Assembly: GCA_040954595.2 (NCBI GenBank)
Contig: CM082587.2
Coordinates: 186,001-250,000, forward strand
Direction of reading: 5' to 3'
Source: Balanoglossus misakiensis
Taxonomy: Eukaryota; Animalia; Hemichordata
DNA length: 64,000 bases
Under the pieces are notes generated by a model, which did no database searches, was not told the DNA's origin, and saw only the letters and a program-made list of their open reading frames with translations. Every line of letters starts with the position of its first letter. Position 1 is the first letter of the stretch. Positions 1-64,000 of the stretch are shown piece by piece. The position numbers were made by a program, and so were the translations under genes.

Positions 1-186
1 CGTCGCGAATACATTTTGAAAGATTGTCACAGAGGCGAATCTGTGACTGAAATATTGAAATGGGTGCCTCATAGCATACAAAAGAACGTGCCTCTATATA
101 TTGTTGAAAGTATAACATAATAAACACATCACAGAAATCAGTTAAAGGAGATGAAACGTTCACATAATTTATGATTACATCTGTAG

Positions 187-3100
187 GGAGAAGATGGTCC
201 AATTGGTCCCACGGGCAGAGACGGAGCTCCTGGACAGAGGGTAAGTTCTGTTCTCATATCGAGTAAATAAGCCATACTGTTTTTTTCTATACCGGTGCTT
301 AAGTATCACAATTATTTAATTGAAACACACGAGAAACCGATTACAGTCAATTTGGTGACAATTTGAGAGTTTTTCCCTTAGATGTTCATCAATTGTGTCA
401 TCTAAGTAGCTTGTAATTGAAATTCATTGACAGGGTCTTCCCGGCCCAGTTGGTCCTCAAGGTCCACCAGGAGAAGATGGCGATGTTGGTGAGGGTGGCC
501 CCCCGGGAATGAAGGGTGTAAAAGGTGCACGTGGTTTAACGGTATGTAGGCAACACATTTTTATTGTTTTACCATATATTTGCAACATTACAGTGGTGGA
601 AGCCAGAAGCTCCGAAATTATAAGTCAAGAACACTTGCTTAGAGTAAATAATTTCGAAAAAAGGTTGATTTCACACTCTCATCGTCTTATTTATAGGGTC
701 CACCTGGTAACGTTGGTGAAAGAGGTAACATTGGTATTCCAGGACCACCGGTAAGTTACATGGCCAGAAGTGCAAGCTTACATTTTTTATGGTAAATTTA
801 AACTGAATTACAAGTCCTCGATAACAAGGAAGATATAACGCCAGAATATTAACTCCCCTTCCCTCCTCCCGTCCGCGATTTTCTTCAATATTTAGGGAGC
901 AGCAGGTGACACTGGCAGACCTGGAATCATGGGACAGCAAGGTCAAAAGGGTAACGATGGACAACGTGGAGCCAGAGGTGATACTGGTCCTATTGGTTTA
1001 CAGGTGAGACTGTTTTGATAGAGTGAATTGGTTGCAGTAATGGTGTAGCTTGCTGGTGCGCACGCATGCAGGTGACGTAGTGGGGTAAATTCTAAATTGG
1101 TATGCCTCCGCGAATAGCAATTAAAATTATGATGATATTTAATGAAATTACTGAAATCAATACTGACCATATGTGATATCAACAGCCGCTATCTGATCTC
1201 ACAGAATCTACTGACAAGAGCACAGTTTGTATCACTAATTGAGCTTGAATAGTCGTAAACTGTTTTTAAACAGTGTCAACGTTTGAAATTCTGTAACCAA
1301 TGTAGATTTCTCTAACACGGTAGCAAGGGCATGAAATGACATTCGTTGGCCTTAAATGTTCGAGAATAGTATAACAAATTTACTCGTGAAATGTAAGTGT
1401 GTTGAAGCATTTAAGACCGTGTGTTCTTTTGTCAGGGAATGCCGGGAGCTATTGGTCAGAAGGGTGAGCAGGGAGACCAAGGCGCAAGGGTAAGTCTTGC
1501 AGTCCTGATTGGTTGGTCGTGCTTGGATTAAATGCCCGGATGACACCGTGAAGCAATGGCCTTACTCCCCCTGGCGGTCAGTGTACGCCAGGATGACGCA
1601 ACAGAATCCACCATTAAATTACTACGTACAAAAGTTATCATTTCGAATGTCACTTTTGTCTTGTTTTTCGTTTCGTCTGCGGTGTTTCGACTAATCGGAA
1701 AAATAATCCGGATCCGAATTTTGTTGCTACTTTATAGGGTCTTCAAGGTCCCCCGGGTCAGCCTGGCGCTACTGGTAAAACTGGCGTCTCAGTAAGTATG
1801 ACGTTGTTTACAGTTACATTATTAAAATATTCAACAAACAAATAAATATGTCAAATCAAACTCCGTAAAATACAAGTTGATTTACACATTTTGTAAAATA
1901 TGTTCAAGAAATATTGTTTCCTTAAACAGAACACTTTTTGTTTCGTTTCTCACAGGGAAATCGAGGCCCGGTTGGTCCACCAGGACCGATAGGAGACAGG
2001 GGTGAAAAGGTAATTTTCTTATAATTATCTTAAAGATTGTTTTTATTTTTTATGGATCGCTGGGACTGCTTATTGTGAACTACCGTTAGATTGATACAAG
2101 AAACTTATGCGCACAAAATACAGCTTAGAATACCCCGTCAATTCACAACGAATAATACTGTTCCTTTTTTTTCTTTTAGGGTATGCAAGGTGACATGGGT
2201 CGACAAGGAGAGCCGGGACCAGCAGGTCTCCCAGTACGTGAAACAATCTGATCTCATTAAACACTGAATCTTCAAGTTTCACTGTCAGTCAATGTTATCT
2301 AGTATGATTTGACAGTGATTTGATAACGCTACTTCCCGTCTTTTCTGAAATCATTTCACAATTAGAACACTTTAAAGTCTATGTTAGACATATGACTGTT
2401 GTCTGAAGCAAGTAAAATACCTAGATGTATAAGCAACTCAGAAGTCCTGTGGTTTTGAATTTGGTGACTGTATATGTACGATGGAGACACTTGGACTAGT
2501 TTAGTTGATAAAAATGGATTCATAAATTCATTCATTCATTGCCTTTCGTCATGCACTGTGTTAATCATTTTGTTTCCACTGCCTTTCTTGTCAGGGATTG
2601 GCGGGTCAGAAAGGAGATAGAGGAGAAGATGGAGCACCAGGTGATCAGGGTGTGGCCGGTCCAAGAGGGCCACAGGGAGAACAGGGTCAACCAGGCCCCA
2701 TTGTGAGTAAACCATGTAAATGTTGCTGCAAAAATAACTTTCATAGTCAACAAAAATATTCATAAAGCACGTGAGACCAAAAGATTTCTTGACTTTATCA
2801 ATTCCAGACACATAAGGAAAATTGCGGAAATGCTGGCCTGAAGTAAGGGTTTTCCCTCAGAATTAGAAAACATTTGCACATACTACCATGCAGGAGATTA
2901 ATATTGCCTGAATGGATTTTTAACAGTATAACTTGTCATTTAGGGACCACCGGGAATGCCAGGACCACAAGGATCTAGAGGAGTCAGTGGTCCGCCTGGA
3001 AATGATGGAAGCAAGGGAGAGCAGGGAGATCCAGGTGACATTGGTCAATCTGTAAGTGAATCATCTGATGTAATATAGGGAGTAGTTTTGACATCACGCA

Positions 3101-6100
3101 ATGTTCGTTGTTCTGTCTCAATCCATTGACTGTACATTTAAGATTCAGAGATGTCATTCTTATTAATTATTCTTTGTTAACCTTGATTCTTTCAGAGGTT
3201 TAAATAAACATTTTTTTGGGGAAGTCGCCGCCAAAGTTGTACAGTTTGTGTCAACGCTGATGTTGGCATCTATTCGTGCCAGGGCATACGTATTTTAACT
3301 GCTAATTATGGCCGAGAAACCTGGATATTAAAACTGCCCTTTGGTCAGTTTTTGCTTTTCCATATGAACGCTAATTTCTTTCTGTTTCCTTTCATTGTAG
3401 GGGCCACCTGGACCTCAAGGAGACATCGGTCCACCTGGTCCAAGGGGGCCTCCAGTAAGTGGCTGAGTCTTTATGTTAATTATGGAGTTAAATAAATGTT
3501 TATTTTCATAAATGTAACTATAGTAACCAAGCATAGTTAATTACTGTTACATCTATTGCGAAATATGCCTCATATGGGGAAGATATCATCGAAGTTTATT
3601 CAACAGTGTCATCTACAATGGAGACAGGGTTCGGCCCCATCTCTGGCCCAACCCTTACTTGTTTTATTCAAGCTTGCTGTATTGAATATTCAAAACATTC
3701 AATACATTATTCTATTTTAAATCAACCACGGATATCATGATTGTTAGGAGTGCATTGGTTCATCGTAACCAGTCACTGAACAAGTATTTTTTTTCTTTCC
3801 AAGATAACATGTAAATATACATTGAGATTGTGAAGAATCATGCCTCAGTCTATTGTTTTACTTTGTTCATAGGGTCCACCAGGAACGAATGGAATGGAAG
3901 GAGAGCAGGGCGCCAAGGGCAGTATGGGTAATAAGGGAGATCAAGGTCCGATGGGATTGGTCGGTCCAGTTGGCCCACCGGTGCGTTACCCTGTCCAAAT
4001 CTCGTTTACTAAGACAGCAAAATTACGTTCGCAGTCTGCGTGACAAAAATAGTGTAAATCCTATCGTCAGCTTTTACATATGTCTTCTAAGGATGAGAGA
4101 GTTCAAACCTTCATTTGCATACTGATCATATCTCTTGCGTCTGTATTATTTGAAGAATACTTTTTTGTTAATGAGATTGAAATCTTTTCTTTGTTTTAAG
4201 GGTCGACAAGGTCCTTCCGGTAATGACGGTCCTAGAGGACCACCTGGACCCGAGGTAACCTTTACGCAATTTTTATAACCGCATTGAATTTAACTTAATA
4301 ACTCGATCGATACATGGTTCAGTTCCAAGTACATCTACTGCATCATATTTTTGAGAGAAAAAAAACACAATTTGATAAATTAGAAGGTTATGATTAATGA
4401 GCGAAAATATGCCGTTGAACTGTTGAATCGTGTCGCACAAGCACCTCACTCTCAATGTGAAGAATTTGTGATTATACAAACTTTATGTCGTAAACGCGTT
4501 TCTAATTAATACCTGTGTTATGTACAGGGTATTCCCGGTGAACAGGGAGGACTTGGTCCAAGTGGATTGCCCGGCCCAATGGTAAGTCTTTGTTTCAGAT
4601 TTCAATCGTACTTTGTTTAGGGTATCTGCAGAAGTTATCGAAGCTTATTATTCACGTATGTTTGGGGGATATATTGTTGATTATGACATAATGTCAAAAT
4701 ATTGTCGATTTTCAGGGATTACCGGGACCGAAGGGCGACACCGGCGATCGAGGAGAGAAAGGCGAAAAGGTAGGTAGTATTCTCTGCAAGTGTGTAGTGC
4801 CTACATAATCCGTCACCAAAATGTCTTTTTAACGCAATTTCTTCGAAGACGAGTAAAGAGTTTTTACTATATTTAATGTGGAAGAATTTTCATCTCTAAA
4901 TATCAGGAAAAAGGGAAACGTCTGCATAGAAAAATAATAAAAAAACTTGTCAAAATGTTGAATATAATACCCATGCTCTCCTCACAGACCATACTCTATG
5001 TATGTATTATCGCCCTTGACGTTACAAACTGTCTCTGACACACGCGACTTATGTATCCGAGGTTAGAAGTCTTGATTTAATGTCGTTTTTATTACAGGGT
5101 GACAAAGGCGACCTTGGCTTAACGGGACCAGAGGGCCCACCTGGTGAGAAAGGGGAACCAGGTTTACCAGGTGTTGAAGGACAAATGGGACCGAAAGGCA
5201 GCCAGGTGAGTTACTTCCAATCAACTTCAAGCCATAAACAGCGTATTCAACTATCAAATATTGGCATTCGCGCAAAATTGTGGGTCTCTAACCACTGCCA
5301 TTTAACAGTTTAATTTATTTTATTTTATCGTCTCTTCCAGGGACTTTCCGGCCCACCAGGTCCTCTTGGACCGGACGGAATTCCAGGCATTCCAGTAAGT
5401 TTTCGAAATCTGTGTTTATTTCATTTCAGATTTATGAGAAAGCAGTAAACTCTACTTGGTAGAATCCCTGATTAAGGTCTAAGCAACTGAAAATCTTTGC
5501 TCCTCCCAGACTCTCGAGATTATCTTGAATTCTGGGAATTGGTTGAGCATTACAAAGTGTGATTGCATTGAGGCGTCTGTAGTCACAGACAAGTCGGAAC
5601 GACCCGTCCTTTTTGCCTACCAGCAAACATGGGCTAGACCATGCGCTGTCTGATTCTTCCAGTAACCCTTTATCTACAAAACTGTGTATTAACCCACGAC
5701 TAGAAAATCTCTGCAGCAGCAAATCACACAACTCATCATAGTCATTCACATCGCGACCACAGTGAGCAGTGAACTCCAACGCACGCCCTCGCAACTTTGT
5801 CAAAAGCATGTGGAATTTTTGCTCAGTATCCCATCCATTGACGCGCGCACACAGATGTCAAAATGCAGCTTGTAATTTACGAAATCTTTTTCACCATCAT
5901 AGCTATCAGCCTTGGCTGTATTTTGTCTCAAGTAAGACGCTGTCTATCAAATGAGCATTTTACCGGTGGGGGGGAGTTGTCTGTCTGCACGGTAACTACT
6001 GAGGGTGGATTTGTCCCTCTATTCACACCCAGACTGCTAGAATCCACTCCCGAATTCGCAGAGCCAAAAAAAGATGCGGGATTTGAATTTGCATTCGATG

Positions 6101-9100
6101 CAGCAAAAGAACGAGCGCTATGCGAATCTCTATCAGCTTGCCCTATGGTTGATAACACGGCTTTGAGCCATTGACGTCGGTGTGTCGCAACTCGCAGTGG
6201 CAGAGGGAGTGAACGCACGGTATGCCGACCGACCTGAGCGTTGCGCTCACACAAATACCAAGAAAAACCTCGGAATTACGATCCGTAGACAACTAAACCT
6301 CTCAGAGATTACAGAAAAGTGTTCCCACAAACGTGGAGAAAGGTTTGAACGAAAATATAAGAAAGATAGAGGTAAAGTACGAATTCAGATCACTACACAC
6401 GAGAGCACGATGCTCCCAGTTCAACCGCCATGTCTCGTCTGGTTTTGAATGACGAGTGGAATCACTATATATACAAGCAACAAGCCCACGTGATACAAGC
6501 TCCGCCCCCCCCCCCAATCGTGGAAGATTTAGTTTCTCCTGCTATGGGATGTCTCAGTCTGAGAATCAGGAAAAAGTTGCATTTCTTGAGATACGAGTCT
6601 TGTGTGCGGCGTTGACCTAGCAATTCCGTGACAGTATTACTACTGTCACTTTGCGCAGGCGCAGTTAGAATCCAATTATCGATCACAATTATTTCAATTC
6701 TGGACTTCAGATGAGTCCTGGACATTTATTTTAATGTATCGTTCACCTATTCATAACCTATAATTCCGTCTATTTCGTGTATTATTTTTGCAAACTATCA
6801 GCTTGCCCTATGGTTGATACACGGCTTTGAGCCATTGACGTCGGTGTGTCGCAACTCGCAGTGGCAGAGGGAGTGAACGCACAGCGTAGGTCTCGCCGTA
6901 GAGAAAATGAAGTTTACTCTGTCGATCCTGAATTGTGCACTTTATTTCTCACTTCACCATCTGGTGACATAAGTGGTGGCAAATCCATAAAATCATCAGG
7001 TTGATGTACATTGGACGCCTCAACAGACCGACCTGGAGTTTTATCAACTCCTATTTGTTCACCTTGTGGGAAACTGATTTCACTGTCGACGAATTTCTCC
7101 ATTGTACTACAGTGCACATGCGAGGCACACCAGACAAAAAAATCGATAACGCTATTCAACAATTTAGCATAAATGTATAAAAACAATAGAAGCAACACCC
7201 AAGAAAAGTCCACAGCTGCAAAACGCAGACTGAACGAACAAGCAGCACAAATCTTATCCCGCAATGCCACCAATGTAAACGGAAATTATGTCGGACTGAG
7301 GTCCCCACAATTGTCAAGCCTTAGTGAATGGCGAACCTTGGACCAAACAGCCAACTCAACGGTAGCGTAAACGTAGCACGATCGAGCCTTGACGGCGTAG
7401 ACCGGTCCGTTACAAGTCCTGGTTCGATTTACCTTGCTCACGGCAGAACGTGCGCTAACAGATGTGCTGGAAAATGCAGTATAAACTGCCAACCGACCGA
7501 CCTGAGCGTTGCGCTCACACAAATACCAAGAAAAACCTCGGAATTACGATCCGTAGACAACTAAACCTCTCAGAGATTACAGAAAAGTGTTCCCACAAAC
7601 GTGGAGAAAGGTTTGAACGAAAATATAAGAAAGATAGAGGTAAAGTACGAATTCAGATCACTACACACGAGAGCACGATGCTCCCAGTTCAACCGCCATG
7701 TCTCGTCTGGTTTTGAATGACGAGTGGAATCACTATATATACAAGCAACAAGCCCACGTGATACAAGCTCCGCCCCCCCCAATCGTGGAAGATTTAGTTT
7801 CTCCTGCTATGGGATGTCTCAGTCTGAGAATCAGGAAAAAGTTGCATTTCTTGAGATACGAGTCTTGTGTGCGGCGTTGACCTAGCAATTCCGTGACAGT
7901 ATTACTACTGTCACTTTGCGCAGGCGCAGTTAGAATCCAATTATCGATCACAATTATTTCAATTCTGGACTTCAGATGAGTCCTGGACATTTATTTTAAT
8001 GTATCGTTCACCTATTCATAACCTATAATTCCGTCTATTTCGTGTATTATTTTTGCAAACTATCAGCTTGCCCTATGGTTGATACACGGCTTTGAGCCAT
8101 TGACGTCGGTGTGTCGCAACTCGCAGTGGCAGAGGGAGTGAACGCACAGCGTAGGTCTCGCCGTAGAGAAAATGAAGTTTACTCTGTCGATCCTGAATTG
8201 TGCACTTTATTTCTCACTTCACCATCTGGTGACATAAGTGGTGGCAAATCCATAAAATCATCAGGTTGATGTACATTGGACGCCTCAACAGACCGACCTG
8301 GAGTTTTATCAACTCCTATTTGTTCACCTTGTGGGAAACTGATTTCACTGTCGACGAATTTCTCCATTGTACTACAGTGCACATGCGAGGCACACCAGAC
8401 AAAAAAATCGATAACGCTATTCAACAATTTAGCATAAATGTATAAAAACAATAGAAGCAACACCCAAGAAAAGTCCACAGCTGCAAAACGCAGACTGAAC
8501 GAACAAGCAGCACAAATCTTATCCCGCAATGCCACCAATGTAAACGGAAATTATGTCGGACTGAGGTCCCCACAATTGTCAAGCCTTAGTGAATGGCGAA
8601 CCTTGGACCAAACAGCCAACTCAACGGTAGCGTAAACGTAGCACGATCGAGCCTTGACGGCGTAGACCGGTCCGTTACAAGTCCTGGTTCGATTTACCTT
8701 GCTCACGGCAGAACGTGCGCTAACAGATGTGCTGGAAAATGCAGTATAAACTGCCAACCGACCGACCTGAGCGTTGCGCTCACACAAATACCAAGAAAAA
8801 CCTCGGAATTACGATCCGTAGACAACTAAACCTCTCAGAGATTACAGAAAAGTGTTCCCACAAACGTGGAGAAAGGTTTGAACGAAAATATAAGAAAGAT
8901 AGAGGTAAAGTACGAATTCAGATCACTACACACGAGAGCACGATGCTCCCAGTTCAACCGCCATGTCTCGTCTGGTTTTGAATGACGAGTGGAATCACTA
9001 TATATACAAGCAACAAGCCCACGTGATACAAGCTCCGCCCCCCCCAATCGTGGAAGATTTAGTTTCTCCTGCTATGGGATGTCTCAGTCTGAGAATCAGG

Positions 9101-12100
9101 AAAAAGTTGCATTTCTTGAGATACGAGTCTTGTGTGCGGCGTTGACCTAGCAATTCCGTGACAGTATTACTACTGTCACTTTGCGCAGGCGCAGTTAGAA
9201 TCCAATTATCGATCACAATTATTTCAATTCTGGACTTCAGATGAGTCCTGGACGTTTATTTTAATGTATCGTTCACCTATTCATAACCTATAATTCCGTC
9301 TATTTCGTGTATTATTTTTGCAAACTATCAGCTTGCCCTATGGTTGATACACGGCTTTGAGCCATTGATGTCGGTGTGTCGCAACTCGCAGTGGCAGAGG
9401 GAGTGAACGCACAGCGTAGGTCTCGCCGTAGAGAAAATGAAGTTTACTCTGTCGATCCTGAATTGTGCACTTTATTTCTCACTTCACCATCTGGTGACAT
9501 AAGTGGTGGCAAATCCATAAAATCATCAGGTTGATGTACATTGGACGCCTCAACAGACCGACCTGGAGTTTTATCAACTCCTGTTTGTTCACCTTGTGGG
9601 AAACTGATTTCACTGTCGACGAATTTCTCCATTGTACTACAGTGCACATGCGAGGCACACCAGACAAAAAAATCGATAACGCTATTCAACAATTTAGCAT
9701 AAATGTATAAAAACAATAGAAGCAACACCCAAGAAAAGTCCACAGCTGCAAAACGCAGACTGAACGAACAAGCAGCACAAATCTTATCCCGCAATGCCAC
9801 CAATGTAAACGGAAATTAAGTCGGACTGAGGTCCACACAATTGTCAAGCCTTAGTGAATGGCGAACCTTGGACCAAACAGTCAACTCAACGGTAGCGTAA
9901 ACGTAGCACGATCGAGCCTTGACGGCGTAGACCGGTCCGTTACAAGTCCTGGTTCGATTTACCTTGCTCACGGCAGAACGTGCGCTAACAGATGTGCTGG
10001 AAAATGCAGTATAAACTGCCAACCGACCGACCTGAGCGTTGCGCTCACACAAATACCAAGAAAAACCTCGGAATTACGATCCGTAGACAACTAAACCTCT
10101 CAGAGATTACAGAAAAGTGTTCCCACAAACGTGGAGAAAGGTTTGAACGAAAATATAAGAAAGATAGAGGTAAAGTACGAATTCAGATCACTACACACGA
10201 GAGCACGATGCTCCCAGTTCAACCGCCATGTCTCGTCTGGTTTTGAATGACGAGTGGAATCACTATATATACAAGCAACAAGCCCACGTGATACAAGCTC
10301 CGCCCCCCCAATCGTGGAAGATTTAGTTTCTCCTGCTATGGGATGTCTCAGTCTGAGAATCAGGAAAAAGTTGCATTTCTTGAGATACGAGTCTTGTGTG
10401 CGGCGTTGACCTAGCAATTCCGTGACAGTATTACTACTGTCACTTTGCGCAGGCGCAGTTAGAATCCAATTATCGATCACAATTATTTCAATTCTGGACT
10501 TCAGATGAGTCCTGGACGTTTATTTTAATGTATCGTTCACCTATTCATAACCTATAATTCCGTCTATTTCGTGTATTATTTTTGCAAACTATCAGCTTGC
10601 CCTATGGTTGATACACGGCTTTGAGCCATTGATGTCGGTGTGTCGCAACTCGCAGTGGCAGAGGGAGTGAACGCACAGCGTAGGTCTCGCCGTAGAGAAA
10701 ATGAAGTTTACTCTATCGATCCTGAATTGTGCACTTTATTTCTCACTTCACCATCTGGTGACATAAGTGGTGGCAAATCCATAAAATCATCAGGTTGATG
10801 TACATTGGACGCCTCAACAGACCGACCTGGAGTTTTATCAACTCCTGTTTGTTCACCTTGTGGGAAACTGATTTCACTGTCGACGAATTTCTCCATTGTA
10901 CTACAGTGCACATGCGAGGCACACCAGACAAAAAAATCGATAACGCTATTCAACAATTTAGCATAAATGTATAAAAACAATAGAAGCAACACCCAAGAAA
11001 AGTCCACAGCTGCAAAACGCAGACTGAACGAACAAGCAGCACAAATCTTATCCCGCAATGCCACCAATGTAAACGGAAATTAAGTCGGACTGAGGTCCAC
11101 ACAATTGTCAAGCCTTAGTGAATGGCGAACCTTGGACCAAACAGTCAACTCAACGGTAGCGTAAACGTAGCACGATCGAGCCTTGACGGCGTAGACCGGT
11201 CCGTTACAAGTCCTGGTTCGATTTACCTTGCTCACGGCAGAACGTGCGCTAACAGATGTGCTGGAAAGACCGACCGACCTGAGCGTTGCGCTCACATAAA
11301 TACCAAGAAAAACCTCGGAATTACGATCCGTAGACAACTAAACCTCTCAGAGATTACAGAAAAGTGTTCCCACAAACGTGGAGAAAGGTTTGAACGAAAA
11401 TATAAGAAAGATAGAGGTAAAGTACGAATTCAGATCACTACACACGAGAGCACGATGCTCCCAGTTCAACCGCCATGTCTCGTCTGGTTTTGAATGACGA
11501 GTGGAATCACTATATATACAAGCAACAAGCCCACGTGATACAAGCTCCGCCCCCCCCAATCGTGGAAGATTTAGTTTCTCCTGCTATGGGATGTCTCAGT
11601 CTGAGAATCAGGAAAAAGTTGCATTTCTTGAGATACGAGTCTTGTGTGCGGCGTTGACCTAGCAATTCCGTGACAGTATTACTACTGTCACTTTGCGCAG
11701 GCGCAGTTAGAATCCAAATATCGATCACAATTATTTCAATTCTGGACTTCAGATGAGTCCTGGACGTTTATTTTAATGTATCGTTCACCTATTCATAACC
11801 TATAATTCCGTCTATTTCGTGTATTATTTTTGCAAACTATCAGCTTGCCCTATGGTTGATACACGGCTTTGAGCCATTGACGTCGGTGTGTCGCAACTCG
11901 CAGTGGCAGAGGGAGTGAACGCACAGCGTAGGTCTCGCCGTAGAGAAAATGAAGTTTACTCTGTCGATCCTGAATTGTGCACTTTATTTCTCACTTCACC
12001 ATCTGGTGACATAAGTGGTGGCAAATCCATAAAATCATCAGGTTGATGTACATTGGACGCCTCAACAGACCGACCTGGAGTTTTATCAACTCCTGTTTGT

Positions 12101-15100
12101 TCACCTTGTGGGAAACTGATTTCACTGCCGACGAATTTCTCCATTGTACTACAGTGCACATGCGAGGCACACCAGACAAAAAAATCGATAACGCTATTCA
12201 ACAATTTAGCATAAATGTATAAAAACAATAGAAGCAACACCCAAGAAAAGTCCACAGCTGCAAAACGCAGACTGAACGAACAAGCAGCACAAATCTTATC
12301 CCGCAATGCCACCAATGTAAACGGAAATTAAGTCGGACTGAGGTCCACACAATTGTCAAGCCTTAGTGAATGGCGAACCTTGGACCAAACAGCCAACTCA
12401 ACGGTAGCGTAAACGTAGCACGATCGAGCCTTGACGGCGTAGACCGGTCCGTTACAAGTCCTGGTTCGATTTACCTTGCTCACGGCAGAACGTGCGCTAA
12501 CAGATGTGCTGGAAAATGCAGTATAAACTGCCAACCGACCGACCTGAGCGTTGCGCTCACACAAATACCAAGAAAAACCTCGGAATTACGATCCGTAGAC
12601 AACTAAACCTCTCAGAGATTACAGAAAAGTGTTCCCACAAACGTGGAGAAAGGTTTGAACGAAAATATAAGAAAGATAGAGGTAAAGTACGAATTCAGAT
12701 CACTACACACGAGAGCACGATGCTCCCAGTTCAACCGCCATGTCTCGTCTGGTTTTGAATGACGAGTGGAATCACTATATATACAAGCAACAAGCCCACG
12801 TGATACAAGCTCCGCCCCCCCCCCCCCCCCCCCCAATCGTGGAAGATTTAGTTTCTCCTGCTATGGGATGTCTCAGTCTGAGAATCAGGAAAAAGTTGCA
12901 TTTCTTGAGATACGAGTCTTGTGTGCGGCGTTGACCTAGCAATTCCGTGACAGTATTACTACTGTCACTTTGCGCAGGCGCAGTTAGAATCCAATTATCG
13001 ATCACAATTATTTCAATTCTGGACTTCAGATGAGTCCTGGACGTTTATTTTAATGTATCGTTCACCTATTCATAACCTATAATTCCGTCTATTTCGTGTA
13101 TTATTTTTGCAAACGGGAAAATAATCTATTCTGACATGATTGATATTTTCTGCCATTTTACCATAGGGTATGGAAGGAAGACCAGGCGAAAAGGGCGACA
13201 GAGGAGATGATGGTTCTAAAGGAGATGCTGGCCCATCTGTATGTACTATCTTATTAGGCACACACAGCCAACATACCTGACAGACAGACAGACAGACACC
13301 TAGCCTTCATGGCGACAGGAACACACAATACATATATTTTTGAATCTGTATGGTGTCTATTTTAAATGTTTTAGTCCAAAAGTCTAAAAACCTCAGAAGT
13401 AAGCAAGAAATTGGCCTCAGGTTTTGGATGGAGAATAAAATGATTAGCCGGTCGTGACTAGTTTTTTTTCTATTTTTTTTCTTGTTCTTTTTCTTCTACT
13501 CTAGGGACCACCTGGACCACCGGTAAGTATCAAAATTAATATTATGTTTCATACATTCGATATCCTGAGTAAATTGTGTATTTAAATGTTTGCAAGAAGG
13601 CTATTCAATAGATGAATGTGATTTTGAGAAGTTAGAATAAAAGTTGGACGGCGATTGCATACATCGCATTGCAGCTTCAAATAGAGAAATGCATGGTGAA
13701 GAATAATAACATTGTCACTTGCAGAAAGAATAGGCCGATATTTCCATTGCCGAGAGACATTAAATCTCAGTAATTACTAACGAATATTTTAGAAAAATGT
13801 TCGTGTAACGTTGTTTTCTTTTGTTTTATTTTAGGGACCTCCGGCTACCATAGAGGTAAGCTATGTTAAACTGCCATCCATGAAACACTCCCACCAAAAT
13901 AACTCACACTACAGATCAATATGCAGAAGAGTGCAAATTAAGAGAGGACATCCACGTGGCATAACTGTGACAGTCGCTTTGTAAACGAAAAGTCCGAACT
14001 CAGTTTTGGCGGTATCATCGCTCTGGTTGTGACCTGTGAGTGCGCCCTCACAGTCAGTACAAAATTAGATTTTCGAACAAAGTCTAAAGTATATGACATA
14101 CATGTACCAAGGTTGTGGAATTTCTGTAATTTCAAATCAGTAATCATTGAATTATCACATCTTCAAATCAGAACTATCAACAGCTGGTGGACATGGGATT
14201 AGTGGGACTGACCAGTGATATGCTAAGAGACGAGGCTGAGAGACGGAGACGGAACGCCGGAGAAGACAACGGCCTGCCGCCCGATTACGCTGACGGTCTG
14301 GCAGAAATCTTTGGTTCATTGGAAGCCCTGAAGATCGAAATTGAGCAGATGAAGAAGCCAGTTGGAACAAGGTTTAACCCAGCTAGAACATGTAAAGATC
14401 TTTACATGTGCCATGAGAATTTTCCAGATGGTAAGGGAATCATCAGTAATCTCTTTTATTCTTCATCGAATATATTGTCAAAGGAATGAAGATTTCCTGA
14501 TGTAATTGTTAACAACAGTTTCTCGATAATCGGTGTAGTGAGTTACATAAATCAGCCCCACCCTCTTTTTACTGGTAGGTATGTATTGGATAGATCCAAA
14601 CCAAGGTTGTATCAAAGATGCCATTGAAGTGTACTGCAATTTTACTGCTGGAGGTGAAACTTGCGTCATGCCAGATGAAGACACAAAATCGGTATGAGAT
14701 ATAAATCCCTTATTTATTTATTTATTTATTTTTGATCACTTTATTTTTAGCTTTAGTTAATGACTATTCCCCGTGAAGGCAATGATGTCAATCAAGTTCA
14801 AAGTCATCATGAATCACTAAATAAGTTAAGAAAATTCCTTTGAAATTTGCGCCTTTTCTATGACAAAATGGTGATCTTTGCCGAATATACGATGTCGAAA
14901 TCATGTTTTTATGCGCCTTGATTTGCTGCCTATACTCCTGACTTATCGTATTCTCTACACTATTGCGGGAGTTTTGCTCATTTGTACTGGCGTCAGTCAC
15001 TGCAGTCATCGGATAACATTGAAACTAATACTTATAACCCATCTCCAAAACGTCAAAATCAGGGATGAGTTTTAAGGGAAAAACTTGTCAGCGCGATTAG

Positions 15101-18100
15101 TCGACGCCATCTGCTGTAAGCACATGCGTGGCTTATGTGTTTGTGCAAATGCTTTGATATTGGGTTTTTAGGGTTCTTGGTGTGTTCCCATTAAAATGTT
15201 GTCGCAAATATCACAATTGTGTTATTTGGGGTAAGGGTCAAGAGAGGATCAGATTCTGTTTACTCTGTTTCATCAAATACGTTCTATAATCATTATATTC
15301 AAGGTAAGCGAATTACTAGATTTACGAAACAAATAAAACAAATACGAATCTGTTGCTTTTGCCTCTGCACATTACAGGTAATTTGGTAGATGCACGCCTG
15401 GTCTCTAGTTGATGTGGGTCAGCAAGGGACTAAAACGTGTCTCCAAATTTTGTTTTGACTTTTGATTTACTTTTCCAAACCTAAGCATAAAATATTCAGT
15501 TTATCAATGCTTTGGTCATACATCAAACGTTTCTGCACTAAAGTTTGTGCTAGGCAGCTATGTATAGTTAGCCTTCACGTTTGCAAATCCTTACAAGTCG
15601 AATCATGTGATGTCAGCTTAATAAAAGTAAACAATGACGTCATGATGGAATGTTGTCCAACCATAATCTTATTCCATTGAGACGGCGTTCTCTTTTTCAA
15701 TCCTATATAAAGTCACGTCATCTTTTCATGCAACCAGACTGTCCGTCTCCATGCTTGTTTATGCTTTAATTTTCTCTTATTTGAAACGATCCAAACCTGT
15801 TTGTTTTTTCCGTTTTTCGTTTTCTCAATTTTATCTACAGCTCAGGGCGTCATCCTTCGCTGATGCTGATGGTGATGATGATTCTTCGGTAGTAAACTTA
15901 AGCTGTTTTCATATATTTACTTTTTTTTCATTAACACACTAAGCTTTCTTTGAAAGGGGTAGACATGTTTTGCATCCCATGCTCATTCGCTATCATAACA
16001 ACGTAAAATATCCGTTTTCTTATAGAAGTAATGTTTTGTTTTATTGCCGCTATTTCTTTCCTCTTATTCTCAAACCTCATAGCTTTTCTTTAAACATTGG
16101 GGGGACGTCAGAATATTGACTTTGGCCACACACTTTCCCACAATTTTAAGTAGAAGATGATAAGCGAACAACTCACGCTCCGCTTCATCTTACCGCTCAT
16201 TAAAAGCATTATTTAAAACGTATTGTAACAACCTTACGAGGTCCACAGCTTTTTATCTGTTATGCTACACCTTGTATTATTGCAAAAAAAAATGAAACAG
16301 CACGAACCTTGGCATGTTGTGATGTCTACACACCAACTGCTAGTATCATTTGCTCAATGTATGATTTTCCATATAATTTAAAGTATCGTTATAGTTTTGT
16401 TTAAGTTGACAGCTAATCACATGGTATCGCTTCATAGATCAACATCCTCATATCATTTTTTGTCGTTCCAAATACATCTATTTCCTGCATTGGTTATTGT
16501 TGTGCCCTTCAACCCGAATGTCATACAAACCTTCTACTGACACGTCATCGCTGCCTCATTCACATTGCTACAGACTTCATTTCAACCATAATGACTCCAG
16601 GGCCTCAACCCAGAATGAGACCGACTTTGTCTCCGACAATTCGCCAAGCAGTCTATACAGGACTTTTCTCTTTATTTCTGTTGTAAATTAATATACAAGT
16701 TCCAAAGCTGAATTTTGTCACGATAAAGGACAGAACGTGTAACAGCTAGAGAATTTAAATTCTTCATTATCATGTTTCCACGCGTTGCTTTTAACTTTCT
16801 AATTTTACATCAGTTGCAGAGCTTGTTGCCTGCGGCGAGTATAACTCTTGAAAGTGGCCCTGGTTTCTGATTTAAGTTCGATTTTTCCCAACACATTGAT
16901 TATCTTATTTTGCTCCGAACTCTGTACCTACACATGGTCCTAGCGGTTCCCTACCTTTGGTAGAATCATTGGACCGCTGGGTCTATCACTAGTCTTTGTT
17001 CTCGTTTCATGCTCAGTCCTATCTCCGATCCTAGTTTTAAAAAACGTGTCTCTAAACGTACGTACGTACGTATGTATGTACGTATGTATGTATGTATGTA
17101 TGAATGTACGTACGTACGTACGTACGTACGTACGTATGTATGTATGTATGTATGTATGTATGTATGTATGTATGTATGTATGTATGTATGTATGTATGTA
17201 TGTATGCATATATGTATGTATGAGTGTGTATTGTTTCCTTGTTGATTGATTGATTGACTGACTGACTGACTGACTGACTGACTGACTGACTGACTGACTG
17301 ACTGACTGACTGACTGACTGACTGACTGACCGACCGACCGACCGATCGGTCGGTCAGTCGGTTTGTGAGTGGGTGGGTACGTGTGTTATGCAGTCATGTG
17401 TTCTTCAACATCATGAGATTTCGCATTCCTGCTAGAATATTCAGGGCACGCATTCACGTCCATGTCTTGCGCAGTAAGGCATAAGAATAGTGAATGTGTT
17501 TTATCAGTAAAAGTCCTACACCATGTGAAATTTAAATTGTTTTGTGAACCCCTCCCTTGACAAGCTTTTCGCGGTTTTACATTCAATACACCGAAACAAC
17601 ATACGCTTCTTGGTCCAATTTTCAAATATAATCGCCTTATGTTTGTTCTGTAGAGATCACTATAAAAAGTGAGTGAAGCAGACCCGTTGAAACAGTCTTG
17701 CGTCGTGAAGTGCTTTACCCCTTTTCTTTTGTATTTCAGTCCTCCAAGATATCTATATGTCCGTCTCCGTAGGAGTTTTCAGTAAATTGGGTATGGGCAG
17801 GAGAAATGTTGGACCTAAAATTTCCCCTTTTGGGATAAACTATGATGCTCGACGATTGTTTCCGACCTATTGATCGTGAGCTAAATGCACCGTCTTCTAG
17901 TTTTACTAAATGACCAATTTCGAAATAGAAAAGACGGCCATGAAAATGATATCATGTTACTAAATTTAAAGTATGACCGTTGATATTTTTCCAGCCCACC
18001 CAAATTATTTGAACTCTCCCTAACCGACTTGGTACATGTCTCTCGATTGTTGACTTTACACAAATCTTTTTACTTCTTAAACGATGCGTGTTTCATTGAT

Positions 18101-19654
18101 TGTAGGCAAACCCGAAAGGTTACCGCAAGGCACGTAAAGGTGAATGGTTCAGCGAATTCAAGCAGGGATTCCAGGTTGGTAATTTTACAGGCTTATGGGC
18201 TACCAGGTATATAGTCAATCATTGATGGAACTCTAGATATACTGGACTATATAGATGAAATTATACCTCACACCATTGTACGAAATAAAGCCTGTCCGAC
18301 AGTCCGAGACTGGTTGTTTTTCTGTAGGACTGGTAAAAATAAAATGTTACCAGTCCGACAGACAGGTTGAATTTAGCATGGGAGTTAACCAGTGGTATCA
18401 TGACATCTGTTAGACTTTCCCCAGTTCATGTATTGCAAATAAAAGAAACAATGATGTAAAAGCTTGAAAATTATCAAATCAAAGTAATGTAAAGAGAAAG
18501 ATAATTCCATCCCACCTTCAATTGTTCACAGATAAGGTAATAGCTTCTCAGTTGTATTTGATTACGTTTAATTTTAAGGCATAATATCAGGACTGGTAAG
18601 TTTTTGGCAGGACTGGCAACTTTTTGAAGTTGCCAGTCCTGGTGACTGGTTGATATTTCCTATGAATTTCGAACACTGCTCACACAGTTTGTACCTCGAG
18701 TGTTTCATGTCAATTGCTTGTTAATTTGCGTAAGATAATATTTTTCATCAAAACAACGGAGCTAGTGCATCCAGTCCATACCTGCTGTGTATATAGTATA
18801 CTCGCGTACTATACACAGGAAGCTCAGGGTCTTGTTCGAACACAAATGACAAAGAACCCATTAAAAGATGTCTCCAGAAATGGAATCCAGAAACATATAA
18901 TCGGAATGGTTTTGTGAAATGGGCTGCATATGGTAGAGTCATTATTTTATTTGTCTTTTTCGAAGACAAGTGAGCACATCAAACTTCTGAAGGAAAACTA
19001 ATAAAAAATCATTGACCATATTGGCTAAAATGTGTCTTTTTGACAGATTACCTATTCCGACGTTGGTGTTGTTCAAATGACATTCCTGCGCCTGCTCAGC
19101 GCCTCGGCTCGGCAGAATTTTACCTATCACTGCTTCAATTCAGCCGGATGGTATGATAAAGCAAACGATAATTACGATTCAGCGGTGTCGCTAATGGGGG
19201 CCAACGAAGAAGAATTCGCTTACGGAACAGCTCATGTACCAGATATAATAAAAGATGGCTGCAAGGTTAGTCTGGCCCGTAGAAATCCACAATTCTGTTT
19301 AGTCTCAATATTCTCGAAAATTATACTTTGTATCTAAGATTTATGAAATAACGAGTGTGAATGTTATCACATATGAATTTTTGGACCTTATTTTCATCCT
19401 TTTTTTCACAATTTGTCCGTAAAAATCCACTAAAAAGGATCAACGTCATGAATGACGTAGCTTCTGTCTCTAACTTGTGTACTGAAAATGATTTTGTTTC
19501 ATGCCAACAGGATAGACCTAAAAAGAGCAGAACAGTCTTTCAAATCGAAACCTCGAGACTTAATCAACTGCCGATCATCGACTTCATGCCCGGCGAGTTC
19601 GGAGGAAATGACCAACGTTTTGGGTTTGAAGCTGGTCCCATCTGTTTCGATTAG
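187..19654 (+). CDS. Fibrillar collagen alpha chain, clade B (type V/XI-like); 3' portion only, 5' end lies upstream of the window
   Basis: Phase-0 Gly-X-Y exons of 54/108 bp with GT-AG ends: 187-240, 434-541, 697-750, 896-1003, 1436-1489, 1738-1791, 1956-2009, 2180-2233, 2595-2702, 2944-3051, 3401-3454, 3873-3980, 4201-4254, 4528-4581, 4716-4769, 5098-5205, 5341-5394. Then 13167-13238, 13505-13522, 13835-13855. COLFI C-propeptide exons at ~14172/14184-14430, ~14579-14691, 18106-18174, 19049-19265, 19511-19654 ([49 protein letters not shown]). The furin-type RRRR|N site and the 23-aa WFSEFK exon are typical of alpha1(V)/(XI). Confidence 0.95.
5432..5925 (-). pseudogene. Gypsy gag fragment joined by deletion to a reverse transcriptase N-terminal fragment
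   Basis: [21 protein letters not shown]/(frameshift)[26 protein letters not shown] is a retrotransposon gag signature. It runs directly into [36 protein letters not shown]...[35 protein letters not shown] (Gypsy RT motifs). Protease and YxDD are missing. Confidence 0.9.
7255..7272 (-). promoter_or_regulatory. Primer-binding site, tRNA-Leu-like; repeated in each full unit
   Basis: TGGTGGCATTGCGGGATA immediately after the LTR CA resembles TGGTGGCAGCGGTGGGAT, the complement of a tRNA-Leu 3' end. The tRNA identity is inferred. Confidence 0.7.
7274..7898 (-). repeat. LTR (~625 bp), representative copy; others at 8539-9163, 9804-10427, 11068-11675, 12316-12952, partial ~6225-6633
   Basis: TG...CA ends with an imperfect terminal inverted repeat (TGTCACGGAATT / AATTTCCGTTTACA) and a PBS 1 nt after the CA. 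On the minus strand it contains a GC box (GGGGCGGAG), an E-box (CACGTG) and TATATATA. Confidence 0.8.
17057..17345. repeat. Compound tetranucleotide microsatellite (TACG/TATG)n-(GATT)n-(GACT)n-(GACC)n
   Basis: Directly visible. It generates the spurious YVCM/HTYI ORFs. Confidence 0.97.
18274..18678. mobile_element. Non-autonomous DNA transposon (hAT-like MITE)
   Basis: TIRs CATTGTACGAAAT / ATTTCGAACACTG (2 mismatches), flanking direct repeat CTCACAC on both sides, and subterminal GGACTGG/CCAGTCC repeats. Confidence 0.7.
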
Positions 19655-19852
19655 TTAGTCTGATCACAGCAGCACATACCAAGCAACATCTGGAATGTGT
19701 GTGCAAACTACTCTTTATAAATGACATTAAGTATTTTTAAACTGCTGAAAATATTTCTATTTTGATAGTATAGGCTTATCTTTTTCATGGAACTTTTCAG
19801 CGAATCTATGCAAAGTTCACGAACGATTCAATCAAGGAATGATGATTTCGAT

Positions 19853-20263
19853 TGGTGCTAAAGGTCACGTGGTTACCATTCTCTTCTGGAGATCTGGTTA
19901 ATATCACGTCCGTTTTATATTTTAATTTTTTCTGTATAATTGGTGCTCTTAGCAGTATGTAGGGTTTAGTCATTCTAGTAACATACTGTCAAGTTTTTTT
20001 TATTTTTTTCTTGTTGTGAAATTTTGGCATTTTAAGTCTAGTTTTATTTGGTGCTATTGACCAATGGTCAGCTGAAATATCCCATGTGTTTACCGTAAAA
20101 AATATCATCGCAACTTAACAATGTCTGCCATTCAATAGTCTATCATTACAACCTCATACGCCGTTTTATAGTATTTGTGTATTTTGCATCATTTTGTATC
20201 AATATTTGATATTTTACAGCTTATTAATTAACACACCGTTAGTACGGTGTTATAAAGGTGCTA
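19853..20263 (+). promoter_or_regulatory. Cluster of four miR-29 seed matches in the collagen 3' UTR
   Basis: TGGTGCTA at 19853-19860 and 20049-20056 (8mer), TGGTGCT at 19941-19947, GGTGCTA at 20257-20263. Confidence 0.7.
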
Positions 20264-21410
20264 AAACGTGGACAAACTTATTTTCCCCGGCAACAAGTTT
20301 TAGATATTTTTAATTAATTGGTTCTGCGGATGATTCACAGGGTATCACTGAAATGAAAATGTTGCCAGTCCCGACCTCATGGGCAACGGAGTACCTCAAT
20401 TTAGAAAAAAAGTTTCTGGCGATAAACCATGTCTTCACACTTTATTTTGCCCACATTTGTGGCAACTTCCCACGTCTCCTCAACTAACCTTGCTACAAGT
20501 GAATAGAGAGATAGACATGTTGCCATGCAATTCAGACCAGTGTTTTTCGCCCGTCGTATCTATATTAAAGCGCATGCAAGGTGCAGGCAAAAACACAATT
20601 ACAAATTTCCTGCGAAAGATCGTGACAATTGTAATGCGAATAATTCCCCAGGAGAAATTGAATTTTGTCGGATGTTGTTTCTCACCCATTAATTGATAAA
20701 ACTGTTAATATCAGATATCAGTCTGGCAAATCGCTCTGTTCACTTGATAGCTGGGTGTTGTGTTTTGACTGAAATGACTGATGGAGATTTTAATAAGCTT
20801 ACGCATTTCAAGATCCTGATATCCCCATCGACTGGTTTGTCTGGATACAGTTTATTAGACTAACTTTAGTGTGTAGCAACCATGCACTGAATGGTGGAAT
20901 ACGAACTCGCCCCCATCGACTGACTGTGATATAACCTAGGATTCGGCAAAAACTGTACTTAATTGGAAACTTTGAACTTAATTCGCCAAGTTTAAGGTTA
21001 AAGGCTACACCAAAGGAGAAATAAATCATAATATTGCTTACTTTGCTGTTTTGAAGAGTGTTGTTCATAAATTGAGAATGCATTGTATTTTCTGTATGAA
21101 TGGTGGATAAATAATGCCTGCTTTAATATTATACGATGTTAGTATTTTAAAACAGTTACACTTAACTTCATATTTGGCTTTTGAGAAATTGTCACATTTT
21201 ATAACAAATGTCTTAGACTTGTTTTCTGAGATTTTTAGGGCGAATTAAGATGTCACTTATTCTGTCTAATCGAATATGAATGTAATCCCGCATTTCGTGT
21301 GTGGGGGGCATGGAATTTCACCCAAGCTCTTTACAGTGTAGCCGTCTATGAACGTCACATCTCGATACACTTACTTACTATGTGCCTTGGAATATTGTCT
21401 TAGTTCAACC

Positions 21411-21465
21411 AATAAATTGTCTCTTTCACTTGAATATATTATTATGGATAGCGATTTTTAATAAA
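21411..21465 (+). terminator. Candidate collagen polyadenylation signals
   Basis: AATAAA at 21411 and 21460, about 1.8 kb after the stop codon and before the next gene's promoter. Confidence 0.4.
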
Positions 21466-23140
21466 AACGATTTTGACATTTTCCCGTGGAGATGATTGGT
21501 GATGATAGCGACCCCTTTAATTGAACTGGTGTGATAGATATCTATGACGTCATATTAGCCTACCTCAATTGCTTACCTCAATTCGATACCGACCCACAAA
21601 TGCAATCATGGTTGCTTATTGATCGGCGCCTGCGCATTAGAATATCGTCGGGCAATTTGTCGTTGCTATTATTTGACCTGGGCAAGCTTTTAAGCGTCTG
21701 GCCTCCATCTTTGGCTATTCGGCAAACAGGTGGTTTTTTATCTTAACAGGGATCTTTCCCGTCTATAAAGGTAGGTATTTGGTGATAGAAATTGCTCTAT
21801 GTGAAATATTTGCTCTGAAATTACCGATTGCGGTTTCAAAAGCTTAAGTCTTACCAGGTTCCATTATTTTCCAAGTTAGCGGAACCGACTCTGATTGCTG
21901 TACCATGTTGAAGCTGCTTTAAATTATCAGAACATTACAATTCGTAAACTTAAGCCATGAATGGAAAAAAACTGGGAGCAATGTATGTTTAAAAACGGGG
22001 CTTCTTGCAGACAAGTTTTATTTTTTACAAATAATTGCCATGTTTTCTTTGACATTCGTGGTCGAGTGTATTATGTTTTTTTTTTCTTCAAAAAACGGGC
22101 ACATTACGCGTAATTTGACTCACCAACGATTTTCGAGTAACATGCAAGAAATAGAACAGTGAAAGACAGTTGGAGAAACAGCGTCAGCAGATTGCTGCAG
22201 GATAAGAATGTCAGTTTGCACGTAACATGTCATGTATGTCACTTTGAAGGCATTGTTGTGTAGCGTGGGTTGCTGCTACGCAACGCCAGTGCCTATAAAC
22301 ACAGTGTAGCAAGTATTATGGTCCTTAATCTGTCGGGTACATTGGATCGCAATTTCAAGTTAGTCTTTGTATTTCTCTCTATAAATACCTCGATTTTTCT
22401 CACAAAACATTATATTTAAGATAAATCACGCAAAATATGTCTTGCAGCGACGTCGATCCACCAAATGTCTTCGGGTGGTTGTGTTGGTATGTGCATAAAT
22501 AATTTGGCTGTTCAATAGTGGCACTGGGCTGTTAACAGATGCAAGCAACAATTACCACAGCTCGCTGTCTTATCGACGTCCATTAGTCAACATGTAATGG
22601 AGTCGTTTAGATTCATGAATTTCAACTGCGTAAGGTACTACAAATGCAATAATGAACACATTGTTACCTATTTCAATGGTAACAAACAACACGTTGGCCC
22701 TTTGACTTCGACCCCCTTTTCAAACCCAGACCTATGCAGAATGGCCGCTTGTCATTCATGGGTCAACGAATCCAGTGTAACAGAGAACGTCCTACTGCAA
22801 CACAGCCACGCCTTAGAATTCATGCTCCAATACAATGAACACCTGTTGATCTGAATACGAAGTAGGCCCACATTTACTGTACCTGCCATTGTCAATTCCG
22901 ATACAAATCTGATTTTATTAAAACATATTTTGCTTTGAACTGGTGAGTGCCAGAAATCCACTCATGCGCCTAAATCGGACCCCCACATATATAAACTTTG
23001 TATATCGAGCTGAATTCACACATTGAAGCAAATTTGACATAAGAGTTATTTTAAGCTATTAATAGAGAAGGTGGTCGTTGTGTGATGTATCATAGGAATT
23101 CTTACGCTTCTCTTTATCGTTATCGACAGCTCACATCATC

Positions 23141-24598
23141 ATGACGAAAGTTATAACAGTGTTCGGAGCGACGGGTGCCCAAGGAGGGTCAGTAGTAAAA
23201 GCTCTACTGGGTGATCCACAGTTCAAAGTCCGAGCCGTAACCCGTGACCCCAACTCGCCCGAAGCAAGTGCACTGGCCGCTCATGGCGCTGAAGTCGTAC
23301 GTGCTGATTATGCAAACAAGGAAAGTCTGGCAAATGCTCTGCAGGGCGTATACGGCTGTTTTGTTGTGACAAGGTCCCAATTCGGGGTTCCAAATTTCGA
23401 GGAAATTGAAGTCAAACAAGGGGAGAACATTGCTGATGTATGTGCCGTCTTAAAAATACAACATGTTGTGTTTTCCTTGAAGCCACACGTCAGAAAAGTC
23501 ATTGGAATTGTCGCAAGACATTGTGATGCCAAGGCCAGAATAGAAGATTATATGAATGAACTAAACTTACCACTAACATCTGTTATCGTTCCATTTACAT
23601 TTGAAAATCTTCTGTCGACTTTTAAACCAAGAACCGTGGACTTTCAACAGTCAAACCTAGGTAAGAAAGAAAAGAGTTAATTAGAACTGTGTTGAATAAA
23701 CCGCTGGTTGATATTGTTGATAATCTTGAGATTTTGTATGCTCCATCATGTTCTAGTGATTTATCACTGACCAAGAGAATGCACATAGAGATTGGATGGA
23801 AAATGGTTAGATTTATGGTGGTGGTGACTCCTCTGGCAATGGCGATATCGTCATCATCATCATCATCATCATCATCATCGCTGCTGCCATCACCAGTATT
23901 GTTATTTGAAAGGTGAATTCCAAACGGAAATGAAAACTAAATAGCATTTTCAATTTCCTTTTTTTAGAAATTCCAATGGGAGAAGTTCCACTGGACGGTA
24001 TGTCAGTTGACCAAGTTGGAGAATGCATTAAAAGCATTTTCTGCAATCCTACTGCCTACATCAGCAAAACGCTATCGCTGTCTGCCGACAAACTAACGAT
24101 CAGAGAGTACGCCTCCACTATAAGTCGACATTGTCAGCCATTCATCGTCAGAGATGCACAGGTATGTAGTTCTTTATATTACCTCAAAGAAATCACCTTT
24201 AAACAGAAAATATGTATTTTCTAAGCTGTACAGACAGACAGACAGACAGACAGACAGGCTGACTGACAGTCACATCTTAAATACTAGTACGGAGAGACCA
24301 GCAATGGTATGGACTCTCTGTCTTTGTCTCCCTCCCTCAAACACACATTCATAAAATGAAACATTTAAATCTACGAGTTTTATATTGCATTTTGTCCGTG
24401 TTTTTTTAGGTGACAACAGACGACTTCCGACGAAGCGGAAAGGAAGGAGCTGAGGACTATGGGAACATGTTTGAGTTTTTCCAGCGAGTCGATCAGCGTC
24501 ACAACATGAGGCTGACAAAGACTTTAAATCCACAAATCAAAACCTTTGACAATTGGGTCAGAGAAAATATCACACGAATTCAGACTGCTGTGCGTTAG
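23141..24598 (+). CDS. NMRAL1: NmrA-like family domain-containing protein (atypical SDR, NADP(H) sensor)
   Basis: Exons 23141-23660, 23968-24161, 24410-24598. VFGATGAQGGSV Rossmann motif, VRAVTRDP, HCDAK, PMGEVPLDGMSVDQVG. A possible upstream exon ends near 22486. Confidence 0.88.
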
Positions 24599-25723
24599 AG
24601 AGTACATTGTGTTGTCGGATAATTCTTAATTTTTAATTTGCATCATGGTGCCGTCCCCACGTTTTTCAGCAAAACTTGTATAGCAATTATTAACTGATAT
24701 CAGTTGTAATTTGTTAATATTTTAGAACACTTACAGTGTGTTGTTATTCAATAAGACTATCTTCTGTGGAATTATGTTTGGAATCAAAAGCATCTTAGGT
24801 GTATTTACTTGACAAGGGAAAATAAAATATGTTTGAAAACTCTATTCGGATTTTCAATTTGATCCCGCTTGATATTCTTGGGGGTCTGGAAGATTGTGTT
24901 CATAGATCTTGACAGTAGTGGGGTGGTCTGGAGGGTATTGCCCTTCCCGAAGCCTTTGAACTTTCAGCAACCAGAATTTGAAGGAAGTAGGAAAGTGTGA
25001 GGTGTAACATGTACCAAGTTTTCAGAATCAAACAACATTAAAAAAGAAAAAAAAGAAACATTATTAGACATGGCTGAACAAAATATTTTTATTAAATGTT
25101 CAACCATAAAAAAACACACTAAATATCATGTAAGATTCTTTGTACAAAGTTGACACGATTCTCTCCCCTATTTACACCACATATTATCTTAATCATCAGA
25201 TTTTTGTGTGTTTGTCCAAAAGAAAGACAAAAACTGTCACTCAAAAGTTGCTACCAAGGCATTTCAAACATACAACTTTTACAAAAGTCGCTTATACAAT
25301 GCAAGATAAAAATAACAATTTCTGAAACTATCAGTCATGTCATTTATATTTTGGCTAATTAGAAGATACCTATCCTCCAATGAAAAAAAAGCGAAAAGAG
25401 TCCTTAGTAGTGACTGGGAATCCTTGATCCGGTAAACAAATTGTTTAAATCAAATAAATGCCAATAATGGAACAAAATGGAATATTGTATGTCAGAAAGA
25501 AAATTTGTCTTTTATTCACAGCAGGAATTTGACATCACATCTGTACTTCTGCACAAACTGGCAAAAAATGTTTGGTTATTTTGGAACACGATTTCAGGAT
25601 TCACATCACAAACTACATGTAAGTTCTGTGGTTGCATGGATAAAAACAGGTAGGCGATATACATGTACTGCAATTGAAGCACATCCACATGTGGTTAAGA
25701 ACAACACGAAACACTGCCCTCTA

Positions 25724-28700
25724 TCAATGAGCTGCAACATTCTTTCCTTTTGACTGGACTGGTCCAAGCTGTGGTCTATCCTTGACAGAAAATTCCTGCA
25801 CCAGTGTGGCACGTGTGTCTGCTGGGACCTGAGACAATAACTGATCAGCATAAAACACGGTCTGTCAAGAGAAAGTATACAACACAGAGAATTAATTGCA
25901 GCAGAAGCAAAAGATCTGTTCAGCTAGGAGCCCAGTACAGAGTTTTATCATTGTTTCAATCAAGTTACATCAACATGTTGTTCTGAGACAAAATTCTGCA
26001 TTATTTCAGAGAACTGACCTTTGGCCCACTAGTAGTCTGTATACCAACAGATCTTGTCTTGACTCCACGTAGTCTGTTCAGCTTACTGGTGGGAGACAAA
26101 GCTCGCTGTGTCTGTGTGTTCAATGTAAGGCTCTTGGGTCTTGGCACCAATCCCAGGTCTCCTAATTTGTAATGAGGTCCAGTCCCCCTCGCTATGGGTG
26201 ACAGAGGAACTTGGCTGTCAGATGGGAGGCAAACAGAATCATTAAAATGTCAGTACTTGTAGATGTGTTGAGGTGTAGTGTGGTTTGTTTGTTTTACACC
26301 TCTGCAACTTGCAGAGTGAAACCTGTCTACGCTATAATCCCAGATTATTTTCTCCCCTGGTGACCTATAATGTTGTAAGCTTGTTCACCCTTTGAACATG
26401 ATTCAGAAGAAAAACAATAACAAATACCATACCATACCATATCATATCAATAGTGGTTTTGCCTAGAATTACATGCAAAACAAACAGGTGAACATGTGGA
26501 ACTTACCCTCTTCTTAACCCTTTGCCACTTCCAGGCAAAGGACTGGCACTTTTCCGGTAAGTCGGTTTAGCCTCCTTTGCAAATTCTGCTGGAGCCGGTC
26601 CCACACCGATGGCAGCAGCACTATTCAAGATCACTAGAAGGTTTTCCAGCATACCATCTCTGGCAGAGATCTCATCAAAATCGGAATCATCGGAATCTAT
26701 TTCATCCTGTTTTTTTGTCTGTAATCATCACAGCATTCAAAGAGTATTTTATTTATCTTGCATGCAGACTGTTCAAAACTTCTATATGGAACAAGTGATT
26801 GCTCATAATATAATATAGATAAAAATTCAGTTAAATAAACACTGGGCTAATCCAATGTTAACAAAGTGTTACAATGGTTCTGGCACTGTGTATGTCATTT
26901 CTGCACTGAGATACACAAGTTCTTACAACTGTTACATGAATGCCTAAACTAGTTTTGTACATTGTATGAAATCCAGACTCACCTTCAGAATAATCTTCAG
27001 TGACTCTGCAGCTTCTCGTAATATCAGTTCTAACTTTCTCTTCTCTTTCTTCAGACCATCGGCTTCTTTCAAGTTCATTTCCAGCATTTCCTGCATTGTC
27101 TCATTCTCTTTTCCAATCTTCTGTAGTTCTTCTCTAACAGACTCTGACTGTTGCCGTAGTAACATAGACTCAGCCTCAAGCTCCTGGTACTCTTGTTCTC
27201 TCATTTCATATTCTGCCAACATGGCTTCCTGTTGTTTGGCTTTCTCTGTCAGCATTCTTATTACCTGGAATGGGGAAGATATTGATTAGAATCAGGCTGC
27301 ATTGTCCAAATTTAAATGTTTAATTAATATTGCTGTATTTCAAAGGGTTATTGAAAATGAGACATTATGTTTATACTTGATATATGCAATTGTTGCTTTC
27401 CCCAAGTAACATGGAAATGTTGATAAACTTCTGGGTGAAAAATGTTCTCAGTTCTAATTATTTAATCTGCCATTCTCTTCTAATTTTAATTGAAAAAAAG
27501 CAAAAAAATCAACGAAACTTGAAGTGTCTGACAATGTTTACCTTCTGATTACTGTGGTTTTTCTTTGCCAACTCCTTTTCATTCGTTTCCATCATATCTA
27601 TCTGTTGTTTCATCTTCTTCTCCTTTGCCCTCAGATCATCATTTTCTTGGATCATTTCTTGAGTCTTGTCTGACATCTTGGCCAGCTGTGCATTAATACT
27701 GACATTCTCTCGTATAGTCCTCTTGGTGGTGTCTGCCATCTGTTTGTTGGACACCTTGCGGAACTCAGCAGCAACCTGATTGACACGTTGAACCATTTCT
27801 TTCTTAAGCCTGGAGAAACAACAGAAATAATTCATCTTCAGTGGGTGCATATGTACAAGTATGGTTTGACTGTGCATTGTTTTATCAAAATGGTATTTAA
27901 AGAAAAGCTCACAATATCAATATCGTACCTGTCTTTATCAACAACAGCTTTCCTTTCAAGGGAATAAATCACATCTTTGTGGTCCTTTTTTTGAAGATCA
28001 AGCTCTTCTTCAATCTGTGCAAATTTGTGCATCAAGTCTTCCTTCTGAACTTTGAACTCTTCAAGGGATGAAAGCTTGCCACCTGAATGAAAATAAAATA
28101 AAGATCAACTACCTTAAAGGATATATTTCATCCCAGTACATTCGTATTCTGATGTATTTCATCTCATAAAACATTAATCCCATTCTCTGAATGAGCAAGT
28201 TTGGTGAACATGGACTCTGATGAGTGAATGACTGAATCTGCTCCTAATTTGAATACATGTACTTAGTTTACAATAAATACTTACCCAATATCATATTTTC
28301 TGATGTGAGTTGATCTTTTGTTTCTTGGTACTCCAACCGAAACTGTGTCAGCTGAGATTCATAGGCATCTTTTTCAGCATCTTTGGCTTGTTGGAGACCT
28401 ACCAACCTGTCGTTCAAATCAGCAATTTCATCGCCACGCTGTTCAAGTTGTTTTTTTAAGAAAGTAACAATTTCTTTTTTGTCATGGGCCATCTGATCAT
28501 ACTGGGATTTGAATTCTCCATTTTTAACTTCAAGTTCGTCACACTTCTTCTGGTACCTAAAATAAAAGATGGTAAAGTTGTTTATGTTTATTTATTTATT
28601 TATTAAGCATTTACTAAATCAGCAGCACCCCTCCTCAAAAACACATTTATACATGTACACATATGTATATATATGTAGAGAAATATATACATGTAAACAA

Positions 28701-28811
28701 ACAGATATAAATAACAAAAGAAAACGATTGTTTAAATTCTGTAAGTCATATACATACAAAACATATGATCCCTTGAATTTTATGAAAATGGTGGTGGTGG
28801 AGGTGATGATA

Positions 28812-28879
<68 letters not shown>

Positions 28880-29160
28880 ACAATAATATATACAACCATG
28901 GCACTACTGTGATAAAACACACAGTGGCCCATACAACACACCTATCATGCAACATGTACATGATAATTCATTCTCAAATAAAGTTATATTTACCTGGACA
29001 ATCTCGCTTCCAAATCACGGATTTGGATCAGGAAGAACTCTTTGCTCAGTTCTGATAGGCTTTCACTCGATGGTGCCGAGGAAGAACGTGCCGATTTCTT
29101 TCCACTTTTCTTCCCACTTTTCTTTCCTTTCTTCTTACCTCCCTTTTTCTTCGGCGGCAT
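25724..29160 (-). CDS. CFAP157: Cilia- and flagella-associated protein 157 (coiled coil)
   Basis: About 8 exons (~28994-29160, 28285-28556, 27929-28082, 27543-27810, 26983-27265, 26507-26718, 26019-26214, 25724-25861). [11 protein letters not shown]...[50 protein letters not shown] and [30 protein letters not shown] match CFAP157 as I recall it. Confidence 0.9.
28812..28878. repeat. (GAT)n microsatellite in CFAP157 intron 1
   Basis: Directly visible. Similar (CAT)n tracts lie at ~23850-23879 and ~30623-30740. Confidence 0.95.
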
Positions 29161-29704
29161 ATTAGTTGGCTATTTTCTGCTTTATAGTCCCGACAAATAA
29201 ATGCAATTATTATGACCTTCAATGGCGTTACGTCGCGACGGCGTAACCACTTCTATTCTTCCGCGTAAATCGCGACTGGCACGCCGATCCTACGGCGGCG
29301 AACCCTTAGGCGGTTCGATGGATCCCTAACAGACTGGTAATGATATAAGAAAAATTCAGAGAAACGAGTTTTGTCCAGGATATATTACATTTTCCTGTAT
29401 AAGATAGTCCTCGATCACTGTTCAAGTAGACGACTCCATAGCTGTACTGTTGTCAAGGTGTGACGTCACTCAAATAGAAACCGTGGGTTCGTTTGACCGT
29501 CTTTCCTTCCTCCAGTGTCACTGGAGAAAGCAAAACACCAACATACCCGGAAGTATAAAGCCGGTTGTCGATGTCAACAGTGCTAGTGACATGGGTAATG
29601 TTTACGTTTATGCACGATCATGTATATCTGTAGCTAGTAGTAGCGTGTGTGTTTGGGACGAAATCACAGATTGCCTAGTTATATTCTAGAGAGACAGACT
29701 ACCG
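29161..29704. promoter_or_regulatory. Bidirectional promoter region between CFAP157 and PIGC
   Basis: Divergent ATGs ~545 bp apart, CpG-rich, with CRE TGACGTCA at 29461-29468 and ETS CCGGAAGT at ~29548-29555. Confidence 0.6.
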
Positions 29705-30662
29705 ATGTTGCCCCGTTTGACACTCGACATGGTTGTGGAAGGGAGGCAAAAGTGGAAGAAAGTGCTTTATGATGATCAAGGCAAACCTGATAACTATGTC
29801 GACGAGTCGTTTCTAGACGAAATGAAGAAAAATGGTAAATAAATTGATATTTTGTGTCTATCATCAACCTAAGAAATATACTGATATGTGTTGATGGCAT
29901 TTAAAAACAATTTCCCATTAATATTTATGATATTGATGACAATATTATATATATTCAAAAACTTATTTTCAATCTGTCTTTTCCAATTCAAGTCAATATC
30001 AGAACTTATGAGTTATGGAATGTGATCAGTGAGTCAGGTCTAGTATCTCAGCAGCTCAGTAGGTAAGTTAGTCTACATTATTAGACTTGATTGGGGGGGG
30101 GGGTAATTTGTGCCATATTTTATCACGGGGGGGGGGGGGGTGTTTTGACTGAGGATGAAGTTTTTCCCTAGTTTGAAATACCAATTTACACATCATTTTT
30201 GCCTATCCATATTTTAAAATATGATAACTATTTTTATCATCTTGAGTTGTTGTTTTTTTTTCTTTGTAGCATCTGTCTTTTTGTGGTTGCTTTTATTTAC
30301 ATGGACAAGGGTGACCTTTCACCCCAAGTTCTGTTCACTATCAGCTGCTGTGCAACAGTACTAGGTTATATCATTTATGATGTCATTGATGAGGGACTTG
30401 GACGACATCAGTATGGTAGAACCAGTAAGTAGTCAAATAATTCTAATCTTAACATTCTATGAATCCAACATATCTACGGAACTCACATAAGATGCAATGT
30501 AATGTGGAGAGATTTCATAAAAAGTGTCCATTTGATGACATCAAATGATGAGCGTCAGCTGATATAGGAATTTTAAGTCCTTAATTCCAGCCCCAACCCC
30601 AAGAAACTTAATTGGTTTCTATTCATCATCATCATCACCACCACCATTGTCATCATCACCAC

Positions 30663-30740
<78 letters not shown>

Positions 30741-33700
30741 GTTCTCCAATATGATTATTGACTATGCACATTGATTTTCTCAGGATTAGATGATTTGAAG
30801 TCAGTGTGTTTATTCTTAACGGCAGCAGTTGGACTATCACCAATCTTAAAAACATTGACAGATTCAATCAGTACAGATACAATCTATGCCATGACTGTAA
30901 GTACCATATTGTCAAACTCAGCTGTGGTTCTCATGGGTTGGCTGAACTTTTTTTACTTTTGTTTATAAATTGTCACACTTTCATTGACGGTCCAGTAATT
31001 ATAAAGGTCAACTTACTTTTTTGGATTTGTTTTCAGTATTTTTATTGTGTTTATCAACCGTTGTATGTTAATTGTTTATATATATATTGCTTTTTTCAGG
31101 TTTGCATGTTTCTTGGCAACCTGTTATTTTATGATTACAGAACAACAGGGGTGATGTAAGTATTTTATGCTTGTGTGTTTGTCTGGACTGTGAGAATGTG
31201 GGCTTTCTCTCATGCTCCCAATCTATTTTGTAAATAGCGCCCCCTAGCCATCCCCATTGTTTACCTAACAGTGCAGATATGCACAGAGCAACATTTTCCA
31301 TGAGTGAATAATCAACAACCCTTCTGCCCACTGATAACCTTTGGTGCTTTGATGGCAGTCTTAACCCCATAAAACAGCTAAACAGTTCATACATTATAAT
31401 GATTAACCTGAAGGTAGAGCTGTTGTCAAGAGCAACCAGTTTTCATCTTGTTATGTCTCTGATATTTCCTCAAGATCCACAGGCATGACAATGCTCTGGT
31501 TCATGTTAATGTTTAAATAACATTACTGTACATTAGAATAACTTCTTTACATACATGTACATGAAGTAGTTGTACTGTTTTTTCAATACATTTTGTATCT
31601 TTGTGCAAATTGTGTGATATTATGTGTCTTTTTATATTAAGAAAAAACAGACCTGGTTGATGTTTGTTATGAATCAATAAGGAATCAGAATAAGCTTTGT
31701 AAATCATCACAGTAAAAATATGCTTTTATGGAATTTATCTATACTAAACTCCTTTGTCTCTGAAGTGTAAGTGTCACAGCCAAACTGAGGATCATGCAAC
31801 ATAGTGAATCACTCACTCGCCTGAAACTGCAACTAAATGAAGCACAAGTGAATAAGAGTCCTTTTCATGCAAGATCTGAAATTTCAATTCGTACATCACC
31901 CCCAAATTTTCTATTTCCCCAATGTGTGCAGTTGTAACCATCTCACTGAAATCAGTAATGGTTTGACAAGCCCTCTAATTTTGGAAGGGCCAAACAATCA
32001 CCAATCAATCAATCAATCAATCAAAGTTAGATTTGATAATGTTCCGGACCAAATCAGTGCCAGGAAAATCTATAGCAATCATTCCCCATCTATGTTTCTC
32101 CGGCTGTTTTGTCAAAAAGTCATAAGTCTTGGGATTAATACATTCTGCCACTGCATCCGGATGAGCCAAGACACTTGATCCACTGGTATACGTCAAATAG
32201 AAAGTTTCCCGAGGGCCATCCCTGGCTTTCAAGAGATGTGTCTCCACATTTGCCCACTTATCATTAATATCGCTGTCACTCGTGCTGGGCACGTCCCACT
32301 GATCAGCGATATCCAGTGCATGGTACCATATTCCCATTGGTGGCCCTCCAAAATCCTGCAGGATGACTATTTTTCCCCGTACCTCTTCAAGTTTTGGTAT
32401 TTTATTTATAACCCAGAAATACTTTTCATCATATTCTGCCAGGATTTCTTTGAAAGTGTCGTTGAAAGAGCGCGTACAGCCCTCTTCGGTGTGTTCTTCT
32501 CGGACACGCATAATAATGGCATCTCTGAAATACTTATCCAAAAATCGGATGCATTCTTTTAGAACATCATGAAAGTTAGCATTCTGATATACGATACCAT
32601 GATGTATAGGCAATCCGTCTTGGTAGTGACGACAGCGAATGTCTAGGAATTTGACGCCAGCCTCCAGCTGTTCATAGAGCGACCAACTTTGACATTGGGT
32701 TAGAGAGCCACCATAACCTTCAAAGGTCCAAGTATTATGCGTCCCAGGTATGGACAACTCCGTGATGTATGCATTATCACGGATATTGGTCATCCAGTCT
32801 GGCCATTTGGACTCAGGACTTTCATCTTTGCTGTAATATGGTGATTTTGAAGAGCTGTTACCCATGCTGTATATGCCAAAGCCTAGTCTCAGTCGGGTGG
32901 AACAAAGTAAAACCCCGCTCAGACACCTACAAATTTACAACCTCAATATATCACACCTTTTGAATTATTAACACCAAATGGAATAGGTAATGTGTAACCA
33001 GTTAAAACCCACTGTATTTCTTCTCTGCCTGTGTTTTCTCTGCGTGCCATGTTATCTTGTATTCAGATTAACTGTGATAGTAAAGTCAAGGCAATATTAA
33101 CAGGACAAATACCTAACTAGGCCAGGAACAAGTGACTCACATACAAATGAATCGTCTGAACTCATAAGAGCAACTGATATTGGTTTAAAGCTGGTTTATT
33201 TGATCAAGGCCAATTTTTGTCCAGTCATGTGATATTTCCAAGGTTAAGTTGTTGTGATTAAGGGATAAAACCTTTACTATTAAACCTCCTTGTGACTGAG
33301 TTACCGTAAATGTATATTATATGCTTGGGCAACAAGTTGAATGGCATAGCAAGCATTTTTTGATAACTTGAATTCCCTAAGGGTGAAAAATGGGGTTTCC
33401 GCCTGGATATTTCCCACCCAAAAACAGGGTTAGGGATTGGGTAATAATCCAGATAGTAAAAGTCTGAGGGTTACTGTACTAGATCCTAAATGGATGTTGT
33501 AACACTTTTGACAATATATGTCTTCAATAACAGTATACATTCCAACCTGAGTCAATGGCCACCTCTGTATAGTGGTTACTTATCTGTAGCGGCCATGTTG
33601 TTACATTCCATGTGTAATTGACATGTGCATTAAAGGTATACAGTCACCTCCAATGTACATACACCCTTATATGGCTGAAATGGAGTATTTGAGCGTTCTA

Positions 33701-34903
33701 AAGAACATACGGTGGCGCTCTTTTTTTCGCGTGTGCCACCCACTGAAAATCTGTGATTGGCTAGATCTCATTTTGCTATGGTAACTATAGCTAATTTTCC
33801 ATGGGTGACCGTATACCTTTAATTGATCCGTCCATGAAGGCGACCTGTCTATAAAGGCCAATTCAGAAAGTCCTTTGACTGGCCGCTATGGACCGACTTG
33901 ATTGTACTTTAATACAAAATATAAGTTGGCTATGAACATCACCAATACGTCTTGTTTTTTTTTAACAGAACGACGAATGCGCTGTCTCTGAATGCGGCAA
34001 TATTTGCCTCTGTGTGCCTGGCTTCTAGACTACCCACAACATGGCATACACTGACTACAGTGGCATTAGCAATGCAAGTCTTTGCACTCTGGCCAGTACT
34101 CCGGAGAAAACTAAAGGTAAATGAAAATGGAATGGATGGGAATGTTGTCAGAGGTCAAGGAATTGTAAGCAGGGACTATACTGATCCTGAAAGTCATGGA
34201 ATTTGAAAATTGTTCATGGAAAATCCTTGAAAGTCCCAGAGTGGGTTCAGTATTCATTCCATGCTCAGTAATAAATAGATTTTATTTCAAGATTTAGATT
34301 TTTCTATATCATCTGCCATTAATGCATAACTCTCATTATTTTATCCATTTCAGAATCACATCTCCCGCTCACAGGTCGTCATGACCTGGATCCTTGCAAC
34401 TGTTGCTATGGCAGCATTGTTTACAGTCAGTAAAGTTGGTGCAGTGTTTTTTCTACTCCTTCACATGGCAATAACATTCCTCTTTCCATTCTGGTTGATC
34501 AAACTACAGCCCTACAAAAAGTGAGTCATACAACAGTTTTACCTGTTTCATACATTTCAGATTGTCTTCATTTCAATTTTCTTTCTTTCAAACATTCTTC
34601 ATTGACTTTTGGTTAACAGTTGTTATATATTTCCTCCAGTGTCACTACTTTAAAGTACAAGACCAAATGTCCATACATGTATGTACAGAAAATGTACAGC
34701 AAGGAAAGTTTCCAAAATAAAAATTGGATAACAATGCAACAACCAGTTTTTCCAACCAGAGATTCTTTTTACTAATTTTATTATGAGCAGTCTAAAATTG
34801 GCCTCTTTCCTTTGTACTTGATTACTCATCAATTTGAATTTCTCTATTTATCTCCAGTAACATCTATGGACCATGGGATGAAGCAGTCATCAAAGACAGG
34901 TGA
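29705..34903 (+). CDS. PIGC: Phosphatidylinositol N-acetylglucosaminyltransferase subunit C (GPI2/PIG-C)
   Basis: Exons 29705-29834, 29993-30062, 30270-30424, 30784-30896, 31100-31155, 33969-34116, 34354-34520, 34858-34903 join in frame. Motifs [66 protein letters not shown]. Start may be 29729. Confidence 0.95.
32017..32865 (-). CDS. Bacterial-type PI-specific phospholipase C (PI-PLC X domain, B. cereus/Listeria PlcA-like family), single coding exon, nested in PIGC intron 5
   Basis: Intact 282-aa ORF with DWM...SIPGTHNT (H43), [22 protein letters not shown] (D75, R77), IHHG (H89), [14 protein letters not shown] and WGMIAIDFP (D266). N-terminus MGNSSSK, no signal peptide. Confidence 0.93.
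   Translation of the reverse strand: MGNSSSKSPYYSKDESPESKWPDWMTNIRDNAYITELSIPGTHNTWTFEGYGGSLTQCQSWSLYEQLEAGVKFLDIRCRHYQDGLPIHHGIVYQNANFHDVLKECIRFLDKYFRDAIIMRVREEHTEEGCTRSFNDTFKEILAEYDEKYFWVINKIPKLEEVRGKIVILQDFGGPPMGIWYHALDIADQWDVPSTSDSDINDKWANVETHLLKARDGPRETFYLTYTSGSSVLAHPDAVAECINPKTYDFLTKQPEKHRWGMIAIDFPGTDLVRNIIKSNFD
33535..33906. mobile_element. Degenerate TA-flanked MITE (Tc1/mariner-like ends) carrying a nested insertion
   Basis: Ends TACATTCCAACCTG...GGCCAC and GGCCGCTATGGACCGACTTGATTGTA are imperfect inverted repeats. Family assignment is from recall. Confidence 0.4.
33630..33822. mobile_element. TTAA-flanked MITE (Kolobok-like)
   Basis: TTAA-AGGTATACAGTCACC...GGTGACCGTATACCT-TTAA: a 15-bp TIR with 1 mismatch, and TTAA duplicated at 33630-33633 and 33819-33822. 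Confidence 0.8.
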
Positions 34904-36882
34904 CCAACCCTCAAACCAACATGCAGTTTCACTCTCTCTGTCTTTATCAAATCAATTACATCTTGTGCTGCTGTTGCATCTGTCAGTTTGGAAAATTGCA
35001 AATGAAGACCAGAGCCAGAAACGGATTACTGGAGAAACAGCACAGAATATTTAACAATGCTCTGTCCAACACTGCAGCTACTGAGCTTGCAAAAAAGAAT
35101 AATTTGAGGCTGGCAGCATAATTTATGGCTTAATATTAAATGAAATTCTACGTTTGTCTTTGTACACAGTGGAGTTTTTGAGATGTAATGTTAATGTGAT
35201 GATAGAAAAAAATTCAACGTGCCAAAATTGATTGTGGCGAGAATACATAGGGCACCCTCTACGTTGACATTTACATGGCTGTGCTATACAAATGAAACTG
35301 CAATCTTTTGTGCATCCCCACGTGACCGTTGCTGATATGCAATCACCAAGAGACTGAACTATTCTGGGATGTAATACATAAGCACAAAAATTAATCTCTG
35401 TCAATCTCTGTCAATTCAGCTTGAACGGGTTTTAAATGAAAGTGGCAGCTTTGATGGGTTATTCTCAGATTTTCGTCTCTTAGCATTAGCTTTCCCTTTG
35501 TGATCAGTCGACGCATTATAAAACTATTTGACCCGAAAGCGACCCACTTTTCCTCAATGTCAACTTAGAGTACTTCGCGGATTCCATCGAAGGTGCTGAT
35601 TTGACCACGATGTTGCCCTCAATGCCCTTGTTTCGAGTAAAGTGCTCGCCATGTCAGCGTCGCTCCGGGGAAAGGACGAGGCTGACTGCGATTTCATATT
35701 AAAACTCAGCGGTCTGTACGTCCCTATACTGTAAATATTATTGGAGTAGAGAACAATAATTGCCACCATCATCATTTTTTATTCACATTTTCTATAAACA
35801 ATATTTTGGTGAACGTACGACAGTTCAATCACTGTGTCATTGTACTTTTGCATGGAGCATGCCACTCTAGATTTAACGACGCTAACATATCCGAGGATTA
35901 CTGATGTGCTGACTTCGAAAGTCGGTAGCATGTGTAATTTGAACTTTAAAAAGGAACCCACCCGCAACTGAATCTGATTAGTATTTCCCACAGAAGATTA
36001 TTACATAATGGTATTAATGTGTTAAAGACAGTACGTTAATTCGGATCCTCCTTGGTTTAAGACAACTTTAAAATACCGCACAGGCAGAGCTCCCCAAGCC
36101 TGCCTTTCCCCCCATCCAGTTATTCGAGAGTACTTCACACTTGGCATTTGCCTTGACACAAACACCGTGTCGAACAATAAGAAAGACCGACAGGGTTTGA
36201 GAGACCTACATCACTCTGTAAAATGTGTAACGAGGTCGAGATTCTAGGCCACGATTTGTCTGAATTATGTTCCATTATCACCCGGCATTTGACTATTCCA
36301 CTCTTATTGCAGGAGTGCATCGTTTAGGATCAGCATACTGTGTTACACACTTTGAAACGTTAAAAATATCAGGATTATTTGTTTGTGGTGCATCGTTTTC
36401 GGATTCAAGGTACCAATCTACTGGCTAATGGTAACACGCACTCTCACACGATGTGGTTTACTGGGCAAATCGACTCCAATCACTTCTGTATGAGTGAAGC
36501 ATTTGGTATTGGGGTTGCTAGAAGATTGTTTAGGGAGACGATTCCGAAGGAACACCTTTGAAAAAAATCTACTTAGAAAATTATTCTGTGTTTTTCTATC
36601 AAACATAATTTATTATCATGTCGGACAAGTAACTGACACGACAAACGAAGAATATTGTGAAAGCTCCCTTAGAACCATGCATGATAGGGTAAGCCAAAGT
36701 AGTTATAAACTTATATTCCTCGCACTACATGTAGTAGTTTTTGTTTGATGGGTCAGTCTTTCTAAGACCGGGATCTAAATGACCAATGAAATATCATAGC
36801 AATTTCACTTTCGTGGCATCCAAATTCTATATTTTTAGAGAAGTCGCGTGTACTCTTGCTTCAAGAAAATAAAAACGCGAGG

Positions 36883-39800
36883 TCACGTGAATTTCTGGTC
36901 TGCAATTGTTTGAAGAAGTAGTTTTGTTGCATTTTCCATGACGCCCTCTATGACAAATTGCTCCTCGGTGGTAAAGGTCGACAAGACGTAGTCGGTAACT
37001 GCATCTTTTCGAGTTGGTCTGCCTATCCCAATCCGAAGTCGAGGCATAGTCTGAAGGTAACCAGAAAGACAATAATTTCCTGGGATGTTAAACAGTATGA
37101 ATTAGTTCTAAATACCTCCAGAGACTACCGGATGATATAACGATTATTGATGGTGAAGGAAATTATAAATGTTTTTCAAATCAATCATCAAGTAACTTTC
37201 ACTGCATTTTCGATTGTCCTATCTTGTTCACATCACAGAAACACAAAGACGATTACTATTACAATCGGACTCAAAGTATATTCTAATAATCGTTTGCTTT
37301 CTATCCTCGCATTTTTCTAGCATTTACACATTGGGAAGGGGGTGGGCCATGGGAGGGAAAGAGAATTTAATGGAGAAAAGAAGGCAGAATGTGTGCGCAC
37401 AGACAATATTTGTTGAACAGCAAAGTCTTTCGGTCTCATCCGGGTCAGAGCTGCGACGCTCCATCCGGGCTAAACATCACGTGGATACAATTGCTTCTTT
37501 AAATGAACCGAAGACCTCTCGGTGAACTTTTGTCGACCCGCAGTTCACCTACACGCTGACAATAACCCGTAGTCAAACTGATCCTTCACAGTCAATTGCC
37601 GGGCATATGGTTCACTTGAATGGTGTCCTTGATTGACCTCGGCGCTATGGCGACCATAACCTATTAGCGGTTTTTGGCAAGTATTTTTGGTGGAAGACAA
37701 TAAGGTTATCGTAACCAAAACAATACAGCGTATGATATTCCCATATTTCAAACTATATATCATTTCTTGTATGTTTTAGAAATCGTGACTCACGATGACT
37801 TGGGTGTATTAATATAGCTGGTGTCTAAAATGATCATCCGGGTACAAGCTCAGATCATATACCAGGAGGGGGTTCGCTCATTTCTGTCGTTAACTGAAGA
37901 TCTTGTATTATCGCCAAAACCATATACTGGGTGTAAAAACTGTCATGTGGTTCTTCGGTGAAGTAAATCATGATCATCAATGTCACGTTAAATTGAAAAT
38001 GGGCCTACACTCTTTTGAATCACTCTATAAAACTGAAGTATGGGGAGTCTTCCCAATTTACGTAAAATGGATGGTCTGACAAAAAGGGTTATTCCAAGAC
38101 GCCATCCAGTTAGGGGGGGGGGGGGAACGACGGACATGAAGTTGATGCAACAATCATCGATAAGCTGACGTAGTATTGTGTCATTTTGGTCTCTTATAGA
38201 AAAATGTAAAAATATTGTCTATCTCCTTTGTTTGTGTGACTATCGTAACACTTCTTTCAAAATGGGATTATCTGAAAGCCCAACCTCTACCTATGCCACT
38301 TGAAACAAAAGATAGTGATTCATGTTTCGATGGAATGACCTTTGTTATAACACAATAAAATTCTTAAACGAGTATTTGCTTCATGAAACTACATTTCAAT
38401 TAACTATGGATGCATATAAACAGCGTCGTGCTTTAGCAAATCAAAAATTTTGGCGTCGGTAATAAGTTTCTGAAACGTGTATCAAGTCGACAACCCCTCT
38501 ATTTTGATTAGAATACGCCAAATATCCTGTCTCCGCCGGCGTTTGGACCAGACTATTATCTTTTTGGAAAGACAATATTATCAACATCTCCGAGTCTGCG
38601 CACTTTTCATGCTGGATTTTCGTGATGTTTTCTGTTTATACCTGACCATAATTATATATGTTTTATTTCACACTGGACATTGTCGAAGTTGGTCAAAAAT
38701 ATCAACGATCACAAATGACTTGCTCAGTGTCCTGATAGGAATGTACGAAGGTTTTGTAAAGAAATTCCTTTCCATCGAACGTTGCACCTGGAAAAGTACA
38801 ATCGCATTAGGGTCGCCGGGTCGATCTGTGCACTGCACGTGCGCAGTGTCGGTGAACGGCCTCATGTGACACCAAGGTGTATTCTGTTAATTAACTGCTC
38901 CTTTGCATATCGAACAAACTTGCCAGATTTATAGCTGTCATGAATCCAAAATTGCAATACCAAATTTGCTGAAACTTTCTAGATACTGTTCTCACACCGA
39001 TTATCCTGTATTAAGAAACTTGCAACTTTCCAATGTTAACAAATTTCAAATATGCAAATACGGCCAGATGTTATTCTGCATATTTTACACATTTACGCAA
39101 TTAGCAGTATTTAAATCCAGAGTTCTGACTATCCATCACGTGATGAAACCCCATGCAGTGTTCAAAGGTCGTTGGACTGTCTCTGTGATACATATAGTTT
39201 AAAAACGCCATTGATTGCTTTTCAACTGGGTCAGGGTGACACGTCTCGACCCAATAAATTTGAAAAACAATGACCTAAAAACGCAGAAAATAGACGATTG
39301 ATTGAATCTGATAGTGCTCGTCAACTTGCGACCTACATCGGAAAAGCGCATTAAAATATTTGCCAATGGCAGTTTCAGCATATGTTGATGATTTGGATTT
39401 GTGGGAAATGTTTATAACCAACCAGCACAACAACCAAAGCAAAAGGGCGGTGTAATATTAAAAGCACACTTTGAAACAATTATCAACTTATACAGATGTA
39501 TATCAAAAAAGTATTAACACAACGGCGACGGATATGGTCACATTTTAAAAATTCCTCCTCTGACCGTTGTTTCATCCTGCTTATTTTTATTGTAGCGACA
39601 TTAGCATGAAGTCTATTACAAAACTCGTACAATCAGGCCTTTATTCGGACTATAGCCTATAGTACACCTCGAGATATCATAAGTTGCCAGAAATGCGGAC
39701 AATTTCCCAGGCAGTCGGCCATTTTAGTGGAAACAGAGTATCCCTTGGGGGTAATAAACGGGTGTTATATAGCTCTCCCGAAAACTTAGACAATTATGTA

Positions 39801-42800
39801 GGGACGCTCAGATTTCTCTGTCCACGATCACTCCACAAAGTTACAGTGCTATTTCATGAAAGATTGGTCATCATTTGTTCCCGGATGAGTCAATAACTCC
39901 CCACCAAACTATCACCCTAGTGCGAGGGTTATTCCATTCAATTTGTAGTCAGAGCAGCCCCACGTGTTCACGCAACAGTACACCCAGCAGAAATGGAAAA
40001 GTCCTTTGTTCACGAGATGGAAGAAAACATTCCACTGTAGGTTTAAGAGGTATACTCTTGACGACGAACAAAGTAAAACATATCTCAGAAATCTAATTGT
40101 GTTTAAGGAAACGCAAAATTCTGTAAGAATATTCAGAATGCATTTTTATTAAAATATCCGAACACAAGATATGTTACTGCGATGCGGGTGACATTGACAA
40201 TTTATTTGTCTCTTTACAATGCCTTAAATTTATCTCGAAATTACCATGATATGTATTTAGAAAATTTAAAGCTTAGAGTAATTATGATGATACGTAGATG
40301 AACTTTTACAAGATAACCAATTTTAGTTGACGACTCTTATTTGAACTACCAATAACCTACAGAATAGGACGTCCACCTGAAGTAACCCTTTCTCGTCCTT
40401 GCTCGACCTCTACAAAGAACCGTGTTCGCACACTCGAGGCGGCAGCAGACATTACATCATAACTCATTAAAATTTCAGTATCAGGGATCGAGCGGCTGTT
40501 CACCTTGTTTATTGTTGATTGGATTTTGGCAATATAATTCCAGTGAACAAGCGTTTTTAAAAGATCAAATGTATAATATTACCTACCCTATAAGCAATAA
40601 ACACACGAAGAATTACAAGTGAAAACTGAAAGGGCAACTGAACATATCTTTAAATCGAATGATATAGTCACCTTTTAATAATTATTTACTTCATTTCTTT
40701 TCGCAGAAGAGGGTGGTTCCAGCACCAAATTCAAAATACGCTGATTTATTATGTATTCAGAATTTAGTATTCTGTTATCGGGTTAATGTTCATCGGAGAA
40801 CTTTTTATGCAGGTGTATCCCGTTGCATATGCCTGATATACACTTAGTGTTAGTTTCATTCTATCATCTTCATTAATTTTGAATAAAATGATTATATGCT
40901 CGTGTGCGTGTAAATTCTATATACTAGTACAAAATTACAGCATAAAACAAAAAAGATAACGTTATGTGATCTATCTACTTCATTATATACTTGGTATTCT
41001 TTTTGTCCTACTTAGTATGTCACCCTTGAGGAAACCATGGAGATTATACAAAGGCTGAACATATCACTTACTTCATGAATTAATGGTTTTTAGGGTTTTT
41101 GTCATGCAAATATTACAAACCTCGTACTGTTATATCAGATGATAAACATTTCCTCATTAGGGCGCAGGGACATGAACTAATAAAATTAAGAAAATGCATG
41201 GTAGACTCTTGCTAGAGCGCCCAATGAAGAAAGGAGAAAAGACACACACTGCATTTTTTAAATTGGGAACCGTGTGGAACAATGACTTACACTAAACACC
41301 TATTCACAACATTGAATAGCAGAAACCCATTTCTGTGATGATAACCAGTTTCTGCTGTGTTGATCAATAACCTACTTTATGATGTCATTTCAGGTTATCG
41401 AAAAAATCTGCCAGAGAATATTAATGACTCAGATTGTTACTGCATCCTACATTTGGGGTTCATTCCTATAGCCTTGACCTGAGAAGTCTCATCAGTCTGT
41501 CCTCAAATCAACGCGAGGTGAAACAGAGTTCAGTTCAGTTCAGTTCAGATGACTCATGTCATTGATGAAATCTGAGGTCACGGTACAGTAAGAAAGGGAA
41601 CACTGACCTGCTTAGTTGCCAATAGCTACGTGCTGATCTGCATCTGAACTGAATATCTGATACCATAATGCGCGCACTACAACTGTATCACTGTACAACT
41701 GCACATGCATGTCAGTATGAAAAAATGCATTTTTATGCCATTCTTTCATTTGCCATGTCTTTGTCAACATTTGAAGATTAACTGGTTCTTTTGTTGGTGT
41801 GTTTCTTTGTTTTAACCCTTCTCCCCTATTTTCTGCATGTTGGTCCTTCCATAGTGATGCAAACAATGAGATCAAACCATTTGTGCCAATGAAAGGTGTA
41901 AATTTGCAAGAGGAAAATAAATGCACCCAAATAAATAGAAATAATCAATGTTTCAAATTTTCCGATGATTATGTGTGTCAGTGTGGATTGGAATGAAGAT
42001 CATTGATTTATGAATACAACAGAACTAAAGGTGCAAATATTCACAGGGGATAATACACAGCCACCAACGGCCAGCTACGCAAAACATCACAATAGCAGCT
42101 CAAATACTGCATGCTACAGTGCAGGCCAGTCTGGGCTGTTCATCAGACGGTAAAGCGGCCAGAAGAGGGCGCTATACTACATGTATACATGTACATTACA
42201 ACTATGGGCTATGAACCATATGGCATCTCATCCAATAAAGATGCAAATTTCAATAAAATTTATTTATCTCTCAAAATTGAGAAATGTTAAAACGTGATTA
42301 TAAGGTTGTACCAGAACCACAGTGGCAAAGGTAGAATCTGGCAAAATATACGTGAAATATAAAATGTTCCCCGCACTGTGACTGGAAAATTTAATACATA
42401 TTGGACCATAGCCACTACTGTGACTACAGTATGGAAAGTTATTGAAATGGAATAAAATGACCACATGATTGCACACAAAAACATAATCTAGTCAATTGAA
42501 CTAAGTTACTTACTTCAGATTGGAGGGAATTCATCGCTGATCTGACACCATTGTGACCCCTGAAATTTAGAAGATATTTATGTTAACTGAGATGACAACA
42601 ATGGGCAACAGAATGCACCATTGTTCCTTCAATTATCACAAAACAGATTTTCAAATTGGTTGACATCATTTAGATTGGATGTCATCTATCAGTATTCTAA
42701 CCCACAGAGACAACAATCACCCACAAGCATCATATACAAGACTAACAGCATACACAACCATTGTGTCTGAGCCCAACTTTAAAAACTGCTCTGGCATTAT

Positions 42801-43879
42801 ATATAACAATGATGTCAAATGCAAGCCAGGCATCAAATATAACCCTACCAGCATCAAACATTGTCCTAAAAATAAATACATCCCCGGTAACTGGTATCAA
42901 AAACAACCTTGCCATTAAATACAACTCTTGTATATTGTTTATGCAATAACATTTGCAATATTTAGATTAGAACCAAATATTAGCTTACCTGGCACTACCT
43001 CCATATTTAATTGTGTATTTTCCAAGTGACAAATCCAGATCATCATGTATAAGATAAATGTTATCTACAGATACATCATACTTCTTAGCTGTAAACATAA
43101 AATACGCAAAACCATTTTGCAATGATTTTTATTGAATGTACATGTCATTTTAAAATCTGTTGGTCTAGAAGAGAGTTATCTCAAATTTACTCAAAACATC
43201 AATTGTCAATGTGGGTTTCAAGATATTTTTTTAATAATTTAAGAATCATGATTAAACTCTCAAAAGTATATTTTACTTCATAGCATATTAATGTACATGT
43301 AATAGCAAACTTGATAGCTTGCGTTCATAAAATAATTCCCATTTATACACAAGTTCTAGTTTCTTACCTGTTTTTTTAATGCTCTGCCCGTTTACATTCA
43401 TGTAAAGTCTTGGTTTTAGGAAAATCATGAGATGTCCTCCATCAACTGTTTCCGTGGCAACATCTCCAAGGCATTCTTTATCCCTGTGCCATGGCAACTG
43501 ATGCTCTCGCACCATTTTGCTCACAAGACTCATCCCAACATTGTGTCTGGTGTCTGGCATTGTGTAGTTCCCCAGACCAACAATCTACAGAAACAGGGAA
43601 TATGGACAAAATACATTAACCCCTAGTTAAATTCATGTTATTGGTGGGAATTGCAAGTATTGATGTCCCTCCTTGGCTCTTTGTGACAAGGCTAGCTGTG
43701 AGGGAGGGAGCGCTCCTCATCCAAAACAAAAACCTTCAAGGGGAGTCGCAGGGCTTCAAAACTGCAGCAAAGTTGCATGCAGACTCAGTACTCACCAGTT
43801 TTCGGTGTTTGCACTTGTCGTGTTTCATATTCGAAAATTTAGGGAGCATGGCAAATTTGAAGATCTGCGAAAACCGCAT
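36883..43879 (-). CDS. PTRH1: Peptidyl-tRNA hydrolase 1 (bacterial-type Pth)
   Basis: Exons ~43796-43879, 43368-43584 (IVGLGNY..TRHNVGM, LKPRLYMNVNG), ~42990-43089 (IHDDLDL..GGSA), ~42514-42559 (GHNGVRS) and 36883-37050 (MPRLRIGIGRP..VTDYVLSTF). The last intron is about 5.5 kb. Confidence 0.93.
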
Positions 43880-44540
43880 GCTGAAGTTTTACTACAAAAT
43901 GCAGTTTCATTCATAACGTGTAACAGCTGATTGAGCAGACTTGTGCAATATCCTGTGATCTCGCGCATAATGACATCATCAACTCACTATCTCATTGGAT
44001 GAATGACTAAAGGTCAAAGTGCATATATCTGCAGATCTGAAGCAGGCTAGGCAGCTTCTAGACCCTGCTCCCCTAGGTAGGTAAACTTCAGTTGGTCAAA
44101 GGTCACGATAATGGCCGACGTTAACGTTTGTTTATGGGCAAGGGCGAGGGGAAAGCCAACAATTCATGGGCGAGGCTTATGTGTAAAATTGTACAGAATA
44201 AAATAAATTCATTTTCTAGACACAAAATCTTAGTTGTCCTTGTATTTGTTGAAATTGTGGCTCTTCTTGAAGTCATCTTGTATATTCCAAGTAAACAAAT
44301 ACATGTACTGTATTTCTCATTTTGTACAGGCATTTTTGTCAAATTTACAGTACATCCTATTTGTGCAAATATTTTAATGATGTCACACCTTAGAGACATT
44401 TCACTTTAAAATTTGTGACTATGTTATTGAGGAAGCAAATTGTTTCGTTGAGGAAAAGCACAAAGTGTTCTGGTTCATCAAACTTTTGTCTGGGCAGAGA
44501 AAGACTAACAGCATCGCTGAGGTCAAAGTTCACCTACAAG
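43880..44540. promoter_or_regulatory. Bidirectional promoter between PTRH1 and HSD17B8 with three DR1 elements
   Basis: AGGTCA-A-AGTGCA 44011-44023, TGGTCA-A-AGGTCA 44093-44105, AGGTCA-A-AGTTCA 44520-44532. A YY1 motif CAAGATGGCGGC overlaps the HSD17B8 ATG. Confidence 0.6.
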
Positions 44541-46801
44541 ATGGCGGCGAGCCTGCAGCTCGCTAAACTTGCTGCTATCGTGACGGGTATGTTTATTTAA
44601 CAATTAATCCCGATACGTATCATATCAACATTTTAATAACCACAACAAATTATCTTCTGGTCAAATTTCAATAATATTATCGTTAAAACAGCGCTCGGGT
44701 CGGTTTGCAGTACTTATTGGCCTAAACGTACACATTAGCAATTTTTCACTGACAGTGCAAGCCCGCATCTCTTGGTAGTAAAATGACAAATCTCTCCCGT
44801 TCTTGATTAGGTCATGTGAAAGTAATATGTTATGAATCAGTGGTAAATGGGTGTTGCATGTTATTTGTTTGTGTTCATCTTAAATTCACCTGTAGGAGGT
44901 GGCAGTGGTATTGGCAGAGCGATATGTAAAAGATTTGCCAGAGAGGGCGCTAGTATAGCAATCGTGGATATTGATGAAGACCATGCAAAACAGACTTTAG
45001 AAGAATTGTTGACAACAGATCCTGGACGCAAACATCACACTTTCACCACGGATGTCGCAAATGCAGAATCGGTGGCAAAACTAGCAAAGGATGTGGTAGA
45101 AAAATACCCTTCCACCCCAACAATACTGGTTAACTGCGCCGGTATAGTTAAGGATAGTTTCATGTTAAAGATGGAAGAAGGAACTTTCGATGATGTGATT
45201 CGTGTTAATTTAAAGGTAATCGGATTTTTTAATTAAATGTGCAGTCTTCTTCAAAGAGGCCATGATAAACTATCTCTATTCCATTCTCCTCATCATTCGG
45301 ACTTTAATTTTTTGTGTGCATTTTGTCCCATTTTTAATTTATTCTTAAATATGAACATATTTTCGGTTTCAGGGAGTTTTTCTGGTTACCCAGGCAATTA
45401 CAAAACTGATGGTTGAAAACAAAATAAAACATGGTTCCATCGTCAACATGTGCAGTATATCAGGAAAGGTAAGAGATGTTGCGTACTGTTATGAAACAAG
45501 TCACAAGGGAGTTATCAATTGTCTTCGTTTGTAAAATTCAAAGGTTATCAGTGTTACATATTGAAATATAATAACTGCTACATTGTCAGTCTCTTCATTT
45601 TACATGAAAATCCCCTTTTTGAACTCTAATCTGTTTCCCTATTACACTGAAGTGGTCCACTTTCCTCTATCCTCCAGACTGGCAACATAGGACAATGTAA
45701 CTATACAGCCTCAAAAGCTGGAGTAGAAGGATTAACTAGAACAATAGCAAAAGAATTAGCTCAGTGAGTATATAACGACTGCACATGTTGATAAAATATT
45801 CCGTAAATGTAAGGGGTACTGAACAAGAAAAGAATTTAAAAAATAAATATGTTTTTTTTTTTAGCGATTGTGATCATTATTTTTACAGGCATGACATTCG
45901 CTGTAATGCAGTTTTACCTGGCTGGATAGACACCAGGATGACCCGTGCTGTACCAGAAAAAGTTCTTACAAAGGTACTAGTATGTCATCTGTGAACAAAG
46001 TTGTAGATCACTAAAATGGCTCTTTTCCTGATTAGGGTTACTGGTCTGTGTACAGTTGTTATTTTGATCATGGTTTTGCAACCTGATATGTCATTTACAT
46101 GTTTCTTTTTATATCAATGTATGGTAACTTGTGATGTGTTGTTTACCATATCACTGTACTCCTGGTAGTCAAGACTAGTGTGTGTTAAAACATGCCTACC
46201 TATCCCCCCCCCCCTAACCAGTGTACTTCCATGTCTTTCTGAATGTCACATTTATTTTACAGCATCTAGGAATGATACCTGCTGGTAAACTTGGACAACC
46301 TGAAGACATTGCAGATGCATGTTTATTCTTAGCATCACAGAAAAGTAGTTACATCACAGGGACCAGCATTGAAGTTACTGGTAAGTCACTGGGTATTTGG
46401 CCAGTCATATAATTTTTGCTCTGACTGGGCAGACAGAAAATTAATTTTAGAAACAGTGACTGGCAGGTGTTTAGGAAAACAATCCAAACTAGTGACTTTT
46501 GGGACAACTAGCCCCAGGAGCTGGTGGATCTAACATGGCTGGCTTACTTCTGTGACTGCAGGCAGATGGTCCATTCCAGCAAGCCAAAATGCCTAGTGAG
46601 AACATTGTCTGCAGGGTATGAAGTCAAGTGACATACCAAAGAAATATCAAAACTTGCATCTAATGTATTTTGTTCATTGCTACTCATTTTTTATGAACAA
46701 GGAATTCATTCAAAATCAAAAGCTACCATAAATTCAACCCATGTCAGACCAATAACCTTTTTTGCTTTTTATTTTTTTTTTCAGGTGGCCTTTTCATGTG
46801 A
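44541..46801 (+). CDS. HSD17B8: 17-beta-hydroxysteroid dehydrogenase 8 / mitochondrial 3-ketoacyl reductase subunit (classical SDR)
   Basis: Exons 44541-44586, 44896-45215, 45373-45468, ~45678-45763, ~45889-45973, 46263-46380, 46785-46801. Motifs [41 protein letters not shown] (YxxxK), [16 protein letters not shown]. Confidence 0.9.
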
Positions 46802-47806
46802 AGAGATCATATGTTGTGAAATAGGGTTGTGGCACTACTATACTATATGCCTACTATACTATATGCCTAGTTACCTACATGCACCTAGAAATTATAAACA
46901 TGCCATACATGGTGATCTCTCAATTTTTTCAGCCTTGATATGAAAGAATTGGTCCTCATACCAGGTACATTCAACTCACTTTAGCAAGTCAGGAGTAAAA
47001 AAAAATTGGGAGAGCTAAACCATTTGGTGTGATTTTTGACCAAAATATGGTTACCCTAAAATTTGTTGTCATGGTGAGGAATCAAAGATGATTGACTGAA
47101 TGCTTATTGTCATGGTACTGGCAAAGATGACTGCCTGCTTGAATGTTGTAATGAATAAGAATAAATTGCATCACCAATTTCAATCATTGATAAAAAAAGT
47201 ACCTGACAGAATTTAAAAACTTTTACATTAGAATTACTTTGTTCTCTGATTTTGAATTTGAATTTTTTTCGAGTGAAAATAATATTGCATTTCATGAATA
47301 AACTTCTGCAGTTTATATGTTTACTTGTGAAGTGACTTTAACTTGTGTAGTCTGCCAAAGCTTCATTTTTGCATAACATGTAGACTGGGAGTGGAAGTAA
47401 GATGTGGCTTATCAGAATGTATACTGTTTGGGTGAAATGTTTTCTTTTCATTTCTCTTCATTATGCAACTTGCTATGGGAGGGCGACACACCGACATCCA
47501 TATGACTTCTTCTCTTGTATTACAAACTTTAATCAAAGCCTGATTTTTCCCGGTAAGATACAAACCTAATAGTCAATTAAAGAAAAGGAAGCAGGCAGTT
47601 TGCAGTATATTAGGGCGTGAAAGTCATCTTTACTGAAATTTAACCCCAAGTTTGGAGGAAAAAACTTGTAAACATCGCCCTCAGCGGGGGTACCGGTGCA
47701 TGGTAAACACAGGCAAGATGGCGGCGTACGCAAACATGTCGATGTCAACAACGTGAAACCTACTATGTGCCCAATCGACATATTGTTTAATGTCATTTTA
47801 TAGACA

Positions 47807-49599
47807 ATGGGAAAGAGAGGAGAGAAATTGCTGAGATATGTGAAAGAAGGAGAACTACCTAAGGTGAAAGTTCACCTGAAAAAGCATAAACGTTTAGATG
47901 TAAATGAAGCCAGAGACACAGATGGACGCACACCACTTCATCTCGCCTGCCTTGTTAGTGACGATGCAATTATCAGATGTTTGTTGAAATTTGGAGCAGA
48001 TGCAAGTATTCAAGATCTGCATGGAAACACTGCCTTGCACTTAACCTTATTTAATGTTCTTAATGGAAACAAATATGGTAGGAAAACATGTTACCTCACA
48101 AAATCCTGTGATATATTTTTAAAAAAAATGTAGCATATTATAATGTTTGAAGGGACTGTTGCAGTCCACCCTGGCACAGTGATCAATCTCATCTCATGTG
48201 TGTACCAATATCATTTATCAGCCCTCAAAATAAATTCTTATGATGGATACTTTACCCTTGGGCAAGTGCGCCTCACTTTATACCACTTGCCCAAAGGATA
48301 AGTCTAAGCATAAATCTTTCTCATACTGAAGTTGACTGTCTATGTACATAGTAGCAGTTTCATACCTTTATAAATGTATTAATTTTGCAATACAATATCT
48401 CATTCATTGACAGCTTATTCAGACATAGCCATGTTGTTAATGACACTGTTCCCCAAGTCACTTACCATCAGAAACAAGAAAGGAATCAGTCCCAAAAAGT
48501 TGCTCAAGAAAGTGAAAGAAAAATTGAAGGCTTGGGAGAAAGAAGAGGTAGGAAGCTAACAGTGTCCTGAAGTTAAAAAAAGTCAGTCAGAAATGGAAGT
48601 TATGAGTATAAGGAAAAGAATAATTGTGCAAGTGGTGGTGGTCATACAATTATAACTAATGAATAAAATATTTGCCTATAAACTTCCCTTACACAAGATT
48701 TGTCTACAATAACAATGTGCAATCTCTGTGCATGGCAAGTTACATAGAGTTTGCTATGTCTTAACATGCTTCATATAGTGTGTATCAGGACATGAATAAT
48801 TTGCGGTTATTTGATGAAATGCAGGAAGAAGAAGAGAAACGGAGACAAGAAAGAGAAGAAGAAATGAAGTGGAATAAAAGATTGGCAGAGGAAATGGAGG
48901 ATGATGTCACATCGTCATGGTTTCATGATGAAAGGTACTCACATGGTGAGTAATGGTATGTTTCGTGAGAGAGAGAATCTGATGAAGAGAGGCCAACAAT
49001 CAGTTTTCATATAGTTTTCTTGTGTTTGGGTTTTTAGTGGTTTGAGATGTTATAATATATTTCTTGTGTACCATGTAGAACACGAGACATATGACGAGTG
49101 GGCCGATAGAATCAGTGAGCAGTACCATCGGAAACACCACAAGAGGAAATCCAACTCAGAGGACAACGACAGGCGTAAGAGACAGCGTGAACAACAACAG
49201 CAACAGTTTCAACAACAACTTGAAAAGGAACATGAGGAATATAAACGCAGGAGTTCAAAACGGATTCAGGAACAGCGTTTACAAAAGAAGAGAGATTATG
49301 ACAGAAAATGCGGATCATTCTTCAGCACAAGAATTACATGCAAAATTTTCTATAAAGATGTTCCATGGCCAGGCAGTCAAGATGATGTCCAAGAAATGAT
49401 CAAAATCCTTTTATCAGATGTGGAAAAATCCGATGACAAAGCTTACAAAAAGTATATTCGATCTCAACAGATACTATGGCATCCCGATAAATTCCAGCAG
49501 AAAGTGGGACAATATTTACATGAACTGGACAAAGAGAGGATTCTGAACAAAGTCACTGAGATATCTCAAGCTTTGAATAATCTCTCTGAAAGCAGCTAA
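47807..49599 (+). CDS. NFKBIL1: NF-kappa-B inhibitor-like protein 1 (ankyrin repeats plus C-terminal WHPDKF domain)
   Basis: Exons 47807-48077, 48414-48547, 48825-48945, 49079-49599. Ankyrin motifs GRTPLHLAC and GNTALHL; YDEWADRI, DVPWP, QQILWHPDKFQQK..VTEISQALN. YY1 motif upstream at ~47714. Confidence 0.9.
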
Positions 49600-50374
49600 T
49601 TGGTGGAGATGTGCCCCCATCTGCAGCAAAGGAATTTTGTTTGTGCAGTAATGGATTGCAATTGTATTCTTTGTGATTGAAATGTACTTGATAATAAATT
49701 TTAAATAATTCTATATTGACTGTTGTGCAGTTATGATGTTATCAAACAGGTGAGAAACTGAAATATGCTGTCAGACAGATGTGTACAAAAAGTGTAATTC
49801 ATGTGAAACAAACCAAATTATTAGTCAATCAGACAAGAGCAAATGCAAAGCTCTATCTGTCTTTAAAATTGCTCTAAAAGATTGATAATTTTACCACGAA
49901 AATTACGATACCAGCCTTGATTCTTTATCTTCCTTCACTTTTGTGGTCAAAGAACTCTTTCAGGTGCATTTAAAAATAATCCAGAACACTAGGTGTCAGA
50001 TATAGCAAAGTAATGCGTAGTTAACAATTTCATGTCTCCTACAGCGAGTTCTATATAACAAAGGTACAGACAAATGAAAACTTTGGGAGGAAAATGACCC
50101 ATAAAAAGGACTGAGAACCTCAAATAAAGTGAATAGGGGACCACTCAGTCATTTCAGCACACCACAGACAAAATTCACCACCATAATTTGTTAAATTTGA
50201 TGCCTTTCCCAAATTATATTTGTTCTGTGGCCCTTGTACTTAAAGTAGTGTAAAATATGGTTTCATGATGATTTTTGGTCGGGGGATGGCGCTGTTTACT
50301 TTGACCCAAGTACGACCTGGTATGACCCCCAATGACCTTCTGTATCGAGCGATAGCAATTGTGAAATCACATAC

Positions 50375-52276
<1,902 letters not shown>

Positions 52277-55200
52277 AATTGCTGGATGCAAACATTCCAG
52301 AATTATAATACTTTGTGATCCGTACTATGTAACTTATGTACACCGAATTGAACTTGCCTGCACTGCAGGATTAAGGGTAAAAGAAAATTGAATATTTATG
52401 TACGTTATACCAGACTGATACATATGAGAAAATAAAATGTAACACAAGGATCTTGTATTGGCTTTGCAATTATTGATACGTGAAATGGACTTTACCTTTG
52501 AATCTCCTCATCACTACATTCCTTGCCTTCTGGGTGAAGATTCCTACATTCATAAAAGTTGCCATCCTTTGCTGCGTCAGCATCAATGTTTGAATAATCT
52601 GACATGTCCATGATATCATTGTTTGGTTGTCTGAGATGAAAGTCTTACGTGCCTTGTCTTCCACTAACACACCCGCTTGACCGGTCACCACTTCGTAGAG
52701 AATGACACCTCACCAGATGAAGTCAAAGGACTTGCCAGACACAGATGTCTTGTCTGCTTTCTTGGCCTTAGCAAAGTTGACCGTTCGGCTGTCTTCCTTG
52801 TAACCCTTTTCTGCACCTTTTCCCCTTCAGTGTGGGTCTTAGTAGTGTCTCTACATCGTAAAAGTTGCTGCCAGTATAGGTTGTAAACTGTCCATGGTTA
52901 TTGAGCTTTCCAGTCGCCTTCAGAAAACTCTCTCAAGCCCTCAGACTCATGTCGATAGGAGTCTGCAGTTGAACTGTGAGAATGACCTCTGGTTGATCAT
53001 ATTTATTCATACGTGGGGTTACAAAACACCTGTGATACTCCATGCATTGATTGGATGCCTATGTACAGAAATGTCCAATCAACTGATGAGAAAGCAGTTC
53101 GACCAATCATTTGTGCCCATCTTGCCGCCGAAATGTTCAACAACAAGCACCTGGTAATATGACTTGCAAATTCATCATGGTCATAAGCATTACAAAGACA
53201 ACTTGCTTGTCATCCCAGTTGATGAATTTTAGTGTGCACTTGTGCAGCAATTAATAGCTTTACAATGCACATCTCGTAACCACTAGCAAATATACCATGC
53301 AAATTTGTGCATTCTATCCGATCTTAGTCAACTTTCCTGATGACCAGGTAATTGCAAATCACTGTAAGGGTAATGACAACTCCATGTAGTATAAGTGACT
53401 ACGGTTGATATTGGTTTCTTCTTCATTCTCAATACTATTTCAGAGAGCCACTTTTCCTTCAAAATCTGACGGGAATTCAATCACACAAGAAGGAAAGCTT
53501 GATTAGAATAATCACCTTTAATAAGCTTAGGATAAAAATGCAGTCATACGACAAAAATATTTCACAGTGCCATTTCTGGTATATCTTACATGCTTCACTT
53601 CAAATGGGAATTTCTATAAAAAATAGGTGAATTCAGAAATTACGCTTCTATTCCCAAGTTTTTTTTTACCATGATTATATACATCTGAAAACTGAGCAGA
53701 CTATATAATATATCCTTCAGCACACTGTACTGCAAATTGTTTAAAAGACGAGAATAAAATGTACTTTATCATCACTTGCCAGACTTGAAAGAAATTGTGG
53801 ATTTGTAGTTTGACATAGTATTGGAACATGTGACTGGGTCGTGTGACTCATTACAAAGAGAATATTGAAAAGCCTGAGAAATATCTCACTGTGACCAAAA
53901 TGTCTTGTGAGAAGTCGTCTGTGAAAATAGGAAACGTCTGCACTAGTATTTGACCTGATTTTAAATCACATGTAAATGTATTCAATATTTATTTGTATAT
54001 CACTGAATTTTACTTCTGATTTCTTCACGATTTTCATTCCATTTCAGCCAATCTTTTAAATGATGCCTCTACAAGTACTGCTACAGAAACAAGAGGTTTC
54101 TCTGAATAAAACGTGTCCCACCTCCTTACAACTATTGAAAATTAATACAGATAGTGATGTTTGTACTTTTATACTGGTAAATGAAATGAAATGATCATGA
54201 AAAAGTCAGCAGTTCAATGTGACACAATAACTTTGGCTACCTTGTTTGCTCAGACAATTTTAAAATGCACATCAAGTAAAAAAACTGGTAGTCAATGTAA
54301 TTGTTGTCAGGAATCTTCTTCACAAGCGCATCATCTTTCATTATTTGATTGGTTTCATTGTGAAATGACTGTTAAAAGTAGTTGTGTTCTCTTTTTAAGA
54401 ATATATACAGCTCGCTGTTGCCAAAGCAATCCCCATTGATAAAGTAGACAAATTAACTCGCATGAAACATGAACACAAATCTTGAGGGGATAAGATATGT
54501 TTTATCAAAGACCGACAGAAATGTCTTAATTTGCATTTTTTTTGTCAGACTGCAAATTTACAGAATCCATTGATATTCATGTAGACAACAGAAAAGGCAT
54601 CCCAAATTAGGGTTTTAATATGTGTATACTTTTGTATCAAAACATGCTTTTGGTTATTTGACTATTTGGGTAAATAATGGAAGACACATTTGTTAGAAAA
54701 CACACTAGCTAGATGAGTTGTAGTCAAATATGAGAGACCTACAACTATGACTAGCATAGATTAGTTAACAAATACATATATAAAGTAAAAAAAAATATAT
54801 TCAAAAATAATAGTATCCTTCAGAAATTATATAGTCCAAAATATTATGTAACGCAGTGTTCTACATGTACATCAGTGACTGAAGTGAAGCCATTTCTAGT
54901 TGATTCAAGACAAACTAGGTGGCCCTGGGATCAATATTATATCACAGATCAGAATTTTCAGTACAAGTCGACCCCCTCCCCCATCCAATATCCAGTGACC
55001 TAAACTTTCCAGAAAAACTATTCACCACATGAACTAAAGGTGTAATTATAACAGGATTGCTTCAAATCTTTCACATCTGTAGTTGTATTCTTCCTCTGGT
55101 TGACAATTTCACACTATAATCTTACCTTGCGCTCCTGGATTTTGATTAAAAGCCTGCATAGATCCGATTCCAGGACAATAAAAGACTTGTTTTGACACCT

Positions 55201-55438
55201 ACATTAAAAGCTCCTCTGGTTTGATTCAACTTAAAAAATCTTCCTGAAGTTTCATTCAGCTGCTTAATTGGTCAAATTCTTAATTGTCCCTGTCAACACC
55301 ATGTTGTTTGCCAATGGATGGAATGTGGAAGCATCTCTATCTTGACACTAAATAACAAAGGTTGGGTATCTATGGATCTTGAGTTTGAACACTGCATTTT
55401 AAAAAAAATGGAAGCCTCTTGAGACACTTTAATTATAT

Positions 55439-58400
55439 CTATACTTTTTCATTGGCTTCAAATGCTGGATTCTGACCCCCTTCTTCTGGGATATACTTGA
55501 CAGCCATCTCTTTGCCTTTGGGAGGCAGTTGTAACTTGCCACCCATGGTTGTTCCTTTTTTGTTGTGCATTTCCCAGGCTTCCTGACGATGATGTTGAAG
55601 TGCAGGTCCCCAGGATGAGGATGGAGAGCTCATTTGAATCCAGCGCTGATAAAAATCAAATAAAGGTCAATAAGGTTAATTTAGCCTCAATTGTCCTTCA
55701 CCTGGAGTTCCGGTTTGGTAACAGATGCACAAACAACAATCAAATATTGCCTAGATGCTTTTGGGTGTACAATAGTGCCTCTCTTTGTTGCTAAGATACC
55801 CTTTTTCTAATTCTGTTTTGCAAGTTATCAAGCCTGATTGCAGAGAGGCTTAACTGTCATATACAAATCGATTGAACCCACATTGCATCCATTAATGTTG
55901 AAATCATTTATTACAGAGAACACATGCATGCATGTAATCATGTATATGAGAATATAGTGCATGATCCTGAAAGGCCAGCTAGCCTATACCGGTACATACC
56001 ATCTATCGGTATAGGAATAATTTAAGGAACTAAAAGGTATCTTATTTGGTAATTTCTAATTAACTTACGTCATGAAGACTGCCCTCTGCTTTGAAAAATT
56101 CAATGACCCATACGATAGGTATCCACATGATGGCAGTGATGATAATCAGCCAGCCAATAGCACTTGCCCATACTGCTTGCTCTCCCACTTCAGGCTCACT
56201 CCAGTTGATGAAGTTGAACATAAGAATAAACTGTAGAGAAAAGAAACTTTAGCTGGGATCATTTGAGCTACTGATGCTTGAGGTTGAGATCAAACAATCA
56301 CTATTTTGACCTGTTTCATTTACTGATACTCACAATGTTGAAATCAAAGTGATATAGCATAATATCTTTCTGAAATGCCAGGTATGTGTTGCCATGCAGT
56401 TATTGTATATAATAAAAAGTGTAACTGCTCTGGCAATATACATTAGTAGATTATGTGAGGGCCTTGTCTTGTTTTTGGTTTATTTCATACATTGTGGATT
56501 AAAACCAAACATTAGAAATTCCTAAAGAAATGGAACATTGATAACTTACTGTAAGGATACCAGGAGTAATGCAACACCAATTGAGTGGCCACCACAAGAA
56601 CAAGAAGAAATCCACGTATCCTGTGCCAATCATGGTACGGATGTCATTCAAGAATCGTTTGACACCATAGATCCATCCAATACTAATGCATTCACATAAA
56701 CCATATACCAAGAGTGCAAAGCTGGCTGCGTAGGAGTCAATCAATTCAGCCCAATAGAAACCAGCCTGAAATTAGAAGACAATTCAAGTTTAAACAATTG
56801 ATTCAAGAAAAAACTTGAAAAGTTAACCAGAAAATCATTTAGGATTAGGTCGACTTAACTGTGACAGAGAACTTCTGACATCAAAATGCCTTGTGATAAA
56901 AATATGTGACAGCCATTTTTTGAAATCTTACCTGTGTAACACATGGCATGGCCATTATGTATCCAATTATGCACATTGCCAGCATAACAAATGTTTTGTA
57001 CTTCTTACGCCATTCAGCTGAGAACTGATCAACAATAGCTGTGCACACCGTCTCACAAATAGTAAACTGTAATCAAAGCAAAGTGTAGCAATTATGAAAA
57101 AAGTTCATTTCAAAATGCAGGATTCTTTTAAGTTTACTCTGAAACATGATTTCTTCAATCTATTTTGCTTGCGGTGAAAATTACATATATATTTTTTCTA
57201 TGTATATAAGTAAAATTGTCCAAAGTTTTTGTAAAACCATATGGTAAATGCAGCAAATCATTGTTGACCTTGATGTTTGACCTTGATCTATACTGACCTG
57301 ACTGTCCAGACCTAATGTTAGCAGCATGAAGAAGAACAGGAAAGACCACAAGGGGGAGATCGGAAGACGAGCAACAGCCTCTGGATAAGCAATGAAGGCA
57401 AGTCCAAAACCTAAAAAAAAAGCAAAGAAAACAAAATGTTTCTCCATATCAGGCCAAAGTCATGAAACTTCAACATCTTGCCCCATGCCCCTTACAGAAA
57501 GCTCTATGAAATTCAATTTAATAGATACTTCTACGGTTTATTCTAATACAATGATACAAGTTGGTTTCACATTTTAAATAAGTGAGGCATCAAACTTCAA
57601 TAAATCGAAATTCCGTTCTGAGCAAAGCTCTGAAGCATAAACTACACTCATACCTTGGTCAACAACCTCACCAACGGGACGTCCAAGTTCGTGAGCCATG
57701 AAACCAATGATAGAAAAGATGACAAATCCCGCAAAAACACTTGTCAGACAGTTCAGATTGGCCACAATGAGTGTATCCCTGGTCAAAAAATACAAAGTAC
57801 ATTTGATGACAAATTAATAATTTAAAATTTAACAAACAAATAGGCAGAATTAAGTCAGTCATTTGATATGTAAGATAGTTGCTCAGATGATGAAACTCTC
57901 ACCTGTAACAATTATTATGGAATCTGTTGTATGATGCCAATGTGATCAGGCCACCCCATGATGCGCTGAGAGAGTAAAAGATCTGAACGGCTGCGTCCAG
58001 CCAGACCTGAAAAGTTTTAGAAAAAGGAGTCACATATTAGAACTTACAACTGTCTTCCATAATTGTATTAAAACACAAATTCGTTGAACATATGCAAGAC
58101 TGAGACTTAAATTGAGTGTTTGCACAATATTTTATTGACGCCCAATTGTCAGCCCACTTCCCCCCCCCCCTCCATGTGCATGAATTGACCTGCAAATTCC
58201 ACCCTAGATGCTGACTGGCATTCTGACAAAAATCAGGTGACTGAAGGAGCCAATCAATCAATACTTGAAGTCTTTCAACATCATCCTGCATAGCAGCAAT
58301 TGACACAATTCACACACTTTGGGACAAAAGCTGCAATGCTTCATTGCATTTATTCATTTCAGTCATCATACTTTAACCCAGACTTTTTCTGTAGTTGTTG

Positions 58401-60867
58401 CATGCTCACATCATACTGGCAAAAAGGTGGGGGTGGACAAGATGAAATTAAATAAGACTGATGGTCATTTGTATATTAGCCATTGTATATGTTGAACCAA
58501 TTATCCAGTAAAGACACTAAAACATGTTCAACGTATGATTACAATCCATACAATTCCAAAATATATGTAGCTATAAATTTGAAGGGGATGGAAAACAGAT
58601 ATTTTTTTATCCTGGGTACTGGCCAATTGTGTCAATATCACTGTCCCCTCCCATTTCATTTTTATACCCAACGTTAACAATCATCACAACCTGAAGAAAT
58701 AAGTTCTGGTAATACCAGTCTATCAAGGTACGTTTATCCTTACCTGTGGCTCAGAGAGAGTTTCCCACTTTGGTGTGATGAAGAACATAATTCCATCCAG
58801 ATAACCGGGCAAAGTGACTCCACGGATCAGGAGGATAACCAAGACAACATACGGAAATGTTGCAGTGAAGTACACCACCTGGTGAAATGAAGACATAAAA
58901 ATATCTTAACCCAAGAGTGTTTCACTGTCTTATAAATTTCGATAGGCATAATGCACTTGCATTTCTCTGTCGTGAGCAAACCTTCATTTACAAAGCAATT
59001 ATGTGCATTTTAACAATTAACTGCCAAACATAACATATATGTACAATCTTTGATTTACAATTAAGATCAATGCATTAAATTGAACAAGTTTAATACTTAC
59101 TTTTCCTGAAGACTTGATACCCTTGAAGAGACAGCAGAATACAATAATCCAAGCCAACAATAAACATAACGCCAACTGCCACACAACATGTCCAGTCTCA
59201 GTAATGTTGTCCGATTTCTGTAGTACAGCATTGCTGTCAGAATGGAGAGTAAAATGCATTAAGTAAATGTATAATACATCATGCATAACATCAGTGTTCA
59301 ATTAAGGAACTTGACACTTGTAGCATATTGGCTAATTTGCATATTACAACCTGCATATAACATTCGAGTATAGACAGCTCAACTATTTAAGAGGCAAAAA
59401 GAAATTAAGCTCTCCGTAAGTACAAGCAGATTATAATTCTTCAATTGTAACAGCCAGACCATCTCAACCAACCAACAAACCCACACAAATTATTTGGCCA
59501 CCCCTTCCCTCCACAAAACCTGCCACTTCCAATTGCGAAATAATACTTACTTCCAATACTCTTCACTTGGTCGTGATCTCATATTTGCAAATGGATCTGT
59601 GTATCTACTGATGTCATCTGGGAGAGTAACGTTGTAGTAGTCTCGCTCAAATGAGGATAAATTGGCAATGGGCACGCAATGGTTGGTGTCGTTTATGATG
59701 CCAGATTTTTCAAAGCATTCTTCTGCGAGTCCACTGCACAGATCAGTGTTCCAGTCATGATCACAGCCAATCCATGGCAATGTCTTTGTGAAGGATGCAA
59801 ACATGTAGTAGATGGTATATGTGATGATGATGTTGTAGGAAATACCAACATATGCAGACACCAACATCATTCCAATGCCAACACCTGAGATGTGTACAAA
59901 AATATACTTATGTTATTGTCAAGTCAGTTCCATCTGGCTTATTCTATTTTCATAGTGAAAATAAGTCCCATTTATATGAAATTGATGGAATTTCTTACCT
60001 CGCATCATCGGGATTGCATTCCAGCACTGAATGGGTCCTCTGCTGGAATACTGGCCAAATGACAATTCAAGAAGGAAAATTGGCATACCGGCAAATGCCA
60101 ACATGATAGCATACGGAATGAGAAAGGCACCTGTAGGGGAAAATGGACATGGAATTTTAAAATGGATTAGAATGACACAAAATGAAGGCAAACTTAAACC
60201 ATGCTTCTGATCACATTCAATGGGTACAATATTTCAACTTCAAAGCAAAGTGCAGCTGCTGTAATTTGATATTCTTACTGGTTAGTCTAACTTTGATGTT
60301 GCAGAAATTTTTTAAAGTAAATTGTACAAAAATAATGGGCTGAACTTGAATAGCTACTAGGGCTATATCACTATCAGTTTGATGCTACTTACCACCTCCA
60401 TTTTTGTAACACAGGTACGGAAAACGCCAGACGTTACCAAGACCAACTGCATATCCAACACAAGAGAGGATAAAGTCCAACTGACTTCCCCAGTTTCCAC
60501 GTTCCTTGTTCTCATCTCCATCTTCCTCAACATCCACTAACTGAAGGTTGCTCTGTAAATATCAACAACAACAACAATGTCAATGTCAGAACTTGTAAAG
60601 GCGCCAAGAATTAGGGCAATGAATTAGCAAATACCCAGTCAGTACTTTACATGAGGCATTTGAATGCGTTGGACACATTTATGTCGCCACTCTTATCCGA
60701 TCATGGAAATTTTACATTTCCTGGTAATAAATTAACCCATTTCGCCTGTCAGGTATTACGTTAAACCCCATTTCCACAAAGACAAATTTTAAAAAGTCGC
60801 ATGTACGAAGGGTCCTTTGCTCAACCTGCACTTCATGATGTGGACAGTGCATCTGTGGTACTTCCAT
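55439..60867 (-). CDS. SLC6 Na+/Cl--dependent amino-acid transporter (glycine transporter/ATB0,+-like subfamily)
   Basis: About 13 exons. [102 protein letters not shown]. Putative first coding exon 60826-60867 ([23 protein letters not shown]); the start is uncertain. Confidence 0.9.
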
Positions 60868-63800
60868 GGTGGGACCCCATTTAACTCAGTCAGCGCTGGG
60901 CTGGGTTTGTTGTGGGGTGAATATAATTCTCTTGCTGTCACTATAGCTCTGATTAATCACAGTTCCTGATCGCCGTTGACATAAACTGGGAACCTGTACT
61001 TTGCAGACAAAGTGTACTTTCACTGATGCTGACAATCAGTTCCCTGCAACTATCCAGTTGTTTTTGAGCATGGATACATCTGACGCGTTCTACCATGGAA
61101 TGAATTCATTTGAAATCGGTGTGTTTCCTAACACAAGAGGCGAGAAAGTAATACTGTCAACTCACTCCCCAGCACGTACACGGTTACTATTGCCACCAAG
61201 AACTTTGATCAATCACAAGTATGCCAGGGATGAACATTCATTGGGCACAGAGTTTCCACTTGAAAGGAACCATTTTGCATACACCTCGCACGGACATGAA
61301 CAAGTAAAAATTGATTGATACACCAGCTTACACAAGTATTTACCTAACTGACATAGTCGAAGAAAACAGTTTATCAAATATGTTATTTTATAGGTCCTTT
61401 TATTGTTTTATTCACTGAATTTCACATGTAACCACCCCTACAAAGAATGTTCGCCACTTAAGTGAGTTTCTCAAGCATTTTTGCTGAGATATTCTGTGAC
61501 AAAATCCCTTGATCTTCTACGCAGTAATATAAATTTTTCCACAAAAAGGATCAGCTATTGTAACAGTCATCACATATATTCAGCCAGTTCACAGTGGTTT
61601 TTCTCAATAGATGCATGCATGCTCTCACTACATACTTTTAGATTCTTGGCGCCATTACAAATATGTCAACTGAATTGTTAAGTGCTACACAAATTTGAAT
61701 ACTACCATTCTTCTGAGGAATGAAAGCATTACAAAGGATGAAACAAAGCGAGCTGCATTATGCAAAAAGTACATGTATGCAGTGAGGTGATTGCACCCTG
61801 GGCTGTCACATATGAATAACAAAGAGTTGTCAGCTGTATACCATATGCATTTTATAGGGGCAAATTCCAATGCAAATGTAGCATATTCCACCCACAACTC
61901 ATTGTCTGCTCACATGGGTCGTTGGCACGACAGCAGTCTCCCTAACCAACGACACTGGCAGGCAAAGATGACCTACACCTGAGAAATAAGAGGCAGACAC
62001 TGATCTCAAACAAAATCACTAAACTGGCTGGGATGTTGTAGTGGCCAAAGCATTCTGCCAAAGGTAAAAGAAGATCTGTACCAGAATACAGATAAAACTT
62101 TCAAATCATTTCAGAATCAACAGGTGGTTAAATGAAGGTGATGTACAAGTGCCACAGTGTATACTGGATCAAAATTAAAGGGATGTAAAATGGATAGGAA
62201 ATACTTGGACGTTATAAAAGTGTACGGATATCTCAAACATTCTCTTTATTCACCTGTTGCTATGCTGATGCTGACAGTAAGCTAAACAGTGCCTGGTAAC
62301 GAAGATGTATTACATATTAATTCTAACTAAACACAATGTTGAGGTGTTTGAAAAATGAATTCAATACCGCACAGGGTCTCACAAATTAGATTAGGCAACA
62401 CAATACATGCACAGATTTGCATGGCTGATGAAACTGAAAAAGTAGTGATTGGGTTTCAGTCGCTCTACTGTTCAAAAAGAAAACCCCAAAAGACCAGGGG
62501 CAAGCTAATTTAGAAGAGAATTTCTGAGGGTAAAAATATTTCATGAATATAAATGGAGGGTGCAGGTTTTTAAACAATGAACCATGTCTTGCAAAAGCGT
62601 CTTTTTGTTCTTGCTCATGAAAAATAAGTGATCCCAATCTAATTCAATGTATGACCTTTGACCTAGTCATAAACTACACACCTCCACATTCTTTGCGTGC
62701 ACGTGAGAAAACCAATGCCTCACAACAAATTATCTGCAGAACTCTGTGGTGCGATCTACAGAGATGCATCAAATATCTGTCTCTTGACATGCTGAGTGAG
62801 TGATGCCTGTACAAATATGAATGTCTTGGCCATTTATAGCTGGGAAAATCTTCCTATAAATTTACACATTTCTTTTTCTCCCACGCTGCATGACATAAAT
62901 GTTCCCACCACAACGACTACATTTAGGATTCTCCTTGCCCCATTTCTGTTCACAGCTTAAATTATTACCCAGTGATGACCATAAGCACTTAGGAGTAACT
63001 TGTCTTGTCCATTAGGGTGTGGACATACACATGGCTGAGTCATCTGTTCTGTTGTACTACCGCCATTAACACCAACCATGGCCCAGTGCTCAGTAACAAT
63101 ACAAACTATAATTTATAATCCTTTCATTAAACTCTACCACCCCTGCAGAATGATTGGCAAAATTCTCCCATGAACGTGGACCAGCAGCCACAAGTAGCTG
63201 CTAAACACCTGTGGAAAGATAGCTATTTATGGGAAAGTAAAAAAGGGAGGTCTAGAAACTGTTTCAACCATTGATCTGGCCATGTACCATCTTATTTGCA
63301 TATCATACGATCACACTGGAAAAACAACTGGAGTTTTTATTTTCCATATCTCTACACTGTCTCTTGATGTCATTATTTGGATCATTAACCTACTTGGCAA
63401 GAAGTAATGAACTGTGATTTTTGCATGAAAAGTATGTAAGATCAAAAAGATAAAAGAAGACTAGAACTCTTTATGTAATAATTCTCCAGCTGGTTGATTC
63501 AATTTCTTTCAATTTCCTCACGGTCACTTGAAGCATAACGAAACAGCTGAGAACAGCATGTGTGTTCTGAGCACAATTGGCACTTAATTAATATGCGTGT
63601 GTATCTATCTGCTTAATTGGTGACCTGAGAGATTAGACATATTGCTACTGCCACCATATTTAAACAGGGATATTTATATACACAGTTATGTTTTTTATCC
63701 AAACAACCATCCATATATACATACATACACAAACACATAACAACCCATCCACCGATGTAATCCAGTTTCCATTTCCAGGTCATGACGGCACTCGCAACAA

Positions 63801-64000
63801 AAATCAATAAAGTCAATACTTTGAACTGGAAGGCCGACTTCAGTGTGTGATAAACAAACTAAGACCACATCATATTTAATCACTATGTATCATAATGATT
63901 TCATGAAAAAGTACAAGTCTAGACTTGCTATTCAATAGTCTGATGTCAAAGCCATCTATTATGACATCACACCTCTAGTTAAGTACAAATATACTCATTC

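Follow-up and report, generated by a model that had tools for sequence, protein, structure and literature searches.

Intron 5 of the PIGC gene of the acorn worm Balanoglossus misakiensis contains, on the opposite strand, an intact and conserved copy of a bacterial-type PI-PLC, which belongs to a family that is widespread in animals. We regard it as probable that the encoded enzyme is myristoylated, cytosolic and directed mainly at unphosphorylated PI, and that its position reflects the incidental insertion of a duplicate into PIGC in a restricted lineage, without a dedicated role in GPI synthesis.

The host gene and the nested reading frame

The window, i.e., the whole stretch of 64,000 nucleotides that was analysed, contains PIGC as eight coding exons, which are separated by GT-AG introns and join to an open coding sequence of 294 codons. 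The protein is 89.5% identical to PIGC of Ptychodera flava, and all five of the exons that were scanned matched GPI2 (PF06432). The first in-frame ATG is at 29705; the alignments with homologues begin at the ATG at 29729. Intron 5 has a length of 2,813 bp, and the remaining six introns have lengths of about 160-360 bp. The features of the locus are as follows:

29705..29834, plus strand: PIGC coding exon 1 (splice model, PF06432 scan, tblastn)
29993..30062, plus strand: PIGC coding exon 2 (splice model, tblastn)
30270..30424, plus strand: PIGC coding exon 3 (splice model, PF06432 scan, tblastn)
30784..30896, plus strand: PIGC coding exon 4 (splice model, PF06432 scan, tblastn)
31041..31046, minus strand: first canonical AATAAA 3' of the PI-PLC stop codon, in PIGC intron 4 (sequence only)
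31100..31155, plus strand: PIGC coding exon 5 (splice model, tblastn)
31156..33968, plus strand: PIGC intron 5, GT..AG, phase 2, host of the PI-PLC gene (exon boundaries consistent with a tblastn search using P. flava PIGC)
32017..32865, minus strand: PI-PLC coding sequence, single exon, 282 aa (ORF, Pfam, fold, residue alignment)
33629..33823, no strand: inverted repeat pair, 20 bp with 95% complementarity, located 5' of the PI-PLC ATG (sequence)
33969..34116, plus strand: PIGC coding exon 6 (splice model, PF06432 scan; 94% identical to P. flava PIGC)
34354..34520, plus strand: PIGC coding exon 7 (splice model, PF06432 scan, tblastn)
34858..34903, plus strand: PIGC coding exon 8 including the stop codon (splice model, tblastn)

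The PI-PLC reading frame runs from 32865 to 32017, antisense to PIGC, and is the longest stop-free frame in the window. First-order Markov resampling of intron 5 yielded an ATG-initiated frame of this size in none of 500 trials (longest 190 aa). The intact, intron-free antisense gene of the original prediction is thus borne out by the reading frame, the resampling, and the splice model. A second PI-PLC copy was sought in the window, and none was found. The inverted repeat pair is possibly the remnant of a small mobile element, a second copy of which is likewise absent from the window. Around the reading frame there is no convincing target-site duplication or polyA tail, which bears neither way on retroposition, and an Rfam search of 29000-36000 gave no match. 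The first canonical polyadenylation signal lies within PIGC intron 4, therefore its usage would result in a PI-PLC 3' UTR that is antisense across PIGC exon 5. Candidate variant signals are present inside intron 5, e.g., at 31915, 31739, 31730, and 31636.

Fold, catalytic residues and substrate site

The nested reading frame matched Pfam family PF00388 (E 3.7e-13) and nothing else in the Pfam scan, with no PH, EF, Y or C2 domains. Its AlphaFold model (pLDDT 93.1) superimposes on bacterial PI-PLC structures with Z scores of 32-34, in contrast to Z scores under 15 for animal PLC-delta, -beta, and -gamma. Listeria monocytogenes PI-PLC (PlcA; PDB 1aod, 2plc) is the best match both in sequence (1aod, E 1.8e-29) and in structure (1aod, Z 34.2, rmsd 1.9 A over 251 residues). 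The enzymes of Bacillus cereus/thuringiensis and Staphylococcus aureus (PDB 1ptd, 3v18) share this fold (Z 32-33, rmsd 1.8-2.0 A) as well as the catalytic residues.

Residues were mapped via alignments with the Listeria and S. aureus enzymes. H43, R77, H89, and D266 align with the His/Arg/His/Asp catalytic set of Listeria, and together with D75 all five of the catalytic residues first proposed are present; N44, R122, D171, D188, and W190 were also noted. The catalytic residues of the B. cereus enzyme are H32, R69, H82, and D274 (numbering in part from PDB titles and PMC7054996). The residue that follows H43 is Asn (N44), in contrast to Asp in Listeria and S. aureus. In B. cereus the Asp at this position, D33, is a member of the catalytic triad, and therefore the activity of the nested enzyme may be lower or changed. 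Within the animal family Asn is the commonest residue at this position (53/89 named homologues; Asp 18/89).

The segment from the RGK motif to the inositol-binding Asp comprises 25 residues, 10 fewer than in Listeria (35) and 23 fewer than in S. aureus (48; both lengths were counted by hand from the alignments). The same length of 25 is found in 65 of the 89 animal homologues (range 23-31). The Vb strand is presumably placed within this shortened segment, and residues 171-185 of the model are predicted to form no extra strand save a two-residue bridge. The Listeria enzyme is also short here and devoid of the small Vb strand, and it has very low activity on GPI-anchored proteins (PMC5773145, citing Wei 2005). 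The acidic D171 has a counterpart in Listeria (Glu), in contrast to S. aureus (Arg). At the substrate site, where the GPI-linked Vb strand would be, the nested enzyme is Listeria-like as judged from the alignments, and it is predicted to prefer PI. The Bacillus and S. aureus enzymes differ in their longer strand V-VI segment, cleave GPI anchors, and are secreted. However, Vb concerns the mature anchors and is hardly informative on GlcNAc-PI or GlcN-PI.

The N-terminus and its predicted targeting

The nested enzyme starts with MGNSSSK. The N-myristoylation motif consists of Gly2 after the initiator Met and a small residue at position 6, and the Gly2/Ser6 consensus noted at the outset is present in the reading frame. 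Listeria PlcA differs in being a secreted virulence factor, in its Asp after the first His, and in having no myristoylation motif. A signal-peptide-like N-terminus was found in 45 of the 89 named animal homologues and a Met-Gly start in 18, the latter representing 18 of the 33 complete named homologues without a signal-peptide-like stretch. An N-myristoylated, cytosolic enzyme, as had been proposed, is therefore likely. The accompanying claim that there is no signal peptide holds for the reading frame as read; proof would need a transcript.

A mechanism can be proposed on the basis of the fold and of the familiar enzymology of B. cereus PI-PLC. The TIM barrel would be anchored at the cytosolic leaflets of membranes by myristoylated Gly2. 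H43, aided by D266, would activate the inositol 2-OH, R77 would hold the phosphate without calcium, and the leaving group would receive its proton from H89, so that diacylglycerol and inositol 1,2-cyclic phosphate are formed.

A widespread animal family

The protein searches, which comprised the best 120 of 239 and the best 120 of 763 matches, place the nested enzyme in a widespread animal family of bacterial-type PI-PLCs, so that it is not a one-off. Among the matches listed, named members stem from hagfish, ray-finned fish, coelacanth, lungfish, amphibians, lizards, birds, and platypus, as well as from starfish, molluscs, hemichordates, and one sponge. Annotated as "1-phosphatidylinositol phosphodiesterase-like" (the zebrafish si:dkey-266f7.9 family, including XP_077984545.1 of Glandiceps and XP_014348659.1 of Latimeria), they have the same single PI-PLC domain, motifs, and short strand V-VI link, and are 43-50% identical to the nested enzyme; no relative above about 50% identity was among the matches listed, and the first search had missed matches at 46-48%. 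Across the 89 named animal homologues, 50 columns show conservation of 90% or more; the nested enzyme fits 48 of these, and both misses are conservative. The catalytic residues are also well kept in these homologues (H43 84/89, R77 86/89, H89 77/89, D266 86/89).

In a 30-row tree the nested enzyme fell among the 22 animal rows, which were split from the eight bacterial-side rows at 100/97. Its membership on the animal side thus appears sound, but its place among the animal paralogues lacks tree support, and its end branch is 0.43-0.49 in the trees. A hemichordate clade in a quick tree (SH-aLRT 90) was rejected, because it had no support in the careful trees. The helix-B motif T[FY]x[GR][YHSK]GG was found in 15 of 324 retrieved proteins, namely, the nested enzyme, 13 proteins of P. 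flava and G. talaboti, and one JGI protein. A literature search found no functional study of this animal family, and phospholipases are not mentioned in the main text and two supplements of Simakov 2015 (PMC4729200), for which other supplements may exist.

Origin and meaning of the nesting

In contrast to the retrieved members of the si:dkey-266f7.9 family, the enzyme of B. misakiensis is nested in PIGC. None of the 17 retrieved hemichordate homologues, which are usually clustered, is on the contig of PIGC. Nine of them are from P. flava, clustered on contigs of 50.6 and 13.2 Mb (PIGC, XP_070531957.1: 41.0 Mb), six are from G. talaboti, on contigs of 27.5 and 33.9 Mb (PIGC, XP_077986907.1: 25.1 Mb), and two are from S. 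kowalevskii, on a 387 kb contig (PIGC, XP_002732742.2: 746 kb). None of the 17 is an orthologue, and no orthologue was found among the matches listed (best P. flava 45%). Therefore, this comparison is one of paralogues only, and an unannotated nested copy could exist in relatives. No animal synteny was seen at the 79 homologue loci on metagenome contigs, the 3 on viral contigs, and the 80 on prokaryote contigs, and PIGC was not matched in the first 82 homologue loci, a weak test since these are largely microbial. In humans, the majority of nested genes have no functional relation to the host gene, and two-thirds lie on the antisense strand (PMC4394429). OMG, EVI2A, and EVI2B in NF1 are likewise small opposite-strand genes in a long intron, but in the present case the predicted substrate of the nested enzyme is also the substrate of the host's complex. 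By a rough estimate, chance would bring a PI-PLC and a GPI gene together in this way about 1 in 1000 times per genome, which counts against incidental nesting.

The nesting might instead be old and neutral. Related acorn worms would then carry an unannotated orthologue in this intron, and the two genes would simply coexist. The nested enzyme is 43-45% identical to the P. flava paralogues among the matches listed, in contrast to 89.5% for PIGC, which places their split long before that of the species, so that an orthologue should once have existed, and annotation can miss single-exon nested genes. However, the RefSeq annotation of these genomes includes many single-domain paralogues, and a protein of 70-85% identity would have numerous 5-residue words in common with the query, and thus we consider an old nesting unlikely.

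The original prediction was a build/cleave GPI module, in which the enzyme, tethered to the ER, cleaves PI, GlcNAc-PI or GlcN-PI, and the antisense position couples or opposes its expression with that of PIGC. Its biochemical premises have support in the literature: the first two steps of GPI synthesis, which yield GlcNAc-PI and GlcN-PI, take place at the cytosolic face of the ER and precede inositol acylation (PMC7125958), the cytosolic GPI-PLC of T. brucei lowered protein-GPI intermediates about 10-fold in Leishmania (PMC2119965), and ER-recruited B. cereus PI-PLC hydrolyses PI there (PMC7054996). T. brucei GPI-PLC resembles the predicted enzyme in being a cytosol-facing, single-domain PLC that can deplete GPI intermediates; it was absent among the matches listed for the nested enzyme. 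It prefers GPI, is palmitoylated rather than myristoylated, and to our knowledge is not nested in a PIG gene. The Met-Gly start as a family trait and the polyadenylation signal beyond PIGC exon 5 would also fit such a module. Nevertheless, this coupling is improbable, because the 17 retrieved hemichordate homologues lie off the contig of PIGC, the family is widespread and clustered elsewhere, many Met-Gly paralogues exist away from PIGC, and the short segment where Vb would be is Listeria-like.

A secreted digestive enzyme with an unseen upstream signal-peptide exon, or a silent recent copy, is more doubtful still. The frame upstream of the ATG is open for 23 codons and AG acceptors are present there, about half of the named homologues have a signal-peptide-like stretch, and in three RNA-seq tables the teleost homologue si:dkey-266f7.9 is found alongside cel, cpa4, ela2 or pla2g1b. 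However, 22 joins to an upstream exon are possible and, among the 15 listed, none inside intron 5 attained the required hydrophobicity of 2.0 (highest value 1.93). Furthermore, the ATG has an A at -3 and a G at +4 and is aligned with the Met-Gly starts of homologues, and the near-complete set of conserved columns also argues against this reading.

Bacterial contamination or a recent horizontal transfer from Myxococcaceae directly into the intron is very improbable, although the coding sequence is intronless, loci of Pyxidicoccus, Myxococcus, and Corallococcus are 41-43% identical, and a grouping with the Myxococcus clade was not rejected (AU test, p 0.11), since animal homologues are closer (up to 50%) and separate from the bacterial rows, the query has the hemichordate-type helix-B motif, its GC content (0.43; GC3 0.43) matches that of PIGC (0.42; 0.42), and it is flanked by eukaryotic exons.

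Incidental insertion of a duplicate thus remains the preferred reading, and the nesting in itself is probably no more than a curiosity. Were the enzyme really coupled to PIGC, a gene of the pathway would contain within it a negative regulator of the initial steps of GPI synthesis. An unstudied calcium-independent family, kept from sponges to monotremes, would then have a member that prunes PI, GlcNAc-PI or GlcN-PI on the ER in a one-locus make-and-break GPI switch transcriptionally coupled to its host, an improbable scenario in our view. The family itself is the more interesting and more useful result. Many animals possess a bacterial-type PI-PLC with two apparent modes of targeting, secreted and myristoylated. 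The secreted form of teleosts resembles a digestive enzyme, and cleavage of unphosphorylated PI by a native enzyme tethered to the membrane would give animal cells a way to make diacylglycerol that does not depend on calcium.

The reading frame within PIGC

The longest frame free of stop codons anywhere in the 64-kb window lies antisense in PIGC.

31156-33968, plus strand: intron 5 of PIGC
32865..32017, minus strand: PI-PLC open reading frame, ATG to stop, 282 aa, N-terminus MGNSSSK
33279 and 33629, plus strand: two canonical polyA hexamers inside intron 5
29160-29730: gap of ~550 bp between the head-to-head starts of PIGC (plus) and a coiled-coil gene (minus)

Its length was reached in none of 500 resamplings of the intron (first-order Markov; maximum 190 aa), and its base composition matches that of the host gene. 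PIGC consists of eight exons with GT-AG borders and a spliced open frame of 294 codons; all five exons scanned matched Pfam GPI2, and identity to the PIGC of Ptychodera flava, Glandiceps talaboti, and Saccoglossus kowalevskii is 89.5, 77.6, and 72.9%, respectively, values that suggest a ptychoderid acorn worm. Intron 5 is ~8 times as long as any other PIGC intron. This exon model exactly reproduced the intron coordinates of the original prediction, and the antisense frame with its MGNSSSK start was likewise confirmed.

The two hexamers could end PIGC transcripts prematurely, if used. The first canonical AATAAA downstream of the PI-PLC stop lies past PIGC exon 5, so that an overlap of the predicted PI-PLC 3' UTR with PIGC is possible. 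Transcriptional interference may occur in any antisense gene pair. The head-to-head starts suggest a bidirectional promoter common to PIGC and the coiled-coil gene.

From 400 to 60300, the gene order by Pfam is fibrillar collagen (plus), NmrA-like (plus), the coiled-coil gene, presumably CFAP157-like (minus), PIGC (plus), peptidyl-tRNA hydrolase (minus), a short-chain dehydrogenase and an ankyrin protein, which we take to be HSD17B8-like and NFKBIL1-like, and an SLC6-type transporter (minus). In human, the counterparts of these genes presumably map to the MHC and to the regions paralogous to it (1q, 9q34), so the window may be part of an ancestral proto-MHC linkage. The collagen gene contains, between its collagen-helix and COLFI exons, a tandem array of ~5.5 copies of a 1,265-bp unit (6130-13114; 98-100% identity), adjoined by a reverse transcriptase fragment (5435-5857); the array is either recent or an assembly artefact.

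Fold and substrate preference

The only Pfam match of the protein is PI-PLC-X (E 3.7e-13), and its closest solved relatives are the PI-PLCs of Listeria (E 1.8e-29), S. aureus, and Bacillus. The AlphaFold model (pLDDT 93.1) superimposes on 1aod with a Z of 34.2 and an rmsd of 1.9 A over 251 residues, and on Bacillus and Staphylococcus chains with Z values of 32-33, versus less than 15 for mammalian PLCs. The predicted catalytic residues H43, D75, R77, H89, and D266 are in place, as is D188.

Three features bear on substrate choice. H43 is followed by Asn, the commonest residue at this position in the animal family (53/89), versus Asp in Listeria and S. aureus. D171 occupies a position, presumably that of B. 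cereus R163, which is Arg in S. aureus and acidic in Listeria as well. Counted from the RGK motif up to the inositol-binding Asp, the stretch in which a strand Vb would presumably lie comprises 25 residues, as in 65 of the 89 homologues (range 23-31); hand counts gave 35 for Listeria and 48 for S. aureus. The very low activity of Listeria PI-PLC on GPI-anchored proteins is attributed to the absence of the small strand Vb (PMC5773145). We infer a PI-preferring enzyme, which may also split the small GPI intermediates GlcNAc-PI and GlcN-PI.

The animal PI-PLC family

The protein is a fresh member of a family already annotated in databases, single-domain PI-PLCs of the zebrafish si:dkey-266f7.9 type. 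Among the best 120 of 239 and the best 120 of 763 matches, named homologues occur in hagfish, many ray-finned fish, coelacanth, lungfish, amphibians, lizards, birds, and platypus, and in starfish, octopods, limpets, and three hemichordates. A sponge homologue was also recovered, and therian mammals were absent from the matches listed. No identity exceeded 49% among the 150 matches listed in a HMMER scan of 50% cluster representatives. Of 50 columns that at least 90% of the 89 named animal homologues have in common, the protein retains 48.

By a crude hydrophobicity rule rather than a signal-peptide predictor, and with related, non-independent rows, 45 of these 89 carry a signal-peptide-like stretch, 18 start with Met-Gly and have none, 15 start otherwise, and 11 are incomplete or have no Met. 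In some starfish and Saccoglossus members (P0025, P0218, P0245) cysteines follow Met-Gly (MGACCC, MGTCIGC, MGNSCC), a pattern that suggests dual myristoylation and palmitoylation. The secreted teleost member si:dkey-266f7.9 is listed among down-regulated genes in three RNA-seq tables alongside digestive enzymes such as cel, cpa4, ela2, and pla2g1b (PMC7092794, PMC8187396, PMC9368350), which hints at a digestive role of the secreted members.

A careful 30-row tree separated 22 animal rows, including the B. misakiensis protein, from 8 bacterial-side rows (support 100/97), and gave this protein no supported sister group. Its grouping with Myxococcus was not rejected (AU test, p 0.11), and a 62-row tree did not resolve the deep branches. 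The helix-B motif T[FY]x[GR][YHSK]GG occurs in 15 of 324 retrieved proteins, namely this one, 13 of P. flava and G. talaboti, and one JGI protein, which points to descent from a hemichordate paralogue pool. The closest bacterial loci among the matches listed are those of Myxococcaceae (41-43%). Of the bacterial proteins listed, Myxococcaceae PI-PLCs (proteins P0240 and P0231, loci L083-L090) also come nearest to the animal family (41-45%), with which they have an N-terminal Y-Y..P.WM pattern in common. In the 62-row tree, a lungfish, a freshwater sponge, and ENA proteins (P0044, P0261, P0221) form one group (100/99) apart from the remaining vertebrate members, which may reflect another ancient subfamily, a gene transfer, or contaminating sequence.

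Nesting was compared via the contigs recorded for annotated proteins of three hemichordates. PIGC and PI-PLCs lie, respectively, on contigs of 40,999,305 bp versus 50,616,078 (8 clusters) and 13,249,498 (1) in P. flava, 25,083,287 versus 27,529,565 (5) and 33,943,121 (1) in G. talaboti, and 745,798 versus 387,080 (2) in S. kowalevskii. None of the 17 retrieved PI-PLCs is on the PIGC contig; close accession numbers suggest local clusters. Because identity to the P. flava proteins is only 43-45%, none of the nine retrieved there is the orthologue, which may be lost, beyond the proteins retrieved, or unannotated, possibly inside PIGC itself. This comparison, of annotated contigs and non-orthologous proteins only, leans against conserved nesting.

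Discussion

The gene product is most likely a cytosolic enzyme, predicted to be myristoylated on Gly2, that would release diacylglycerol and cyclic inositol phosphate from PI in cytosolic membrane leaflets. By its fold and the enzymology of B. cereus PI-PLC, catalysis would involve H43/D266, R77, and H89 and need no calcium. An unseen upstream exon supplying a signal peptide is possible but unsupported: among the 15 listed of 22 in-frame joins, no join lying inside intron 5 reached the hydrophobicity cut-off.

The original prediction is partly supported. The chemistry of a module that builds and cleaves GPI is feasible: the cytosolic face of the ER is where GlcNAc-PI and GlcN-PI are made (PMC7125958), T. 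brucei GPI-PLC placed in the cytosol of Leishmania depletes GPI intermediates (PMC2119965), and ER-recruited B. cereus PI-PLC hydrolyses PI there (PMC7054996). Beyond its position, however, nothing links this copy to PIGC. About 1% of genes in humans and 10% in flies are nested; of the human nested genes, two-thirds lie antisense, and the majority are unrelated to their hosts (PMC4394429). By rough estimate, the chance that a member of a ten-gene family lands in one of ~27 GPI genes is low, at 1 in 1000 per genome, but some suggestive pairs are to be expected when many windows are scanned. We regard a GPI-control module as quite improbable.

A literature search covering few subscription journals found no publication on the function of the animal family or on PIGC/PI-PLC nesting. 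The main value of the finding is an unstudied animal PI-PLC family with secreted and predicted myristoylated forms.
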